A DNA stretch of 64,000 nt, from NCBI GenBank assembly GCA_036273515.1, contig DASUHM010000002.1, positions 748-64,747 on the forward strand. Direction: 5' to 3'. Below the pieces are notes generated by a model, which had not been told where the DNA came from, searched no databases, and saw only the letters and a program-made list of their open reading frames with translations. The position numbers and the translations under genes are program-made. This document shows, piece after piece, positions 1-64,000 of this stretch. How positions within the stretch are numbered: the first letter of the stretch is position 1; the number at the start of each line of letters is the position of its first letter. This stretch comes from Gaiellales bacterium. Lineage in GTDB: Bacteria; Actinomycetota; Thermoleophilia; Gaiellales; JAICJC01.

Positions 1-1386
1 CAGGTGGATCGGCCGGCCCAGGGCGACGAGCGCGGCCTCCTTGACCGCCTCCGCCAGCGTTGGGTGCGCGGCGATCGAGTCGGCCACGGTGTCGATGGTC
101 GACTCGGCGCCGATGCCGATCACGCCCGCGTTCACGAGCTCGGTCGCCTGCGGACCGACGATGACGAGGCCGAGCAGCTCGCCGTAGCGGGTCTCGTGGA
201 TCGTCTTCGCCCAGCCGCCCTTCTCGGCGTACATCTGCGCCCGCGCGGACGCGGAGAACGGGAAGCGGCCGGTGACGATCGAGTCGTCGCCGTGCTGCTG
301 GCGCGCCTGCGCCTCGGTCAGGCCGACGGCGGCCACCTCGGGATCGGTGTAGACGCAGCGCGGCACCGCTGTGTAGTCCATTTCGGCCTCGTGGCCGAGC
401 GCGTTCTCGGCGGCGATTTCGCCCTCGCGGAACGACGTGTGCGCGAGCTGGTAGACGCCGGCGACGTCGCCGACCGCGTAGATGTGCTCCACGTTCGTGC
501 GCATGTGCCTGTCGGCGATCACGCCCTTGCGCGGGTCGAAGTCGACTCCCGCCTTGTCGAGGCCGATGTCGGCGGTGCTCGCCCCGCGCCCGGTCGCGAC
601 CAGCACGAGGTCGGCATCGACCGTGCCCGGCTTGCCGTCGCCGCCCTCGTAGTGCAGCGTGACGCCGCCGTCGCTCTCGGCGATCTCGGTCGCCTTCGCG
701 CCCAGGTGCGTGGTGATCCCGCGGCGCTTGAACGCGCGTTCGAGCTCCTTCGAGGCGTCGGCGTCCTCCATCGGGATCAGGTGCTCGAGCATCTCGACGA
801 TCGTCACCTCGGCGCCGAAATGCTTGAAGATCGACGCGAATTCGACGCCGATCACGCCGCCGCCCAGGATCACGAGCCGCTTCGGCACCTCGCCGATCTC
901 GAGCAGGCCGGTGGAGTCGACGCATCGAGGGCCGTCGATGCCCTTGACGGGCGGGCGCAGCGAGTGCGACCCGGTCGCGATGACGGCCGAGCGGAAGGTG
1001 ACGTCCTCCCCGCCCTCGACGGCGATCGTGTTCGGGCCCGTGAAGGCGCCGCGGCCGTTCACGATCGTGATGCCGTTCGCCTTGACGACGCCGGTGATCC
1101 CGTTGACGAGTCCGTCGACGATGCCCTGCTTGTTCGTCTGGGCCTGGCCGAAGTCGAGCTCGGGCGCGGACACGCGCACGCCGATCTTGGCGAACGTCTC
1201 GCGCGCTTCCTTGATTCCGTGCGCCGTCTGCACCCACGCCTTCGTGGGGATGCAGCCGACCGTGATGCAGGTCCCGCCGACGCGGTCCTGCTCGATCAGG
1301 ACGACGTTGGCGCCCAGCTGTGCCGCCCGGATGGCGGCCGGGTAGCCGCCCGGCCCTCCGCCCAGGACGGCGACGTCACAGTCCAT
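1..1386 (-). CDS. lpdA: Dihydrolipoyl dehydrogenase (E3); C-terminal part lies outside the window
   Basis: Reverse translation from ATG at 1386 gives MDCDVAVLGGGPGGYPAAIRAAQLGANVVLIEQDRVGGTCITVGCIPTKAW. This contains the FAD GxGxxG motif and the redox-active CxxxxC disulfide motif. The frame stays open to base 1. It is absent from the ORF track because there is no stop in the window. SD GAGGGAG lies about 8 nt upstream. Confidence 0.9.
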   Translation of the reverse strand, partial: MDCDVAVLGGGPGGYPAAIRAAQLGANVVLIEQDRVGGTCITVGCIPTKAWVQTAHGIKEARETFAKIGVRVSAPELDFGQAQTNKQGIVDGLVNGITGVVKANGITIVNGRGAFTGPNTIAVEGGEDVTFRSAVIATGSHSLRPPVKGIDGPRCVDSTGLLEIGEVPKRLVILGGGVIGVEFASIFKHFGAEVTIVEMLEHLIPMEDADASKELERAFKRRGITTHLGAKATEIAESDGGVTLHYEGGDGKPGTVDADLVLVATGRGASTADIGLDKAGVDFDPRKGVIADRHMRTNVEHIYAVGDVAGVYQLAHTSFREGEIAAENALGHEAEMDYTAVPRCVYTDPEVAAVGLTEAQARQQHGDDSIVTGRFPFSASARAQMYAEKGGWAKTIHETRYGELLGLVIVGPQATELVNAGVIGIGAESTIDTVADSIAAHPTLAEAVKEAALVALGRPIHL

Positions 1387-1433
1387 CGACTCGCTCCCTC
1401 GCTCGCTTTCGCGGGCATCCTAGTCGTGAATAA

Positions 1434-1449
1434 GCGGGGTCTGACCCGC
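1434..1449. repeat. Imperfect copy of the GGGGTCWGACCCC palindromic repeat (gcGGGGTCTGACCCgc)
   Basis: Sits directly after the cupin gene stop (1450-1452), in the 63-nt gap before lpd. It shares the GGGGTCTGACCC core with the other copies. Confidence 0.5.
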
Positions 1450-2103
1450 TCATTCAGGCTTGGGGAACGCCGGGTCGTCCCGGATCGAGTCCAGGTCGGA
1501 GTCGTCGGCGGCCCACTCGGCCACGCGCGGGTCGTTCGCGGCGGCGATCGCGAGATGCTCGAGCGCCTTGTCGCGGCGGCCGGCCAGGGCCTGGAAGCAC
1601 GCCAGCTGGTAGTTCAGCTGCCCGGACTCGGGCCACTCGCTGAGCCCCTCCGAGGCCACCTCGATCGCGCCGTCGTAGTCGCCCGCGTTGTACGGCGCCT
1701 CGGCCGCGAACCAGTACTCGAAGGGCGAGGTCGGGATCGGGGAGTCGGCGGGCCCGCCCACGACCAGCACGGTCGTCGCGTCGGCGGTGGCGACGGCGCC
1801 GCGCCTGGCGTTGACGTCCGGGACGAACACCATGGTGCCCGCGGGCGCGTCCACGGTCTCCCCCGCCACGGTGAACTCGGCGTGGCCCGCGACCACCATG
1901 TACAGCTCCTCCTGCCGGCCGGAACCGCCGCCCGCGCCCTCCGTGTGCTGCTCGACGACCTGGTCGCCGGCCTTGTCGGCGGTGTAGGCGTTGATGCCGA
2001 ACGCGCGCACGCCCAGCCGACGGCGGATCGGCCGGTACTGGCCGCCGGCCACCTCGATGCGGTCGAGGTCGTCGAGATGGGCGACGCGGTAGGAGCCGCT
2101 CAC
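1450..2103 (-). CDS. Cupin-domain protein with C-terminal TPR-like helical region
   Basis: 217-aa ORF. The N-terminal half has a cupin beta-barrel pattern (VVEQHTE ... ELYMVVAGHAEFTV ... GTMVFVP). The C-terminal ~70 aa are helical and TPR-like. The GTG start overlaps the upstream stop (GTGA at 2100-2103). Confidence 0.6.
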   Translation of the reverse strand: MSGSYRVAHLDDLDRIEVAGGQYRPIRRRLGVRAFGINAYTADKAGDQVVEQHTEGAGGGSGRQEELYMVVAGHAEFTVAGETVDAPAGTMVFVPDVNARRGAVATADATTVLVVGGPADSPIPTSPFEYWFAAEAPYNAGDYDGAIEVASEGLSEWPESGQLNYQLACFQALAGRRDKALEHLAIAAANDPRVAEWAADDSDLDSIRDDPAFPKPE

Positions 2104-2357
2104 GCTCCGGCCGTCTCGCCGGGCTCGCCGATCCAGGCGATCGTCGCGCCGGGCGGGTACTCGACGCCGGGCGTGCCGACGACCTCGAGCAGGACGCCGT
2201 CGGCCTCGGCCTCGACCTCCTGCGTCACCTTGTCGGTGTCGAGCTCGTAGAGCGGGTCGCCGCGGTGGACGGCCTGTCCCGGCTCCACCAGGAACCGGAT
2301 CAGGACGGCCGGCGCGTCCTCCTCGCCCAGGCTGGGAACCGTCACTGGGGTCGCCAT
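2100..2357 (-). CDS. Free-standing lipoyl-attachment domain protein (85 aa)
   Basis: From the internal ATG at 2357 of ORF 2100..2510: MATPVTVPSLGEEDAPAVLIRFLVEPGQAVHRGDPLYELDTDKVTQEVEAEADGVLLEV. This is the E2/GcvH-type lipoyl domain, with the modifiable Lys in DTDKV. The upstream part of the track ORF is Ser/Arg-rich and would overlap pdhA. Confidence 0.75.
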   Translation of the reverse strand: MATPVTVPSLGEEDAPAVLIRFLVEPGQAVHRGDPLYELDTDKVTQEVEAEADGVLLEVVGTPGVEYPPGATIAWIGEPGETAGA

Positions 2358-2378
2358 CGCGGGCGCAAGCCTAGCGTC

Positions 2379-2384
2379 TAGTGT
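2379..2384 (+). promoter_or_regulatory. -10 box TAGTGT, 7 nt upstream of the pdhA ATG (leaderless candidate)
   Basis: Sequence is TAGTGT tcctgat ATG. Only 34 bp separate the divergent lipoyl-domain and pdhA start codons, and there is no SD. Confidence 0.5.
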
Positions 2385-2391
2385 TCCTGAT

Positions 2392-3468
2392 ATGGCGAAG
2401 ACCGCGGCGGGCGAGGCTTCGGTTCTGAACGACCGAGAGCACGCGCTCGACCTCTTCCGGCAGATGGCGCTGATCCGCCGGTTCGAGGAACGAACCGAGG
2501 AGCAGTACACCAGGGCCCGGATCGGCGGCTACTGCCATCTCGCGATCGGCGAGGAGGCTTCGTCGGTGGGCGCGATCGACGCGCTCGTCGACGGCGACGC
2601 CCTCTACGCCAGCTACCGCGACCATGGCACCGCCCTCGCGGTCGGAAGCCCTGCGGCGGCGGTCATGGCGGAGCTCTTCGGCAAGGAGTCGGGCGTTGCC
2701 CACGGCCGCGGCGGCTCGATGCACCTGCTCGACGTGGAACGCCACTTCTACGGCGGCTGGGGCATCGTCGGGGCGCATCTGCCGATCGCCACCGGAACCG
2801 CCCTCGCGATGACCTATCGGGAGCTCCCGTTCGCCGTCCTGTGCCAGTTCGGCGACGGCGCCGTGGCGACCGGGTCGTTCCACGAGGCGCTCAACCTGGC
2901 CGCGGTCTGGGATCTCCCCATCGTGTTCCATGCGATCAACAACCAGTACGGGATGGGGACGTCGGTGCAGCAGTCGAACGCCGAGCCCGAGCTGTGGAAG
3001 CGGGCCGCCGCGTACCGCATGCACGGCGAGCAGGTCGATGGCAACGACGTGCTCGCGGTGCGCGAGGCGGCCGACCGGCTCCTGCGCCAGGCGCGCGAGG
3101 AGCGCCGGCCGGCGTTGCTCGAGACGATCACCTACCGCTACCGGGGCCACTCGGTGGCCGACGCCGGCAAGGTCTACCGCACCGCCGACGAGGTGCGCTC
3201 CTGGCGCGAGCGCGACCCGATCACGCGCTACGGCCTGCTGCTCGGCGAGCGCGGCCTCGCCACCGCCGCCGATCTCGACGCGATCTGGCAGGACGTCTCG
3301 GCCGTGGTGAAGGACGCGATCGACAAGGCGGTCGCCGCGGCGGCGCCCGGGCGCGACAGCCTCTACGAGCACCTCTACGGCGACCCGGCCCACGAGGAGC
3401 AGTTCTCCCGCATGCAGTCGGGTGCCCCCTACGGCGAGCGCGGAGGCGAGCAGACATGGCCGACGTGA
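2392..3468 (+). CDS. pdhA: 2-oxo acid (pyruvate/acetoin-type) dehydrogenase E1 alpha subunit
   Basis: 358-aa ORF with the TPP-binding motif GDGAVATGSFHEALNLAAVWDLPIVFHAINNQYG. The E1-alpha N-terminus reads FRQMALIRRFEE. The E1 beta gene follows. Confidence 0.9.
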   Translation: MAKTAAGEASVLNDREHALDLFRQMALIRRFEERTEEQYTRARIGGYCHLAIGEEASSVGAIDALVDGDALYASYRDHGTALAVGSPAAAVMAELFGKESGVAHGRGGSMHLLDVERHFYGGWGIVGAHLPIATGTALAMTYRELPFAVLCQFGDGAVATGSFHEALNLAAVWDLPIVFHAINNQYGMGTSVQQSNAEPELWKRAAAYRMHGEQVDGNDVLAVREAADRLLRQAREERRPALLETITYRYRGHSVADAGKVYRTADEVRSWRERDPITRYGLLLGERGLATAADLDAIWQDVSAVVKDAIDKAVAAAAPGRDSLYEHLYGDPAHEEQFSRMQSGAPYGERGGEQTWPT

Positions 3469-4445
3469 CCTACCGCGAGGCGCTGCGCCTGGCCCTCGAC
3501 GAGGAGCTCGGCCGCGACCAGGACGTTTTTCTGATGGGCGAGGAGATCGGGCGTTTCGAGGGCTCCTACAAGGTCACCGCCGGCCTGTGGCAGAAGTACG
3601 GCGCGACCCGCGTACGGGAGACGCCCATCTCCGAGGAGGGCTTCGTCGGCGCGGGCATCGGCGCGGCCATGATGGGCCTGCGGCCGGTAATCGAGATCAT
3701 GACGATCAACTTCATCCTGGTGGCGATGGACCAGGTCATCAACCACGCCGCCAAGATCCGCTACATGTTCGGCGGCAAGGTGGGCGTGCCGCTCGTGATC
3801 CGCGCGCCGGGCGGTGCCGGCGCCCAGTTGACCGCCCAGCACTCGCAGTCGCTCGAGGCCTGGTTCGCCGGCTGCCCGGGCCTGAAGGTGGTCTCGCCGG
3901 CAACGCCGGCGGACGCCTACGGGATGCTGAAGACGGCGATCCGCGACGACGACCCGGTGCTCTTCTGCGAGAACCTGGTGCTCTACAACCTGACCGGCGC
4001 CCTGCCCGAGAACGGCGACGGCCTCGTCCCGCTCGGCCGGGCCGCGATCGCCCGCGAGGGCACCGATCTCACCCTCGTCGCCCACTCCTACACCGTGCAG
4101 CGGGCGCTGCGCGTCGCCGACCGGCTCTCGCAGGACGGGATCTCGGTCGAGGTCGTCGACCTGCGGTCGCTGCGGCCGCTCGACGTCGACACGGTGGCGG
4201 AGTCGGTGCGCAAGACGAACCGGGTGCTGGTCGCCGAGGAGGGCTGGTCGACCTACGGCGTCGGTGCCGAGCTGGCGGCCCGCCTGCAGCGGGTCTGCTT
4301 CGACGACCTGGACGCGCCCGTCGAGCGGGTCGGCCAGGCCGAGGTGCCCATGCCCTACGCGAAGCCGCTCGAGCTCGCCGCGCTGCCGCTCGAGTCGAAG
4401 ATCGAGGCCGCCGCGCGCTCGTTGCTGGCCGAGTGCGGACTGTAA
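3456..4445 (+). CDS. pdhB: 2-oxo acid dehydrogenase E1 beta subunit
   Basis: Internal ATG at 3456 of ORF 2841..4445 gives MADVTYREALRLALDEELGRDQDVFLMGEEIGRFEGSYKVTAGL, a typical E1-beta N-terminus. It overlaps the pdhA 3' end by 13 nt. Confidence 0.9.
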   Translation: MADVTYREALRLALDEELGRDQDVFLMGEEIGRFEGSYKVTAGLWQKYGATRVRETPISEEGFVGAGIGAAMMGLRPVIEIMTINFILVAMDQVINHAAKIRYMFGGKVGVPLVIRAPGGAGAQLTAQHSQSLEAWFAGCPGLKVVSPATPADAYGMLKTAIRDDDPVLFCENLVLYNLTGALPENGDGLVPLGRAAIAREGTDLTLVAHSYTVQRALRVADRLSQDGISVEVVDLRSLRPLDVDTVAESVRKTNRVLVAEEGWSTYGVGAELAARLQRVCFDDLDAPVERVGQAEVPMPYAKPLELAALPLESKIEAAARSLLAECGL

Positions 4446-4454
4446 GGTTCGCCC

Positions 4455-5735
4455 ATGTCTGAAGAGCTCACCATGCCCCGCCTCTCCGACACGATGGAGC
4501 AGGGCACCATCGGCCGGTGGCTGAAGCGCGAGGGCGAGAGCTTCCACGAGGGCGACGTGATCGCCGAGATCGAGACCGACAAGGCCACGATGGACTTCCA
4601 GGCCTACGAGGACGGCACGATGCTGCGGATCCTCGTCGGCGACGGCGAGTCCGCCGCCCTGGGCGCACCGATCGCGATCATCGGCGCCGAGGGCGAGGAG
4701 GTGCCCGCCGACGCGCCGGCCGCGGCCTCCGCGAACGGCGGCGGCCGCGACAACGGCGCCGCCGAGCCGGCGCCCGCGGCCGAACCCGAGGCCGAGGCCA
4801 AGGAAGAGGCGCCGGTCGCGACCGTGACCGAGGAAGCCCCCTCCGACGGGGGCGGCCTGCGCGCCAGCCCGATCGCGCGCCGGATGGCCGACGCGGGCGG
4901 GCTCGACCTGCGCACCCTGGCGGGCAAGGGCACCGGGCCCGACGGCCGCATCGTCAAGGCCGACGTCGAGAAGGCGCTCGCGGGCGGCGTGACGCCCGCG
5001 CCGGCGGCCCCGGCCGCAGCCCAGGCCGCGCCGCCGCCTCCGGGCGAGGGCGACGACGTGCGCGAGCTGACGCCGATGCTGAAGGCCGTCGCCCGGCGCA
5101 TGGCCGAATCCAAGGCGACCGTCCCCCACTTCTACGTCAGCTCCGAGATCGACATGACCCGCGCCCTCGAGCTGCGGGCCGAGTTGAACGAGGCCCTCGC
5201 CGACTCCGGCGAGAAGGTGAGCGTGAACGACCTGATCGTGCGCGCGTGCGCCCAGGCGCTGGTGCAGCACCCGCAGGCGCACCGCTCCTACGTCGACGGT
5301 CACCACGTCTACCACTCCCATGTGCACGTCGGGATCGCGGTGGCGCTCGACGACGGCCTGATCGTCCCGGTGCTGCGCGACGCCGACACGAAGGGCGTGC
5401 GCCGGCTCGCGGCCGAGACGCGCGACCTGGTCAAGCGGGCCCGCGACGGGAAGCTGCGCCAGTCCGAGATCGAGGGCGCCACGTTCACGGTCTCGAACAT
5501 GGGCATGTTCGACGTCGCCGCCTTCTCGGCGATCATCAACCCGCCCGAGTCGACCATCCTGGCGGTGTCGAGCACGGTCGAGCGCGCGGTCGTCCGCGAC
5601 GGCGCCGTCGTCCCGCGCAAGATCATGTCGGTGACCCTCTCCTGCGACCATCGCGCCTGCTCGGGCGCCGACGGCGCGCGGCTGCTCCAGACCGTCAAAC
5701 GCCATCTCGAGGCGCCGACGCTCCTGCTCGCATGA
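4455..5735 (+). CDS. pdhC: Dihydrolipoamide acyltransferase (E2)
   Basis: 426-aa ORF with a lipoyl domain (EIETDKATMD), an Ala/Pro/Glu linker, a peripheral-subunit-binding domain (ASPIARRMA...GTGPDGRIVKADVE) and the catalytic DHRACSGADG motif. Confidence 0.9.
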   Translation: MSEELTMPRLSDTMEQGTIGRWLKREGESFHEGDVIAEIETDKATMDFQAYEDGTMLRILVGDGESAALGAPIAIIGAEGEEVPADAPAAASANGGGRDNGAAEPAPAAEPEAEAKEEAPVATVTEEAPSDGGGLRASPIARRMADAGGLDLRTLAGKGTGPDGRIVKADVEKALAGGVTPAPAAPAAAQAAPPPPGEGDDVRELTPMLKAVARRMAESKATVPHFYVSSEIDMTRALELRAELNEALADSGEKVSVNDLIVRACAQALVQHPQAHRSYVDGHHVYHSHVHVGIAVALDDGLIVPVLRDADTKGVRRLAAETRDLVKRARDGKLRQSEIEGATFTVSNMGMFDVAAFSAIINPPESTILAVSSTVERAVVRDGAVVPRKIMSVTLSCDHRACSGADGARLLQTVKRHLEAPTLLLA

Positions 5736-5750
5736 CCCCGGCAGGGCACG

Positions 5751-5756
5751 TACACT
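5751..5756 (+). promoter_or_regulatory. -10 box TACACT, 7 nt upstream of the CBS gene ATG
   Basis: Sequence is TACACT cgggctg ATG(5764), the same geometry as the other leaderless candidates. Confidence 0.35.
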
Positions 5757-5763
5757 CGGGCTG

Positions 5764-6225
5764 ATGGAACTGACGGACGTGATGGCGACGCACGTGGTGA
5801 CGGTGTCGCCCGACACCCAGATCGGTGACGCGGCCCGCCACATGGTCGAGGCCGACGTCGGCGCCGCGATGGTGGTCGACGAGGCGGGCAACCTGGTCGG
5901 CGTGATCAGCGAGCGCGACCTGATGCGCTGCGTGAGCGACGGCACCGACCCGGCCACGCCCGTCAGCGAGCGGATGACCAGCCACGTCCTCACCGCCGCC
6001 CCGGACACGAACATCCCCGAGGCGATGGCGCTCATGGTCGACGGCCACTTCCGCCACCTGCCGGTGGTGAACGGCGACGGCCAGGTGGTCGGCGTCATCT
6101 CGATGCGCGATCTGATGGCCTACACCTCGCTGCGGCTGCGCGGCGGCAGCCTCGGCCACGACGACGATCTCGACCCGGCCGAGGTGATCGCCACGATCTT
6201 CCGCATGCGCACCGGCGCCGCCTGA
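5764..6225 (+). CDS. CBS-domain pair protein
   Basis: 153-aa ORF with two CBS repeats (MATHVVTVSPDT...GVISERDLMR and MTSHVLTAAPDT...GVISMRDLM). Confidence 0.85.
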   Translation: MELTDVMATHVVTVSPDTQIGDAARHMVEADVGAAMVVDEAGNLVGVISERDLMRCVSDGTDPATPVSERMTSHVLTAAPDTNIPEAMALMVDGHFRHLPVVNGDGQVVGVISMRDLMAYTSLRLRGGSLGHDDDLDPAEVIATIFRMRTGAA

Positions 6226-6227
6226 TC

Positions 6228-6240
6228 GGGGTCAGACCCC
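6228..6240. repeat. GGGGTCAGACCCC perfect 13-nt palindrome (REP-like), 3 nt after the CBS stop
   Basis: Read directly from the sequence. It belongs to the family also seen at 13878, 25034, 34745 and 58363. Confidence 0.8.
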
Positions 6241-6285
6241 GAACGGCGGGCGCGCGCAAGCCGTTGCGCTTCCGTGACCACCGTT

Positions 6286-6302
6286 AAGGGGACTGTCCCC
6301 TT
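6286..6302. terminator. Second GC hairpin AAGGGGAC-T-GTCCCCTT between the convergent CBS and GFA genes
   Basis: Perfect 17-nt palindrome about 34 nt downstream of the GFA stop. There is no U-tract. It could act as a bidirectional terminator or REP variant. Confidence 0.4.
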
Positions 6303-6335
6303 GACGGGCGGCCCGGGGCCAGGTCCCGCTTCCAG

Positions 6336-6677
6336 TCACGAGTCCCAGGGGTACTCGTCGTGCTGAGGCAGGTCGTCCGAGATCTCGTACCACGGGGCCT
6401 TGGATCCGACGAACATGTGGGCCATCGGCCTGAGGGCGGGTTCGTCGATCCGCGTGCCGTACGGCACGCGGACATACATGCCTTCGGGCGCCGTGCGCGT
6501 GAAGTAGACAAGCGACCAGCACTCTCGGCAGCCCATTGCGTGGTCCGGGCCGTTGTCCTCGATCACGGCAGAGCCGGTCGTCGCGCGGCAATTGGAGCAA
6601 TGGCAGTTGTAGGCGACGATGAACTCGCCGGCGACCTCGTACTGCACCGCACGGCATCCGCAGCGCCCCCGGAGCAT
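6336..6677 (-). CDS. GFA (glutathione-dependent formaldehyde-activating / CENP-V) family zinc protein
   Basis: 113-aa ORF with the Cys pattern CGCRAV ... CHCSNCR that is typical of the GFA fold. Confidence 0.7.
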   Translation of the reverse strand: MLRGRCGCRAVQYEVAGEFIVAYNCHCSNCRATTGSAVIEDNGPDHAMGCRECWSLVYFTRTAPEGMYVRVPYGTRIDEPALRPMAHMFVGSKAPWYEISDDLPQHDEYPWDS

Positions 6678-6683
6678 CCCGGC

Positions 6684-7880
6684 TCAGATCTGCCAGGCGC
6701 CGTTACGGAGCACGGGCACGCGGTCGCCCGAGGCCGTGACGCCGGTGACGTCGACCTCGGGGGAGCCGATCATGAAGTCGACGTGGATATCGCTGCGGTT
6801 GATCCGCTCGCGGTCAGCCTCCTCGACGGCCCAGTCGAAGCCCTGGCCAAGGGCGATGTGGCTGGCCGCGTTCTCGTCGAGCAGCGTGTCGTAGAAGACG
6901 GTGTCGAGCGGGCCGATGCGCCCGCCGGCGTCGACGAGCGCGAGCTCGCCGAGGCGGCCGGCGCCCTCGTCGCGCTCCGCGTACGCCTTGAGGACGTCGC
7001 CATTCTCGTCGGCGTCGATCGACGTCACCCGGCCGCCCTCGAAGCGCACCTCCAGGCCGCGTACGATCGTGCCGGAGAGCTCGCGCGGCTTCGTCGCGCG
7101 AACGGCGCCGTCGACCCGCTCGGGATCGGGCGTCGTGAAGACTTCCTCGGTGGGCAGATTGGCGCGATGCGGAAGCCCCCACGCGGTCGACATGCCCCCG
7201 CCGTTCCAGTTCGAGCCGGGCAGGAGGCCGACGCGCAGATCGGTGCCGGGCCCTTCCAGGTGGATGGTGTCGAAGCGGCGCTCGTTCAGGGCCCCGCAGG
7301 CCCGCTTCAGCTCGTCGATCCGCGCCGACCACGCAGCGACGGGATCGTCCGTGTCGAGCCGGCAGACGATCGCGATCTCCTCCCACAGCCGGTCGAGCGC
7401 CGCGTCGGGCTCGAGGTCGGGGTGCACGAGCGTCGCCCAGCCCTCGGTCGGGCACGGCACGATCGACCAGTTGTTGCGGGCCTCGGTCATGTTCTCGGTC
7501 TGCTGCTTCTGCGCCGGCGGACGGTCGCGGCCGATCCGGGACGGGTCGATGCCGTCGAGCAACCCCGGCGCGACGGGCCCGCTGAGCGCGATGATCGCGC
7601 CCTTGTGGATGCCGTGCTGGCGCACCATCTCGACGACCCACTCCGGCTCGTAGCCGAGCGCCTCGTCGACCGCGTGCTGGAGCCGTGCCCGCTGGACGTA
7701 GGGGTCGCGGTAGATCATGTCCACGTACACCGCGCCGGCCTGGTAGGTGAGCTCGACGATCTTGCGGGCCAGCGCCTCCTGCCCGATCGAGGCGATGATC
7801 ATCACCCGCTGGCCCGGCTGGACATTGGCTCCGAACCCGACGGCGAGCTTTGCCAACCTGTCCAGCGTGGCGGAATCCAC
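6684..7880 (-). CDS. Aminopeptidase, M29 (AmpS / aminopeptidase T) family
   Basis: Lies within ORF 6684..8186. The conserved region starts at VDSATLDRLAKLAVGFGANVQPGQRVMI. I propose the GTG start at 7880, preceded by tAGGAt 8 nt upstream. The further upstream part of the track ORF is Ala/Arg-rich and overlaps a plus-strand ORF. Confidence 0.8.
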   Translation of the reverse strand: MDSATLDRLAKLAVGFGANVQPGQRVMIIASIGQEALARKIVELTYQAGAVYVDMIYRDPYVQRARLQHAVDEALGYEPEWVVEMVRQHGIHKGAIIALSGPVAPGLLDGIDPSRIGRDRPPAQKQQTENMTEARNNWSIVPCPTEGWATLVHPDLEPDAALDRLWEEIAIVCRLDTDDPVAAWSARIDELKRACGALNERRFDTIHLEGPGTDLRVGLLPGSNWNGGGMSTAWGLPHRANLPTEEVFTTPDPERVDGAVRATKPRELSGTIVRGLEVRFEGGRVTSIDADENGDVLKAYAERDEGAGRLGELALVDAGGRIGPLDTVFYDTLLDENAASHIALGQGFDWAVEEADRERINRSDIHVDFMIGSPEVDVTGVTASGDRVPVLRNGAWQI

Positions 7881-7920
7881 AGACGGGATCCTAATCCCGG
7901 CTGCGATACTTCCGTCGCAG

Positions 7921-8484
7921 ATGCGCACCAACACGCTCGCTCGCGGGCTGGCCCTGGCCGGAGTCGCCGCTGCATCGGCGACGGCCGCGCACGGCGGCGC
8001 GGCTGCGCTGGCCGATCCGGCGTGGTCGATCCCCGCCCTCGGTGCGGCATCGGCGGGCGCGATCGCGCTCGTGCACATGGCCTCTTCGGCTCGACGAGCG
8101 CGACACGCGGCGGCCCGCGCCCGGCGCGGGACACCGCTGATTGCGGCGCACACGCCGCTCGGCCTCCCGGAGACGGCGGCGGTCATGCTCGCCGCTCAGG
8201 GCTGCGCCCACGTCGCCCTGCTCGCCGCCGGCGCGCCGGCGCACACCGGCCAGGCAGGCGCCCTTGCGCTCCACACCGCTCTCGCCCTGCTCGGCGCGGG
8301 CCTCGTCCGGAGCGCCGACCGGGCCCTCGGGCTCGCCCTCGAGGGCCTTGGTGACGCGGTCATGGCGGCCATGGAGCTGCTCCTGCGCCTGGCGACGCCG
8401 CCGCGACCCGTGCCGATCGCGGCACCGGCCGGGCGCCTCGCGTTCGGCGCGCATCGCGGCCGCGGGCCGCCCACGCCTCCCTGA
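7921..8484 (+). CDS. Hypothetical Ala/His-rich membrane or secreted protein upstream of copCD
   Basis: ATG at 7921 inside ORF 7747..8484 gives MRTNTLARGLALAGVAAASATAAHGGAAALADP. This is signal/TM-like, with strong GC3 bias and several His within hydrophobic stretches. I recognise no family. Confidence 0.4.
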   Translation: MRTNTLARGLALAGVAAASATAAHGGAAALADPAWSIPALGAASAGAIALVHMASSARRARHAAARARRGTPLIAAHTPLGLPETAAVMLAAQGCAHVALLAAGAPAHTGQAGALALHTALALLGAGLVRSADRALGLALEGLGDAVMAAMELLLRLATPPRPVPIAAPAGRLAFGAHRGRGPPTPP

Positions 8485-8544
8485 AACCGGCCGACTCCGG
8501 CACGCGTAGCCGGATGAACCGAACCCAGGAGGTCGACCCCGTCC

Positions 8545-10971
8545 ATGCGCGGTCTCCGCGCGCTCGCAATCATGCTTCCGCTGCTCGTGCCCGCGGCCTT
8601 TCCGGCCTCGGCGCTGGCGCACGCCAGCCTGCTCCGCAGCGACCCGGCCGCGGGCAGCGTCGTCCCCCAGGCTCCCACGCAGATCGTGCTCCACTTCGAC
8701 GAGCCGGTGCAGGACGCGGGCAGCGCGGTCGTCTCGAGCACCGGCGCGTCGGTGCTGGCCGGCCACGCCCGGCTCGAGCACGGCGACTCGCGCGCGCTCG
8801 TCATCCCCTTGCGAACCGGCCTCGGCGACGGCGACTACACCGTCCGCTGGCGGGTCGTCTCGTCGGACGGGCACATCGTCTCGGGCGTCGTTGCGATCGG
8901 CGTCGGCCGCAACCGCCCTCCGCCGCAGGCGGCGACGACCCAGACCTCATCCCTCGACTGGCCGTTCCTGGCTGCCCGGTTCGCGTACTTCCTGGGGCTG
9001 ATGCTGCTCGTCGGCGGCGCGATCTACCGGGTGGCCGTGTTCCGGCCGGCCATCGCCGCCGTCACCGGCAAGCCGCGGGAGATGGCGGCGCTGCGCGAGG
9101 GGGCGCGGGCAAACTCGCTCCTGCTCGGCGCTGCGGCGCTGATGCTGGCGGGCGGCTGGGTCGCGCTCACGCGCGAGGGCGCCGAGGTGGCGGGCGTGTC
9201 GTTCTGGCAGGCGTTCAACCACCACGGCCCGATCGGCTCGGCGCTCGGGGCGACCCGGTTCGGGCGCGAGTTCGGCCGCGGGATCGACCTCGGCGCCGCG
9301 TTCTGCGTCGCCACGGCGGCGGCGTTCGCGGTCGCCCGCCGCAGCCGCGTGGCGGCGCTCGTCCTGGCCGTGCCGGCCGTCGCGCTGGGAGCGTGGGCGG
9401 TGATCGTGCCGGGACTCTCGGGGCACGCCGGCGATCCCGGGCTGGGACTTCCGGCGGTCGCCGTCGACGCCCTTCACACGCTCGCCGCGGCGGTCTGGAT
9501 CGGCGGCCTCGTCCAGCTCGTGCTGGTCACGCCCTACGCCACCCGCGGCCTGCCCGACGGCGAGCGCGGCCGCGTCCGCACGGACGCCACAACGCGCTTC
9601 TCGAAGATCGCGCTCGCGAGCGTCGCCGTGCTCGCGGCAACCGGGCTGGGACGAGCGCTCTGGGCCGTCTCCTCGCCCGCGCAGGTGTGGCAGACCGGCT
9701 ACGGCCGCGCCCTCGCCGTCAAGGCGGGCCTGCTCGCCTGCCTCGTCGCGCTCGGATATCTCAACCGCCGCCGGCTCTCGGCCTTCGAGGCGATCCGGCG
9801 CCGCGGCGCCGTCGAGATCGGACTGATGGCGGCGGTGCTGGCGGTCGTCGCGCTGCTCACCGACCTGCCGCCGGCGAACACGCCCGGCGTCGGATCGGCG
9901 GCGTCCGCTCCCGCCGGCGGGCCGGTCAGCCTGCGCCTGGCGGGTGGGGCGCGGCTCGCGCTGTGGCCCGGGTTCGCGGGCACGAACGCCGTCGACCTGC
10001 GGTTGCCGGGCGCCACCGAACCCACGATCAACATCCGGACGGCACGCAGCGGCGCGGTGCTGCGCCGCGCACCGGACGGCTCCTACGCCGGGCTGCTCAC
10101 GGCCCTGCCGCAGGGCCACATGCGCCTGCGCATCGAGTCCGGGCCGCGGCCGCTGACCGCCGACGTCACCCTCGGCGCGCCTTCGGGCGCACCGCCGGTG
10201 CCCGCCGCGCCCGCCGCGACCGGTGCGACGGCCGCCGCCGAGGCCTCCGACCTGGCCGTAGGCGGGCAGCGCGTCGGCCGGCATGCGCTGCGGCTGACGC
10301 TGCTCTCGCAGACCGGCGCGGCCGTGCCCGATGTGATCGTGCTCGTGAACGGCCACGTGGCCCTCCCGTGCCCCGGCTCACCTGGCGTCTGCTATCAGGC
10401 GCCAATTGGCGCGTCCGCGGCGCCGGTCGACGTCGTCGTCATCCGCCCCGGCGAGCCGAACGTCGACGCAACGCTCGACCTGCCCGGCGCCGACGCCCGC
10501 CCCGCTCCCGCGCTGCTGCGAGAGGCCGCCCGGGCGTTTGCCGCGCTCCACAGTCTGCGGGCCGAGAACGTGCTCTCCTCCGGGCCGGGACGGACGGTGG
10601 CGACGACGTACATCGTCCAGGCCCCCAACCGGCTGACCATCGACGTCCACGGCGGCGAGCACTCGCGGATCATCGGCACGACCCGGTGGGATCAGCTCGC
10701 GAGCGGCGGCTGGAAGCGCTCGTTCACGCCGGCCATCCGCCAGCCCGACCCGTTCTGGGCGCCCACTGCCGAGTCGGTCTACGTCGCCGGAGGCGACGCC
10801 AACACCGTCGAGCTGACGCTCGTCCAGCCCGGCGGGCCGACGTTCTTCCGCCTCTGGATCGATCGCCGCACCCACGTCGTCCGGCGGCTGCGGATGATCA
10901 CCGCCGCCCACTTCATGAGCGAGCGCGAGCTCGACCTGAACTCGGCGCCGCCGGTGCTGCCGCCGCGCTAG
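8545..10971 (+). CDS. CopC-CopD fusion copper-resistance/import protein with long C-terminal extracytoplasmic region
   Basis: 808-aa ORF. It has a signal peptide, then a CopC domain starting at AHASLLRSDPAAGSVV and including YTVRWRVVSSDGH. A multi-TM CopD-like region follows, then about 330 aa of non-membrane C-terminus. SD AGGAGG is upstream. Confidence 0.8.
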   Translation: MRGLRALAIMLPLLVPAAFPASALAHASLLRSDPAAGSVVPQAPTQIVLHFDEPVQDAGSAVVSSTGASVLAGHARLEHGDSRALVIPLRTGLGDGDYTVRWRVVSSDGHIVSGVVAIGVGRNRPPPQAATTQTSSLDWPFLAARFAYFLGLMLLVGGAIYRVAVFRPAIAAVTGKPREMAALREGARANSLLLGAAALMLAGGWVALTREGAEVAGVSFWQAFNHHGPIGSALGATRFGREFGRGIDLGAAFCVATAAAFAVARRSRVAALVLAVPAVALGAWAVIVPGLSGHAGDPGLGLPAVAVDALHTLAAAVWIGGLVQLVLVTPYATRGLPDGERGRVRTDATTRFSKIALASVAVLAATGLGRALWAVSSPAQVWQTGYGRALAVKAGLLACLVALGYLNRRRLSAFEAIRRRGAVEIGLMAAVLAVVALLTDLPPANTPGVGSAASAPAGGPVSLRLAGGARLALWPGFAGTNAVDLRLPGATEPTINIRTARSGAVLRRAPDGSYAGLLTALPQGHMRLRIESGPRPLTADVTLGAPSGAPPVPAAPAATGATAAAEASDLAVGGQRVGRHALRLTLLSQTGAAVPDVIVLVNGHVALPCPGSPGVCYQAPIGASAAPVDVVVIRPGEPNVDATLDLPGADARPAPALLREAARAFAALHSLRAENVLSSGPGRTVATTYIVQAPNRLTIDVHGGEHSRIIGTTRWDQLASGGWKRSFTPAIRQPDPFWAPTAESVYVAGGDANTVELTLVQPGGPTFFRLWIDRRTHVVRRLRMITAAHFMSERELDLNSAPPVLPPR

Positions 10972-11459
10972 TGGCCGAGTCCGGCGACCGCCGCCGTCAG
11001 CGCGATCGCCCACACGCCCACGGCCGTTCCCGCGGATGCCGCCCGCGGCCATCTGCGCACGAGAAGCCCCGACACGAGTGTCGCGGCAACGAGGAAGGCG
11101 ATCAAGCGGCCGGCCACGAGCCCCTCCTCCGACATTCGCCGTAGATACGGCGCGTAGTAGGGGTCGTACGAGTAGAACCGCGCAACGAGGAACGCCGAGG
11201 CGGCGGCACCCGCCGCCGGCACGGCCAGCCTGCCCCACCCGTTCCAGCGGCGCCCGCCCACGGCCGCCGCCAGAAGCAGTCCGCCCGCCAGCAGGAGCGC
11301 AAGGAGCGCGAGCGGGACGATCGCCGTCGCGCCGGCCGGCGCGTCGCCGGGCCGCGGCCCGAGGCCGATCACGCCGAGGGCGACGAGAAGCTCGTACGCC
11401 GCTCCGGCCGCGGCCACCCCGATCGCGGCGAGAAGGATCCGGCGCTTCATCGCTTTCAT
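10968..11459 (-). CDS. Hypothetical integral membrane protein
   Basis: 163-aa ORF with about 5 hydrophobic segments. TAGCAT lies 7 nt upstream of the ATG. Its stop overlaps the copCD stop in CTAG (10968-10971). Confidence 0.6.
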   Translation of the reverse strand: MKAMKRRILLAAIGVAAAGAAYELLVALGVIGLGPRPGDAPAGATAIVPLALLALLLAGGLLLAAAVGGRRWNGWGRLAVPAAGAAASAFLVARFYSYDPYYAPYLRRMSEEGLVAGRLIAFLVAATLVSGLLVRRWPRAASAGTAVGVWAIALTAAVAGLGH

Positions 11460-11466
11460 AGCTCAC

Positions 11467-11472
11467 ATGCTA
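11467..11472 (-). promoter_or_regulatory. -10 box TAGCAT, 7 nt upstream of ATG 11459 (leaderless candidate)
   Basis: The minus strand reads TAGCAT gtgagct ATG. Confidence 0.4.
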
Positions 11473-11514
11473 TATCGCTGCCCCCCACCGCGCAAGCCCG
11501 TCGCCGCGCCCGGG

Positions 11515-11520
11515 TACGAT
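11515..11520 (+). promoter_or_regulatory. -10 box TACGAT, 7 nt upstream of ATG 11528 (leaderless candidate)
   Basis: Sequence is TACGAT ccccgcg ATG. Confidence 0.4.
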
Positions 11521-11527
11521 CCCCGCG

Positions 11528-11857
11528 ATGCCCGCCACCCTCGTCGAACAGTGGGACGCGATCGTCGCCGCCCAGCCGTCGGACTGGTCGTCGCTCTTCC
11601 TCGAGCTGCGCCTGCGCGACGCCGTCCAGGCCGAGGAGTGCGCCCTCGTCATGTCGCCGCTCAACCCGTGGCACGAGGGCGACTGGCGCAGCGGCGTCTT
11701 CCGCTTCCGCGCCGCCCACACCTACGGCTACGGCGCGGCCGCGCAGCTCGTGCGAAAGCGCCTCGGCACCCTGGACGAGGTGGGCATCGTCGCCAATCTG
11801 CGGCTGGAGCGGCGTCTCGCGGACGTCCGCCCCGTCTCGACGCAGGGCGTCACCTAG
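11528..11857 (+). CDS. Hypothetical protein (109 aa)
   Basis: ORF with balanced composition (MPATLVEQWDAIVAAQPSDWSSLFLELRLRD...). I recognise no family. Confidence 0.5.
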   Translation: MPATLVEQWDAIVAAQPSDWSSLFLELRLRDAVQAEECALVMSPLNPWHEGDWRSGVFRFRAAHTYGYGAAAQLVRKRLGTLDEVGIVANLRLERRLADVRPVSTQGVT

Positions 11858-12026
11858 ATGATTGATCGGTAAGTCCCGCGCGCCTGGACGCACGACGGCT
11901 GGTGATCAGGCGAAGCGCTGGTGGCGCTGCGGCGTTGCGGATCCGGTCGGGCTTCCACACCTGCATGACCGGACGGCTGTCAAGACCCCCCTTCTACCTT
12001 GACGCTGCGGAGCGGCGGCGTACTGT

Positions 12027-12695
12027 ATGCAAAGACCAATGAGCGCCAGTTCGCCGAACGGACGCCTGGAGATCCAGAGCGTCGTGGATCATGTCTACAC
12101 CGCCCTGCGCGAGCGGATCCTCGCCGGCGACCTGCCTCGCGCGTCGAAGCTGCGACAGGTCTCGCTCGCCGAGGAGATGGGCGTGTCGCGGACGCCGCTG
12201 CGCGAGGCGCTGCGGCGGCTGGCGGCCGAGGGGCTGGTCGACTTCTCGCCCAACCGCGGCGCGACCGTGTCTGAGCTCGACTTCGGCGACATGCGCCACG
12301 CCTGGGCGGCGCGGGTCGCGCTCGAGCCGGGGGCGGCCCGCCTGGCGGCCGAGCGGCGCGACCCGGACGGGATCGCGGCGATGCGCGACGCCATCGCCGT
12401 GCAGCGGGGCGCCGACGGCGAGCGGGGCCAGAGCTTCGCCGCCAACCGCGCGTTCCACCTGGCGCTGGCCGCCGCATCCGGCAACCCCCACCTCACCCGC
12501 TTCGCCGAGATGCTGTGGGTGCCGCGCATCGGCGTCCCGATCTACGCCGCCCAGGCGGCCGAGCCGGCCGGGCCCTCGGCCTGGGCTGACGAGCACGAGC
12601 GGATCGCCGACGCGATCGAGCAGGGCGACGCCGACGCGGCCGAGCGGCTCACGCGGGCGCACGTCGCGGCGCACCCGCCTGTCCCCCGCTCGTAG
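12027..12695 (+). CDS. GntR-family transcriptional regulator (FadR/FCD subfamily)
   Basis: 222-aa ORF. The wHTH reads LRQVSLAEEMGVSRTPLREALRRLAAEGLVDFSPNRGATV, followed by a helical FCD-like C-terminal domain. An alternative ATG lies at 12039. TTGACG-16-TACTGT lies immediately upstream. Confidence 0.85.
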   Translation: MQRPMSASSPNGRLEIQSVVDHVYTALRERILAGDLPRASKLRQVSLAEEMGVSRTPLREALRRLAAEGLVDFSPNRGATVSELDFGDMRHAWAARVALEPGAARLAAERRDPDGIAAMRDAIAVQRGADGERGQSFAANRAFHLALAAASGNPHLTRFAEMLWVPRIGVPIYAAQAAEPAGPSAWADEHERIADAIEQGDADAAERLTRAHVAAHPPVPRS

Positions 12696-12927
12696 CGCGG
12701 CCGCCGGCCGCCTCCCGCGCGAGGTCGAGCGCGATCTGCGGAACGGCGGCTCCTCGCCCCACCATCCGTTCCAGGGCGAGTCGCCCCACGCCCCCCGGCC
12801 CGCCGTCGAACATGTTCCGGCCCATGAGGATCGCGCCGCCGACGCCGAGCGGGTGCTGCGGGCGCTGATCGGGACCGGCGACGAACCCGTCGAGAGAGAT
12901 CGACGCCGAGTACCGGAGCAGGCTCAT
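12649..12927 (-). pseudogene. Remnant of a RibD-C / dihydrofolate-reductase-family gene
   Basis: The first ~48 codons read MSLLRYSASISLDGFVAGPD..HPLGVGGAILMGRNMFDGGPG. These are two conserved blocks of the family joined without the ~50-60 aa that normally separate them. The frame then degenerates into Ala/Gly/Arg sequence and overlaps the GntR 3' end. Confidence 0.45.
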
Positions 12928-12976
12928 CGCAGGTGGAGACCGGCGGGCGAGGAACTCATCGGGCGGGTGTTGCCTC

Positions 12977-12982
12977 TAGGAT
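12977..12982 (+). promoter_or_regulatory. -10 box TAGGAT, 8 nt upstream of ATG 12991
   Basis: Sequence is TAGGAT cacccgcc ATG. Confidence 0.4.
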
Positions 12983-12990
12983 CACCCGCC

Positions 12991-13827
12991 ATGCGCGCGA
13001 TGCGACTCGGCGTGGCCGTGTGGCTCACCGACACGGGCGTCGGCATCACGGAACTCGCGCGCATCGTCGAGGACGCCGGGCTCGAGTCGCTGTTCCTCAC
13101 GGAGCACAGCCACGTCCCGGCCAGCCGGGTCGACCTGATCGCGGGCGACCGGCCGGGCGAGGACGCGCGGCTGCTCGACCAGTTCACCGCGCTCGGCGCG
13201 GCCGCGGCCTGCACGACCCGGCTGCGCCTGGGGACCGGCATCTGCATCGTGCCCCAGCACGACCCGATCGCCCTCGCGAAGCAGGTCGCGACGATCGACC
13301 ACATCTCGGGCGGGCGCTTCCTCTTCGGCGTCGGCGCCGGCTGGCTCGTCGAGGAGCTGCGAAACCACGGCGTCGATCCGGCGACGCGGTGGGCGCTGAT
13401 GGAGGAGCAGATCCTCGCGATGAAGGCGATCTGGACGACTGACGAGGCGGAGTTTCACGGCAACCACGTCGACTTCGACCGGATCTGGTGCTGGCCGAAG
13501 CCCGTCCAGGAGCCGCATCCGCCCCTCATCGTGGGCGGCGACTCGGCCCGCAGCCTGCGGCTGGCCGCGCTCCACGGCGACGCCTGGGGGCCGGTCGTCG
13601 ACGAGGTGGGCGAGTTCGAGCGCGGCCTGGCCGAGTGGCGCCGCCTGCGGGCGGAGGCGGGGCTCGGGCCCGGCGACGTGACCGTGTTCGCGTTCGACCT
13701 GGACGGGGAGCGGTTGGCCCGGTTTGCCGAGCTGGGTGTCGGCCGGATCGTCGTGCAGGTTCCGATCGGCGACGCGGAGGTGCTGCGGCGGCGGCTCGCC
13801 GACCTTGCCGCGCTGGCACCGGCGTAG
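12991..13827 (+). CDS. LLM-class (luciferase-like) F420-dependent oxidoreductase
   Basis: ATG at 12991 inside ORF 12091..13827 gives MRAMRLGVAVWLTDTGVGITELARIVEDAGLESLFLTEHSHVP ... ISGGRFLFGVGAGW, which are typical LLM motifs. Confidence 0.8.
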   Translation: MRAMRLGVAVWLTDTGVGITELARIVEDAGLESLFLTEHSHVPASRVDLIAGDRPGEDARLLDQFTALGAAAACTTRLRLGTGICIVPQHDPIALAKQVATIDHISGGRFLFGVGAGWLVEELRNHGVDPATRWALMEEQILAMKAIWTTDEAEFHGNHVDFDRIWCWPKPVQEPHPPLIVGGDSARSLRLAALHGDAWGPVVDEVGEFERGLAEWRRLRAEAGLGPGDVTVFAFDLDGERLARFAELGVGRIVVQVPIGDAEVLRRRLADLAALAPA

Positions 13828-13841
13828 CCCGGACCAGGGCA

Positions 13842-13871
13842 GCGGGCGGGCCTCCGAGGAAGTCCGCCCGC
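13842..13871. terminator. GC hairpin GCGGGCGG-N14-CCGCCCGC between convergent genes
   Basis: 8-bp perfect stem read from the sequence, with no U-tract. It is adjacent to the REP-like copy at 13878. Confidence 0.35.
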
Positions 13872-13877
13872 AGGGTC

Positions 13878-13890
13878 GGGGTCAGACCCC
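13878..13890. repeat. GGGGTCAGACCCC palindrome overlapping the stop codon of ORF 13882..14247
   Basis: On the minus strand, the last codons GGG GTC TGA of the ORF lie inside the repeat. Confidence 0.8.
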
Positions 13891-14247
13891 TAGCGCCATC
13901 CGCCGGCGGCCGCGGAGGCCGATGGCCCCGGCGCCGACGAGGACGATCGACACGATGAAGCCCGCGCCGATCAGGGCGGACGTCCAGTCGAACGAGCTGT
14001 GAGTCACGGTCTTCGTGGTCGCGACCGGGACCTGGTGGATGTTCGTCACCTGCGCGAGCGTGCCGACCTTGTCAGCGCGGTCGGGCGAGAGCCGGACGTT
14101 GGTGTCCACCGACCGGTACGTGCCCTGATAGCCGGAAGCCGTCGAGGTGACGGGCTTGACGATGGCGAGCGGCTTGGCGGACGCAACCGGGGCGGCGACG
14201 GCGAGGACCGCGGCAGCCACGATGAGGGAGCGAGTCATGCGGAACAT
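13882..14247 (-). CDS. Secreted protein with C-terminal TM anchor and Arg-rich tail
   Basis: I chose the ATG at 14247 because SD GGAAGGA lies 7 nt upstream. The product is MFRMTRSLIVAAAVLAVAAPVASA (signal peptide), then a ~70-aa domain, then FDWTSALIGAGFIVSIVLVGAGAIGLRGRRR (sorting-signal-like tail). Confidence 0.55.
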   Translation of the reverse strand: MFRMTRSLIVAAAVLAVAAPVASAKPLAIVKPVTSTASGYQGTYRSVDTNVRLSPDRADKVGTLAQVTNIHQVPVATTKTVTHSSFDWTSALIGAGFIVSIVLVGAGAIGLRGRRRMALGV

Positions 14248-14361
14248 GTCTGGATCCTTCCGGGTGTGAGGGGAAAACATGGCCGCAGGCTACGGACGCG
14301 CGGTCACGCGTTCCACATCGCCCGATCCGGACGACGTGTGACGACGATCACACACGCGAGA

Positions 14362-14664
14362 TCAGGCCGGCGCGTTGCTCAGAACGTCGCCGAGCGCATA
14401 CATCGAGGAGCCCGACAGACCTCCCCGCGCGGTACCCGAGCAGGTCACCGTCGTCGATCCGCCGTTCACGTAGCCCGTCCAGCCGCAGGTGATGTGCGTC
14501 GCGCCCTGACGCTTCAGGTCGGCGGTGAGCCGGCGCATCTCGAGGGCGATGGGCGACGCATGATGGTGAGGCTTGCTGTCCCGGGCGACGATGAAGGCAC
14601 CCAGCGGGATGCCGACCAGCACGAGCACGACCACGAGGACGCTGCCGGCAGACGAGCGGGTCAC
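14362..14664 (-). CDS. Small N-terminally anchored protein with a 2-Cys extracytoplasmic domain (DUF4333-like pattern)
   Basis: GTG at 14664 inside ORF 14362..14985 gives VTRSSAGSVLVVVLVLVGIPLGAFIVARD (TM segment), followed by ...GATHITCGWTGYVNGGSTTVTCSG. Confidence 0.4.
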   Translation of the reverse strand: MTRSSAGSVLVVVLVLVGIPLGAFIVARDSKPHHHASPIALEMRRLTADLKRQGATHITCGWTGYVNGGSTTVTCSGTARGGLSGSSMYALGDVLSNAPA

Positions 14665-14765
14665 GTCGGCTTGGGAGCGACCACACGACGTGCATGGTCG
14701 GTGACGCGATCCAGGTTCACTGGACCGAGTATCTCGCCGGGTCGGCTGCCCGGCAACCGAAGGGA

Positions 14766-15437
14766 TCAGCCGTTCGCTGCGGTCGGCGCGAACCTCGCCG
14801 CCAGGTCTTCGGAGATCGCGACCGCGGTGTCGGGCGAGAATGTGGCCGCCGGGCCGATGACGATGAGCTCGTACGGGCCTTGCAGCCAGGTCACGCTCGT
14901 CGGACCATCGGGTCCGGCCAGCAGCGCACCTTGGATGCCTGGCTGGAGCTTCACCAGACGGTGGTCGGTACATGATGCGGCGCACACGGACGGGATCCCG
15001 TCGATGAACGACTGGTCGAGCTCGCCGTCGGGGTGCTTCGACTCGCGCACCCGAAAGGGGCCGTACGGCGACGAACCGTCGTACTCCTCGACGATCTCCG
15101 TCTCGCCGGCGGGGTAGTCGGCCGGCTTCGAGACGAACACACCCATCGGCGCGCCGGCGTCCGCCGGAAACGCCGCCGCGAAGGGCAGCGCGGACGCCGG
15201 CGGAATCGTCCGTTGCGCGACCTCCTTCATCCCATCAAAGGACTTCATCGGGAACGCCATCCGCTCGCCGTCGCCGCCCGGCGTCACCGTCATCGCGGGT
15301 ACGGAGCCGCCTTCGCTGGCCGTCGAGGCATGAGGGTTCGCACCGGAGCCTTCCTGCATGGCGGCGCCGCAGGCCGTCGCCCCCAGGGCGACGAGCCCGA
15401 GCACCGCAGCTTTCCGGACACCGGGCCACGAGCTCAT
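14766..15437 (-). CDS. Probable lipoprotein, function unknown
   Basis: 223-aa ORF starting MSSWPGVRKAAVLGLVALGATAC (signal plus Cys). An ECF-type promoter lies immediately upstream. Confidence 0.6.
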   Translation of the reverse strand: MSSWPGVRKAAVLGLVALGATACGAAMQEGSGANPHASTASEGGSVPAMTVTPGGDGERMAFPMKSFDGMKEVAQRTIPPASALPFAAAFPADAGAPMGVFVSKPADYPAGETEIVEEYDGSSPYGPFRVRESKHPDGELDQSFIDGIPSVCAASCTDHRLVKLQPGIQGALLAGPDGPTSVTWLQGPYELIVIGPAATFSPDTAVAISEDLAARFAPTAANG

Positions 15438-15441
15438 GTGG

Positions 15442-15470
15442 ATTAGACGGCTGTCGAGGCGACGAAGTTC
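15442..15470 (-). promoter_or_regulatory. ECF-sigma-type promoter GAACTT-N15-CGTCTAAT, 4 nt before ATG 15437
   Basis: The minus strand reads gccGAACTTCGTcgcctcgacagCCGTCTAATCcacATG. It is almost identical to the element at 15832-15859. Confidence 0.55.
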
Positions 15471-15533
15471 GGCAGAGAACCGTGTCAGCTCGGTTCCGGC
15501 GGCGGACGTCCAGCAGCGCCCGACATGGCTCCA

Positions 15534-15827
15534 CTAACCCTCACAGACGACAGTCTCGTGGCGGATGTTCATGGACCCCAACACGTTGACGAAGACCTGT
15601 CGACAGGCGGGGTCGTCACCCCATCGTGCGCTGACGCAGTTCCATCTCGTCCCATTCCCGGTCTGCGCAAAGCACCTGATTCGGGCGCCTCGCCGTCCGA
15701 ACTCGCGGTAGACCGCCCGGGTCACCTGGGCCTGAGTCGCCCGCTGCCGGTACTCGAACGCCCAGAAGAGCGCCGTGAACCCGACCACGAGGGCCGCGAT
15801 CGCGATCAGCGGGACGAGCTTCCGCAT
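15534..15827 (-). CDS. Small N-terminally anchored 4-Cys protein
   Basis: 97-aa ORF starting MRKLVPLIAIAALVVGFTALFWAF (TM segment), followed by a domain with four Cys. An ECF-type promoter lies immediately upstream. Confidence 0.55.
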   Translation of the reverse strand: MRKLVPLIAIAALVVGFTALFWAFEYRQRATQAQVTRAVYREFGRRGARIRCFAQTGNGTRWNCVSARWGDDPACRQVFVNVLGSMNIRHETVVCEG

Positions 15828-15831
15828 ACCG

Positions 15832-15859
15832 ATTAGACGGTCGCCGGTCTACGAAGTTC
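15832..15859 (-). promoter_or_regulatory. ECF-sigma-type promoter GAACTT-N14-CGTCTAAT, 4 nt before ATG 15827
   Basis: The minus strand reads gccGAACTTCGTagaccggcgaCCGTCTAATCggtATG. Confidence 0.55.
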
Positions 15860-16181
15860 GGCCGCCGGAGCGATCCTCGCGGGAACCCGGCCGCGGTTCC
15901 CAGATGACCGGCGGGTGCCAGAGATACGCGAGCAACGCCGTGGCGCAGAGGATCACGACGCCGGCGACGGCGAGCAGGAGCGCGAGCTGCAGATGCGGAT
16001 GGGTCGGCGGCGGCAGATCACACGCGCCCCGGTACGGCCCACATGCGAGCCGGTGCGTCCGGAGCGCGTTGTAGGCGGCGAGCGCGAGCACTCCAAGGCC
16101 GGTCACCGTCGCGAGGCGAATCAGCCAGGTTCTGGTTGCATCCACTCCCACCAACCCTACCGGGCTCTCGCGGAGGGTCAA
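15849..16181 (-). CDS. Hypothetical membrane protein (2 TM)
   Basis: 110-aa ORF with a TTG start, 5 nt after the nif3 stop. It has two hydrophobic segments flanking a Cys-containing loop. Confidence 0.45.
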   Translation of the reverse strand: MTLRESPVGLVGVDATRTWLIRLATVTGLGVLALAAYNALRTHRLACGPYRGACDLPPPTHPHLQLALLLAVAGVVILCATALLAYLWHPPVIWEPRPGSREDRSGGRTS

Positions 16182-16185
16182 ACGA

Positions 16186-17034
16186 CTATTTTGGGCCGTC
16201 GGGAAGGAACTCGGCCTCGAGTCCCAGCCCTTGGAACCACCCCACCATCGCCCGCTGCGGCGGCACCTCGGTGCCGTAGTGGGTGCCGTCGATCACGGCG
16301 ATGTCGCGCTCCTCGGCGAGGGCCATGAACTCGGCCGCCCAGCGCGTGAAGACGCCACCCGTGACGAACGTCTGGCAGCCGCGTGTGAGCGACTCGGTCA
16401 GCGCCTCGCGGTCGGCGCCACCGCCGCCGACGACGGCGACCCGGCCCGCAGCGTCCGTGCCGGCCCGTCGGCGCACCACCTGCACCGGCACGTCGGGTCC
16501 CAGGTCGGTGCCGAGCCGGGCGGCCAGCTCGTCCACGGTCGCATCGGACGGCCCGATGACGGCCGCGCCGCCGCCGATGCCCTCGGCGATCGGGAAGTAC
16601 TCGTCCTCGACCGGCACGCCCATGGCGGCGGCGCACAGGCGCGACGGCGACACCTCGGGGTGATGGTCGATCGGCGCGTGCACATGGTAGAAGCCGATGC
16701 CGTCGCGGCGCATCCGCTCGAACGTCTCCCGGGCGAGCGGCAGGAAGCCGGGCTCGTCGCCGTAGTCGATCGGGTGCTCCGAGAAGAGGAACGTCCCCGG
16801 CTCGAGCAGGCCGACCACCCGGTCGGACGGAAAGACGCAGGTCACGACCCGGTCGACCTCGTCCGTGCCGCGCACGAGCAGCCCGTTCCAGCGGCCCTCG
16901 TAGCCGGGCTCGGCGTACTCGCGCCAGTACGGGTCGGGATAGACGAGCTCGAAGAGGTCGGCCCACTCGTCGCCACGCACGTCCTGGGTGCCGAAGTACT
17001 CGTCCAGCCGCTCGACGAGGTCGTCGCGCCTCAT
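16186..17034 (-). CDS. Nif3-like dinuclear-metal-centre protein (GTP cyclohydrolase 1 type 2 family)
   Basis: ATG at 17034 overlaps the pheT stop (ATGA). The product starts MRRDDLVERLDEYFG and contains FSEHPIDYG, HVHAPIDHHPE and GTHYGTE motifs. Confidence 0.6.
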   Translation of the reverse strand: MRRDDLVERLDEYFGTQDVRGDEWADLFELVYPDPYWREYAEPGYEGRWNGLLVRGTDEVDRVVTCVFPSDRVVGLLEPGTFLFSEHPIDYGDEPGFLPLARETFERMRRDGIGFYHVHAPIDHHPEVSPSRLCAAAMGVPVEDEYFPIAEGIGGGAAVIGPSDATVDELAARLGTDLGPDVPVQVVRRRAGTDAAGRVAVVGGGGADREALTESLTRGCQTFVTGGVFTRWAAEFMALAEERDIAVIDGTHYGTEVPPQRAMVGWFQGLGLEAEFLPDGPK

Positions 17035-19388
17035 GCGCGCAGCTCGCCGCCGACGTCGGCGCGCAGGGCGGCCACGATCCGCTCGCGCACGGCGTCGGCC
17101 TCGGCGTCGGTGAGCGTCCGGTCGGGCGCCTGGAACACGAGGTGCAGGGCCAGGCTCTTGCGCCCCTCCCCCACCTGCGGCCCGCGGTACACGTCGAAGA
17201 CCTCGACCCGCGCGAGCGCCTCGCCGCCGGCCGACCGCACCACGTCGACCGCCCGGCCCGCCGGCACGTCCTCGGAGACGACGACCGCGATGTCCTGCCG
17301 CAGCGGCGGGAAGCTCGTGACGTCGCGGTAGAGCACCTCCTCCGGCGGCCGGCCGCGCAGGCCGTCCAGGCCGACCTCGAACACCGCCACTCCGGGCTCG
17401 AGCTCGAACGCCTCCGCCACCAGCGGGTGCAACTCGCCGACGAACCCGTCGGCGACCGCCGCTGCCCGGCCCGGGTGCAGGAACGGCTCGTCGAGGGGCC
17501 GGTACTCGGGCGCCGCGACGCGCGCGGCGGCGAAGAGCGCCTCGACCACGCCCTTGGCGGCGAAGAACCCGGCGCCCTCCCCCGCGAGCACGCCCGAGAC
17601 CCGCGCCGGCTGGTCGGGCAGCGTGTCGTTGCTTCGCAGGAACACGTGCCCGATCTCGAAGAGGGCCACGCGCGGCGCCGACATCGCCAGGTTTCGCCGG
17701 GCCGAGTGCAGCAGGCCAGGGAAGACGAGCGTCCGCATCGCCGCCCATTCGGCGCTCATCGGGTTCTGGAGCTCGACCAGCGCCGCCCGGGGGTCGCCGG
17801 CGCCGAGGCGCAGGCGCTTGGGCATGCCGAGATCCCACAGCGTCAGCGTCGCCGCCTCGGAGAGCCCCGCGCCGCGGAGCACGTCGACGACCTTGCGCCG
17901 CAGGCGCTCGTCCGGGTCGAGCCGCCCGCCGCCGGGATCGCCGCCCGGCATCTCGACCGGCACCCGCTCGAGCCCGCCGATACGCGCGACCTCCTCGACC
18001 AGGTCGACCTCACGGGTCGTGTCCGCCGCCCGCCACGTGGGCACACGCCAGCCCTGGCCGGCCCACTCGTACCCGAGGCGGGCGAGCGTGCGGTCGACCT
18101 CGTCGTCCGCGTACGTGATCCCGATCAGCCCCTCGAGCCGCTCGCGCCGAAGCGGCACGACCGGCGGCTCCGGCAGGTCGCCGTGCACGTCGATCTCCCC
18201 GGGGACGAGGGTGGCGCCGGCAAGCTCGACCATCAGCTGCGAGGCGAGCCGAAGCGCCTTCGGCGGCAGATGCGGATCGAGGCCCTTCTCCCACCTGCTC
18301 GAGCCCTCGGTGCGCAGGCCGAGCCGGATCGACGAGGCCTGGGTGGTCGGGCCGTCGAAGTTGGCGCACTCCATGAGCACGGTCGTCGTCCCGGCGGTCA
18401 CCTCGCTCCACTCCGAGCCCATCAGGCCCGCCACGGCGGACGGCTTCTCGGCGTCGGCGATCACGAGCGTTTCGGTGTCGAGCACGCGATCCTGGCCGTC
18501 GAGCGTCGTCACCTTCTCGCCGTCGGCCGCGCGGCGGACGATGATCTCGCGGCCGGAGACCTTGTCCAGGTCGAAGGCGTGGGTCGGCTCGCCGATGGCG
18601 AGCATCACGTAGTTGGTGATGTCGACGACGTTGGAGATCGGCCGCATCCCGGCCGCGGCGATGCGCGCCTTGAGCCACGGCGGCGACGGGCCGACGCGCA
18701 CGTTCGTGAAGACGCGCGCGGCCCAGCGCGGGCACATGTCGGGCGCGTCGATGCGGGCCTTGACGTAGTCGCCGGCCGTCCCCTCGCCGGTTGCCTCGGG
18801 CTCGGTTCCGGGCCAGTCGGCCAGGTCGGTGTCGAGCACCGCCGAGACCTCTCGGGCGATCCCGTAGACGTTCTGGCAGTCGGGCCGGTTGGACGTGATC
18901 TCGAACTCGAGCACGTCGTCGGCGATCGCGAGGTGCTCGATCAGGGCGTCGCCGACCGGCCAGTCGGCGGGCAGGAGCATGATGCCGTCGTGATCCTGGC
19001 CGAGCTCGAGCTCGCGCTCGGAGAGCATCATCCCGTGCGACTCGAGCCCGCGCAGCTTCGCCACGCGCAGCTCCGTCCCGTCCGGCAGCACCGCGCCCGG
19101 GAGCGCGACGGCCACCGTCGCCCCGGCCTCGAAGTTGCGGGCGCCGCACACGATCTGCTGTGGCTCGCCCGTCCCGATGTCCACGCTGCACAGGCTCAGC
19201 CGGTCGGCGTTCGGGTGCTGCTCGCGGGTGATGACGCGGCCGACCCGGTAGCGCTCGAGCGCGCGCGGGACGCCGCGGCGGTGCAGCGCCTCGAGCTTCG
19301 TCCCGGTCAGCGAGAGCCGCTCGCCCAGCTCCCGCGGATCGAGGTCGAACGAGACGTATTCGCGCAGCCACGAGACCGGCACCCTCAT
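17031..19388 (-). CDS. pheT: Phenylalanine--tRNA ligase beta subunit
   Basis: ATG at 19388 overlaps the pheS stop (ATGA). The product starts MRVPVSWLREYVSFDLDPRELGERLSLTGTKLE and has the tRNA-binding domain HPNADRLSLCSVDIG. Length is 785 aa. Confidence 0.95.
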   Translation of the reverse strand: MRVPVSWLREYVSFDLDPRELGERLSLTGTKLEALHRRGVPRALERYRVGRVITREQHPNADRLSLCSVDIGTGEPQQIVCGARNFEAGATVAVALPGAVLPDGTELRVAKLRGLESHGMMLSERELELGQDHDGIMLLPADWPVGDALIEHLAIADDVLEFEITSNRPDCQNVYGIAREVSAVLDTDLADWPGTEPEATGEGTAGDYVKARIDAPDMCPRWAARVFTNVRVGPSPPWLKARIAAAGMRPISNVVDITNYVMLAIGEPTHAFDLDKVSGREIIVRRAADGEKVTTLDGQDRVLDTETLVIADAEKPSAVAGLMGSEWSEVTAGTTTVLMECANFDGPTTQASSIRLGLRTEGSSRWEKGLDPHLPPKALRLASQLMVELAGATLVPGEIDVHGDLPEPPVVPLRRERLEGLIGITYADDEVDRTLARLGYEWAGQGWRVPTWRAADTTREVDLVEEVARIGGLERVPVEMPGGDPGGGRLDPDERLRRKVVDVLRGAGLSEAATLTLWDLGMPKRLRLGAGDPRAALVELQNPMSAEWAAMRTLVFPGLLHSARRNLAMSAPRVALFEIGHVFLRSNDTLPDQPARVSGVLAGEGAGFFAAKGVVEALFAAARVAAPEYRPLDEPFLHPGRAAAVADGFVGELHPLVAEAFELEPGVAVFEVGLDGLRGRPPEEVLYRDVTSFPPLRQDIAVVVSEDVPAGRAVDVVRSAGGEALARVEVFDVYRGPQVGEGRKSLALHLVFQAPDRTLTDAEADAVRERIVAALRADVGGELRA

Positions 19389-20410
19389 CCGAACTGCTCC
19401 ATGAAGCGCAGGTCGTTCTCCCACAGGAGGCGGATATCGGGGATGTCGTGGCGCAGGCCCGCCACCCGCTCGACGCCCATGCCGAACGCGAAGCCCGACA
19501 CCTCCTCCGGGTCGTAGCCCTCGACGTACCCGTACAGGTTGGGGTCGACCATCCCGGCGCCGAGGATCTCGACCCAGCCCTCGCCCCTGCAGACCCGGCA
19601 CGGCGAGCCGTCGCGGGCGCAGTTGAAGCAGCTGACGTCGACCTCGACCGAGGGCTCGGTGAACGGGAAGAAGTGCGGCCGCAGGCGCACCTCGCGATCG
19701 GCGCCGAAGATGGCGCGGGCAAACCCGAGCAGCGTTCCTTTGAGATGGCCGAGCGTGATGCCACGGTCGACGACGAGCCCCTCGATCTGCGTGAACATCG
19801 CGGTATGGGTCGCGTCGGGCGTGTCGCGCCGGTAGCAGCGGCCCGCGGTGGCCATGTAGACGGGCGGCGGCTGCGCCTCCATCGTGCGGATCTGCACCGG
19901 CGAGGTGTGCGTGCGCAGGACGACGTCGGGCGAGACGTAGAACGTGTCGGTGACCTGCCGCGACGGGTGCGTCGGCGCGTGGTTCAGCGCGTCGAAGTTG
20001 TAGTGGACGGTGTCGATCTCCGGCCCGTCGACGATGCGGTAGCCGAACCCGACGAAGACATCGAGGATGTCGCGCCGGGTCTGCTCGATCAGGTGCGCGT
20101 ACCCGCGCGGCGGCACCGCGCCGGGCAGGGTGACGTCGAGCCGGTCGGAGCGCAGGCGCTCCTCGAGCTCGGCCTCGCCCAGCTCGCGCGAGCGGCGCTC
20201 GACCAGCTCCTCCAGCGAGCGCCGGGCGCGGTTCAGGTCGGCGCCGCGGGTGCGCCGCTCCTCCGGGTCGAGCGACCCCAGCTCGCGCAGCGCGAGCACG
20301 AGCGGCGCCTTGCGCCCCAGCACGTCGATGCGCACCTCCTCGAGCGCGGCCGAGCCGTCGGCGGCCGCGATGCGCGCCTGGGCGTCGGAGACGAGGGCAT
20401 CGAGGTCCAT
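19385..20410 (-). CDS. pheS: Phenylalanine--tRNA ligase alpha subunit
   Basis: 341-aa ORF with class II aaRS motifs (HPSRQVTDTFY, RTHTSPVQIR, GAGMVDPNL, GFAFGMGVERV). Confidence 0.95.
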   Translation of the reverse strand: MDLDALVSDAQARIAAADGSAALEEVRIDVLGRKAPLVLALRELGSLDPEERRTRGADLNRARRSLEELVERRSRELGEAELEERLRSDRLDVTLPGAVPPRGYAHLIEQTRRDILDVFVGFGYRIVDGPEIDTVHYNFDALNHAPTHPSRQVTDTFYVSPDVVLRTHTSPVQIRTMEAQPPPVYMATAGRCYRRDTPDATHTAMFTQIEGLVVDRGITLGHLKGTLLGFARAIFGADREVRLRPHFFPFTEPSVEVDVSCFNCARDGSPCRVCRGEGWVEILGAGMVDPNLYGYVEGYDPEEVSGFAFGMGVERVAGLRHDIPDIRLLWENDLRFMEQFG

Positions 20411-20420
20411 GGTGGCCGGG

Positions 20421-20426
20421 TAGTGT
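20421..20426 (+). promoter_or_regulatory. -10 box TAGTGT, 7 nt upstream of in-frame ATC 20434 (methyltransferase)
   Basis: Sequence is TAGTGT agttagc ATC. Its complement TACACT could serve the divergent pheS gene, 11 nt from ATG 20410. Confidence 0.35.
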
Positions 20427-20550
20427 AGTTAGCATCGGGACGCCGCCCTCCGCCTACGACCGCCTCGGCGAGCGCTATGACGTCTGGTGCCGTTCGGTCA
20501 CCGAGGACATCCCGTTCTACGTCGACCTCGCGCTCGCGAGCGGCGGGCCG

Positions 20551-21159
20551 GTGCTCGAGATCGGCGTCGGATCGGGCCGGGTGGCCGTGCCGACGGCGCT
20601 CGCGGGCATCACGGTCGTCGGCGTCGATGCGTCGGAGACGATGCTCGAGCTGGCGCGGCGGCGGGCGGCGCCGCACGATCTGCGCCTGACGCTCGTGCGC
20701 GCGGACATGCGCGAGCTGCCGGAGCTGGGGACGTTCCCGCTCGTCACCGTGCCGTTCCGGGCGTTCCTGCACCTGCGCGACGACGCCGAGCGGCTGGCCG
20801 TCCTGCGGGCGCTGCGCGACCGGCTCAATCCCGGGGGGGCGCTCGCCTTCGACGTCTTCCATCCCGACCGGCTCGACATCGCCGAGACGCACGGGCGCTG
20901 GATCGAGCGCGAGCCGGGCATCGACGAGCGGGCGCTCTGGGACGAGGACGCCCGCCGGCTCGAGTTGACCGTGCGCGCCGACGACATGCACGCCGAGATG
21001 GAGCTCTGGTGGGTCGAGCCGCACCGCTGGCGGGCGCTGCTGGACGAGGCCGGGTACGACCACATCCGGGCCTACGGGTGGTTCGACCGCCGCCCGCTCG
21101 AGCCGGACGCGACCGACTCCGTGTGGGTGGCGACCCGGCCGGGGAGCCGGGTAGGGTGA
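20551..21159 (+). CDS. Class I SAM-dependent methyltransferase (true start probably upstream, near 20434)
   Basis: The SAM motif is VLEIGVGSGRVAVP. The same frame stays open and protein-like upstream (SAYDRLGERYDVWCRSVTEDIPFYVDLALASGGP), but has no ATG, GTG or TTG between 20434 and 20551. Confidence 0.75.
   Translation: MLEIGVGSGRVAVPTALAGITVVGVDASETMLELARRRAAPHDLRLTLVRADMRELPELGTFPLVTVPFRAFLHLRDDAERLAVLRALRDRLNPGGALAFDVFHPDRLDIAETHGRWIEREPGIDERALWDEDARRLELTVRADDMHAEMELWWVEPHRWRALLDEAGYDHIRAYGWFDRRPLEPDATDSVWVATRPGSRVG
21152..21157 (+). promoter_or_regulatory. -10 box TAGGGT, 7 nt upstream of ATG 21165
   Basis: Sequence is TAGGGT gacgagc ATG. It lies in the last codons of the methyltransferase gene. 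Confidence 0.3.
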
Positions 21160-21164
21160 CGAGC

Positions 21165-21797
21165 ATGCAACCGTATCCAGTGACATTCTCGGTCGACTAC
21201 CCCGACCGGCCGCTCGACCGGCTCTCGACCGCGCTTCGGATCTTCTGGATCATCCCGATCTTGATCATCCTGGCCATGCTCGACCAGACCACCACCCAGT
21301 TCTCGCATGGTGGGCCGGACAATCGCACCGGGGCGGAGTTCGCCGCCGCCGGCGGCACGGTCGTCCTGCCCGTCGTCCTCATGCTGCTCTTCCGCCGGAA
21401 GTACCCGCGCTGGTGGTTCGCCTGGAACCTCGAGCTGAACCGGTTCTCAAACCGGGTGTTCGCCTACCTGGCGCTGATGGACGACCGCTACCCCTCGACC
21501 GACGAGCACCAGTCGGTGCACCTGGAGTATCCGGAGGTGACCGGCCCCGAGCTGAATCGGTGGCTACCGCTCGTGAAGTGGTTCCTGGCCATCCCCCACT
21601 ACATCGTGCTCTTCTTCATGGGGATCGCGGCGTTCTTCGTGGTCGTGTTCGCCTGGTTCGCGATCGTCTTCACGGGCCGCTACCCGCCCGGGGCGTTCGG
21701 GTTCGTCGAGGGCGTGCTGCGGTGGGGAAACCGCGTGACCGGCTACGCGTTCACGCTCGTCACCGACGACTACCCGCCGTTCGGGCTCTCGGCCTGA
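21165..21797 (+). CDS. DUF4389-family membrane protein
   Basis: ATG at 21165 in ORF 20487..21797 gives MQPYPVTFSVDYPDRPLDRLSTALRIFWIIPILII ... AIPHYIVLFF ... FAIVFTGRYP, the characteristic DUF4389 pattern. Confidence 0.7.
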   Translation: MQPYPVTFSVDYPDRPLDRLSTALRIFWIIPILIILAMLDQTTTQFSHGGPDNRTGAEFAAAGGTVVLPVVLMLLFRRKYPRWWFAWNLELNRFSNRVFAYLALMDDRYPSTDEHQSVHLEYPEVTGPELNRWLPLVKWFLAIPHYIVLFFMGIAAFFVVVFAWFAIVFTGRYPPGAFGFVEGVLRWGNRVTGYAFTLVTDDYPPFGLSA

Positions 21798-22585
21798 GCG
21801 CGCTGGCGCACGGCCTCGTAGAGCGCGAGCGTGGCCGCCTGGGCGGCGTTCAGCGACTCGGCGCCGGCCGCCTGTGGAACCGCGCAGACGACGTCGCAGG
21901 CCTCCACCACATCGGGGGGTAGCCCGTGCCGCTCGGCGCCCACGACGAGGGTCGTCGGGGCGGTCAGGTCGGCCTCCCAGAGCGGCGTGTCCGCCCCGGC
22001 CACGAGGGCGACGCGCGTGCCGTCCTCCGGCACCTCGGCGCCCGTCTCGATCGGCACGCGGAAGACGGCGCCCATCGAGGCCCGCACGCCCTTCCCGGCC
22101 AGCGGGTCGGAGCAGCCCGGCGACAGCGCCAGCCGCGCCGGCCCGAGCGCGCCGCACGCCCGCACGACGGTGCCGACGTTGCCCGGATCGATCACGCGGT
22201 GCAGATAGACGGCCAGGGGTGAAGAACCGGTGCCTGGCACCGGATATTCATGCGGGAGCGAGGCGATGTCGTAGAGGGCGATGACGCGGGCCGGGTGGCC
22301 CAGGCCGCCCACCTCGGCGAGCAGCGCGTCGCGCACCGGGAGCACCGGCCCACCCCGTGCCAGCCGCGCGATCAGGCCCTCGTCGGGCGGCCGGTCGGCC
22401 GCGATCAGCGTCTCGACGGGCAGGATCCCAGCCGCGAGCGCCTCCTCGACGATGTCCTCGCCCTCGGCCAGGAACTGCCCCAGCGCACGCCGGTGCCGGC
22501 GGGCCTGGAGCTTGCGCGCGTGCTTCAGCCGGGCGTTGCCGTGGGAGGTGATTGGCTCCACGGCGGGGAGCCCGTCATGCTGCAA
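21770..22585 (-). CDS. TrmH/SpoU-family RNA 2'-O-methyltransferase
   Basis: 271-aa ORF with SpoU motifs ([42 protein letters not shown]). The TTG start at 22585 overlaps the rplT 3' end. An alternative GTG lies at 22561. Confidence 0.8.
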
Positions 22586-22934
22586 GCGCGGCCTTGGCTG
22601 CCTCGGCGAGCGCCCCGAACGCCTTCGGGTCGGACACGGCGAGGTCGGCGAGCACCTTGCGGTCGAGCTCGATCTCGGCCTTGCGCAGGCCGTGCATGAA
22701 CTGGTTGTAGGAGAGCCCGTTCTGGCGGGCGCCGGCGTTGATGCGGATGATCCAGAGCCGGCGGAAGTCGCGCTTGCGCGCCCGGCGGTCGCGGTAGGCG
22801 TAGGTGAGCGACTTGAGCATCTGCTCTTTCGCCTTACGGTAGGTGTTCTTCTTGAGCCCGCGGTATCCCTTGGCGGACTCGAGCACCTCCCGGCGCTTCT
22901 TCTTGGCGTTGACGCTGCGTTTCACGCGTGCCAT
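22575..22934 (-). CDS. rplT: 50S ribosomal protein L20
   Basis: The product starts [26 protein letters not shown] and includes [20 protein letters not shown]. Confidence 0.97.
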
Positions 22935-22944
22935 CGTCGAGCTC

Positions 22945-23142
22945 CTATCGCTTTCCCAGGAGGCGCAGCGCCTCGGTTCGATCCGCCGGGGCCATCTCCT
23001 TGGCCTGGCGCTTCACCCGCCGCCGCTTCGCGCTCTTGTGCTCGAGCAGGTGCGTGCGGAACGCGCGCCGGCGCAGCACCTTGCCCGCGGCGGTCAGCCG
23101 GAACCGCTTCTTCGCGGCGGAAGAGGTCTTCATCTTTGGCAT
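22945..23142 (-). CDS. rpmI: 50S ribosomal protein L35
   Basis: The product starts [37 protein letters not shown]. Confidence 0.97.
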
Positions 23143-23155
23143 GCTCGGATCTCCT

Positions 23156-23770
23156 TCAGGCGCCGGCGGCGGCCTCGTCGGCGGCCTCGGCAGGCGCGTC
23201 GTCCGCCTTCGCGGCGGGTGCTACCACCGCCTTGTGCGGGGCCAGCATCATCACCATGTTCCGTCCGTCCTGCAGCGGCTGGGATTCGATCGAGCCGAGA
23301 TCCTTCACGTCCTCGGCGAGTCGGAGCAGGAGGTCCCGCCCACGCTCCGGGTGCGTCATCTCGCGCCCGCGGAACATGATCGTGACCTTCACCTTCGCCC
23401 GGCCCTTCAGGAATCGGACGACGTGACCCTTCTTGGTCTCGTAGTCGCCGACGCCGATCTTCGGCCGCAGCTTGATCTCCTTGATCGTGATCGTCGACTG
23501 GTGCTTGCGCGCGAGCTTTGCCTTCTGCTCTTGCTCGTACCGGTACTTGGAGTAGTCCATCACCCGGCACACGGGTGGGCGGGCGTCAGGCGCCACCTCG
23601 ACGAGGTCGAGGTTCTTGTCCCACGCCCACTTCTGCGCCTCGTCTGTGTTCTTGATACCGATCTGCGTGCCGTCGGCGTCGATCAGACGCACCTGGGGGA
23701 CGCGGATCGCCTCGTTGATCCGGGTGGTCGGCTCTTGCGGCCGTTGGTCGAGCTGCCTGCGGGGCCTCAA
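23156..23770 (-). CDS. infC: Translation initiation factor IF-3 (TTG start)
   Basis: The product contains [33 protein letters not shown] and [18 protein letters not shown]. An in-frame TAG lies 9 nt upstream of TTG 23770. There is no in-frame ATG before the conserved domain. Confidence 0.93.
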
Positions 23771-23821
23771 GACCTTTGCCTACTCACGATCATCCTCAAC
23801 CCTTGGAGCTCCTCTCCTAGA

Positions 23822-23848
23822 CAAAAAAACGGGTGCCGAAAGCACCCG
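23822..23848 (-). terminator. Intrinsic terminator inside the infC leader
   Basis: The minus strand reads CGGGTGC-TTTCG-GCACCCG followed by TTTTTTT. It ends 52 nt upstream of the infC start, and no gene lies upstream on this strand. Confidence 0.7.
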
Positions 23849-23953
23849 ATTGACGCCTCCACGACGGAAGCGGTAGCCGAACGATTCGGTTGAACCTCCC
23901 GGTACAGAGCCGGAGAGGTGAGGGGCGTGATGCCTCTGCTTAGCCAGGCGGGC

Positions 23954-23981
23954 AGTATAGCAACGCACTCGTAGCGGCCAA
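23954..23981 (-). promoter_or_regulatory. Sigma-70-type promoter TTGGCC-N16-TATACT for the infC-rpmI-rplT leader
   Basis: Read on the minus strand. It predicts a ~175-nt leader that contains the terminator. Confidence 0.45.
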
Positions 23982-24033
23982 ATCTCCGTTTGGAAACCTT
24001 GACCGGCGCGCCCGCCTTGGGCATTATCGCGGG

Positions 24034-24678
24034 GTGTTCCACGACCGCACCCAGGCAGGAGCGGCGCTCGCAGCGGCGATGCCGGAGCTGCGCAAGAAGG
24101 CGAACGTGACCGTCGTCGGGCTGGCGCGCGGCGGAGTCGAGGTGGCGGCGGAGACCGCCCGGCTGCTCGATCTGCCGCTCGACGTGCTGTGCGTCCGCAA
24201 GGTGGCGACGCCGGGCCATCCCGAGCTGGCGATGGGCGCCGTCGCCCCCCAGGGCGAGCGCTACACGAACCGGCGCGTCGCCGGCCGGCTCACGCCGATC
24301 CAGGTCGATGCGGCGTACGACACCGCGACCGCCCAGGCGCGGGAGATGGACGAGCGACTGCGCGGCGGCACGCCGATGATGCTCGTCGGGCGCACCGCGA
24401 TGATCATCGACGACGGCGCCGCGACCGGCGCCTCGATCCGGGCGGCCCTGGCGGCGGTGCGAAACGCCGGCGCCCGCCAGACCGTTATCGCGCTGCCCGT
24501 CCTGCCGCGGCTCGCCGTCGAGCGGCTCGAACGCGAGTGCGACCGGCTGGTCACGCTGCGAGCGCCCCAGCGCTTCCACGCTGTCAGCCAGTTCTACGAG
24601 CACTTCGACGAGGTCACCGAGTCACGCGTGATGGCGCTGCTCGCAACCGCGAAGCCCGCGGTCGAGCTCACCGTCTGA
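24034..24678 (+). CDS. Phosphoribosyltransferase-family protein
   Basis: 214-aa ORF with a GTG start. The PRPP-binding loop is AMIIDDGAATGAS, and the N-terminus reads FHDRTQAGAALA...VVGLARGGVEVA. CATTAT lies 6 nt upstream of the start. Confidence 0.75.
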   Translation: MFHDRTQAGAALAAAMPELRKKANVTVVGLARGGVEVAAETARLLDLPLDVLCVRKVATPGHPELAMGAVAPQGERYTNRRVAGRLTPIQVDAAYDTATAQAREMDERLRGGTPMMLVGRTAMIIDDGAATGASIRAALAAVRNAGARQTVIALPVLPRLAVERLERECDRLVTLRAPQRFHAVSQFYEHFDEVTESRVMALLATAKPAVELTV

Positions 24679-24689
24679 CACGGGGGGCC

Positions 24690-25020
24690 GTGGCGCCCAC
24701 CGCGATCGTCGTGGCGTTTCCCGACGTCCCGGCGCATGTGACGCTCATCTACCCGTTCGTCGACGACGCCGACCTGGCGGACGACGAAGTCCCTCGCCTG
24801 CGCGGCCCGCTCGCCGCTTTTCGCGCCATTCGACGTGCTCTACCTGGAGCCGGAGCCCGCCGGGCCCTTCCTCGGGATGATCGCGGCGTTGGCACTCTTT
24901 CCGCCGTCGAGGCCGAGGTCGACCGCCACCTGCCCTTCAATGCTCGGGTCGCCGAGGTCGCCGCGCTCGACAGGGAGACTCGGCTCGACCGCCTCTACGG
25001 CGCCCCCAACGAACGCGCTC
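24690..25020 (+). pseudogene. Degraded 2H-phosphoesterase (LigT / 2'-5' RNA ligase-like) gene
   Basis: Frame 0 reads (V)APTAIVVAFPDVPAHVTLIYPFVDDADL...PLAAF. The family-typical block FDVLYLEPEPAGPFLGMIAALALFPP is in frame +1. The frame then returns to frame 0. No second HxT/S motif is present, and no frame has a stop near the expected end. Confidence 0.45.
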
Positions 25021-25024
25021 AGAC

Positions 25025-25055
25025 GCACCAAAAGGGGTCTGACCCCGTTTGGTGC
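25025..25055. repeat. Extended REP-like hairpin GCACCAAAAGGGGTC-T-GACCCCGTTTGGTGC
   Basis: 15-bp arms with one mismatch. It lies directly after the stop of the hotdog gene (25057). Confidence 0.8.
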
Positions 25056-25056
25056 G

Positions 25057-25476
25057 TCAGTGGCCGGCGACGATGCCCGCGCCGCCCGGGCCGCGCTGGT
25101 GCTCGCGGCGGACGACGTAGGTGCCGCGGGCACGGGTGGCGAGGATCGGGTCGGGGAGCAGGTCGGCGGCGGAGTCGCTCACATCCGGGCGGGCCGAGAT
25201 CTCCTTCCAGATCTCGAGATCCACCGTCCGGCTGGTGGTGCCCATGCGCACGATCGTGCCGGTCGCGCGGACGAAGTCGCCGCCGTAGAGCGGCGCCAGG
25301 AACTCGACCTTCTCGTAGCCGGCGAAGAGGCCCTCGTCGCCGTCCGTGCGGATGGCGAGCTCGGTGACGATGTCGCCGAACAGCTCCAGGCCGTGCGCGC
25401 CGTCGACCAGGTTGCCGCCGTAGTGGACGTCGGCCGCCGACAGGCGCACCCGAAGCTCGACGCTCATGCCCTCCAT
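25057..25476 (-). CDS. Hotdog-fold protein resembling 3-aminobutyryl-CoA ammonia-lyase (Kal)
   Basis: 139-aa ORF with the motif block SAADVHYGGNLVDGAHGLELFGDIVTELAIRTDGDEGLFAGYEKVEFLAPLYGGDF. This matches my recollection of the Kal/hotdog family. It is the last gene of the peptide operon. Confidence 0.55.
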   Translation of the reverse strand: MEGMSVELRVRLSAADVHYGGNLVDGAHGLELFGDIVTELAIRTDGDEGLFAGYEKVEFLAPLYGGDFVRATGTIVRMGTTSRTVDLEIWKEISARPDVSDSAADLLPDPILATRARGTYVVRREHQRGPGGAGIVAGH

Positions 25477-25485
25477 GCGGCCATC

Positions 25486-26421
25486 CTACGCCCCACGCCG
25501 GATCAGGTGGACCGGGAACTGGTCCTGCATCTTGCCGTTCCGGCGCCGGGCCGGCTTCGCGGCGACGAGGCAGTTGTAGACCGCCTCCTCCGCCGCCTCG
25601 TAGGCGGCGGCGAAGAGCGGCGAGAGCCGCTCGAGCGGGAAGCCCTCCTCCTCGGCGACGGTGAAGGCGACCGCGATCTCGCCCGAGCCGTTCGACGCGT
25701 ACGACCCGGCCCGGGCCAGTCCCAGCAGCGGCCGCAGGGCCAGCCGCCGCAGCTGCTGGGCCTCGAGCGGCGCGTCCGTGGCGCAGACCGCGATGCAGGA
25801 GCCCTCGGGCGGCTCGGGCGGCTCGGCGGGGTCGAAGCGCAGCCCGCCTGAGGTGAGCCGCTCACGGTCGCCGAAGTTGCACATGAGCAGCACGCCGATC
25901 GTGTGCCCGTCGACGACCCGCGAGGCCGTGCCGATGCCGCCCGGGAAGTCGAAGCACGTCATTCCGGTGCCGCCGCCCACCGTCCCCTCGACGACGTCCT
26001 CGCCCGCGTTCGCGAGCGCCGCGTTCACGTCGTCGACGGTCACGGTGCGTGAGTCGCCCATGTCCGAGTCGTCGCACTCGCCGACGACCGGGATGACCGT
26101 GTTGTCGGGATCGCCGCCCGCGGCCAGCACGGCGCCGTGGTAGACCGTCCCGACGGCATGCGTCCCGCACAGCCACACCGGCGACTGGATGATCCCCCAC
26201 TCGTCGATCTCGAGCTTCTTCGTCAGCTCGCCGACGCCGTTAACCGTGTTCACGCCCGCCCGCGCCGGCAGCCGCGGCGGCACGATCACGGAGACGCCGG
26301 TGGCCTCGCCGCTGCCCGCCTGGGCGTGGCCGACGCGCACGCCGGGCACGTCCGTGACGGCGTTTCGCGCCCCCGTCGGGAAGAGGCCCACCGGGCCGGC
26401 CAGGTCGCGCCAGCGGGTCAT
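25486..26421 (-). CDS. P1/S58-family aminopeptidase (DmpA/BapA-like)
   Basis: ATG at 26421 overlaps the upstream stop (ATGA). The product contains NAVTDVPGVRVGH, TGVSVIV, GGTGMTCFDFPGGIGTAS and SGEIAVAF. Confidence 0.8.
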   Translation of the reverse strand: MTRWRDLAGPVGLFPTGARNAVTDVPGVRVGHAQAGSGEATGVSVIVPPRLPARAGVNTVNGVGELTKKLEIDEWGIIQSPVWLCGTHAVGTVYHGAVLAAGGDPDNTVIPVVGECDDSDMGDSRTVTVDDVNAALANAGEDVVEGTVGGGTGMTCFDFPGGIGTASRVVDGHTIGVLLMCNFGDRERLTSGGLRFDPAEPPEPPEGSCIAVCATDAPLEAQQLRRLALRPLLGLARAGSYASNGSGEIAVAFTVAEEEGFPLERLSPLFAAAYEAAEEAVYNCLVAAKPARRRNGKMQDQFPVHLIRRGA

Positions 26422-27446
26422 ACGAGGATGCACGCCGCCCGGTGCTGCGGCGACGTCGCCGCGTCGGGCCTGCGCAGCTCGGGATCGATCGACTTGCAGC
26501 GCTCCTCCGCGATCGGGCAGCGGGGATGGAAGCGGCAGCCGGACGGGATGTGGACGGGGTTCGGGGTCTCGCCGCTCAGGATCTGCGGCACCGTCGCGTC
26601 GCGCGGGTCGCGCTTCGGCACGACCGAGATGAGCGCCTTCGTGTACGGGTGTAGCGGTGTGCGTACGACGTCCTTCGCCGGCCCCTCCTCCACGATCCGG
26701 CCCAGGTACATGACCGCGATCCGGTCGGCGAAATGGGCCGCCGTCGAGAGGTCGTGCGTGATCATCACGATGGCGAGGCCCTCGCGGCGCAGGTCGTCCA
26801 GCAGGCGCAGGATGCCGGCCCGCACCGAGACGTCGAGCATCGACACCGGCTCGTCGGCCAGGAGCAGCTTCGGCTTCAGCACCATGGCCGCGGCGATCGC
26901 CACGCGCTGGCGTTGGCCGCCGGAGAGCTCGTGCGGGAAGCGGTCGAGGTAGAGCTCCGGCGGCTGCAGCCCCGCCTGGACGAGGGCCTGGACGACCAGC
27001 GCGTCGCGCGCGGCCGCGCTCCCGCCGATGCCGTGGATCAGCAACGGCTCGGCGACGGTGTCGCGCACCCGATAGCGCGGATCGAGCGACTCGTACGGGT
27101 CCTGGTAGATGATCTGCATCTCGCGCCGCAGCGGCCGCAGCTGCTTGTGGCTCAGCCGCGAGATGTCCTGGCCGCGGAAGCTGATCCGGCCCTCGTCGGC
27201 CTCGACCATCCGCATCACCGTCTGGGCGGTCGTCGTCTTGCCGCACCCGGACTCGCCGACGAGCGCGAGCATCTCGCCCGGGCCGACCGAGAAGTCGACG
27301 CCCTCGACGGCGTGCACGTGCAGCTGCTCCCGGCGCCGGATCGTGCCGAGGAGGCCGCGCGGCACCGGGTAGCGGGTGACGAGCCCCTCGACCTCGAGCA
27401 GCTGTGCATCGGCCTCGGCCGGGACGGCGGTCGCCTCGGCGCTCAC
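26418..27446 (-). CDS. Oligopeptide/dipeptide ABC transporter ATP-binding protein (OppF/DppF-type)
   Basis: GTG at 27446 overlaps the upstream stop (GTGA). It has Walker A GESGCGKTT, signature LSGGQRQRVAIA, and a C-terminal oligopeptide-type extension (HPYTKAL...CRFHPRCP). Confidence 0.9.
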   Translation of the reverse strand: MSAEATAVPAEADAQLLEVEGLVTRYPVPRGLLGTIRRREQLHVHAVEGVDFSVGPGEMLALVGESGCGKTTTAQTVMRMVEADEGRISFRGQDISRLSHKQLRPLRREMQIIYQDPYESLDPRYRVRDTVAEPLLIHGIGGSAAARDALVVQALVQAGLQPPELYLDRFPHELSGGQRQRVAIAAAMVLKPKLLLADEPVSMLDVSVRAGILRLLDDLRREGLAIVMITHDLSTAAHFADRIAVMYLGRIVEEGPAKDVVRTPLHPYTKALISVVPKRDPRDATVPQILSGETPNPVHIPSGCRFHPRCPIAEERCKSIDPELRRPDAATSPQHRAACILV

Positions 27447-28423
27447 CCGGCCACCTCCGCGGGGACGTCGTTCAGGTGGCAGGCGGCGGTGTGGTTGTCG
27501 CCCACCTCGCGCAGCCGTGGCTCCTCGTGCGGGCAGCGGGCGAAGGCGGAGTCGCAGCGGGGCTGGAACGGGCAGCCGACCACCTCGCGGTCGAGCCGGG
27601 GCGGCGCTCCGGGGATCGAGGTCACCTCGTCGTCGCCGCGCAGGTCGGGCGTCGCCTGGAAGAGCATCCGCGTGTACGGGTGGCGGGGATCGTGGAAGAG
27701 CGTCTCGATCGGCCCCGACTCCGCCACCTTGCCGGCGTACATGACGGCCGCCCGCCGGCACACCTGGGCGACGACCGGGAGGTCGTGGGTGACGAGGATC
27801 ATCGCCAGCCCGAGATCCTCCGTCAGGCGCACGAGCAGCTCGAGGATCTGGGCCTGCACCATCACGTCGAGCGCCGTCGTCGGCTCGTCGGCGAGCAGCA
27901 CCTTGGGGTTGCACGCGAGCGCCATCGCGATCGCGGCGCGCTGGCGCATTCCGCCGGAGAACTCGTGCGGGTAGCGGTCGGCCCGCGACCCCGAGATCCC
28001 GACCATCTCGAGCAGCTCGGCGGCCTGGTTGCGGGCGGCCCGGCCCGACGCGACATCGTGCAGCTCCATCGGCTCGACGATCTGCGATCCGACGGTCTTC
28101 ACGGGGTTGAACGCGTTCATCGCCCCCTGGAACACCATCGCGACGTCGCGCCAGCGGTGCGGCGCCATCGACTCCTCGCCCTTCGCGAGCGCATCCAGGC
28201 CCTCGAGCAGCACGCGGCCCGCCACGCTCGCGTTCGGCGGCAACAACCCCATGAGCGCGAGGATGGTGGTCGTCTTGCCGCAGCCCGACTCGCCCACGAG
28301 GCCCATCCGCTCGCCCGGGTAGAGATCGAAGTCGACCCCCTGCACGGCATGGAGCTCGCCGCCGGGGATGTCGAACCACACCTCGAGGCCCTCGACGCTC
28401 AGCACCGGAGTCCGCGCGCTCAC
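27443..28423 (-). CDS. Oligopeptide/dipeptide ABC transporter ATP-binding protein (OppD/DppD-type)
   Basis: GTG at 28423 overlaps the upstream stop (GTGA). It has Walker A GESGCGKTT, signature FSGGMRQRAAIA, and HPYTRML...CPFQPRC. Confidence 0.9.
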   Translation of the reverse strand: MSARTPVLSVEGLEVWFDIPGGELHAVQGVDFDLYPGERMGLVGESGCGKTTTILALMGLLPPNASVAGRVLLEGLDALAKGEESMAPHRWRDVAMVFQGAMNAFNPVKTVGSQIVEPMELHDVASGRAARNQAAELLEMVGISGSRADRYPHEFSGGMRQRAAIAMALACNPKVLLADEPTTALDVMVQAQILELLVRLTEDLGLAMILVTHDLPVVAQVCRRAAVMYAGKVAESGPIETLFHDPRHPYTRMLFQATPDLRGDDEVTSIPGAPPRLDREVVGCPFQPRCDSAFARCPHEEPRLREVGDNHTAACHLNDVPAEVAG

Positions 28424-29370
28424 TCGGACTCGAGCCTCCCCCGCAGCGGCCGCAGCCGGAACCGCCGCACCGACAGGTGGCCGACGCGCAGCCGCGGGTT
28501 GAGCGCGTCCTCCATCGCCTGGCCCATCATCGTCGCGGCCAGGATGACGATCGTGACGCACAGGCCCGGCGGGATGATCGCCCACCACGCCTTGTGGAAG
28601 ATCGCCCCGCCGGAGAGCGAATTCTGGATCAGCTTGCCCCACGAGATCGTGGACGGATCCTCGAGGCCGAGGAACGCGATGTAGGTCTCGGCGAAGACGG
28701 CGATCGCGATCGTGAGCACCGTGTTCGCCACGAGCAGCGGCGCCACCTGGGGCGTGATGTGCTTCCACACCAGCCGCCCGTGCCCGCCGCCGAGCGCCCG
28801 GGCGCGCTTCACGTAGACGCGCTCACGCACCGATTTCACCTGTGCCCTGATCAGCCGCGCGGTGCTCGTCCAGTAGATGATCCCGATGATGAGGACGACG
28901 TTCAGGGTGCTGCGGCCGAACACCGCCGCGGCCACGATCATGAGCGGCACGTCCGGGATCACCAGGAAGTAGTCCGTGATCCGCATGAGGAAGATGTCGG
29001 TCTTGTTGCCGAAGTAGCCGGACAGGAGACCGACGCCGCCGCCGATGATCATCGCCACGGCCGCGCCGGCGAACCCGACGATCATCGAGACCCGCGCGCC
29101 CGCGATCACCTCGGAGAGCATGTCGATGCCGCCGTCGTCCAGCCCGAGCCAGTGCTGGCTGCTCGGCGGGGCGTAGACCGGGCCGACCTGCGTCGTCGTC
29201 GAGTACGGCTCGATCCACGGCCCGATGATCGCGATCACGATGAAGAACAGCAGCACCAGCAGGCCGACGACCGCCGCCCGCTGGCCGAAGAGCACCTCGC
29301 GGATGAATCCGCGCCGCGGCGTCGATTCCTGCGCGACCGGGGCCTCGACGAGCCCGATTGCCTCGCTCAT
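28420..29370 (-). CDS. Peptide ABC transporter permease (OppC/DppC-type)
   Basis: 316-aa ORF with 6 TM segments and an EAA-like loop (ARALGGGHGRLVWKHITPQV). Its ATG overlaps the oppB stop (ATGA). Confidence 0.9.
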   Translation of the reverse strand: MSEAIGLVEAPVAQESTPRRGFIREVLFGQRAAVVGLLVLLFFIVIAIIGPWIEPYSTTTQVGPVYAPPSSQHWLGLDDGGIDMLSEVIAGARVSMIVGFAGAAVAMIIGGGVGLLSGYFGNKTDIFLMRITDYFLVIPDVPLMIVAAAVFGRSTLNVVLIIGIIYWTSTARLIRAQVKSVRERVYVKRARALGGGHGRLVWKHITPQVAPLLVANTVLTIAIAVFAETYIAFLGLEDPSTISWGKLIQNSLSGGAIFHKAWWAIIPPGLCVTIVILAATMMGQAMEDALNPRLRVGHLSVRRFRLRPLRGRLESE

Positions 29371-30341
29371 TCGGTCACCCTCGGATCGAGCTTGAAGTAG
29401 ACGAGGTCGGCGATGAAGTTGGCGATGATCACCGACAGGGTCAGGATCAGGAAGATCCCCTGGAGCACCGGGTAGTCACGCCGGTTGAGGGCGTCGATCG
29501 TGGCCAGACCGATGCCGGGGTAGGAGAACACGTCCTCGACGACGATCGCCCCGGCGACGATCGACCCGAGCGACAGGGCGATCAGCGTCACCAGCGGGAG
29601 CATCGCGTTGCGCAGGGCGTGCTTCCACACGATCGACCAGTTGCGGATGCCCTTGGCGCGGGCGGTCAGGATGTAGTCCTCGCCGAGCGTCTCGAGCATC
29701 GAGGAGCGCACGATCAGCGCGTACTCGCCGTAGAGGCCGATCCCGAGCACCAGGGCCGGCAGGAAGAGGTGCGAGACGCGGTCGCTGAACACGTCCCACG
29801 TCGACGGCGTCGACAGGATGCCGAGGGTGTTCGACTCGATCCCGCTCGCCGGCAGGCCGAGCGGGATCGCGATGTAGAAGATCACGAGGATCCCGATCCA
29901 CTGCGTCGGCATCGCGTAGAAGGCGAGCGCGCTCCACGTGTTGCTCGTATCCGCGAGGGTGCCCCGCCGCCAGGCGGCGACCACCCCCGTGATGACCCCG
30001 AGAATGATCGAGATCACCGTCCCGGCCACGATCATCGGCAGGGTGTTCACGAGCGGCCCTTTGATGTCGTCCCACACCGGGCGGTTGTCGGCGATCGACG
30101 TGCCCAGATCGCCGTGGGCGAGCCGCTCGATGTAGATGAAGTACTGCTGCAGCTTGGGCTTGTCGAGGCCGTACTGCTTGACGATCGACTCGCGGAACTG
30201 CTTCGTGCAGTGCTGGCAGCGAAGCCCGGAAACCGCGTTGCCGGGCAAGGCCCGGAACAGCACGAAGTTGAGCGTGATGGCGACGAACACCGTCACGATC
30301 GCGAACACCGTCCGCTTGATGATGTAGTCGGCCCCGCTCAC
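29367..30341 (-). CDS. Peptide ABC transporter permease (OppB/DppB-type)
   Basis: 324-aa ORF. The N-terminus reads YIIKRTVFAIVTVFVAITLNFVLFRALPG, and the EAA loop reads TARAKGIRNWSIVWKHALRNAM. Confidence 0.9.
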   Translation of the reverse strand: MSGADYIIKRTVFAIVTVFVAITLNFVLFRALPGNAVSGLRCQHCTKQFRESIVKQYGLDKPKLQQYFIYIERLAHGDLGTSIADNRPVWDDIKGPLVNTLPMIVAGTVISIILGVITGVVAAWRRGTLADTSNTWSALAFYAMPTQWIGILVIFYIAIPLGLPASGIESNTLGILSTPSTWDVFSDRVSHLFLPALVLGIGLYGEYALIVRSSMLETLGEDYILTARAKGIRNWSIVWKHALRNAMLPLVTLIALSLGSIVAGAIVVEDVFSYPGIGLATIDALNRRDYPVLQGIFLILTLSVIIANFIADLVYFKLDPRVTE

Positions 30342-30377
30342 GTCGTCCTCTGCTCCAGCTTGACGCGGTTCAGCGAC

Positions 30378-32072
30378 TCATCCGGTCTTGTGCGGCGCCG
30401 TGTAGTAGCACTTGCAGTAGGCGTTCAGGTCGGGATAGAAGCCCGTCCAGCCCTTGTCGTTGGCCGTGACCAGATCCTCGTTCACGAGCTGGATGTACGG
30501 CCGGTCGTGCGCGACTCTGGCCTCCATCTTCCACACGAGCGCCTGCCGCTGCTTCGCGTCGAGCAGCGTCGCCTGCTTCAGGTACGCGTTGTTGAACCAG
30601 GGGACGTTGTAGCCGGTGTCGTTCCAGCTGTACCACTGGGCCCGGGTCATGTACGAGAGCTGGGCGTCCGGATCGATGTACTCGGCCCAGTCCCAGGTGG
30701 CGAAGTCGAACTTCGTGTACTTGCCGGCGGTCTCGAGGCCGTAGGCCTGACCGCTGTCGCCGCCCGCGACCTCGTGCAGCTTGACCCCGACCTTGGCCCA
30801 GTCGTCCGCGATGATCTGGAACTGGCGGTCGCCGTTGAAGTCGAGGCTGTCCGGCACGATGACGTTGTAGTCCATCGGGTGCGCCGGCTGCGCGTACTTC
30901 CCGGTCGTCGCGGGCACCTCGCGGATCCCGTTCGAGCCCTTCTTGTAGCCGAGCGAGTCGAGGATCTGGTTCGCCTTGTCCGGGTCGAACGGCAGCGGCT
31001 TGATCGCCGGGTTCAGCCAGAACGGGCCGGACTGGACCGAGAGCATGTTCGCCCAGGGCTTGGCGTAGCCCGCGAAGATCACCTTCACGATGGCGGCCCG
31101 GTCGGTGGCGTACTCGAGCGCCTCCCGCACCTTCGGGTCGAGCAGCTCGCGGTTCTTGGGCTTCAGCGGGTTCGAGTTGATGGTGATGTTGGTGACCTCG
31201 GAGGTCGGCACCGACTGCACGGCGAAGCGGGAGTCGGTCTTCAGCGAGCTGATCGCGTTGAACGGCACCTGGTCGGCGAAGTCGATGTTGCCCTGGTCGA
31301 GGTCGGCGATCATCGAGGTCGAGTTCGTGTAGTAGGTCATCGCCACGGCCTCGGCGTTGGACTTCGGGCCGTAGAAGTACGGGTTGGGCTTGAAGACCGT
31401 CGTGCCCTTCTCCTGGTACTTCGAGATCGAGTACGGGCCGCCGGCGACAGTGGGCAGGTGCTGCTCGGGGCGATACGACTTGAGGCCCTTGCCGTCGGAT
31501 CCCACGAGGGGGCCCCAGACGTGCTGGGGCAGGACCCAGAACTGCTCGAGCTGCGGCAGCACGTTGGCGATCGGCTTGTCGTAGTGGACGATCAGCGTCG
31601 TCGCGTTGGGCGCATCCATGTGCGTCACATGGGTCAGCGCAGCCGCCAGGTACGCGGCCGGCCCGGCGCCGAACTTCACGATGGTGTTTCCCGTCCAGGC
31701 GGCGTCTGCGGCCGTCAGGGGCTTCCCATCCGACCACTTGCCGCCGCCCTTCAGGTGGAAGGTCCAGGTGCGGCCGTCGGACGACTTCGTCCAGCTGGTC
31801 GCCCAGTCGCCCTCGAGCTTCTCGCCCGGGCCGTACTGGACGAGCTGCGGGTACTCCATGACGAAGGCGTTGTAGGACTGGCTCTCGATGGCCACGAACG
31901 GATTGAGGGAGTCGATGTAGTTCGTCGTGCCGACGCGCAGGATGCCGCCCTTGACGACGTTTCCGCTCCCGCCGCCGCCACCTCCGGGCGATGCCCCGCC
32001 TCCGCCGCAGCCGGCGGCGATCGCCACAACGGCCGCGAGCATCGTCGTTGCCATCAACCTGCGCGCTCTCAT
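30378..32072 (-). CDS. ABC transporter substrate-binding lipoprotein, family 5 (peptide/nickel)
   Basis: I chose the ATG at 32072 because SD GGGAGGGA lies upstream. The product starts MRARRLMATTMLAAVVAIAAGC (lipobox). The ATG overlaps the creatininase stop (ATGA). Confidence 0.85.
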   Translation of the reverse strand: MRARRLMATTMLAAVVAIAAGCGGGGASPGGGGGGSGNVVKGGILRVGTTNYIDSLNPFVAIESQSYNAFVMEYPQLVQYGPGEKLEGDWATSWTKSSDGRTWTFHLKGGGKWSDGKPLTAADAAWTGNTIVKFGAGPAAYLAAALTHVTHMDAPNATTLIVHYDKPIANVLPQLEQFWVLPQHVWGPLVGSDGKGLKSYRPEQHLPTVAGGPYSISKYQEKGTTVFKPNPYFYGPKSNAEAVAMTYYTNSTSMIADLDQGNIDFADQVPFNAISSLKTDSRFAVQSVPTSEVTNITINSNPLKPKNRELLDPKVREALEYATDRAAIVKVIFAGYAKPWANMLSVQSGPFWLNPAIKPLPFDPDKANQILDSLGYKKGSNGIREVPATTGKYAQPAHPMDYNVIVPDSLDFNGDRQFQIIADDWAKVGVKLHEVAGGDSGQAYGLETAGKYTKFDFATWDWAEYIDPDAQLSYMTRAQWYSWNDTGYNVPWFNNAYLKQATLLDAKQRQALVWKMEARVAHDRPYIQLVNEDLVTANDKGWTGFYPDLNAYCKCYYTAPHKTG

Positions 32073-32896
32073 CTGGATCCCTCCCACGGTGGTTCATGAT
32101 GATCCCTGCCCGGGCGCGGTTCGCGCACGGCCAGCTCCTCGATATATCCCGCGATCTCCGCGACCGCACGGTCGAGCCAGAGCCTGCCCTTCTCGACCGT
32201 CGCCACGGTCGCGTCGCCCATGACGCCCGACTCCGTCCACCCGCTCCACGCGCCCTTGACCGAGAGCGGCCCGTCGTTCCAGTCCATCCACACGTTCTCC
32301 GAGCCCCAGTCGGGGATCTCGCGCACCGCCTTGCCCATCTGCACGAGCTCGGGCTTGATCGCCAGGTAGAGCGACGTCTCGAGCTCGCAGGCATGGGCCA
32401 TCCCGCCCGGCGCCTCGGAGTCGCGCGTCTCCCGCAGGAGCTCGGCCGACTCGGCGCTCGAGAGGTACCAGAACGAGGCCGCCGTTGCCTCGGGCCGCTC
32501 GACCATGAGCAGGCGTGCCGCCATCTCGACGAGGGGGACGTTCGAGCCGTGGCCGTTCACGAAGAGGATGCGCGAGAAGCCGTGTCGGAAGAGGCTGCGG
32601 CCGATGTCGAGCAGGCCGTCGACGAACGTCTTCCAGTCGATCGTGATCGGCCCGGGGAAGTCCATGTGGTGCGGCGTATAGCCGTGCGTCACGGTCGGCA
32701 GCAGGAGCGCCTGGGCCGGGCAGCGCCGCACCGCCAGGTCGGCGAGCGTCTCGGCGATGACGACGTCCGTGTCGATGGGCAGGTGGTAGCCGTGGTCCTC
32801 GAGCGTGGCGACCGGGATCACGCACACCGGATCGCGCTGCGACCACTCGGCCACCTCCGGCCAGGTCAGCTGCGCGTAGCGGTGCGTCGGGGTCTC
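32069..32896 (-). CDS. Creatininase-family amidohydrolase (start codon uncertain)
   Basis: Conserved residues are LTWPEV, VIPVATLEDHGYHLPIDTD, FVNGHGSN and AHACELETS. Only CTG (32869) or ACG (32887) is available between the upstream stop (32895-32897) and the conserved N-terminus. Confidence 0.75.
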   Translation of the reverse strand, partial: ETPTHRYAQLTWPEVAEWSQRDPVCVIPVATLEDHGYHLPIDTDVVIAETLADLAVRRCPAQALLLPTVTHGYTPHHMDFPGPITIDWKTFVDGLLDIGRSLFRHGFSRILFVNGHGSNVPLVEMAARLLMVERPEATAASFWYLSSAESAELLRETRDSEAPGGMAHACELETSLYLAIKPELVQMGKAVREIPDWGSENVWMDWNDGPLSVKGAWSGWTESGVMGDATVATVEKGRLWLDRAVAEIAGYIEELAVREPRPGRDHHEPPWEGSR

Positions 32897-33914
32897 AGTT
32901 GAAGGCGTAGCGCTGCTCCTGGGAATCGCACGGGTTTCCGCGACCGTACCGGATCGTCCCTTCTGTGACGTCGGCAAGGCACCAAAAGACAGTTTTGGAT
33001 TGCGCGCCGTGCTCGATGTGGCGGCAGAGCGAGTCCGGCGCGCCGGTGTGGTCGGAGAGCGCCTCGCGCAGGCGCTCGGGCGTCGCCGGGCCGCTGTCGA
33101 GCCAGTTACGGGCGGCGCGCTGGCGGGCACACGAGCCCTCGATGTCGCCCGGATCGCGCTCGTAGGCGGCCATCCGCGCGCTCGTGTAGTGGTTCGTGTG
33201 GGCCAGGGTGCCGCGCGCGTCCGGCCGCAGCAGCTCGGCGTCGGTGGCGGAGCCCTCGACGCTGACGACGCCGCCGTCGCGGTGGCTCAGGAGGTTGTTG
33301 TACGACGACGCGCGGCGGGGATGCAGCGCCGCCTCGGTGGCCTCGGCGAGCGTGCACCGGCGCAGGATGTCGCGCACGAGCAGGAGCCGGGGGATGCCGA
33401 CGCGGTCGTCGTTCGGCGAGAGCTCGTTGCCGGTCAGCGCGAGGCCGGCCGAGTTGAAGCCGACGCTGATCCACGGCCCGATCCCGATGGTGAACGACAC
33501 CGGGTCGCCGGGCACCGACCACTCGATGGCGACGAGCTCCTCCTCGGACTCGGGCCCGAGGTCGTTGTTGTGGGCGGCCCAGACGTGGCCGTCCGGCGTG
33601 GCGGGGGCGGTGGCGACGAGGTCGGAGCAGCGCGATGCCGGGGCCGGCTCCTCGACGGCGATCTCCTCGATCCCGGCGGCGAACACGGCCAGCGGATCGG
33701 CGCCGGCGCCCGCGGCGACGCCGTCGAGCTCCTCGATCAGCCAGGGCAGCTCGGCCGCCGTCACCTCGCGGTAGGCGGCCGCCTCGGCCAGCCGGCGGCC
33801 GTCGATCGCCGCCGCACGCCGACGCACGACCTCGGCGGTCGCGGCGCCGATCTGATTCCCGACCTCGCGGTGCGTCCCTGCCACACGCACGAGCTCGATC
33901 CTACGGGGCGGCAT
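32895..33914 (-). CDS. C45-family peptidase / acyl-CoA:6-APA acyltransferase-like Ntn hydrolase
   Basis: 339-aa ORF with THREVGNQIG, a candidate nucleophile Cys in SRCSDLV, and NNDL and HTNHY blocks. It is the first gene of the operon. TAGCGT lies 6 nt upstream of the ATG. Confidence 0.65.
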   Translation of the reverse strand: MPPRRIELVRVAGTHREVGNQIGAATAEVVRRRAAAIDGRRLAEAAAYREVTAAELPWLIEELDGVAAGAGADPLAVFAAGIEEIAVEEPAPASRCSDLVATAPATPDGHVWAAHNNDLGPESEEELVAIEWSVPGDPVSFTIGIGPWISVGFNSAGLALTGNELSPNDDRVGIPRLLLVRDILRRCTLAEATEAALHPRRASSYNNLLSHRDGGVVSVEGSATDAELLRPDARGTLAHTNHYTSARMAAYERDPGDIEGSCARQRAARNWLDSGPATPERLREALSDHTGAPDSLCRHIEHGAQSKTVFWCLADVTEGTIRYGRGNPCDSQEQRYAFN

Positions 33915-33920
33915 TCCGGA

Positions 33921-33926
33921 ACGCTA
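33921..33926 (-). promoter_or_regulatory. -10 box TAGCGT, 6 nt upstream of ATG 33914 (leaderless operon start)
   Basis: The minus strand reads TAGCGT tccgga ATG. Confidence 0.45.
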
Positions 33927-33983
33927 CCGGTCGAAGGGCCGCCTGTATAGGGCGAACCGTCCCCAATCCCGGTGCGCTGGGTG

Positions 33984-33989
33984 TAGGTT
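33984..33989 (+). promoter_or_regulatory. -10 box TAGGTT, 6 nt upstream of ATG 33996
   Basis: Sequence is TAGGTT gaacgg ATG. Confidence 0.45.
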
Positions 33990-33995
33990 GAACGG

Positions 33996-34718
33996 ATGGC
34001 AAGCGCTGGGGCCCCGCGCTACCGGGAGGTCGCGGACGCGCTCCAGCGGCGGATCCTGGCAGGTGACCTGACTTCCCACGACCGGCTGGCGTCGGAGCGG
34101 GAGATCGCCGAGAGCTTCGGGCTCTCCCGCATGACTGCCCGGCAGGCGGTCGAGCTGCTCGTCCGCCGCGGCGTCGTCTACCGCCGGCCGGGCTCCGGCA
34201 CCTACGTGTCGCCGCCGCGGGTCGTGCATTCGCTCGAGCGGCTGGCCGGCTTCTCCGAACAGATGCGCCGGCAGGGCGTCCATCCCGGCGGCCGCGTGCT
34301 CGAGATGCGCTGCACCGAGACCCCCGACGACGACGCCCGGCAGGCGCTCGGCCTCGGCGACCGCGAGGCCGCCTGGATGGTGCGGCGCATGCGCTACGGC
34401 GACGGCGAGCCGCTGCTGCTCGAGACGTTCTGGGTGCCGCGGGCCGTCTGCCCGGAGCTCCAGCCGGACGAGCTCACCGAGCAGTCGCTCTACGCCGTCA
34501 TGCGCAGCCGCTATGGCATCGACCCGGTCAGCGCGGAGACGTCCCTCGAGCCGGCGGCCCTGGACGCCGACGACGCCCGCCACCTGCGCGCCCGCCCCGG
34601 CGCCCCGGCCATCCTGGTCGTGCGCACCACGCGCGCAGCGGACGGCCGGGCGGTCGAGTTCGCCCGCGACCTCTACCGGGGCGACCGGGCGCGGTTCGAC
34701 CTGACGCTGCGGACGTAG
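33996..34718 (+). CDS. GntR/HutC-family transcriptional regulator (wHTH + UTRA)
   Basis: 240-aa ORF. The wHTH reads LASEREIAESFGLSRMTARQAVELLVRRGVVYRRPGSGTYV, followed by a UTRA-like C-terminal domain. It is divergent from the peptide operon. Confidence 0.85.
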   Translation: MASAGAPRYREVADALQRRILAGDLTSHDRLASEREIAESFGLSRMTARQAVELLVRRGVVYRRPGSGTYVSPPRVVHSLERLAGFSEQMRRQGVHPGGRVLEMRCTETPDDDARQALGLGDREAAWMVRRMRYGDGEPLLLETFWVPRAVCPELQPDELTEQSLYAVMRSRYGIDPVSAETSLEPAALDADDARHLRARPGAPAILVVRTTRAADGRAVEFARDLYRGDRARFDLTLRT

Positions 34719-34735
34719 CGGCGCGGCCCGCCGCC

Positions 34736-34766
34736 GCACCGTGCGGGGTCAGACCCCATTTGGTGC
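34736..34766. repeat. REP-like copy GCACCgtgcGGGGTCAGACCCCatttGGTGC, plus a half copy at 34788-34797
   Basis: Lies between the convergent HutC and thrS genes. The half copy supplies the thrS terminal codons GGG GTC TGA. Confidence 0.8.
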
Positions 34767-34788
34767 GTCTGCGCCGCACCACCTGGCG

Positions 34789-36708
34789 TCAGACCCCTGT
34801 CGCGGCAGATCGCCTGGTTGCGGCTTCGGCGACGAGCTCGTCGCGCAGCTCGGCCAGCGGGCGGGCGCCCAGGTTGCCCTCGTCGCGGCGGCGCAGCGAG
34901 ACGGCGCCCGCCTCGACCTCCTTGTCGCCGACCACGAGGATGCAGGGGATGCGCTGGTGCTCGGCCTCGGCGATCTTCTTGCCGACCGACTCGGTGCGCA
35001 GGTCGGGCTCGGCCCGCAGGCCGGCAGCGACCAGGTCGGCGGCGACCTGGGTCGCATAGTCGTCGTGACGGTCGGCGACCGGCAGCACGATCGCCTGGAG
35101 CGGCGCCAGCCACAGCGGGAACGCGCCCGCGTAGTGCTCGATCAGGATGCCGATGAAGCGCTCGAATGCGCCGAACAGCGCCCGGTGCACCATCGCCGGC
35201 CGGTGCTCGGCGTTGTCGTCGCCGGTGTAGACCATGTCGAACCGCTCGGGCATCTGGTAGTCGAGCTGGATCGTGCCCATCTGCCACGACCGGCCCACCG
35301 AGTCGGTCATGTGCAGGTCGATCTTGGGGCCGTAGAAGGCGCCGTCGCCCTCGTTCAGGTCGTACTCCTCGCCGGCGCGCGCCAGCGCGTTCGCGAGCGC
35401 CCCCTCCGCCCGGTCCCAGAGGGCGTCGTCGCCGATCCGGTTCTCGGGCCGGGTCGAGAGCTCGAGCCGCACCGGCAGGTCGAAGATGCCGTAGATGTGG
35501 CGGGCCAGCTCGAGGCAGCCGATCACCTCGTCCTCGACCTGATCGTCGGTGCAGAAGATGTGGGCGTCGTCCTGGGTGATGTGGATGACGCGGAGCAGGC
35601 CGTGGAGCGCGCCGGACGGCTCGTCGCGGTGCACCAGCCCCTGCTCGGCGAGCCGCATCGGCAGGTCGCGGTAGCTGCGCCGGGCCGCCTGGTAGATCTC
35701 GACGTGGCCGGGGCAGTTCATCGGCTTCACGCCCAGCGGGCGCTCGTCCTTCTCGGTGAAGAACATGTTCTCGCGGTACTTGTCCCAGTGCCCGGAGCGG
35801 CGCCAGATGTCGACCGAGTAGATGATCGGCGTGCGCACCTCGCGGTAGCCCCAATCCCGGTTCAGCTCGCGCCAGAGCCGGGTCAGCTCGTTCCAGATGA
35901 CCATGCCGCGGGGGTGCCAGAACGGCGCCCCCGGCGCCACGTCGGAGGTGTGGAAGAGGTCGAGCTCGCGGCCGATCCGGCGATGGTCGCGGCGGCGCGC
36001 CTCCTCCAGCAGCCGCAGATGCTCGTCGAGGTCGGCCTGCTTGAAGAAGGCGGTGCCGTAGATGCGGGTGAGCATCGTATTGGCCGAGTCGCCGCGCCAG
36101 TACGCGCCGGCCTGCGAGAGCAGCTTGAACGCCTTGATCGGCGCGGTCGTCTGCAGGTGCGGCCCGCGGCAGAGGTCCTCGAAGTCGTCGTTTCGGTACA
36201 GGCTGATGTCGCCGTCCGGAAGGCCCTCGGCCAGCTCGAGCTTGTACGGCTGGTGCTCCGCCTCGAACCGCGCCAGCAGCCCGGGCTTCTCGACCCCGTC
36301 CTCGCGGACGAAGTCCGCCGGGGTCTTCAGGATGCGGCGCATCTCGGCCTCGATCTTCTCGAGATCCTCGGGCCCGATCGGCTCGGCGAACTCGAAGTCG
36401 TAGTAGAAGCCGTCGGCGATGGCGGGGCCGATCGCGATCTTCGTGTCCGGCCACAGGTGCAGCACGGCCTGCGCCATGACGTGGGCAGTCGAGTGGCGCA
36501 GCACCGCGAGCGCCTCCGGGTCGCGGTCGGTGAGGATGCGCAGGCTCTCCCCCTCGTGTACGGGCAGGCGCAGGTCGCGCACCTCGCCGTCGACCTGGAG
36601 GGCGACTGCGGCCTTGGCCAGGCGGGGGCCGACGGCCGCGGCGGCGTCGAGGCCGCTGGCACCGTCGGGAAGGTCGAGCCCGCTGCCGTCGGGGAGGGTC
36701 ACTTTCAT
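34789..36708 (-). CDS. thrS: Threonine--tRNA ligase
   Basis: The product has a TGS domain (MKVTLPDGSGLDLPDG), class II motifs (FHTSDVAPGAPFWHPRG, RVIHITQDDAHIF) and an anticodon-binding domain. I prefer ATG 36708 because TATGCT lies 7 nt upstream. The track start at 36720 is the alternative. Confidence 0.93.
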   Translation of the reverse strand: MKVTLPDGSGLDLPDGASGLDAAAAVGPRLAKAAVALQVDGEVRDLRLPVHEGESLRILTDRDPEALAVLRHSTAHVMAQAVLHLWPDTKIAIGPAIADGFYYDFEFAEPIGPEDLEKIEAEMRRILKTPADFVREDGVEKPGLLARFEAEHQPYKLELAEGLPDGDISLYRNDDFEDLCRGPHLQTTAPIKAFKLLSQAGAYWRGDSANTMLTRIYGTAFFKQADLDEHLRLLEEARRRDHRRIGRELDLFHTSDVAPGAPFWHPRGMVIWNELTRLWRELNRDWGYREVRTPIIYSVDIWRRSGHWDKYRENMFFTEKDERPLGVKPMNCPGHVEIYQAARRSYRDLPMRLAEQGLVHRDEPSGALHGLLRVIHITQDDAHIFCTDDQVEDEVIGCLELARHIYGIFDLPVRLELSTRPENRIGDDALWDRAEGALANALARAGEEYDLNEGDGAFYGPKIDLHMTDSVGRSWQMGTIQLDYQMPERFDMVYTGDDNAEHRPAMVHRALFGAFERFIGILIEHYAGAFPLWLAPLQAIVLPVADRHDDYATQVAADLVAAGLRAEPDLRTESVGKKIAEAEHQRIPCILVVGDKEVEAGAVSLRRRDEGNLGARPLAELRDELVAEAATRRSAATGV

Positions 36709-36715
36709 GCTCGGC

Positions 36716-36721
36716 AGCATA
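36716..36721 (-). promoter_or_regulatory. -10 box TATGCT, 7 nt upstream of thrS ATG 36708
   Basis: The minus strand reads TATGCT gccgagc ATG. Confidence 0.45.
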
Positions 36722-36735
36722 CAAACGCGCGCTGG

Positions 36736-36741
36736 TACGCT
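36736..36741 (+). promoter_or_regulatory. -10 box TACGCT, 7 nt upstream of kinase ATG 36749
   Basis: Sequence is TACGCT cgccccg ATG. Confidence 0.45.
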
Positions 36742-36748
36742 CGCCCCG

Positions 36749-37894
36749 ATGACAGCGGCGATTGCGGCCTTGGCGGTGGCCCTCGGGATCGCCGTCGTCT
36801 TGCTCGTCCGGACGCGGCGCGATCACGCCGAGGGGGAGGCCGCCCTGGCGCGCGAGCTGCGCGACCGCGTCCCCCGCTCCGAGCTCTCCGAGGCGCGGGC
36901 CGGCCGCGACGCGTTGATGGCGGCCGTCCCCAGCCCGGTGCTCGTGTTCGACGCCGACGGCCGGCTGGTGCGCGCGAACGCGCTCGCCCGGGAGGAGGCA
37001 AGCGCCCTGCTCGACCTCGGCGCGCAGCCCGACCTGGCCGCAGCCGTCGAGTCGGCGCTCACCGGCGGCACCCCGGCCGGCGAGATCGGCCTGACGGTCT
37101 ACGAGCCCGACCGGCGCCGCTACCGCGCCCATCTCCAGGCGTTCCGGGGCGAGGGCGGCGCGCGCTGCGTCGTCGTCCTGACCGACGAGAGCGCCGAGGC
37201 CGACTACCGCGACGCCCGGCGGCTGTTCTCGGCCGGCGTGTCGCACGAGCTGCGCACGCCGCTCCAGCGCATCCTCGGCCTCGTCGAGACGCTCGGGCTC
37301 GACCTGCCCGACGAGGGCCGGGCCGAGATCATCGCCCAGGCCCGGCTGGAGGTCGACGGCATGCGCCGCCTGATCGAGGACATGATCATGCTCGTCCAGC
37401 TCGAGGGCCACCGCGTCGACGGAGCCGGCGAACCGACGGACATGGCCGAGGCGGTCTCGGCATGCCTGCGCCGCCACGCCGACGCCGCCGCCGAGGCGTC
37501 GATGCCGCTCAGCGCGCAGGCCAACCGCGGCCTCGTGGTGGCGGTGCCGCCGCGGCTGGTCGAGGCGGTGCTCGACAACCTGGTCGAGAACGCCATCCGC
37601 CACGCCGGCGAGGGCGAGAGCATCGAGGTGCGCGTCCGCGGCCTCTCGGGCGCCGTCGAGCTCGTCGTCCACGACACCGGCGGCCGCATCCCGCCCGACC
37701 ACCTCGGCCGGGTGTTCGAGCGCTTCCACCGGGTCGAGGACGCGCGGTCCGGCCCGGGGACGGGACTCGGCCTTGCCATCGTGAAGCACATCGCCGAGGA
37801 GTCCGGCGGCCGCGCGACGGCGGAGTCGAGCCCGACGGCGGGCACCACGATGCGGGTCGTGCTGCCCGCGCCTGCTGCTGTCCGAACCGGCTAG
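36749..37894 (+). CDS. Sensor histidine kinase (1 TM, PAS-like, HisKA, HATPase_c)
   Basis: ATG at 36749 in ORF 36419..37894. It has a TM segment (MTAAIAALAVALGIAVVLLV), H-box FSAGVSHELRTPLQ, N-box LDNLVENAIRHA and G-boxes HDTGGRIP and GTGLGLAIV. Confidence 0.85.
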   Translation: MTAAIAALAVALGIAVVLLVRTRRDHAEGEAALARELRDRVPRSELSEARAGRDALMAAVPSPVLVFDADGRLVRANALAREEASALLDLGAQPDLAAAVESALTGGTPAGEIGLTVYEPDRRRYRAHLQAFRGEGGARCVVVLTDESAEADYRDARRLFSAGVSHELRTPLQRILGLVETLGLDLPDEGRAEIIAQARLEVDGMRRLIEDMIMLVQLEGHRVDGAGEPTDMAEAVSACLRRHADAAAEASMPLSAQANRGLVVAVPPRLVEAVLDNLVENAIRHAGEGESIEVRVRGLSGAVELVVHDTGGRIPPDHLGRVFERFHRVEDARSGPGTGLGLAIVKHIAEESGGRATAESSPTAGTTMRVVLPAPAAVRTG

Positions 37895-38553
37895 TTCTGG
37901 CCGGCGTGGACGACGGCGATGTTGAAGTCGGGCCGCCCCAGCGTCCCCATCAGCCGTAGCCACAGCGGCAGGTACATCTCCTGACCGCGGGCGGCGGTGA
38001 TGTCGCCCAGGTCGAGGATCGCGTACTGCGGCCAGCCGAAGGCGCCCAGGATCCCCTCGACGGTCTTCTTCGCCTCGGCGTCGTTCCCGCTGATGAAGAG
38101 CGTGTGGTTGCCCGGCACGCTGGCCGGATCGGTCATGACGGCCTGGTTCACCGAGTTCAGCGTCTTCACGATGCGCGCGTCGGGGAACTCGCGCTGGAGC
38201 CGCTCGCCCACGCTGTCGGTGTTGCAGACCGTCAGCGTCGGCGGCCGTCCCTGGGAGAAGTCGAGCGGGTTGGAGACGTCGACCACGACCTTCCCGGCCA
38301 GATTCTCCGCCCCGGCCGCGCGCAGCGCGTCGACCGCGACGGCGCCGCCCGTGCAGTTGAACACGAGCTCCGCGCCGGACGCGGCGTCGGCGAACGTCCC
38401 CTGCGCGGCACCTCCGCCGGCAGCCGCGACCCATTCGCGGGCGTTCTCGTTGTCCGCCGTCCGCGACCCCATCGTCACCTCGTGGCCGAGCTCGACGAGC
38501 TTCGTCGCGATCGTCCGCCCGACCGTCCCTGTTCCGAGCACTGCAATTTTCAT
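37891..38553 (-). CDS. NADPH-dependent F420 reductase-like / NAD(P)-binding oxidoreductase
   Basis: 220-aa ORF with a Rossmann motif (MKIAVLGTGTVGRTIA). Its start overlaps the response-regulator stop by 1 nt (TGATG). Its stop shares CTAG with the kinase stop. Confidence 0.65.
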   Translation of the reverse strand: MKIAVLGTGTVGRTIATKLVELGHEVTMGSRTADNENAREWVAAAGGGAAQGTFADAASGAELVFNCTGGAVAVDALRAAGAENLAGKVVVDVSNPLDFSQGRPPTLTVCNTDSVGERLQREFPDARIVKTLNSVNQAVMTDPASVPGNHTLFISGNDAEAKKTVEGILGAFGWPQYAILDLGDITAARGQEMYLPLWLRLMGTLGRPDFNIAVVHAGQN

Positions 38554-39257
38554 CAGGCCGGCCCCCTTGCCATCGCCTCGAATCGGTAACCCACCCCCGG
38601 GTGGGTCTGGATGTACGTGTGCGTCGCCGAGCGCTGGTCGAGCTTCTGCCGCAGCTTACGCACGCAGACGTCGACGGTGCGGTCGCGGTAGCGGTACGGC
38701 GTGCCCCAGACGCGCTGCTGCAGCTGGTCGCGGGTGAGCGCCTTGCCCGACTCGCCCGCCAGCACCCACAGGAGCCGGAACTCCGTGCGGGTGAGGCCGG
38801 CGTCCTCGCCCTCGAGGAGCGCCTGGTGCAGGTCGGCGTCGACCACGAGCCCGGGCGCCTCGACACGGCCCGAGTCGCGGTCGGACGGCACCATCCCCGA
38901 CCGCCGCAGCGCCGCCTCGACCCGCGCCACCAGCTCGCGCATCCCGAACGGCTTGGCGAGGTAGTCGTCTGCGCCGATGCGCAGGCCGTGCACCTTGTCG
39001 TGCTCGGAGCCGCGCGCGCTGATCATGATGATCGGGATGGTCGCGCCCTCCGAGCGGAGCGCCTCGGTGATCCGCCAGCCGTCCTCGCCGGGCAGCATCA
39101 GGTCGATCACCGCGATGTCGGGCCGCTCGAAGCGCAGCTTGCGTAGGGCCGCATCGCCATTGTCGGCCCACTCCACGTCCATGCCCGCACCACGCAGGTG
39201 CGTCGCCATGGCGTTCGCGATGACGCGGTCGTCTTCGGCGATCAACACCCGTGGCAT
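38553..39257 (-). CDS. OmpR/PhoB-family response regulator
   Basis: 234-aa ORF with a receiver domain (LIAEDD...DIAVIDLMLPGEDG...KPF) and a winged-helix output domain (LTRTEFRLLWVLA...VGYRF). TAGCCT lies 8 nt upstream of the ATG. Confidence 0.9.
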   Translation of the reverse strand: MPRVLIAEDDRVIANAMATHLRGAGMDVEWADNGDAALRKLRFERPDIAVIDLMLPGEDGWRITEALRSEGATIPIIMISARGSEHDKVHGLRIGADDYLAKPFGMRELVARVEAALRRSGMVPSDRDSGRVEAPGLVVDADLHQALLEGEDAGLTRTEFRLLWVLAGESGKALTRDQLQQRVWGTPYRYRDRTVDVCVRKLRQKLDQRSATHTYIQTHPGVGYRFEAMARGPA

Positions 39258-39395
39258 CGGCGCGAAGGCTAGATGATCGGTTCCACGGCGGCGCGCGCCT
39301 GACCGTCAGGGCTGTTGGCGGGAGTTCGGACGCTGGTGGGCTGCGGCTGCGAGCCGTCGCATCCGCCCAGGACATCACGCCGCCGTGGAACCAAC

Positions 39396-39426
39396 CATCT
39401 CGCCGGTACCAGCTACCGGCGAGATG
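39396..39426. other. Perfect 13-bp stem / 5-nt loop hairpin CATCTCGCCGGTA-ccagc-TACCGGCGAGATG
   Basis: Read directly from the sequence. On the minus strand it is followed by GTTGGTT. It lies within the 430-bp non-coding region. Confidence 0.6.
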
Positions 39427-39653
39427 CGGTTCGCGCCGCTGCGGGGTTAAAAGGATTCGCCGCCCCGGCTTGCCTTTCGTCCCCCGGTCGAACGGACTTT
39501 CGAGTCGCCTCTACGGCCCGTCCGCCCGGCTTCGCTCTACTCGGCTGCCCTCGGCGGCGCAGGGGGGACACTAGGGAGTCGCAAACCCGCTTGCAAGCAA
39601 CGAATTGCCGCACTTTGCGGACATCCGCGAACGTCCGGATTCGGATTGTTCGC

Positions 39654-39675
39654 AAAGACCGAGAATCGGTCTCGG
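39654..39675 (-). terminator. Hairpin GAGACCGA-ttc-TCGGTCTT followed by TTGCG, after the second Clp-N paralog
   Basis: 7-bp stem 13 nt downstream of the stop at 39688, with a short T-run. Confidence 0.45.
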
Positions 39676-39687
39676 CGCCCGGGCCGG

Positions 39688-40377
39688 CTACTCCGGCCGC
39701 GCCTTCCACGAGACGGTGTAGGCGATCGTCCAGCGTGCTCCGCAGACGCCGCAGTCGCGGTCGCCTTGCGCCTCGACGGCGAACGTCGTGCTCGGTTGGC
39801 CGATCGAGATCGTCTCGATCGGCGTGGCGCAGACCGGGCACGCGACGAGCAGCTGGGCGGGCCGGTTGCCGGCGTGCAGGAATGGCGCAGGGTGCGGGGT
39901 CTGGCGAGGTCGCGGCCTTGCCGCCATCTCCTCGTGGCGCCCCGGTCGGGACAGCATCCGGATGAGCTCGCTGCGCACCTTCTGCGGATCGGCGTCGAAG
40001 TCGCGCAGGATCCGCGCTCCCACCCCGCCGTCCTCCCGCACCAGGCCGAGCAGGATGTGCTCGGTGCCGATGTAGTTGTGATCGAGCTCGAGCGCCTCCT
40101 GCAGCGCCAGCTCGAGCACCTTCTTCACCCGCGGCGTGAACGGGATCTGGCCGGTGTCGACCTCGTCACCCTGGCCGACGATGCGAGCGACCTGCGCGCG
40201 TACCTCGTCGGCGGTGATGTCGAGGGTGTCGAGGACGCGAGCCGCCAGCCCGTCCTCCTCGCGCAGCAGGCCGAGCAGGATGTGCTCGGTGCCGATGTAG
40301 TTGTGCTTGAGGAGTCTCGCCTCATCCTGGGCCAACACGACCACCTGACGGGCCCGCTCGGTAAAGCGTTCGAACAT
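39688..40377 (-). CDS. Clp-N (ClpA/B/C N-terminal repeat) domain protein with C-terminal CxxC...CxxC zinc-ribbon, paralog 2
   Basis: 229-aa ORF. The N-terminus MFERFTERARQVVVLAQDEARLLKHNYIGTEHILLGLLRE is the ClpC-type N-domain, and a second repeat is present. There is no AAA+ module. The C-terminus reads ACPVCATPIET...GDRDCGVCGARWTIAYTVS. Confidence 0.85.
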   Translation of the reverse strand: MFERFTERARQVVVLAQDEARLLKHNYIGTEHILLGLLREEDGLAARVLDTLDITADEVRAQVARIVGQGDEVDTGQIPFTPRVKKVLELALQEALELDHNYIGTEHILLGLVREDGGVGARILRDFDADPQKVRSELIRMLSRPGRHEEMAARPRPRQTPHPAPFLHAGNRPAQLLVACPVCATPIETISIGQPSTTFAVEAQGDRDCGVCGARWTIAYTVSWKARPE

Positions 40378-40401
40378 GACGTCAGTCTCGCAGAGCCGCC
40401 G

Positions 40402-41031
40402 CTACCCGGACAGCTCGCGTAGCGAGACGGTGTAGGCGATCGACCACCGCTTGCCGCAGTTGTGGCAGGTGCGATCGCCCTCGGCGGAGACGTCGAGGTT
40501 CGAGCCGGACCTCTCGCGGATGACCGTCTCCAGCCCCTGGCCGCACGCGGGGCATGCGATCACGACCTGCCGGATCCGGTCCGGTCCCCGCCGGCTCGGC
40601 GGCGGAAGCCGGCCGATGACCTCGTTTCGGATGGTCTCGGCATCCGCGTCGAACTCGAGCAGGATGCGTGCCGCGACGCCCTCGTTCTCGCGGACGAGGC
40701 CGAGCAGGATGTGCTCGGTCGCGATGTAGTCATGGCCGAGCGAAAGCGACTCCCGCAGCGCCAGCTCGAGCACATTCCTGGCCCGTGGAGTGAAGGCGAT
40801 CTGGCCGGTGACGACCTCATCTCCCTGAGCGACGATCCGGGCGACCTGCGCACGCACCTCCTCTTCGGTGACGTGGAGGGTCTCCAGGACGCGGGCAGCG
40901 AGGCCGTCCTCCTCGCGCAGCAGGCCCAGCAGGATGTGCTCGGTGCCGATGTAGTCGTGCTTCAGCGTGCGGGCCTCGTCCTGCGCGAGGACGACCACCT
41001 GGCGGGCCCGCTCCGTGAACCGTTCGAACAT
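40402..41031 (-). CDS. Clp-N domain protein with C-terminal zinc-ribbon, paralog 1
   Basis: 209-aa ORF with the same architecture. The C-terminus reads ACPACGQGLET...GDRTCHNCGKRWSIAYTVS. It shares a 15-nt upstream block, GCTCTGCGAGACTGA, with paralog 2. Confidence 0.85.
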   Translation of the reverse strand: MFERFTERARQVVVLAQDEARTLKHDYIGTEHILLGLLREEDGLAARVLETLHVTEEEVRAQVARIVAQGDEVVTGQIAFTPRARNVLELALRESLSLGHDYIATEHILLGLVRENEGVAARILLEFDADAETIRNEVIGRLPPPSRRGPDRIRQVVIACPACGQGLETVIRERSGSNLDVSAEGDRTCHNCGKRWSIAYTVSLRELSG

Positions 41032-41170
41032 ACCCTCAGTCTCGCAGAGCGGTCATCGCCGTTCGTCTTTGCCGCAGCCGGGCCGGGTGGCTGTGACGGA
41101 GGACTTCGCCTTCCGCGGCGGAGGCGAGACCGCGCTCTCGCCGGAGCGCACGAGGGCCCGCCACATCCCC

Positions 41171-41202
41171 GACGCGGGGGGACCCATGGGTTCCCCCGCG
41201 TC
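41171..41202. terminator. GC hairpin GACGCGGGGG-gacccatgggtt-CCCCCGCGTC enclosing the Nudix stop codon
   Basis: 10-bp perfect stem whose inner CCCATGGG is also palindromic. There is no U-tract. Confidence 0.4.
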
Positions 41203-41578
41203 AAAGATGCTTGCGCGCGCGGGCGAGCACGTCCCGGTCGGTGGCGTAGGTGAGGAGCTCCTCGACGCCGTCCGGGGCGAGCCAGCGCACGTCGTCGACG
41301 TCGTCGGCCGTGTCGATCGCGTCGGCGCAGGCGGTCATCAGATACCAGCGGACGGTCTTCGGGCGGCCGCTGGCGACCTCGTAGGAGACCGTGCCGAGAT
41401 CCCGCTCGATGACCGCCTCGCGGCCCGTCTCCTCGCGCACCTCGCGCACGGCCGCGGTCGCGTCGTCCTCGCCGGGCTCGAGCTTGCCCTTCGGCAGCGA
41501 CCAGTCGCCGTGCTGCGGCCGGTGGACGACCGCGATCAGCCCATCACGGCGCACGACCCCGCCGGCCGCGCGGATCAT
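41201..41578 (-). CDS. Nudix hydrolase
   Basis: 125-aa ORF with the Nudix box GKLEPGEDDATAAVREVREETG. Its ATG overlaps the upstream stop (ATGA). Confidence 0.9.
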   Translation of the reverse strand: MIRAAGGVVRRDGLIAVVHRPQHGDWSLPKGKLEPGEDDATAAVREVREETGREAVIERDLGTVSYEVASGRPKTVRWYLMTACADAIDTADDVDDVRWLAPDGVEELLTYATDRDVLARARKHL

Positions 41579-42036
41579 CGCCCCCGGGCCGCGCCCCGCC
41601 GCGTGAGCAACGCGCCCGCCCAGAAGGCCAGCCCGACGCCGCCGACCAGCACGAGCACGATCCCCGAGAAGATCCAGATGACGCCGCGGCTGCCGCCGAT
41701 CACGGCGCCGGCGACGATCATCGTCACCCCGAGGACGCCGAAGGCCTGGGTCGCCACGAACGGGCCCGGCAGGCCGGCCGGGGTCACCGGCTGGGAGGCG
41801 TCCGAGAGCCGCGCCGGCTGGCGCCGGTCCATCCGCCGGCTGCGCTCCGCCAGGGCGATGACCACGCCGAAGAAGGCAAGGAAGTAGATCACCTGCGACC
41901 AGAACGACCCGATGTAGTCGTCCATGTACGTGAAGAGGACGATCAGGACGACCGCGGCGGCGGTGCCGAGCACCGCGACGGCGATCGCCGTCTGCCAGGC
42001 GTAGACGCTGCGCTGCTCGCTCGGCGGCTGGCTCAC
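41575..42036 (-). CDS. Hypothetical membrane protein (4 TM)
   Basis: Lies within ORF 41575..42051. I prefer GTG 42036 because TACGCT lies 6 nt upstream (42043-42048). Confidence 0.55.
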   Translation of the reverse strand: MSQPPSEQRSVYAWQTAIAVAVLGTAAAVVLIVLFTYMDDYIGSFWSQVIYFLAFFGVVIALAERSRRMDRRQPARLSDASQPVTPAGLPGPFVATQAFGVLGVTMIVAGAVIGGSRGVIWIFSGIVLVLVGGVGLAFWAGALLTRRGAARGR

Positions 42037-42091
42037 GCGCGTAGCGTACACGCGTCGCCGGAGGGGCAGCGCATCCGCCCGACCGGCCTGG

Positions 42092-43018
42092 CTACGCGGC
42101 TTCCTGGAGCTCCGAGCAGAGCTCGCGGGCGACGTCGACGAAGGCGAGCGCGGCCGGCGAGCGGTACCGGTCGCGATGCCAGGCCAGGCCGATCAGGCGC
42201 GGCGGCACGCTGCCGCCGAGCTCGATCACCGCGATCCGCGGATCGGCCTCGTTGACGGTCAGCCGCGGCACCAGCGCGATCCCGATGCCGGTCGCCACCA
42301 TCGCCTGGAGCGTCGCATTGTCGTCCGAGCGGAACGCCATCCGTGGCGCCACCCCGGCGGCGCGCAGCCGGTCTTCGACCTGTTGCCCGCCCAGACAGGT
42401 GCGATAGCCGATCAGCGGCATCGCGCCGATCTCGCGGAAGGTCGGCGGCGTGCTCGCGCGCGCGAGCGGTGAGTCGGCCTGGGTGACGAGCACGTAGGGG
42501 TCGCGCACGAGCTCGACCGTCTCGACGGCGGGATCCTCGACGGGCAGCATCACGAAGGCGAGGTCGAGCCCGCCGTCCTCGATGCCGCTCAGAAGGCCCT
42601 CGTCCTCCGCCTCCTCGAGCCGGATCTCGACCCGCGGCCAGGCCGCCGTGAAGCGGCGCAGGAGCTCGGGCAGGATGCGCGCGCCGGCGCTCTGGAACGC
42701 GCCCACCCGCAGGGTGCCCGCCTCGCCGCCGCGGAGGGCGTCGAGGTCGGCGCGGGCGGCGTGCAGCCGCGCGACGATGGCCTCGGCGTGGTGCAGGAGC
42801 AGGCGGCCGGCCTCGGTCAGCTCCACGGGACGGGGCCCGCCGGGCCGCTCGACGAGGCGGACGCCGACGAGCCGCTCGAGCGTCGCCAGCTGCTGGCTGA
42901 CGGCCGACTGGGTGTAGCCGAGCGCGTTCGCCGCGCGCCCGAACGAGCCGTGCTCCGCGATGGCCTCGAGCGCCGCCAGATGGCGCAGCTCGACGCCGAG
43001 CCAAGGATCAGGTTCCAT
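42092..43018 (-). CDS. LysR-family transcriptional regulator
   Basis: ATG at 43018. The HTH reads LRHLAALEAIAEHGSFGRAANALGYTQSAVSQQLATLE. It is a paralog of the LysR gene at 50310. Confidence 0.88.
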   Translation of the reverse strand: MEPDPWLGVELRHLAALEAIAEHGSFGRAANALGYTQSAVSQQLATLERLVGVRLVERPGGPRPVELTEAGRLLLHHAEAIVARLHAARADLDALRGGEAGTLRVGAFQSAGARILPELLRRFTAAWPRVEIRLEEAEDEGLLSGIEDGGLDLAFVMLPVEDPAVETVELVRDPYVLVTQADSPLARASTPPTFREIGAMPLIGYRTCLGGQQVEDRLRAAGVAPRMAFRSDDNATLQAMVATGIGIALVPRLTVNEADPRIAVIELGGSVPPRLIGLAWHRDRYRSPAALAFVDVARELCSELQEAA

Positions 43019-43077
43019 GATGGAAACCACCGTTATCTCGATTTGTACTAATGGACATCGGTGCCGATGATACACGC

Positions 43078-43209
43078 ATGGGACTAGCAGTGATCCTCAT
43101 TCTGCTCCTGGTCGTCGGACCGCTGTCGCTGCGCTTCGGGGTCGATTCGCGCCCCCAGGGCGAGCGCCAGCAGGCCTGGTGGCCCGGAGCTCCGCGCGCC
43201 GACCGCTAG
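43078..43209 (+). CDS. Candidate 43-aa small membrane protein (below ORF-track cutoff)
   Basis: ATG at 43078 gives MGLAVILILLLVVGPLSLRFGVDSRPQGERQQAWWPGAPRADR followed by TAG. It has one TM segment then a polar tail, with GC3-biased codons. It is divergent from the LysR gene. Confidence 0.4.
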   Translation: MGLAVILILLLVVGPLSLRFGVDSRPQGERQQAWWPGAPRADR

Positions 43210-43224
43210 CCGTGTCGCCCGGCG

Positions 43225-43953
43225 TCAGCTGAGGCCGAGGTAGGCCTTGCGCACGCGCTCGTTCGTGCGCAGCGCCGCCGCGTCGTCGGTGAGCGCCACG
43301 ACGCCGGTCTCGAGCACGTAGCCGCGCTTCGCGACGTCGAGGGCCATCAGCGCGTTTTGCTCGACGAGCAGGATCGTGGTGCCCTGCGAGTTGATCTCGG
43401 TGACGATCTCGAAGATCCGCTCGACGAGCACCGGAGCGAGGCCCATCGACGGCTCGTCCAGCAAAAGCAGCTTCGGCCGGGCCATCAGCGCCCGCCCCAT
43501 GGCACACATCTGCTGCTCGCCCCCGGAAAGCGTCCCCGCCTTCTGGGCCCGGCGCTCGGCGAGGCGCGGGAACAGATCGAACACCCGGGCGACATCCTCG
43601 CTCACGCCCGACTTGTCGGTGCGCTGAAACGCTCCCATCTCCAGGTTCTCGAGCACGGTCATACGAGCAAACAGGCGCCGCCCCTCGGGCGACTGGCTGA
43701 TCCCCATCCGGACGATCTCGTGCGGCGGCCGGCCCACGATGTCCTCACCCTTGAAGAGGATCCGCCCGCGCTTGGGCTTGTTGATGCCCTGGATCGATCG
43801 CAGGGTCGTCGACTTCCCGGCGCCGTTGGCGCCGATCAGCGTCACGACCTCGCCCTCGTTCACCGTCAGCGAGATGCCCTTGATCGCCTCGATCGTCCCG
43901 TAGTAGGTGTGGACGTCCTCGAGCTCGAGCAGCGGGGCGCCGTTGCTGCTCAT
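43225..43953 (-). CDS. livF: Branched-chain amino acid ABC transporter ATP-binding protein
   Basis: 242-aa ORF with Walker A GANGAGKST, signature LSGGEQQM, and an ATGA overlap with livG. Confidence 0.9.
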   Translation of the reverse strand: MSSNGAPLLELEDVHTYYGTIEAIKGISLTVNEGEVVTLIGANGAGKSTTLRSIQGINKPKRGRILFKGEDIVGRPPHEIVRMGISQSPEGRRLFARMTVLENLEMGAFQRTDKSGVSEDVARVFDLFPRLAERRAQKAGTLSGGEQQMCAMGRALMARPKLLLLDEPSMGLAPVLVERIFEIVTEINSQGTTILLVEQNALMALDVAKRGYVLETGVVALTDDAAALRTNERVRKAYLGLS

Positions 43954-44762
43954 GCGCCCGCCGGCTCCCCGCCGGCCGCCGACGTGGCGCCGCTCCCGAG
44001 GTAGGCCTCGATGACGCGCTCGTCGGCCTGGATCTCGGCCGGTGAGCCCTCGGCGATCTTCTGCCCGTAGTCGAGCACCGTCACCCGCTCGGAGATGCCC
44101 ATGACGACCTTCATGTCGTGCTCGATCAGGAGCACCGTGACGCCGCGCTCGTCGCGCACCTTGCTGACGAACGACGTGAACTGGGCACTCTCCTGCGGGT
44201 TCATCCCGGCCGTCGGCTCGTCCAGGAGCAGCAGCTTCGGATCGGTCGCGAGCGCCCGCGCCACCTCGAGCCGGCGCTGGTCGCCGTAGGAGAGGTGCAT
44301 CGCGTAGGACTCGTCGGCCGACTTGGGCAGCTCGCAGTAGCGCAGCAGCTCGCGGGCGCGCTCGGCGGCCTCGCGCTCCTCGCGCCGCAGGCCCGGTGTC
44401 CGCAGGATCGAGCGGACGATGCCGCCCTTGATCCGCGAGTGCATGCCGACGAGCACGTTCTCCATGCTCGTCATCGTCGGGAAGAGGCGGATGTTCTGGA
44501 ACGTCCGCCCCACGCCCATGTGGGTGACCGCGTGCGGCGGGAGCCCGGCCACGTCGTGGCCGTTGAAGAGGATCTCGCCGCTCGTCGGCGTGTAGACGCC
44601 CGTGAGCATGTTAAAGAACGTCGTCTTGCCGGCGCCGTTCGGCCCGATCAGGCTGACGATCGCGCCCCGCGGGACGGCGAAGTCCACGTCGTTGCACGCG
44701 ACCAGGCCACCGAACTCCTTGCGCAGCTGCCTCGCCTCGAGCAGGTTTTCGGTCTCGCTCAT
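43950..44762 (-). CDS. livG: Branched-chain amino acid ABC transporter ATP-binding protein
   Basis: ATG at 44762 overlaps the livM stop. It has Walker A GPNGAGKTT, signature LSYGDQRRLEVA, and a LivG-type C-terminus. Confidence 0.9.
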   Translation of the reverse strand: MSETENLLEARQLRKEFGGLVACNDVDFAVPRGAIVSLIGPNGAGKTTFFNMLTGVYTPTSGEILFNGHDVAGLPPHAVTHMGVGRTFQNIRLFPTMTSMENVLVGMHSRIKGGIVRSILRTPGLRREEREAAERARELLRYCELPKSADESYAMHLSYGDQRRLEVARALATDPKLLLLDEPTAGMNPQESAQFTSFVSKVRDERGVTVLLIEHDMKVVMGISERVTVLDYGQKIAEGSPAEIQADERVIEAYLGSGATSAAGGEPAGA

Positions 44763-45979
44763 TGCGCGCTGGCTTCGTACATGGACCCGCCCTCGACGCC
44801 GAGCTCGAGCTCGACCTTGCGGCGCTGCCCGGGTATCAGCCCCTGCGGCCGCAGCAGCATCATGACGACGATGATCAGCCCGAAGATGCCGTAGGTGTAC
44901 TGGGGGACGTTGAAGCTCGTGCCGGCGATGTTGTTGAAGTTGTTGCCGACCGCCTCGAGGCCCTGGTAGTTCAGGTAGGAGAGCACCGCACCGCCCAGGC
45001 AGACGCCCCAGACGTTGCCCATGCCGCCGAGGATCACCATGCAGAGCACGGTGATCGAGATGTTCAGCGAGAAGTCGCCCGGGAACGTCGAGCTCTTGTA
45101 GATCGCGTAGAAGCAACCGGCCATGCCGCCGAAGAACGCGCCGATCGCGTAGGCGAGCGTCTTGGTGCGCATGAGCGGGACGCCCATCGCGGCCGCAGCG
45201 ATCTCGTCCTCGCGGATGGCCACCCACGCGCGACCGAGCCGGGAGTCGCGGATGCGGATGCAGCAGAACAGCGTGAACGCGACGAGCGCGAGACCGGTCC
45301 AGTAGTAGTAGGAGGTCGCGTTCGTGACCGAGTAGTACACGCTCGGCAGGAACGCCCACTGGTTGTGCAGCGATCCGAATCCGAGCGCGTCGATCGGTGT
45401 GAGCCCGTTGGGTCCGTTCGTGATGTTGTGCCCGAACCAGTTGTCGCCGTTGTTCACGGCCTGCGGCACGATCTCGCCGAATCCGAGCGTGACGATGGCG
45501 AGGTAGTCGCCGCGCAGGCGCAGCGTCGGCAGACCGATGACGATGCCGAAGAGTGCCGCGAACACCGCTCCGACAAGGAGCAGGAACCACACGTTTATGT
45601 GGATGCCCTGCACCGAGTGCGGCACCCCGACCGACGCGAGATGGACGTCGTGCGGCGTGAACTGCTGGGTCGCGAACCAGCCGGCGACGTAGGCGCCGGC
45701 CGCGTAGAACGCGACGTAGCCGAGGTCGAGCAGGCCTGCATAGCCGACCACCACGTTCAGGCCGAGGGCCATGACCACGTAGACCGTCATGATGACCATC
45801 GTCGGCACGGTCGGGATGAGCTGCGATTCGGTGCTGTTCGTCCCGATCAGCGACGTGAGGTCGCTGTAGTACGACGGGTAGAGGACGAGGAGCAGTGCGA
45901 CCACGGCCGGGAGCAGCCCGTGCCGCATCGGCCTCGGCACCTTGGACCACGCGTCGCCCAGGCCGAGGCGCTCCATCAT
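44759..45979 (-). CDS. livM: Branched-chain amino acid ABC transporter permease
   Basis: ATG at 45979 overlaps the livH stop. It is a multi-TM protein with LNVVVGYAGLLDLGYVAFYAAGAY. Confidence 0.88.
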   Translation of the reverse strand: MMERLGLGDAWSKVPRPMRHGLLPAVVALLLVLYPSYYSDLTSLIGTNSTESQLIPTVPTMVIMTVYVVMALGLNVVVGYAGLLDLGYVAFYAAGAYVAGWFATQQFTPHDVHLASVGVPHSVQGIHINVWFLLLVGAVFAALFGIVIGLPTLRLRGDYLAIVTLGFGEIVPQAVNNGDNWFGHNITNGPNGLTPIDALGFGSLHNQWAFLPSVYYSVTNATSYYYWTGLALVAFTLFCCIRIRDSRLGRAWVAIREDEIAAAAMGVPLMRTKTLAYAIGAFFGGMAGCFYAIYKSSTFPGDFSLNISITVLCMVILGGMGNVWGVCLGGAVLSYLNYQGLEAVGNNFNNIAGTSFNVPQYTYGIFGLIIVVMMLLRPQGLIPGQRRKVELELGVEGGSMYEASAQ

Positions 45980-47055
45980 GCTCTGTCCGCCGTCGCCTCG
46001 CCGAGCAGGCCCTGCGGCCGGAACACGAGCACGAGGATGAGGATGGCGAAGATGATCGACTCCGTCCAGTCGGTCCCCGGCGTGTGCCAGGAGAGGCCCT
46101 CGTTGAACGCCTGGATCAGGCCGATCACGAGCGCGCCGAGGGCGGCGCCGGTGAGGTTGCCGATCCCGCCGAGCACGGCTGCGGTGAAGGCGAACAGGCC
46201 GAGCTGGAACCCGAGGTCGAACCGGGTCGACGTCTGGAACATCACGAAGAGCAGCCCGGCCGCGCCGGCGAGCGCTCCGCCGAGCGCGAACGTGAACGCG
46301 ATCGTGCGATCGACGTCGATGCCCATCATGCGGCTCGCGTCCATGTCCTGGGCGACTGCGCGCATGGCCTTGCCCGGCTTCGTGTTCCGCACCAGATAGC
46401 TGAGCACGAGCAGCACCGGGATCGTGATCAGCACGACCAGGAGCGACTTCTCGCGATACGGAAACCCGCCGACGGTGAACAGGGTGCTCGTGGGGAAGAT
46501 GCTGGCGCCGGTCGACGTGAGCGGGCGCTCGTTGAAGCCCCAGATGGCGGCGCCGACGTTCTGCAGCAGGAACGACATGCCGATGGCCGTGATCAGCGGC
46601 GCCAGCTTGGGGGCATTGCGCAGCGGCCGGTAGGCGACCCGCTCGATGGCCACGTTCAGCCCGCCGCAGAAGGCCATGGCGGCCGCGAGCGTGAGAAGCA
46701 GGAGCGGAATCGTCGTGTACCACGCCTGTGTGCCGTCGAGGCCCAGCCAGCCGTTGGCGACGGTGATGGTGACCATGGTGCCGAGCATGAACACGTCGCC
46801 GTGGGCGAAGTTGATCAGCTCGATGATGCCGTAGACCAGGGTGTAGCCGAGGGCCACGAGCGCGTAGATGGCGCCGTAGGTGATGCCGAGCAGGAGGACG
46901 CTCAGCACCTGCTGCGGCGCGCTCAGGATGTTCCCGACGATCCACACCCCGAACAGGCCGACGACGATCCACTGCGCGACCCTGTTGATCTGCTGGGAGA
47001 ACCGGGGGAGCGCCGCCAGCATCGGACGCCGCGCGGTCTGCACGCGAGTCGTCAC
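45976..47055 (-). CDS. livH: Branched-chain amino acid ABC transporter permease
   Basis: 359-aa ORF with GITYGAIYALVALGYTLVYGIIELINFAHGD. Confidence 0.88.
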   Translation of the reverse strand: MTTRVQTARRPMLAALPRFSQQINRVAQWIVVGLFGVWIVGNILSAPQQVLSVLLLGITYGAIYALVALGYTLVYGIIELINFAHGDVFMLGTMVTITVANGWLGLDGTQAWYTTIPLLLLTLAAAMAFCGGLNVAIERVAYRPLRNAPKLAPLITAIGMSFLLQNVGAAIWGFNERPLTSTGASIFPTSTLFTVGGFPYREKSLLVVLITIPVLLVLSYLVRNTKPGKAMRAVAQDMDASRMMGIDVDRTIAFTFALGGALAGAAGLLFVMFQTSTRFDLGFQLGLFAFTAAVLGGIGNLTGAALGALVIGLIQAFNEGLSWHTPGTDWTESIIFAILILVLVFRPQGLLGEATADRA

Positions 47056-47083
47056 TGGCGGCGCTCTCCGGTCGTCTCCATGT

Positions 47084-48421
47084 CTAGTGGAAGGTCTCCA
47101 CCAGGTTTGCCGGCGGCGTCAGCACCTTGTAGGTGACGAGCTTGCCGCCCTTCGCGACGTCAACCGTCATCGAGCCCTGGTTGGTGTCGCCGTTCTGGTC
47201 GATGGCGAAGTTGCCGAGCACGCTGTCGGTGACGTTCACGCCGAACAGGTGCTTGGCGATGTCCGACCGCGACCCGTCGGAGGCCTTGATGGCGTTCAGG
47301 AGCACCTGGGTCGCCGCGGCCGCGTACGGGGTGTACGGGTCGAGTGCATCCGGGTGGTACGTGTTCGTGAAGTCGGTCACGAACTGCGCACCCGCGCCCT
47401 TCAGCTGGTCCGGCGGGACACCGGCCACCGAGGCGTACAGGCCCTCGGCGTTGGCCGCGCCGGCCGTGTCGATGGTGGACTGGGTCGTGAACCCGTCCGG
47501 CAGCAGCAGCTTGACCTTGCCGGTGTTCGGGCCGAGCACGGACACCTTGTCCTTGATCAGCTGGCCGCCGTTCTCGCAGACCAGTCCGCCGACCATGATC
47601 GCGTCGGGGTGCGTGGAGCCGATCTGCTGCATCAGGGCCTGGTAGTTCGTCCCCGTCTTCGTGTTGTACGCCGCGAAGCCCTTGATCTGAATGCCGAGCT
47701 TCTTGGCCGCGTCCTTGAAGTACGTCGCGACGCCCAGGCCGTAGGCCTGCTTGTCGTTCAGGATGTAGACGCTCTTCACGCCGAGACCCTTGGCGGTCTC
47801 AGCAAGCGCCGGGCCCTGGAAGTTGTCCGCAGCGACGACGCGGGCGTAGTTGCGCTGGCCGGTCGGGTAGTACTTGTCCGGCTCGCCCGGCGTCTTGGTC
47901 TTCTGCGTCAAGCCGGGCCACGTGTTGGCCGGGCTGACCATGGCCACCATGCCGCCGGGGGCGCGGTTCAGCACCGGGACCTCGAGCTCGGCACAACCCG
48001 AGTTGAACGTCCCGATCACGCCGATGACGGACGGATCCTGTGCGTACGCGTTCGCGTTCGCGCTACACGTGGCGGAGTCCCACGTCGCAGCCTGGGCGGT
48101 CGAGTCGTCGCACGCCTGGTACTGGATGGTCATGCCGTTGATCTTGTAGTTGTTCTGCTTCAGGACCATCTCGATGGCCTGGACCATCTGCTTCGTCTGA
48201 TGCGACGACGCACCCTGCATTGGGAGGTCGGAGACGATCTCGTACTTGCCGCTCCCGACCGGAGCCGCACACGTCGACGAGTTGACCGGAGTCGCCCCGC
48301 CAGACGCGCCGCTGTTCCCACCGCTCCCGCTGCTGCCGCCGCTGGAGCCGCATCCTGCGGCCACGGCGAGCGAGAGCGCGACGGCCGCGACCATCATGGC
48401 GCGGCCTGAAACACTTCTCAT
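47084..48421 (-). CDS. livJ: Branched-chain amino acid ABC transporter substrate-binding lipoprotein
   Basis: I chose the ATG at 48421 because SD GGAGGAG lies 5 nt upstream. The product starts MRSVSGRAMMVAAVALSLAVAAGC (lipobox), followed by a type I periplasmic-binding fold. Confidence 0.85.
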   Translation of the reverse strand: MRSVSGRAMMVAAVALSLAVAAGCGSSGGSSGSGGNSGASGGATPVNSSTCAAPVGSGKYEIVSDLPMQGASSHQTKQMVQAIEMVLKQNNYKINGMTIQYQACDDSTAQAATWDSATCSANANAYAQDPSVIGVIGTFNSGCAELEVPVLNRAPGGMVAMVSPANTWPGLTQKTKTPGEPDKYYPTGQRNYARVVAADNFQGPALAETAKGLGVKSVYILNDKQAYGLGVATYFKDAAKKLGIQIKGFAAYNTKTGTNYQALMQQIGSTHPDAIMVGGLVCENGGQLIKDKVSVLGPNTGKVKLLLPDGFTTQSTIDTAGAANAEGLYASVAGVPPDQLKGAGAQFVTDFTNTYHPDALDPYTPYAAAATQVLLNAIKASDGSRSDIAKHLFGVNVTDSVLGNFAIDQNGDTNQGSMTVDVAKGGKLVTYKVLTPPANLVETFH

Positions 48422-48507
48422 GAGATCTCCTCCCACTGCGGATTAAAAACCCTCTCCCGAACCGGACCGGCGCGGGCGCGAGATGGGGTATTTACCATCA
48501 CGAGCGG

Positions 48508-49131
48508 ATGGGAGCAAGCGCACCGCCTACGAATCCGTTCGCTGCCGACAAGCTCTGGCATCGCCGCGCAATGGTACTCCTCGTTGCGGTTGCCGTCATT
48601 TCCGCCGGTTGCGGATCCGGTTCGTCCGATTCAGGATCCAATCCGGCGGTCGCATCGGGATGTTCCAAGACCTGGAAGGCCGGCTGGCAGAAGTGGACGG
48701 ACACGGTCGGCATGCCCGTGTGGTGCCCGGGGTGGATGCCAAGCCCGATCGACGCGATCATCCACGGGCAGTGGAATTCGGCCCGGGTCGAGCAGCACCA
48801 GTGGCAGCTCGGATACGCGTGGCTCGAGGAGGGTCAGCTCGTACACGTCATCTTCGAGGGCTATCCGCCGGGGACGTTCCCGCCCAAATGCGAAGGCGTC
48901 CCGTGCTTCGGCGGAGAGGAGCCCGCCTCGGAGAAGATCGCGGGCCACGTCGTGCACTTCTACGACAAGAATCATGCATCTCACTCAGGTCACATCGCGG
49001 CCATTTTCAGATCAGGCCCTGATACCTACGTCGTCAGCATCCACGTCGCCTCGCCGGTCTCCACGAAGGCCGTTGCGAAGCGCGATCTGCGTCACATCAT
49101 CAGCTCGATGTCGGAGCTGAAACCCTCGTAG
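48508..49131 (+). CDS. Hypothetical lipoprotein
   Basis: 207-aa ORF with an internal alternative start at 48571 (MVLLVAVAVISAGC lipobox). It is Trp/Cys/His-rich. I recognise no family. Confidence 0.55.
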   Translation: MGASAPPTNPFAADKLWHRRAMVLLVAVAVISAGCGSGSSDSGSNPAVASGCSKTWKAGWQKWTDTVGMPVWCPGWMPSPIDAIIHGQWNSARVEQHQWQLGYAWLEEGQLVHVIFEGYPPGTFPPKCEGVPCFGGEEPASEKIAGHVVHFYDKNHASHSGHIAAIFRSGPDTYVVSIHVASPVSTKAVAKRDLRHIISSMSELKPS

Positions 49132-49144
49132 GATCAGCGCCCCC

Positions 49145-49174
49145 GGGCCAGGCCCCGCGCGCGGGGCCTGGCCC
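49145..49174. terminator. Perfect 30-nt GC palindrome GGGCCAGGCCCCGCG|CGCGGGGCCTGGCCC
   Basis: Read directly from the sequence. It lies 14 nt after the stop at 49131 and 24 nt before the -10 box of the next gene. Confidence 0.5.
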
Positions 49175-49197
49175 CTCCCATCCCTGACCGGTTGCTC

Positions 49198-49203
49198 TAG
49201 GAT
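49198..49203 (+). promoter_or_regulatory. -10 box TAGGAT, 6 nt upstream of ATG 49210
   Basis: Sequence is TAGGAT cggcgg ATG. Confidence 0.45.
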
Positions 49204-49209
49204 CGGCGG

Positions 49210-50313
49210 ATGCGCGTCTACTGGCACGACGAGGCGCTCGCCCACGACACGGGGTCGGGCATGTTCGACCAGCCCCCGACGCCGCTGATCGAGGTGCCCG
49301 AGCTGCACCCGGAGAACCCGGAGCGGATCCGCAACATCCGCTCGGCCCTGCGAAACGGCCCGATCGCGCCGCACCTGGAGTGGCACGCCGGCCGCCACGC
49401 AACCCGCGCGGAGCTCGAGCTCATCCACCCGTCGAGCTACATCGACTCGGTCGAAGCCGCCTGTGCCTCGGGTCCGGCGATCCTGACCCAGTCGACTCCG
49501 GTCGTCCCCGCCTCGTGGGGAGCGGCGCTCGGCTCGGCGGGCACGGCGCTCGCCGCCACCGAGGCCGTCCTCGCCGGCGAGTGCAGCCGGGCCTACGCGC
49601 TCGTGCGCCCGCCGGGGCACCACTGCCAGCCGGCCCAGGCCGACGGCTACTGCCTCTTCTCCAACGCGTCGCTCTGCGCCGAGCTGGCCCGCCGCCGCGG
49701 CGTCGAGCGGGTCGCCGTCGTCGACTGGGACGTGCACCACGGCAACGGCACCCAGGAGTGCTTCTGGACGCGCCCGGACGTCGTCACGATCTCGCTCCAC
49801 ATGGGCCACGGCTCGTGGGGGCCGCACCATCCCCAGACCGGTGCTCCGGACGAGCTCGGCGAAGGCGACGGAGCCGGCCGAAACGTGAACGTCGAGCTGC
49901 CGCTGGGCACGGGCGACGAGGGCTACCGGCGGGCCTGGTCACGCGTCGTCGAGCCGCTGCTCGGAAGCTTCGACCCCGGCCTGCTCGTGATCGCCTGCGG
50001 GCAGGACGCGAGCCAGTACGACCCCAACGGCCGGATGTCCGTGACGATGGACGGCTTCCGCGACCTCGGCGCCGCCGCCCGCCGGTTCGCCGACGAGCGC
50101 TGCGACGGCCGGCTCGTGCTCGTGCAGGAGGGCGGCTACGGGCGCACCTACTCGGCCTTCTGCATGCACGCGACGCTCGAGGGCGTGCTTCTCACCGGCA
50201 GGCTGCTCGACGATCCGCTGGCCTACCTGCCGGACGACCCCGACCGCGGCGACGCCGCCATCGACGCCGTGCTGGGCGCGGTGGGGCCGTACTGGAGCGG
50301 GATCCCGGCATGA
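49210..50313 (+). CDS. Histone-deacetylase-family (arginase fold) amidohydrolase
   Basis: 367-aa ORF with RPPGHH, VVDWDVHHGNGTQ and GGY motifs. Confidence 0.85.
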   Translation: MRVYWHDEALAHDTGSGMFDQPPTPLIEVPELHPENPERIRNIRSALRNGPIAPHLEWHAGRHATRAELELIHPSSYIDSVEAACASGPAILTQSTPVVPASWGAALGSAGTALAATEAVLAGECSRAYALVRPPGHHCQPAQADGYCLFSNASLCAELARRRGVERVAVVDWDVHHGNGTQECFWTRPDVVTISLHMGHGSWGPHHPQTGAPDELGEGDGAGRNVNVELPLGTGDEGYRRAWSRVVEPLLGSFDPGLLVIACGQDASQYDPNGRMSVTMDGFRDLGAAARRFADERCDGRLVLVQEGGYGRTYSAFCMHATLEGVLLTGRLLDDPLAYLPDDPDRGDAAIDAVLGAVGPYWSGIPA

Positions 50314-51278
50314 GCGGCGGTGAGCCGCGCTGGCTGGGCATCGAGCCGCGCCACCTGGCCACGCTCCGCGCCGTCGCCGAGGCGGGCTCGTTCCGCGGCG
50401 CCGCCGCCGAGCTCGGCTATGTGCCCTCCGGCGTGAGCGCCCACGTGGGCGCGCTCGAGCGCGCCGTCGGCCGCCCGCTGGTGCGCCGCCGCCGCGGCGC
50501 CGGCATCGAGCTCACCGAGGCCGGCCGGGTGCTGCTCGACCACGCCGATGCCATCCTCGCCCGGCTGCGCGCCGCCCAGGCCGACATGGCCGCGCTGGAC
50601 GACGAGGCGGCCGTGCCGCTGCGGGTCGGGATCACGCAGAGCGTCGGCATCCGCGCGCTCCCCGACATCGTCCGCCGGTTCGGCCGCGACTATCCGCTCG
50701 TACGCATCCAGCCGCGCGAGTCCGAGACCGACCTCGACCTGTACGGCGGAGTCGAGTCGGCCGAGCTCGACCTCACGTTCGTCGAGCTGCCCGCACCGCC
50801 CGGCCCCTACGAGACGCTGCCGCTGCTGGTCGACCCCTACGTGCTGATCGTGCGCAGCGACTCGCCGCTCGCCCACCGGCCCCACTGTCCCACGCTCTCC
50901 GAGATCGGCAACCTCGAGCTGATCGGGCACACCCAGTGCCGCGGCCTGCGCCGGGTCGAGGATCAGATCCGGGCCGCCGGCGAGGAGCCCCATTTCGCCT
51001 TCCGTTCCGACGTGAACGCCACCGTACAGGCGCTCGTCGCCGCCGGTGTGGGCGTCGCCGTCATGCCGGGACTGGGCTTCGATCCAGGCGACGGGCGCAC
51101 GGTCGCGTTCGACCTCTCCCGCGACGTGCCGCCGCGCACGCTGGCGCTGGCGTGGCACCGCGACCGCAACGTGACGGCGCCGATGCAGGCATTCGTCGAC
51201 GCCTCCGTGGCGGTCTTCGCCGACCTCGCGGAGCGCCCGGGAAGCGAGCGGCGGCTGCGGGCAGTTCGCGAGGCGTGA
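50310..51278 (+). CDS. LysR-family transcriptional regulator
   Basis: ATG at 50310 overlaps the HDAC stop (ATGA). The HTH reads LRAVAEAGSFRGAAAELGYVPSGVSAHVGALE. Confidence 0.85.
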   Translation: MSGGEPRWLGIEPRHLATLRAVAEAGSFRGAAAELGYVPSGVSAHVGALERAVGRPLVRRRRGAGIELTEAGRVLLDHADAILARLRAAQADMAALDDEAAVPLRVGITQSVGIRALPDIVRRFGRDYPLVRIQPRESETDLDLYGGVESAELDLTFVELPAPPGPYETLPLLVDPYVLIVRSDSPLAHRPHCPTLSEIGNLELIGHTQCRGLRRVEDQIRAAGEEPHFAFRSDVNATVQALVAAGVGVAVMPGLGFDPGDGRTVAFDLSRDVPPRTLALAWHRDRNVTAPMQAFVDASVAVFADLAERPGSERRLRAVREA

Positions 51279-51303
51279 ACACCGCGCTCGCGGATTCGCG
51301 CTT

Positions 51304-54300
51304 GTGACAGCCGAGCCGAGGCGCGAACATTCTCCCCGGTTGGAGATTCGCGCCGATGTGGGAGCCCGATCGCGGGCGGCTTGGGCGCCGCTTCGGGTGG
51401 CGGCGGCGCGAGCGCGCGCGCGGCCGGGCCGCGGCGGCCTCGTGGCGATCGGCGTCGCGGTCGCCGCGGCGGCCCTGGGAGGGGTCGTCGGCGGCTCCAC
51501 GATCACGGCCGACCGCAGCCTGCGGGCCGCGCTCGAGGACCTGCCCGTCGCCCAGCGCAGCTTCACGGCCACGTGGCAGGGGACGCCCCCGGCGGGCGGA
51601 TACGGCGAGATCGACCGCGCAGCGACCCGCGCGCTGGCCCGGCTGGGGCCGACGCCGCCCGCGCGCACGGTCGCGTTTCCCGAGCTGAACCTCGGCGGGC
51701 GCCTCGCCGACCTCGGCGCGATCGACGACCCGGCGCGGTGGGTGCGGCTGCGCTCGGGCCGCCTCCCCCGCTCCTGCGCGCCGGCCCGGTGCGAGGTGCT
51801 CCAGGCCGGCGGCACCCCGGTGACGGCGATGGCCGAGCCGGGCCTGCACCTCGTCGTCGTCGGCCGCACAGCGGGCCCGCTGCCGGTGACGCTGGCGCCG
51901 CTCACCCGCAGCAGCCACCAGGCCAAGGGCGGCCCGCCGCCGGTGCTGCTGGCGGGCGGCGTGTCCGAGCTCTCCGCCCTACCCGTGTTCTCGGCCGTCT
52001 ACCGGGCGTACGGCTGGACGACGCCGATCGACCCGAAGGCCCTGCACGACTGGGAGATCACCGGCCTACTCGACCGTGAGGCGACGGCTGCCCAGCACGT
52101 GCGCCTGCTGGGGACGCCGTTCGGGCTGACCGGGCCGACCAACACGCTCGTCGCCCTGCGCGCGGCGGACGACGTCGCGGCGCGGCGGATGCAGCTCGTG
52201 GGCGGCGGGGCGGCGGCGCTCCTGCTCGGGTTCGTGCTCCTGGCCGCAGCCGGCCTGCGCCGCGACGCCGGCACCGAGTGGGCGCGGCTCGAGCGCCACG
52301 GCGCCCGGCTCGGCCAGCTGTGGACGTTCGCCTGGGTCGAGGCGGCCTGGATCACGCTCGCCGGGGCGATCTTCGGCGCCGTCGTGGCCGCCGTCGGGGT
52401 CGCGATCGCCGCCGAGCGGGCGGACGTCGCCGCCGGGGCCGTCCTGCGCCACACGCTGCTGTCGGGCCCGGGCATCGCCGCGATCGTCGTCGCGTGGATC
52501 GCCGGCGCCGCGATCCTGGTCACGGCCGAGCGCACGTCCGGCGCCGACCTGCGCCTCGGGCCGGTGCGCGGGCTCGACCTGGCGGCCCTCGCCATCGTCG
52601 GCGCGGTCGCCCTGGCCGCCGCCCGCGGCAGCGCGAGCTCGACGTCGCTCGAGTCGGGATCGGATCCACTGCTCGCCCTGCTGCCGGGTCTGGTCGCGAT
52701 CGCCGGGGCGATCGTCACCGCCCGGCTGATCGGGCCGCTGCTGCGGCTGGCCGGGCGCGGCCTCCGCCACGGGCCGCCCAGCGTGCGCCTGGCCATCGTC
52801 TCGCTCGGCCGCGAGGGCGGCCGGCCGACGCTCGCCGCCGCGTTCCTCGTGGCCGGCATCGGGCTCGGCGTGTTCGCGGTCGCCTACCGGGCGACGCTCG
52901 CCCAGGGCGAGCACGACCAGGCCGCCTTCCAGGTGCCGCTCGACTACACGCTGTCCGAGGGTCCGGCGCTGCGGCTGCCGCTCCAGGCGGCGCCGCTCTC
53001 GGCCTACCGCGGGGTGGCACCGGGGACGCTGGCCGCGCCCGTCGTACGGCTGGGCGCCACGGCTCCGGCGCCCGGCCAGCCGGCCCAGGCGAGCGTCCTC
53101 GGCGTCCCTGCCGGCGCCATCGCGTCGATCCGCAGCTGGCGCGGCGACTTCGCCTCGGTCTCCCAGGAGGAGGTCGTGCACCGGCTGCGGCCGGCCCATC
53201 CGCCGGCGCTGCACGGCGCGCCGCTCCCGCCGGGCGCTTCGAGCGTCTCGCTGGCCGTGACCACCGACGGCCGCCCGGTGAACCTCGCCCTCGCCATCGA
53301 GACCCCCAGGGGCGACTTCGAAAACGTCCCGCTCGGCGACACGACCAGGGGCGCCACGACGCTGCGGGCAAACCTGCCCGAGGCCGACCGCGGCGGCAAG
53401 GTCGTGGGCCTGATCGTGGCCCTGCGCTTCAACGACGCCCAGGCCCTCGCCCACCAGGGCATCGAGGGCGGGCTGACCATCGTCGCCCGCGGGCGCCTGC
53501 GCCTGGGGCCCCTGGAGGCCGCCGCCGCGCCCGTGACCGACTGGCGAGGTTGGGTCACGCGCGGCACCGCCCGGCCGTCGGTCGTTCCCGGGGCGGGCCT
53601 GCGGTATGCGCTCGACGGCAGCACGAACGGCCTCTTCCGGCCCCGCCAGCCGACCGACGGCAAGGCGGTGCCGGTGGTGGCGAGCCCGGGCCTTGCGGCG
53701 CTCGCCGGCCCCGACGGCGTCCTGCACATGACGGTCGAGGGCGCCGTCGCGCTCACGGTGAAGATCGCGGCTGTCGCGCACCGCTTCCCCACCGCGGGCG
53801 GTGAGTTCGTCGTGGCGGACGAGGCCGAGCTGGCGACGGCGCTCAACGCCGACGCCCCCGGCGCGGCGACGCCCGCCGAGATCTGGCTGGCCGTGGCGTC
53901 GGCCCAGCGCGACCGAGTCGATGCGGCGCTTCGGAAGCGGCCCTTCTCCGCCCTCGAGCTGCGCTCCCGCGACGCCGTCCAGGCCCGGCTCGCCTCCGAG
54001 CCGCTCGCCCGCGGCCTGCTGGACGTCCTGGCGATGTCCGCCCTGCTCGCGCTCGTGCTCGGCGTCGCCGGGCTCGTCCTGGTGTGCGCCGCCGACCTCG
54101 GCGACGAGCGCGACCACCTGGTCGACCTCGAGGCGATGGGCGTTGGCCCGCCCGCGCTGCGCCGCCACCTCGTGCTGCGCGCGGCAGCCTTGGTCGTGAC
54201 CGGCATCGTCGGCGGCGTCGTCCTCGGCCTCGTGCTCGAGCGGCTCGTCATCGACCTCGTCTCGCTCGGCGCCGGCGCCGCGACGGCCGAGCCCCCGCTG

Positions 54301-54435
54301 CGAGGCGTCCAGGACTGGGCGACGGTCATGGCCGGCCTGCTGGCCTTCGCCGTCTGCGGCCTCGCGCTCGTATGGGCATTCGCCCGCACCGCCTTCCGGG
54401 CGCCGGTGCCCGGCCGGATCGGGGGCGGGCCGTGA
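51304..54435 (+). CDS. Large FtsX/MacB-type ABC transporter permease (1043 aa)
   Basis: GTG start. The protein has an N-terminal TM segment, large extracytoplasmic regions and two clusters of FtsX-like TM helices. It is translationally coupled (GTGA) to the ATPase gene. Confidence 0.7.
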   Translation: MTAEPRREHSPRLEIRADVGARSRAAWAPLRVAAARARARPGRGGLVAIGVAVAAAALGGVVGGSTITADRSLRAALEDLPVAQRSFTATWQGTPPAGGYGEIDRAATRALARLGPTPPARTVAFPELNLGGRLADLGAIDDPARWVRLRSGRLPRSCAPARCEVLQAGGTPVTAMAEPGLHLVVVGRTAGPLPVTLAPLTRSSHQAKGGPPPVLLAGGVSELSALPVFSAVYRAYGWTTPIDPKALHDWEITGLLDREATAAQHVRLLGTPFGLTGPTNTLVALRAADDVAARRMQLVGGGAAALLLGFVLLAAAGLRRDAGTEWARLERHGARLGQLWTFAWVEAAWITLAGAIFGAVVAAVGVAIAAERADVAAGAVLRHTLLSGPGIAAIVVAWIAGAAILVTAERTSGADLRLGPVRGLDLAALAIVGAVALAAARGSASSTSLESGSDPLLALLPGLVAIAGAIVTARLIGPLLRLAGRGLRHGPPSVRLAIVSLGREGGRPTLAAAFLVAGIGLGVFAVAYRATLAQGEHDQAAFQVPLDYTLSEGPALRLPLQAAPLSAYRGVAPGTLAAPVVRLGATAPAPGQPAQASVLGVPAGAIASIRSWRGDFASVSQEEVVHRLRPAHPPALHGAPLPPGASSVSLAVTTDGRPVNLALAIETPRGDFENVPLGDTTRGATTLRANLPEADRGGKVVGLIVALRFNDAQALAHQGIEGGLTIVARGRLRLGPLEAAAAPVTDWRGWVTRGTARPSVVPGAGLRYALDGSTNGLFRPRQPTDGKAVPVVASPGLAALAGPDGVLHMTVEGAVALTVKIAAVAHRFPTAGGEFVVADEAELATALNADAPGAATPAEIWLAVASAQRDRVDAALRKRPFSALELRSRDAVQARLASEPLARGLLDVLAMSALLALVLGVAGLVLVCAADLGDERDHLVDLEAMGVGPPALRRHLVLRAAALVVTGIVGGVVLGLVLERLVIDLVSLGAGAATAEPPLRGVQDWATVMAGLLAFAVCGLALVWAFARTAFRAPVPGRIGGGP

Positions 54436-55979
54436 CCCCCGTCATCGACGCCCGCGACCTCTTCCGCATCCACAGAAGCGCCGAGGGCGAGGCGGCGGCG
54501 CTCCAGGGTCTGACGATGCACGTCGACCCCGGCGAGGTGGTCGCCGTGCTGGGCCCGAGCGGGTCGGGCAAGAGCACGCTGCTTCGGATCCTGGCCGGCC
54601 TGGAGCGGCCGTCGGCGGGCACCGCCCGCGTGCTCGGGCACGACATGGCCGAGCTGCGCCCCCGCCGCGCCGCCTCCCTGCGGGCGCGCTCGCTCGGGAT
54701 CGTCGACCAGCACTACCACCGCTCGCTCCCGCCGGAGCTGCGCTGCCGCGAGATCGTCGGCCTCCAGCTGGCCATGCTCGGCGTGGCCGCCGCCGACCGC
54801 GACCGGCGGGCCGCCGAGCTGCTCGAGCGGGTGGGCCTCGCCGATGCGGCGGAGACGCCGCCGGGGAGGCTCTCGGGCGGCGAGCAGCAGCGGGTCGCGA
54901 TCTGCGCGGCCGTGGCCCACCGCCCCGCCCTCCTGCTGGCCGACGAGCCGGCCGGCGAGCTCGACGCGAAGAACGTCGCGGTCGCCTACGAGCTGATCGC
55001 CGAGCTGGCCCGCGACGACGGCGCGACGGTCGTCCTCGTCAGCCACGACCCGGCGGCGACCACCGTCGCCGACCGCACCGTCCACATCCGCGACGGCCGC
55101 CTGAGCGACGAGGCGTCGGCCGGCGGCGCGAGCGCGATCGTCGTCGGCAGCGGCGGCTGGCTGCGGCTGCCCGAGGAGCTCCTGCGCGACGCCGGCGTCG
55201 GCCGGCTGGCGCGGGCGGAGCGGCACGACCAGGGCATCCTGATCACGCCCGCCGGGCCTGCCGCCACCCCCGTCCCCGAGCCGGCTGTCCCCATGCCCGC
55301 ACCCGAGCGACCGGCGCCGACGGCCGCGGCCGAGCTGCGCGACGTCACCATGCGCTACGGCGAGGGCCGGCGGGCGCGGGTCGTGCTCGACGGCTTCGGC
55401 GCGACGTTCGAGTCGGGCAGGATGACGGCGCTGACCGGCCGGTCGGGCTCGGGCAAGAGCACCGTGCTGCGGCTCCTGGCCGGGATGGAGCACCCGACCT
55501 CGGGCGAAGTGGCCGTGCTGGGGAGCTCGATCGGCGGGCTCGACCGGGCCGCGGCGGCAGCCTTCCGGCGCGATCATGTGGCCGTCGTCGCGCAGGAGGC
55601 GGGGCTCGTCGACTACCTCTCGGCCACCGAGAACGTGACCCTGGCGATGGCGATGCGGGGGCTCGGCGAGGGCGAGGCGGCCACCGAGACGGCCGCGACC
55701 TGGCTCTCCCGCGTCGGGCTCGGCCACCGCCTCGAGCACCGCGTGGCGCGGCTCTCGGCCGGCGAGCGCCAGCGCGTGGCGATCGCCCGCGCTCTCGCCT
55801 GCGAGCCCGACCTGCTCCTGGTCGACGAGCCGACCTCGCGGCTCGACCAGGTGAACGCGGCCGTCGTCGCGCGCATGCTCGCCGACGCCGCCCGCCTGCA
55901 TGGCGCCACCATCGTCTGCGCCACCCACGACCCGCTCGTCACCGAGCAGGCCGACGTGGTCATGCCGCTCGAGCGCTGA
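54432..55979 (+). CDS. Tandem-NBD ABC ATPase with inter-domain AbrB/SpoVT-like segment
   Basis: GTG at 54432. NBD1 has [20 protein letters not shown] and LLADEP. NBD2 has [21 protein letters not shown] and LLVDEP. The linker reads [33 protein letters not shown]. Confidence 0.85.
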
Positions 55980-56020
55980 AGTGTTGACCTGTTCGCCAAG
56001 TGGCCGCATGCTGGTGACGG

Positions 56021-57694
56021 GTGTCGAGCACACGTCTCCGATCTGCGGTTCTCGCGGTGTCCGTCCTTGCCGTCGCCATGTCGGCGGGCTCGGCGTTCGC
56101 AACCACGAACCTGCTGCCGAACGGCGGGTTCGAGGGCGCGGGGTCAGGCTCGCTGACCGGCTGGAAGGGAGTTCGCGCCACGCTCAGCGTGCGGCCCGAC
56201 GGCCGCGGCGGCGGGCACGCGGTCCGCGCCCTCCGCACGAGCGGCACGAGCTACTCGATCGTCGCGAGCCCGAACCCGACGCCCAGCACCGCCGGCCGCC
56301 TGTACCGCGCCCGCGGCGACGTGCGCTCCGGCCGGGTCGGCCGCACCGTCTGCCTGAAGCTGCTCGAGATGACGCCCGCCGGGCGCGTCGCCGGGCAGAG
56401 CTCCGGCTGCATCAAGCCCGTCGACGCATGGCGCGCCTTCCCGACGGTCAACTACACCGCCAAGCGGGCCGGCGACACGATCTCGTTCCGGGTCGTGCAG
56501 ACCTCGCGCGCGGTCGCGGGCGATAGCTTCCAGGTCGACGCCCTCAGCCTGACCTCGCCGTCGGACGACGCCAGCCCGCCGGCCGCGCCTACCGGATTCA
56601 CCGCCCAGGCGGCGTCGCAGACGCGGGTCGCGCTGGCCTGGAATGCATCGACCGACAACCGCGCCGTCGCGGGCTACACGATCTACCGCGGCGGCGTCTT
56701 CCGGGCGACGGTGTTCGGGGCAGCGACGACGACCTTCCTCGACAAGACGGCCGTGGCCGGGAAGACCTACAGCTACGCGATCGACGCCTTCGACGCGTCC
56801 GGCAACCGCTCGGCCCGCACGGCCCAGAAGACCGTGGTCATGCCGGCCGCCGGCGACCCCATCGTCGCCGCCGCCGGCGACATCGCCTGCGATCCCACCT
56901 CCGCCAGCTTCAACGGCGGGAAGGGCACCGCGGCGGCCTGCCAGCAGATGGCGACGTCGGCCATCATCCAGGACGACCCGGCGATCGCGGCCGTGCTCAC
57001 CCTCGGCGACGACCAGTACGGATGCGGCGGCTTCAGCGCCTTCCAGGCGTCGTTCGACCCGTCGTGGGGCCGGTTCAAGGCCAAGATCCACCCGGCCCCC
57101 GGAAACCACGAGTACCAGACGAGCGGCGGCAGCGGCTGCTCACCGAACGCCGCAGGCTACTTCCGCTACTTCGGCGCCGCGGCCGGGAACGCGCAGGGCG
57201 ACTACGCGTGGAACATCGGCGCATGGCACATGATCGCCCTGAACGGCGAGTGCCAGAACGTCGGCGGCTGCGACGCCGGCTCACCGCAGGGCCAGTTCCT
57301 GACGTCGCATCTCGGCACGAGCAGGTGCACCCTGGCCTACTGGCACGAGCCGTACTACAACGGCGGCGGCATCACGAGCTCGAAGTACGCCTACTTCTGG
57401 CAGACGCTGCGGGCCGCGAACGCCGACATCATCCTGAACGGGCACATCCACACGTACGCGCGCTTCGCCCCCCAGGACGCGAACGGCAACGCCGACCCGG
57501 ACGGGGTGCGCGAGTTCATCGTCGGCACGGGCGGCGAGGATCACGGCTCGATGAACGGGTCGACCAATGTCCAGGCCAGCGCCGGCGGCGACTTCGGCGT
57601 CCTCGAGCTGACCCTCCACCCCGCCGGCTACACGTGGAAGATGGTGTCGACGACCGGCGCCGTCCTCGACTCCGGCACCACCGCCTGCACCTAA
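56021..57694 (+). CDS. Secreted metallophosphoesterase with CBM-like and fibronectin-III domains
   Basis: 557-aa ORF with a GTG start and a signal peptide. It has a CBM4/9-like N-terminus (LLPNGGFEG), an FN3 domain (ALAWNASTDNRAVAGYTIYR) and calcineurin-like motifs (GDIACD, GDDQY, GNHEY, NGHIH). Confidence 0.8.
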   Translation: MSSTRLRSAVLAVSVLAVAMSAGSAFATTNLLPNGGFEGAGSGSLTGWKGVRATLSVRPDGRGGGHAVRALRTSGTSYSIVASPNPTPSTAGRLYRARGDVRSGRVGRTVCLKLLEMTPAGRVAGQSSGCIKPVDAWRAFPTVNYTAKRAGDTISFRVVQTSRAVAGDSFQVDALSLTSPSDDASPPAAPTGFTAQAASQTRVALAWNASTDNRAVAGYTIYRGGVFRATVFGAATTTFLDKTAVAGKTYSYAIDAFDASGNRSARTAQKTVVMPAAGDPIVAAAGDIACDPTSASFNGGKGTAAACQQMATSAIIQDDPAIAAVLTLGDDQYGCGGFSAFQASFDPSWGRFKAKIHPAPGNHEYQTSGGSGCSPNAAGYFRYFGAAAGNAQGDYAWNIGAWHMIALNGECQNVGGCDAGSPQGQFLTSHLGTSRCTLAYWHEPYYNGGGITSSKYAYFWQTLRAANADIILNGHIHTYARFAPQDANGNADPDGVREFIVGTGGEDHGSMNGSTNVQASAGGDFGVLELTLHPAGYTWKMVSTTGAVLDSGTTACT

Positions 57695-58329
57695 TCCTTC
57701 CGGCCGGTGACGGCCAGGCGCAGGCCGAGGCCGATCAGCACCACGCCGCCGGCGCCCGCGAGCGCTTCGAGCCGCCCGCGCGAGCGCGCGATCCAGGTGC
57801 GGGCCGAGCCGGAGGCGATCGCCCACGCGCTGTCGGAGATCACGCCGATCGTGAGGAAGACGATGCCCAGGACGAGCAGCTGCAGCGGCACGTGGCCGCG
57901 TGACGGATCGGCGAACTGCGGAATGACCACGGTGAAGACGACGACGGCCTTCGGATTCGTGAAGCCGACGATGAAGCCCTCGCGCACGATCCGGCGGGTG
58001 CCCCTGGGCACCTCGGTCGCGTCGTGCAGGGCGGCCAGGCCGTGGCGGTTTCGGAGCATGCGCAGGCCGAGCACCACGAGGTAGACGGCGCCGATCAGCT
58101 TGACCGCGGTGAACGCGGCGTCGGAGCGCTCGACCAGCGCCCCCAGACCGAGGGCGACGAGGATCGCCTGCACCATCACGCCGGCGGTGTTGCCGGCCAC
58201 GGTCGCGAGCGCGGCCTTGCGCCCCAGCGCCACCCCGCGGCTGACGACGAAGAGCACGCTCGGCCCCGGCACGACGATCAGCACGAAGGCCGTGATCGCG
58301 AACTCGAGCAGGTGGTCGCCGGGAGGCAT
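57691..58329 (-). CDS. LysE/RhtB-family amino-acid exporter
   Basis: 212-aa ORF with FVLIVVPGPSVLFVVS... TAGAGT lies 8 nt upstream of the ATG (58338-58343). Its stop overlaps the phosphoesterase stop (CTAA). Confidence 0.85.
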   Translation of the reverse strand: MPPGDHLLEFAITAFVLIVVPGPSVLFVVSRGVALGRKAALATVAGNTAGVMVQAILVALGLGALVERSDAAFTAVKLIGAVYLVVLGLRMLRNRHGLAALHDATEVPRGTRRIVREGFIVGFTNPKAVVVFTVVIPQFADPSRGHVPLQLLVLGIVFLTIGVISDSAWAIASGSARTWIARSRGRLEALAGAGGVVLIGLGLRLAVTGRKD

Positions 58330-58352
58330 GCCCGCCGACTCTAACCGCCGCC

Positions 58353-58385
58353 GTGAATAAAAGGGGTCTGACCCCGTTTCTTCAC
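58353..58385. repeat. Extended REP-like hairpin GTGAATAAAAGGGGTC-T-GACCCCGTTTCTTCAC
   Basis: It shares the identical 21-nt core AAAAGGGGTCTGACCCCGTTT with the copy at 25031. The outer arms differ but remain complementary. Confidence 0.8.
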
Positions 58386-58493
58386 CGGTTATCCCAATAG
58401 CTTGGAAAGTCGCGTAGGGCGAATTACCGCAATCTGGCTCCTGAAGGGCGACATCTAACAGTCTCCTTACGCGATCGGCCGCGGTCGCTGCCG

Positions 58494-59861
58494 ATGGATG
58501 GCCGGCTGAATCGTCCGACGAACACGTTTACGGGGGTCACCATGGGGGGAGAGTCAGTCGCAGTCGCCGCGCCGTCATTCGACGAGGTAGTCGGCGCGCG
58601 AACGGCGAAGATCGGCATCATCGGCCTCGGCTACGCGGGCCTGCCGCTCGCAACCGGGTTCGCCGGCGCCGGCTTCGAGGTGCTCGGCATCGACCTCGAC
58701 CCCGACCGGGTCGCATCGGTGAACGCCGGCCGGTCCTACCTGACCGACCTGAGCGACTCCGAGCTGGCCGCGCTCGACGGCCGTGTCTCCGCCGCGACGA
58801 CCTACGACCGGGTCGGCGAGGCCGCCGCGTTCATCATCTGCGTCCCCACCCCGCTCTCGAAGACCCGCACGCCCGACCTCTCCCACGTCGTCGCCGCGGT
58901 CGAGTCGGTGGCCAGGCGGCTCGTCCCGGGCCAGCTCGTCATCCTCCAGTCCACCACCGTCCCCGGCACGACCGACGAGCTCGTCGTGTCGACGCTCGAG
59001 CGCGCGACCGGCGGCACCGTCGGCCGCGACTTCTACGTCGGCTACGCGCCCGAGCGGGTCGATCCGGCCAACACGGCCGGCTGGAACCTGCACACGACGC
59101 CCAAGCTCGTCTCCGGCGTCACCGAGGAGTGCGTCCGCCGTACCGCGCTGCTCTTCGACCAGGTCTGCGAGACGGTGATCCCGTGCGGGTCGACCCGGGT
59201 GGCCGAGCTCGCGAAGCTCTACGAGAACACGTTCCGGCAGGTGAACATCGCCCTGGCCAACGAGCTCGCGCTGATGTGCCAGCGGCTCGGCGTCTCGGCC
59301 TGGGAGGTCATCGACGCCGCCGCCACCAAGCCGTTCGGGTTCCTGGCCCACTACCCCGGCCCCGGTCTCGGCGGCGACTGCATCCCGGTCGTCCCCCACT
59401 TCCTCTCCTACCGCCTGCGCGAGTGCGGCTACCAGACGCGGATGATCGACGCCGCCCACGAGATCAACACCGCCATGCCCGAGTTCGTCGTCGGCCTCGT
59501 GACCCGGGCGCTGAACGATCGGGGTATGGCCGTGCGCGATGCACGCATCCTGCTCTGCGGCGTCGCCTACAAGCCGAACGTCTCCGACCTGCGCGAGTCG
59601 CCGGCGCTCGTGATCTTCGAGCAGCTCCAGCGCCGCGGCGCCCAGATCGCCTACTCCGACCCGCACATTGCGTCCGTCACGGTCGGCGATTACGTGTACG
59701 GGTCGACGCCGTGGGAGGCCGCAATCGTCCGCAGCGCGGACGTGGTCGTGATGCTGACGCCGCACGATGAGTTCCTGGCCGCCCCGCACTGGGAGTCGGC
59801 GACGACCGTGGTCGACACCCGGAACGTCGTCGCGTCCGGCGAGGGCGTGTACCGGCTGTGA
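58494..59861 (+). CDS. Nucleotide-sugar 6-dehydrogenase (WbpA/TviB/WecC-like subgroup)
   Basis: 455-aa ORF with an alternative ATG at 58542. The N-terminal motif is KIGIIGLGYAGLPLATGFAGAGFEVLGIDLD, and the catalytic Cys is in GLGGDCIP. Confidence 0.85.
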   Translation: MDGRLNRPTNTFTGVTMGGESVAVAAPSFDEVVGARTAKIGIIGLGYAGLPLATGFAGAGFEVLGIDLDPDRVASVNAGRSYLTDLSDSELAALDGRVSAATTYDRVGEAAAFIICVPTPLSKTRTPDLSHVVAAVESVARRLVPGQLVILQSTTVPGTTDELVVSTLERATGGTVGRDFYVGYAPERVDPANTAGWNLHTTPKLVSGVTEECVRRTALLFDQVCETVIPCGSTRVAELAKLYENTFRQVNIALANELALMCQRLGVSAWEVIDAAATKPFGFLAHYPGPGLGGDCIPVVPHFLSYRLRECGYQTRMIDAAHEINTAMPEFVVGLVTRALNDRGMAVRDARILLCGVAYKPNVSDLRESPALVIFEQLQRRGAQIAYSDPHIASVTVGDYVYGSTPWEAAIVRSADVVVMLTPHDEFLAAPHWESATTVVDTRNVVASGEGVYRL

Positions 59862-61681
59862 GCGTCGCTCCGACTTCCAGGCGGCCGTCGACCGCCACCC
59901 GGCTCTTCCAGGTCGGCTGCCTCGCCTACGGCCTCGCGGTCGCCTACGACAGCGCCCGCAAGCGCCGCTTCGACGCCCTCGAGGCGGCCGGCCACGAGCT
60001 GCCCCGGGAGGCGTTCGAGCCGCTGGCGCTGCAGGCCGCGGCACCCGACCCGGTCGTCGTCGCCGGGCCCGAGGTCATCGCCGAGCCCGAGATCGTCGCC
60101 GCCGTCGCGGTCGAGCCGGAGCCCGACATCGTCGAGGCGCCGGCCCCCGCGCCGGCGCAAGAGCCGGAGCCCGAGCCCGTCGCGTGGCCGCAGCCGCGCC
60201 CGCGCCTGGCGCTCGTCGCCGACCCGGCCCCCGAGCCCGTGGCGACCGCCGCCGCCGAGCCGGAGCAGCCTGCGCCAAATGACGCCATCGTCTTCGAGCC
60301 GATCGACGAGAGCCGGGCCGGCCTGCCGGACGGCCTGCGCGACTCCCTCTGGGCGCGGGCCGCGATCCGCGTCCTCCAGGCCGTCTGCATCGCCTACAGC
60401 GCCGCACTCCTCTACGTCGTCTGGCTCGCGAAGGACATCACCGTCGCCTCGCTCGCCCGCGACCCGGTGTTCGGCGGCTACTCGTTCCTCGTCACCCTGT
60501 ACGTGCTTGCCCGGTTCTCGCTCGCGCCGCTCTACCGGCCGACGCCCGACACCGGCTACCGCCCGTCGTGCTCGATCGTGATCCCGGCGTTCAACGAGGA
60601 GGGCTGCATCGAGGCCACGATCGATGCCTGCTTCTCGGCCGACTACCCGGCCGACCTGATCGAGGTCGTCGTCGTCGACGACGGCTCGAGCGACCGCACC
60701 TGGGAGCGCATGCTGGCCGCCCGCGAGCGGCACCCGTCGCTGCTCTGCGTGCAGTTCTCGCAGAACCGCGGCAAGCGGGCCGCGATGGCCGAGGGCATCC
60801 GCCGCTCGAGCGGTGAGATCTGCGTGTTCATCGACTCCGACTCGGTGATCGAGCCGGACGGCCTCGCCCACATCATGGCCGACTTCCGGGAGGACAACGT
60901 CGGCGCGGTGGTCGGCACGGCCGACGTCATGAACAAGGCCCAGAACCGCATGACCAAGATGCAGCAGGTGCGCTACTTCGTCGCGTTCCGGGTCGTCAAG
61001 GGCTCGGAGTCGGTGTTCGGCGCCGTCACCTGCGCCTCGGGCTGCTTCTCGGCCTACCGCCGCTCGGCGCTGCTCGCGATCCTGCCCAGGTGGGAGAACC
61101 AGCGCTTCCTGGGCCGGCCCGCCACGTACGGCGACGACCGCGCCCTCACGAACTACATCCTCCGCGACCACAAGGTCACCTACCAGTCGCTCGCCCGCAG
61201 CCACACGCTCGCGCCGGACACGCTCAAGGGCTTCCTGATCCAGCAGATCCGCTGGCGCAAGAGCTGGCTTCGCGAGTCGCTGCACGTCGTCCGCTTCATG
61301 TGGCGCAAGCACCCGATCGCCGCGATCCTCACCTACCTGGGGGTGTTCTTCCCGTGGGTGGCGCCCGTCGTCGCGTTCCGGTCGCTCTACTGGCACAGCT
61401 TCATGACCGGCAGCCCCTGGTTCTACCTGATGGGGGCCTACGTGATGGCGCTGCTCTACTCGCTCTACTACGCCGTCTCGCGCAAGAGCCCGCTGTGGCA
61501 CCACGGGATCACCTTCATCGTCATCTACATGGCGTTCCTGGTGTGGCTCACCTACTACGCGCTCCTGACCCTGCGCGACACCGGCTGGGGCACCCGCGCG
61601 TCGACCCACTCGGTCGGCGAGTTCCACGTCACGGTCGTCGGCGACGGCGCCGACGCGGCCGCGATCCCCGAGGCGGCCTGA
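59858..61681 (+). CDS. Processive family-2 glycosyltransferase, hyaluronan-synthase/NodC-like, with Pro/Glu-rich N-terminal extension
   Basis: The GTG start overlaps the upstream stop (GTGA). Motifs are IVIPAFNEE, VVVDDGSSD, FIDSDS, CASGCFSAYRR, GDDRALTNYIL and QQIRWRKSWLRE (compare HasA GDDRCLTNY and QQNRWNKSFFRE). Confidence 0.85.
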   Translation: MSVAPTSRRPSTATRLFQVGCLAYGLAVAYDSARKRRFDALEAAGHELPREAFEPLALQAAAPDPVVVAGPEVIAEPEIVAAVAVEPEPDIVEAPAPAPAQEPEPEPVAWPQPRPRLALVADPAPEPVATAAAEPEQPAPNDAIVFEPIDESRAGLPDGLRDSLWARAAIRVLQAVCIAYSAALLYVVWLAKDITVASLARDPVFGGYSFLVTLYVLARFSLAPLYRPTPDTGYRPSCSIVIPAFNEEGCIEATIDACFSADYPADLIEVVVVDDGSSDRTWERMLAARERHPSLLCVQFSQNRGKRAAMAEGIRRSSGEICVFIDSDSVIEPDGLAHIMADFREDNVGAVVGTADVMNKAQNRMTKMQQVRYFVAFRVVKGSESVFGAVTCASGCFSAYRRSALLAILPRWENQRFLGRPATYGDDRALTNYILRDHKVTYQSLARSHTLAPDTLKGFLIQQIRWRKSWLRESLHVVRFMWRKHPIAAILTYLGVFFPWVAPVVAFRSLYWHSFMTGSPWFYLMGAYVMALLYSLYYAVSRKSPLWHHGITFIVIYMAFLVWLTYYALLTLRDTGWGTRASTHSVGEFHVTVVGDGADAAAIPEAA

Positions 61682-61683
61682 CC

Positions 61684-63408
61684 GTGCTGCGCCGCTCCCC
61701 GATGTCGCCGCGCCGCCGCTGGCTGCTCCAGACCATCGTCGGCCTCGTCACGCTGCCGCTCTCGGCGGTGCCGATCTGGATCTACGCGACCCACACGTCG
61801 GTCGGCGAGCTGCTCTCGATGCGTGTCCGCTACCGGTTCATGCCGCCGTCGACGCCGCAGCTCAACCCGGTCGACCGCACCGTGGCCGACGCCGAGCGGG
61901 CGCGGGGGATCCGCGGCGTGCCGGTGCTCTTCTACAGCATCGGTCACCCGACCGAGTCGTTCGACGACCGCTACGTCGTCAGCCGCACCAACTTCGCCGA
62001 GCAGATGCGGTCGCTGCGCGCCGCCGGCTACCAGCCGATCCGGGTCGAGCAGCTGGCCCAGTACCTGCGCACCGGCAACCGCACCGGCCTGCCGCGCAAG
62101 CCGGTCCTGATCACCTTCGACTCCGCCAAGACCGAGGCGATGGTGCAGGTCGACCCGATCCTGAAGGCCACCGGCATGCGCGCGGTGATGTTCGTGAGCA
62201 CCGGCCAGGCCGACTCGGGCAGCCTCTTCTCGGAGCAGTGGGGCAGCCTCTCCGGCTACGCCTCGAGCGGCCGCTGGGAGCTCGAGAACCGCACCGACGG
62301 CCTGAGCGAGCCCGACAACCAGAACGGCCGCCTGGTGACCCGCCTCGTCGAGCGCCGCGGAGAGTCGCTGGCCGAGTACGGCCGGCACACCGCGTCCGAC
62401 CTCGAGAGCGCCGAGCGCGCGATCGACGACCACGGCGCCGGCCACGCCATCGCCTTCGCCTACCCGTACGGCAACTGGGGCCAGAACGCCGGCCCGGGCG
62501 TCGCCCGCACGCTGCGCCAGGTCGTCGGCCATCGCTTCCGGCTCGCCTTCGACCAGGACCAGCAGTCCGGCTGGCGGCCCGCCATCCCGGGTGACGACCG
62601 GCTCCACATCCACCGGCTCGAGGTGATGGACTGGACCGGGCCCGAGCTGCTCAAGCGGCTCGACGACGGCGCCAAGCTGGGCACCACGGTCTATCGCGAG
62701 CGCGGCCTCGACCACACCTACTCCCCGCTCCAGCTCGTCCGCGCGGCCAAGAGCTACCGCTGCGCCGGCACCTCCGGCAGCGTGCTCCAGCCCGAGGTCC
62801 ACGCCGCGCACACGGTCGCCCTCTCGTTCGACGACGGCCCGTCGCCGTACACGCCGCAGGTGCTGCACCTGCTCGAGCGCGCCCACGTGCACGCCACGTT
62901 CTTCGTCTCGGCCAGCCAGCTCACCGACAAGGCCCGCATCCTCACCCGGATGCTCGCCGACGGCGACGAGATCGGGAACGCCCTCTCGCCCGGCACGACG
63001 GCCATCTCGGCCGCATCGGCACACGCCGAGCTCGAGGCGACGGTGGAGGCCGTCCACGCCGCCGTGCCGCTCTCGCCGTGCCTCGTTCGGCCGCCGAGCC
63101 GCACGTCCGCGGCCGCCGTCCAGCGGGCCGCCGCGGGGCTGGGCGAGCGGGTGGCGCTCTGGTCGCTCGACCCGCGCGACTTCGACACGACCGACCCGAG
63201 CCTGATCGCCCACCGGGTGCTGTCCCAGGTGCGGCCGGGCTCGATCATCACCCTGCACGACGGCGGCTCCGACCGCTGGGCGACCGTGCAGGCCATCCCG
63301 CAGATCCTCGCCGGCCTGGCCCGGCGCGGCTACCGGGTGACCACGGTCACCAATCTCTACCGAACGGTGCTCGCCACGCCCTCCCGGGCGGGGCGCAGCA
63401 CGCACTGA
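61684..63408 (+). CDS. Membrane-anchored protein with two polysaccharide-deacetylase (CE4/NodB-like) domains
   Basis: GTG at 61684, or ATG at 61702. It has an N-terminal TM segment. Domain 1 contains PVLITFDSAKTE. Domain 2 contains VALSFDDGPSPYT, VRPP and IITLHDGG. Confidence 0.75.
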   Translation: MLRRSPMSPRRRWLLQTIVGLVTLPLSAVPIWIYATHTSVGELLSMRVRYRFMPPSTPQLNPVDRTVADAERARGIRGVPVLFYSIGHPTESFDDRYVVSRTNFAEQMRSLRAAGYQPIRVEQLAQYLRTGNRTGLPRKPVLITFDSAKTEAMVQVDPILKATGMRAVMFVSTGQADSGSLFSEQWGSLSGYASSGRWELENRTDGLSEPDNQNGRLVTRLVERRGESLAEYGRHTASDLESAERAIDDHGAGHAIAFAYPYGNWGQNAGPGVARTLRQVVGHRFRLAFDQDQQSGWRPAIPGDDRLHIHRLEVMDWTGPELLKRLDDGAKLGTTVYRERGLDHTYSPLQLVRAAKSYRCAGTSGSVLQPEVHAAHTVALSFDDGPSPYTPQVLHLLERAHVHATFFVSASQLTDKARILTRMLADGDEIGNALSPGTTAISAASAHAELEATVEAVHAAVPLSPCLVRPPSRTSAAAVQRAAAGLGERVALWSLDPRDFDTTDPSLIAHRVLSQVRPGSIITLHDGGSDRWATVQAIPQILAGLARRGYRVTTVTNLYRTVLATPSRAGRSTH

Positions 63409-63422
63409 AGGAGACCCACGCT

Positions 63423-64000
63423 ATGTGCGGAATCATCGGCTACGTCGGTCACCGGCAGGCCCAGGACGTCCTCCTCGACGGCCTCTCCCGGCTCGAGTAC
63501 CGCGGCTACGACTCGGCCGGCCTCGCCGTCCACACGGGCGGCGCGGTGCTGACCCGGCGGGCGGTCGGGAACCTCGCCATGCTGCGCCGATCGCTCGAGG
63601 AGGGCTGGGGCACCGTCGAGATCGACGCCACCGTCGGCATCGCTCACACCCGCTGGGCGACGCACGGCGGCGTGACCGAGGCGAACGCCCACCCGCACAG
63701 CGACTGCGAGGGCCGCATCCACGTCGTCCTGAACGGGATCGTCGAGAACCACCGCCGCCTGCGCGACGAGCTCGAGCTGGCCGGGTGCTCCTTCGCCTCC
63801 CAGACCGACGCCGAGCCGATCGCACATCTCGTCGAGCGCCACCTGCGCGACGTCGAGGACGACCTGTACGAGGCCGTGCGGCGCACCGCGCTCGAGCTCG
63901 ACGGCCACTACGCCATCGTCGTCCTCGACCGCGAGCAGCCCGGCATGCTGGTCGCGGCCCGCAAGGAGTGCCCGCTCGTGATCGGCCTCGGGGAGGAGGA
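63423..64000 (+). CDS. glmS: Glutamine--fructose-6-phosphate aminotransferase, N-terminal part (runs off window)
   Basis: The product starts MCGIIGYVGHRQAQDVLLDGLSRLEYRGYDSAGLAV (Ntn Cys2) and contains GIAHTRWATHG. SD AAGGAG lies 9 nt upstream. Confidence 0.95.
   Translation, partial: MCGIIGYVGHRQAQDVLLDGLSRLEYRGYDSAGLAVHTGGAVLTRRAVGNLAMLRRSLEEGWGTVEIDATVGIAHTRWATHGGVTEANAHPHSDCEGRIHVVLNGIVENHRRLRDELELAGCSFASQTDAEPIAHLVERHLRDVEDDLYEAVRRTALELDGHYAIVVLDREQPGMLVAARKECPLVIGLGEE

What the first reader, a model, noticed from the sequence alone, without database searches (positions are those of the whole stretch)
39688..41031. Tandem paralogs fusing a ClpC-type N-domain to a novel C-terminal zinc ribbon, with no AAA+ module
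Two adjacent genes (209 and 229 aa) each encode the double-repeat Clp-N domain, with an N-terminus nearly identical to ClpC (MFERFTERARQVVVLAQDEAR..KH.YIGTEHILLGLLREEDG).

Instead of ATPase modules, each continues through a divergent linker into a ~55-aa module: ACPxCxxxxET-N12/13-GDRxCxxCGxRWxIAYTVS. This has four Cys in two knuckles, so it is zinc-ribbon-like.

The paralogs differ at many synonymous sites, which points to an old duplication with both copies retained. They still share a 15-nt block, GCTCTGCGAGACTGA, just upstream of each ATG.

Stand-alone Clp-N proteins such as mycobacterial ClpC2 are known as partners or decoys for ClpC ligands. I do not recognise the C-terminal ribbon fusion. 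It could be an adaptor, an anti-adaptor or a nucleic-acid-tethered sensor for the Clp machinery.
Basis: partly seen in the sequence, partly recalled or inferred. Interest (0 to 1): 0.7.

Follow-up and report, generated by a model that had tools for sequence, protein, structure and literature searches.

The report
ClpC N-domain decoys with zinc ribbon
Two adjacent, intact genes in an uncultured soil actinobacterium (Gaiellales) each encode a copy of the substrate-receptor domain of the ClpC protein-degradation machine, joined to a small, uncatalogued zinc-binding module instead of the motor. They most likely compete with ClpC for its ligands, as the known mycobacterial decoys ClpC2 and ClpC3 do.

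Summary
Two minus-strand genes (40402-41031, 209 aa; 39688-40377, 229 aa) each encode a full double-repeat Clp_N domain. It is 61% identical to the M. tuberculosis ClpC1 N-domain. A linker and a 56-aa four-cysteine module follow; there is no AAA+ part.

The tail alone models confidently (pLDDT 90) as a four-stranded zinc ribbon. It matches no Pfam or NCBIfam family above threshold and no solved fold.

An exhaustive profile search of 1.84 billion representatives finds about 50 clusters. Every one has the ribbon after one to three Clp_N domains. Every member that carries a taxon name is Gaiellales or an unclassified actinobacterial MAG.

The tandem pair and its synteny recur in three lineages. 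Both copies are under purifying selection (dN/dS 0.19-0.29), so neither is a pseudogene.

The shared 15-nt block is a family-specific element. Its geometry is that of an extended -10 promoter for leaderless mRNA, and it is absent from the two true clpC loci examined.

Both phosphoarginine pockets and the cyclic-peptide groove are conserved. My best reading is a ClpC-N-domain mimic that buffers ClpC ligands, with the ribbon as a self-association or docking module. Function is inferred, not shown. This is a new variant of the known "small Clp" kind.

The parts
40402..41031 (-). Gene A, 209 aa: Clp_N domain + short linker + zinc ribbon
   Evidence: ORF and coding-type GC3. Exact match to NCBI 'Clp protease N-terminal domain-containing protein [Gaiellales bacterium]'. 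Ortholog dN/dS 0.23-0.29.
40603..41031 (-). Gene A Clp_N double-repeat domain (residues 1-143)
   Evidence: Pfam PF02861, two repeats, E 9e-34. 177 bits and 61% identity to Mtb ClpC1 NTD. F2, T6, R8, T30/E31, F80, T81, E89, T105/E106 and R122 retained; K85 is replaced by R.
40405..40572 (-). Gene A zinc-ribbon module (residues 154-209; Cys160, 163, 189, 192)
   Evidence: Invariant CxxC...CxxC. AF2 pLDDT 90, four antiparallel strands with knuckles between b1/b2 and b3/b4. Ortholog dN/dS 0.15-0.35.
41036..41050 (-). Conserved block GCTCTGCGAGACTGA at -19 to -5 of gene A: extended -10-like element (T-15 G-14, GAGACT at -12..-7)
   Evidence: Conserved upstream of non-syntenic family genes.
39688..40377 (-). 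Gene B, 229 aa: Clp_N domain + longer Pro/Arg-rich linker + zinc ribbon
   Evidence: Ortholog dN/dS 0.19-0.26.
39949..40377 (-). Gene B Clp_N double-repeat domain (residues 1-143)
   Evidence: Pfam PF02861, E 1.5e-36. K85/K86 as in ClpC1.
39691..39858 (-). Gene B zinc-ribbon module (residues 174-229; first Cys at 180)
   Evidence: Ortholog dN/dS 0.20-0.42.
40382..40396 (-). Second copy of the conserved block, inside the 24-nt A-B spacer, at -19 to -5 of gene B
   Evidence: Also present before the gene B orthologs in L012-L015.
39651..39677 (-). Hairpin immediately 3' of the gene B stop codon; possible end of the transcription unit
   Evidence: Inverted repeat I14. It did not meet the T-tract rule of the terminator scan.

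Best explanation
These are 'small Clp' proteins: free-standing paralogs of the ClpC N-terminal receptor domain.

They keep the ligand sites of that domain: two phosphoarginine pockets, the hydrophobic groove used by unfolded segments and by cyclomarin- or rufomycin-type peptides, and the residues that contact the ClpC M-domain. They have no ATPase and no ClpP-docking part.

They would therefore bind the same ligands as ClpC without degrading them. That would buffer or compete with ClpC-dependent proteolysis, as shown experimentally for mycobacterial ClpC2 and ClpC3.

The C-terminal C4 zinc ribbon has a conserved alternating aromatic/aliphatic pattern (W-x-I-x-Y-x-V-x-W) on its last strand. I infer that these side chains line one face of the strand and that the ribbon is a self-association or partner-docking module giving multivalency. 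Each gene appears to be its own leaderless transcription unit under a family-specific extended -10-like element.

Shown here: domain identity, residue conservation, predicted ribbon fold, exclusivity of the fusion, purifying selection, and the conserved cis element. Inferred: ligand binding, competition with ClpC, ribbon-mediated oligomerisation, and leaderless transcription.
For: - The Clp_N domain is far closer to ClpC1 NTD (177 bits, 61% identity) than to the ClpC2 domain (64-79 bits).
- Family-wide invariant or near-invariant residues include F2, T6, R8, T30, E31, F80, T81, R83, E89, T105, E106 and R122.
- These are the residues reported for CymA binding (F2, F80, E89). They also match the pArg pockets and resting-state contacts T7, R9, E32, E106, K85 and R122 in S. 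aureus numbering. The N-terminal part is offset by one residue.
- The proteins end at 209 and 229 aa. Their scores against the ClpA/B/C/K/G/V models are 28-73 bits, against cut-offs of 885 or more.
- The ribbon is found only after Clp_N domains. Architectures are 1-3 Clp_N domains with 1-2 ribbons. Apparent stand-alone ribbons are the 3' parts of frameshifted or truncated Clp_N-ribbon genes.
- The ribbon tails are not basic: I count a net charge of about +1 and -1 from the sequences. This argues against a classical DNA-binding finger.
- N-domains of distant members are 94-98% identical while their tails differ widely (tail identities).
- Purifying selection acts on both domains of both paralogs.
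- ClpC2 and ClpC3 are established ligand sponges and competitors of ClpC1.
Against: - There is no experimental or interaction data for any member.
- The full-length model is poor (pTM 0.36), so the ribbon/Clp_N arrangement and any oligomer are unknown.
- No multimer prediction could be run.
- No arginine kinase is known in Actinomycetota, so the physiological ligand is uncertain.
- The strictly conserved, non-consensus upstream block hints at a dedicated regulator, possibly the protein itself. That would add a role not covered by a pure decoy model.
- One subclade (L007, L009, P0126) has lost pArg site 2, so ligand use is not uniform across the family.
Confidence: 0.5

Rival explanations
1. 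ClpC2-like ligand-responsive autoregulator. The ribbon binds nucleic acid at the family-specific CTCTGCGARACTGA element overlapping the gene's own -10/start region. Occupancy of the Clp_N domain by pArg or another ligand releases it. This would be functional convergence with ClpC2, using an unrelated DNA-binding module at the opposite end of the protein.
For: - ClpC2 is an autorepressor whose operator lies 1-2 nt upstream of a leaderless ORF, and it is released by CymA or pArg.
- In the loci fetched up to that point, the pattern TGC[GA]A[GA]ACT occurs 16 times, always about 15 nt before a Clp_N-ribbon start codon. It is absent from the true clpC loci L016 and L017. The window's two copies sit the same way.
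- The block is conserved across non-syntenic loci whose tails are only 44-72% identical to gene B's tail.
- The block is an imperfect reverse complement of codons 5-8, with the dyad on the start codon. 82% of cells are pairable, against 52% or less when the pairing is slid.
- Many zinc ribbons bind nucleic acids.
Against: - The block itself is not a palindrome.
- The tails are near-neutral in charge (counted from the sequences).
- The 3' arm of the inverted repeat is fixed by the invariant FTER codons, so pairing is not independent evidence. Covariation is weak.
- Rare AT-rich codons are enriched throughout the first 7 codons, which explains the ACA bias without pairing.
- Deeper subfamilies (L005, L018, L019) have only a generic -10-like hexamer at -12..-7 instead of the block.
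- Gene A in L010 and L012 has no block at all.
Confidence: 0.18
2. Adaptor or anti-adaptor of ClpC. The ribbon docks onto a cargo protein, onto ClpC (M-domain or AAA1) or onto an adaptor. The Clp_N domain then either inserts in trans into ClpC assemblies or sequesters an NTD-binding adaptor, switching ClpC between its resting and active states.
For: - NTD residues that anchor the ClpC resting state (R9, K85 and R122 in S. aureus numbering) are retained.
- The ribbon has a conserved hydrophobic pattern suited to protein contacts.
- The two paralogs differ strongly in the ribbon (dN 0.54, dN/dS 0.75) and in linker length, which is consistent with different partners.
Against: - Across the family there is no conserved neighbouring gene that could be a cargo or partner.
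- No interaction could be modelled.
- Known ClpC adaptors bind the NTD rather than resemble it.
Confidence: 0.17
3. ClpT-like accessory of the ClpP core: a Clp_N-only protein that binds the peptidase ring and regulates its assembly, as in chloroplasts.
For: Plant ClpT1 and ClpT2 are stand-alone double Clp_N proteins. They are detected as distant relatives (E about 3e-6, 30 bits).
Against: Similarity to ClpT is far weaker than to ClpC NTD (30 versus 177 bits). ClpT has no ribbon. Nothing here links the genes to clpP.
Confidence: 0.04
4. Non-functional 5' fragments of clpC, or assembly artefacts.
For: Several database relatives are frameshifted or chimeric (L008, L020, P0131, P0007).
Against: - Both genes are intact here and in four further contigs.
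- dN/dS is 0.19-0.29.
- The four Cys are invariant.
- The synteny is conserved.
- The window's own sequence is reproduced in an independent ENA contig.
Confidence: 0.02

Closest known systems
Mycobacterial ClpC2 (Rv2667), a small Clp protein, antibiotic sponge and pArg/CymA-responsive autorepressor
   Same: - Stand-alone homolog of the ClpC1 N-domain with no ATPase.
- Fused to one extra small domain.
- Actinobacterial.
- Short or absent leader, with a conserved element abutting the start codon.
- Conserved CymA-contact residues.
   Different: - Domain order is reversed: here Clp_N is N-terminal.
- The extra domain is a C4 zinc ribbon, not the ClpC2 N-terminal dimerisation/DNA-binding domain.
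- Both pArg sites are kept, whereas ClpC2 keeps one.
- The Clp_N domain is much closer to ClpC1 (177 bits) than to ClpC2 (64-79 bits).
- The ClpC2 operator CGTCAAC-n5-GTTGACG is absent.
Mycobacterial ClpC3 (Hoi et al. 2023, known here only through reviews)
   Same: A small Clp protein with a ClpC1-NTD-like domain. It binds cyclomarin and ecumicin and competes with ClpC1.
   Different: ClpC3 is reported to lack the pArg receptor, whereas this family keeps both pockets. Every listed hit of the exhaustive ribbon search whose sequence was read is a relative of these genes, a fragment of one, or unrelated; none that carries a taxon name is mycobacterial. I could not read the primary paper, so the ClpC3 architecture was not compared directly.
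N-terminal domain of ClpC/ClpC1 itself
   Same: 61% identity. Same double repeat, pArg pockets and hydrophobic groove.
   Different: Not followed by AAA+ modules. It is encoded by separate genes with their own upstream element, which the two true clpC loci examined lack.
Generic C4 zinc ribbons (bL32, LysW, Trm112, Lar, Zn_ribbon_3)
   Same: CxxC...CxxC in two beta-hairpin knuckles. Weak profile matches, for example bL32 at E 1e-6 over half the module.
   Different: No hit reaches a curated cut-off. No structural neighbour has E<1. The module has long b3-b4 strands with its own signature, GDRxCxxCGxxWxIxYxVxW.
Plant ClpT1/ClpT2
   Same: Stand-alone double Clp_N proteins that regulate a Clp protease.
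   Different: Very distant in sequence (30 bits). No ribbon. They act on the ClpP core.

Membership tests
Clp_N (PF02861) double-repeat domain | Two Clp_N repeats scoring above the Pfam gathering threshold | tested here: met
   115.8 and 124.7 bits against a cut-off of 20.7, two stretches each.
Class I Clp/Hsp100 AAA+ unfoldase (ClpC/ClpA/ClpB) | AAA+ modules following the N-domain; whole-protein score above the NCBIfam cut-off | tested here: not met
   The proteins end at 209 and 229 aa. Scores are 28-73 bits against cut-offs of 885-1900, and matches cover only the N-domain. No further Clp-like sequence is found in the window by tblastn.
ClpC2 (mycobacterial small Clp repressor) | A domain homologous to the ClpC1 NTD | tested here: met
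   Hits to ClpC2 structures 8b9o, 9p2p and 8ad9 at E 1e-16 to 1e-21, but much weaker than to ClpC1 NTD (E 1e-51).
ClpC2 (mycobacterial small Clp repressor) | N-terminal (about 90 aa) dimerisation/DNA-binding domain preceding the Clp_N-like domain | tested here: not met
   Clp_N starts at residue 1 (MFERFTER...). The extra domain is C-terminal and is a Cys4 ribbon (ClpC2 architecture).
ClpC2 (mycobacterial small Clp repressor) | Operator CGTCAAC-n5-GTTGACG 1-2 nt upstream of the ORF | tested here: not met
   With up to 3 mismatches there is no match between 39200 and 41300.
ClpC2 (mycobacterial small Clp repressor) | Only one of the two ClpC1 pArg sites conserved | tested here: not met
   Both the T30/E31 and T105/E106 motifs, plus T6 and T81, are conserved (site definitions).
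ClpC2 (mycobacterial small Clp repressor) | Autorepression relieved by pArg or CymA | not testable with these tools
   Needs EMSA or reporter assays.
C4 zinc ribbon (structural class) | Four invariant Cys as two CxxC knuckles, each at the turn of a beta-hairpin | tested here: met
   C7, C10, C36 and C39 are invariant in 25 tails. The AF2 model has pLDDT 90 with strands 2-6, 13-18, 26-35 and 42-51.
C4 zinc ribbon (structural class) | Membership of a curated zinc-ribbon family (Pfam or NCBIfam score above cut-off) | tested here: not met
   The best hit is Zn_ribbon_3 at 24 bits against a cut-off of 27. No family is matched by more than 7 of 25 tails.
C4 zinc ribbon (structural class) | Binds zinc | not testable with these tools
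   Needs metal analysis of purified protein.
Anti-phage defence components (PADLOC) | Match to any PADLOC model | tested here: not met
   No family at E<=0.01.

The most novel reading that the evidence does not exclude
The ribbon is a sequence-specific nucleic-acid-binding module, and these proteins are phosphoarginine- or ligand-responsive autoregulators. They would bind the family-specific CTCTGCGARACTGA element over their own leaderless promoter. That would be an independent re-invention of the ClpC2 sensor-repressor logic, with an unrelated DNA-binding domain on the other end of the receptor. It would imply that pArg signalling is widespread in Actinomycetota.
Probability: 0.17. Interest if true: 0.7.

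Novelty: new variant of a known kind. Interest (0 to 1): 0.5.

Why it matters
ClpC1 is a leading antibacterial target, and the decoys ClpC2 and ClpC3 blunt ClpC1-directed natural products and BacPROTACs.

This finding shows that a distant actinobacterial order, abundant in soil, has independently expanded free ClpC N-domain copies. Architectures combine one to three receptor domains with one or two ribbons. The partner domain is new and would merit its own family entry.

This has three consequences.
- It broadens the "small Clp" concept beyond the mycobacterial ClpC2/ClpC3 examples.
- It points to an environmental reservoir of potential sponges for ClpC-targeting peptides.
- It offers a compact receptor-plus-ribbon scaffold for testing how pArg or degron sensing is wired in bacteria with no known arginine kinase.

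Tried and rejected
- **Locus scans.** A genome-collection scan with the ribbon alignment had no stretch conserved enough to search. A scan with the single tail confirmed nothing. Only a closer sub-alignment worked, giving 6 loci.
- **Full-length structure.** The full-length AF2 model was poor (pTM 0.36). Its Foldseek hits only restate the Clp_N homology.
- **Ribbon structure.** Foldseek with the ribbon model found nothing with E<1.
- **RNA and signal scans.** Rfam found no RNA family in 39200-41300. The consensus promoter/terminator scan found nothing.
- **Other libraries and motifs.** PADLOC gave no hit. The ClpC2 operator is absent.
- **Gene neighbourhood.** It is not conserved across the family. 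There are two local syntenies: LysR-membrane-NUDIX-A-B-RR for the close orthologs, and ksgA-ispE...glmU-prs for a deeper subfamily.
- **Stand-alone ribbons.** The short ORFs returned looked like stand-alone ribbons. L020 shows the Clp_N part just upstream in shifted frames, so I reject a free-ribbon form.
- **Pairing with codons 5-8.** I tested whether the upstream block pairs with codons 5-8 as an RNA hairpin or a DNA dyad. The arms are complementary, but covariation is weak. The striking ACA codon bias is matched by a general excess of rare AT-rich codons at the 5' end. I leave this as inconclusive.
- **Primary ClpC3 paper.** It is not in the library.
Full report
**1. What is in the sequence**

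On the minus strand lie two intact ORFs: 40402-41031 (gene A, 209 aa) and 39688-40377 (gene B, 229 aa), separated by 24 nt. Both have the codon-position GC pattern of real genes in this 72% GC window (GC3 0.90).

Pfam finds two Clp_N repeats in each (E 9e-34 and 1.5e-36) and nothing else above threshold. NCBIfam matches only the N-domains of the ClpK/B/A/G/V models, at 28-73 bits against cut-offs of 885-1900. There is therefore no AAA+ part.

The proteins are 60% identical overall. tblastn finds no further Clp-like sequence in the window.

Gene A is identical to an NCBI entry named [quoted passage not shown]. Gaiellales is an order of the class Thermoleophilia, phylum Actinomycetota.

**2. The two domains**

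*The Clp_N domain.* It is 61% identical to the M. tuberculosis ClpC1 N-domain (177 bits, E 1e-51). It is much further from the ClpC2 domain (64-79 bits) and from plant ClpT (30 bits).

Across 24 family members the following residues are invariant or nearly so: F2, T6, R8, T30, E31, F80, T81, R83, E89, T105, E106 and R122. These correspond to published functional residues.
- F2, F80 and E89 are the contacts for cyclomarin in ClpC1.
- T7, E32 and E106 form the two phosphoarginine pockets, and R9, K85 and R122 anchor the ClpC resting state (S. aureus numbering). The N-terminal part is offset by one residue.
- Gene B keeps K85/K86, while gene A has R85/N86.

*The tail.* An alignment of 25 tails has four invariant Cys. 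The tail alone gives a confident AlphaFold2 model: pLDDT 90, with four antiparallel strands and the CxxC knuckles at the b1/b2 and b3/b4 turns. That is a zinc ribbon.

The last strand carries a conserved W-x-I-x-Y-x-V-x-W pattern. I infer, from strand alternation only, that these side chains line one face. From the sequences I count a net charge near zero for both tails.

No curated family is reached. The best hit is Zn_ribbon_3 at 24 bits against a cut-off of 27, and no family is matched by more than 7 of 25 tails. A PDB profile search gives only generic partial ribbon matches such as bL32 and LysW. Foldseek against the PDB gives no hit with E<1.

**3. How widespread it is**

A profile of the ribbon was scored against all 1.84 billion representatives. 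It returns 91 proteins at E<=0.001 and 36 at E<=1e-10.

Reading the sequences shows that every true hit carries the ribbon after Clp_N domains, or is a fragment of such a gene. The architectures are listed below.

| Architecture | Length (aa) |
|---|---|
| Clp_N + ribbon | 205-238 |
| Clp_N + 2 ribbons | 303-317 |
| 2 Clp_N + ribbon | 363-367 |
| 2 Clp_N + 2 ribbons | 480 |
| 3 Clp_N + ribbon | 508 |

Short "ribbon-only" ORFs returned by the word-indexed search are gene-calling products of frameshifted genes. In L020 the Clp_N part lies just upstream in shifted frames.

Every member with a taxon name is Gaiellales or Gaiellaceae. The six hits in species-representative genomes are all MAGs, labelled Gaiellales or "uncultured Actinomycetes".

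N-domains of distant members are 94-98% identical to each other and 81-90% identical to N-domains of fragments that carry ClpC-type AAA+ motifs. Their tails can be only about 25-45% identical to gene A's tail.

**4. The tandem pair**

The arrangement LysR - membrane protein - NUDIX - A - B - response regulator recurs in contigs from three further samples (L012; L013, L014 and L015). Their orthologs are 83-88% identical to the window's genes.

A syntenic MAG locus (L010) has a single family gene at this position.

| Comparison | dN/dS |
|---|---|
| Gene A orthologs, whole gene | 0.23-0.29 |
| Gene B orthologs, whole gene | 0.19-0.26 |
| Ribbon only, gene A orthologs | 0.15-0.35 |
| Ribbon only, gene B orthologs | 0.20-0.42 |

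Neither copy is decaying.

Between the two paralogs, dS is about 0.70. dN/dS is 0.21 for Clp_N and 0.75 for the ribbon.

In a neighbour-joining tree without support values, A and B fall in different clades, each with single-copy relatives in other genomes. The duplication is therefore old, and the ribbons have diverged much more than the receptor domains.

**5. The shared 15-nt block**

GCTCTGCGAGACTGA lies at -19 to -5 of both start codons and nowhere else in the window.

The same element, with consensus CTCTGCGARACTGA, precedes family genes in non-syntenic loci: L002, L004, L006, L007, L008, L009 and L011, and the orthologous pairs. L020 carries a related TGCGAGAAT seven nucleotides before its ATG.

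In the loci fetched up, the pattern TGC[GA]A[GA]ACT occurs 16 times. Every occurrence is on the coding strand about 15 nt before a Clp_N-ribbon start codon. The two true clpC loci (L016, L017) lack it, and L016 has an ordinary Shine-Dalgarno sequence.

The geometry is that of an extended -10 promoter whose transcription start is the first base of the start codon: T at -15, G at -14, then a hexamer at -12..-7 with A at -11 and T at -7. There is no conserved Shine-Dalgarno sequence.

Deeper subfamilies lack the block but still have a -10-like hexamer with A at -11 and T at -7 in exactly that position: TACTGT, TATGCT and CAGAAT.

Rare AT-rich codons (ACA, GAA, TTT) are enriched in the first seven codons, as expected for an unstructured leaderless 5' end.

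I conclude that each gene is probably its own leaderless transcription unit. This is an inference; no 5'-end data exist.

There are exceptions. Gene A in L010 and L012 abuts the NUDIX stop codon with no block, and gene B in L012 has C at -7.

The conservation of a non-consensus 14-mer goes beyond what a housekeeping -10 element needs, which hints at a dedicated factor. The block is also an imperfect reverse complement of codons 5-8, but covariation is weak and one arm is fixed by coding. I do not build on this.

**6. What it most likely does**

Mycobacterial ClpC2 and ClpC3 are free ClpC1-NTD homologs. They bind the same ligands as ClpC1, sponge cyclomarin or rufomycin, and compete for degrons. 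ClpC2 is in addition a pArg- and CymA-released autorepressor, through a separate N-terminal domain.

The present proteins keep a more complete ClpC ligand repertoire than ClpC2, because both pArg pockets are retained. They cannot unfold substrates or dock to ClpP.

The most economical mechanism is therefore competitive binding of ClpC ligands, a buffer or "caretaker" role. The ribbon would provide self-association or partner docking. The family's habit of multiplying either domain fits selection for valency.

I rate this reading at about 0.5. The rivals are:
- a ClpC2-like autoregulator using the ribbon on the conserved block (0.18);
- an adaptor or anti-adaptor acting on ClpC assemblies (0.17);
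- a ClpT-like ClpP accessory (0.04);
- dead gene fragments (0.02, contradicted by the selection data).

**7. Comparison and novelty**

The genes work like small Clp proteins, but they fail the defining features of ClpC2. The extra domain is different and sits at the other end, there is no ClpC2 operator, and both pArg sites are kept.

ClpC3 is reported to lack the pArg receptor. None of the named members of the ribbon family is mycobacterial.

The literature held here has no description of a Clp_N-zinc-ribbon fusion.

I class this as a new variant of a known kind, with a new small domain. All functional statements are inferred from homology and conservation.

Noticed in passing
window 41060-41150 (minus strand, upstream of gene A): A non-coding stretch of about 80 nt is 87% identical to the same position in L013, L014 and L015. 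That is more conserved than synonymous sites of the flanking genes. It is absent from L012 and L010, where gene A abuts the NUDIX stop codon. There is no 3-nt periodicity in the substitutions and no Rfam hit.
   Followed up: partly
window 41164-41209: A near-perfect 26-nt palindrome lies directly after the NUDIX gene stop codon. It is probably the terminator that separates NUDIX from gene A in this lineage.
   Followed up: no
window 39396-39426: A perfect 13-bp inverted repeat, CATCTCGCCGGTA-N5-TACCGGCGAGATG, lies in the 430-bp spacer between gene B and the OmpR-type response-regulator gene. It could be an operator or a terminator.
   Followed up: no
L005 6001-7092 and L018 3001-3627: A deeper subfamily with tail motif RYDLRYRIEWRPA (208-367 aa, including forms with two Clp_N domains) sits in a conserved housekeeping region: TatD, RsmA/KsgA, IspE, an aldo-keto reductase, then GlmU, Prs, L25 and Pth.
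   Followed up: partly
proteins P0012, P0026, P0046: The same metagenomic sources also hold proteins of about 305 aa with two Clp_N domains and no ribbon and no AAA+ part. The lineage therefore appears to have a broader expansion of free ClpC N-domains.
   Followed up: no
L007 3485-4171, L009 3524-4171, protein P0126: One clade of ribbon proteins has lost the second pArg pocket (DTHH instead of GTEH, FTPSAT instead of FTPRAK) but keeps the first. This parallels the single site of ClpC2.
   Followed up: no
L008 3484-4171 and L020 2020-2668: Homologs in long MAG contigs are interrupted by frameshifts. These are either pseudogenes or indel errors of the assemblies. They generate spurious 'ribbon-only' ORFs in protein databases.
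   Followed up: yes
window 36419-39257: Downstream of the pair lie a response-regulator gene (minus strand), an F420-dependent NADP oxidoreductase gene (minus strand) and a histidine-kinase gene on the opposite strand. The regulator follows the pair in L014, and the partial gene after the pair in L015 was not annotated. Its link to the Clp_N genes is unknown.
   Followed up: no
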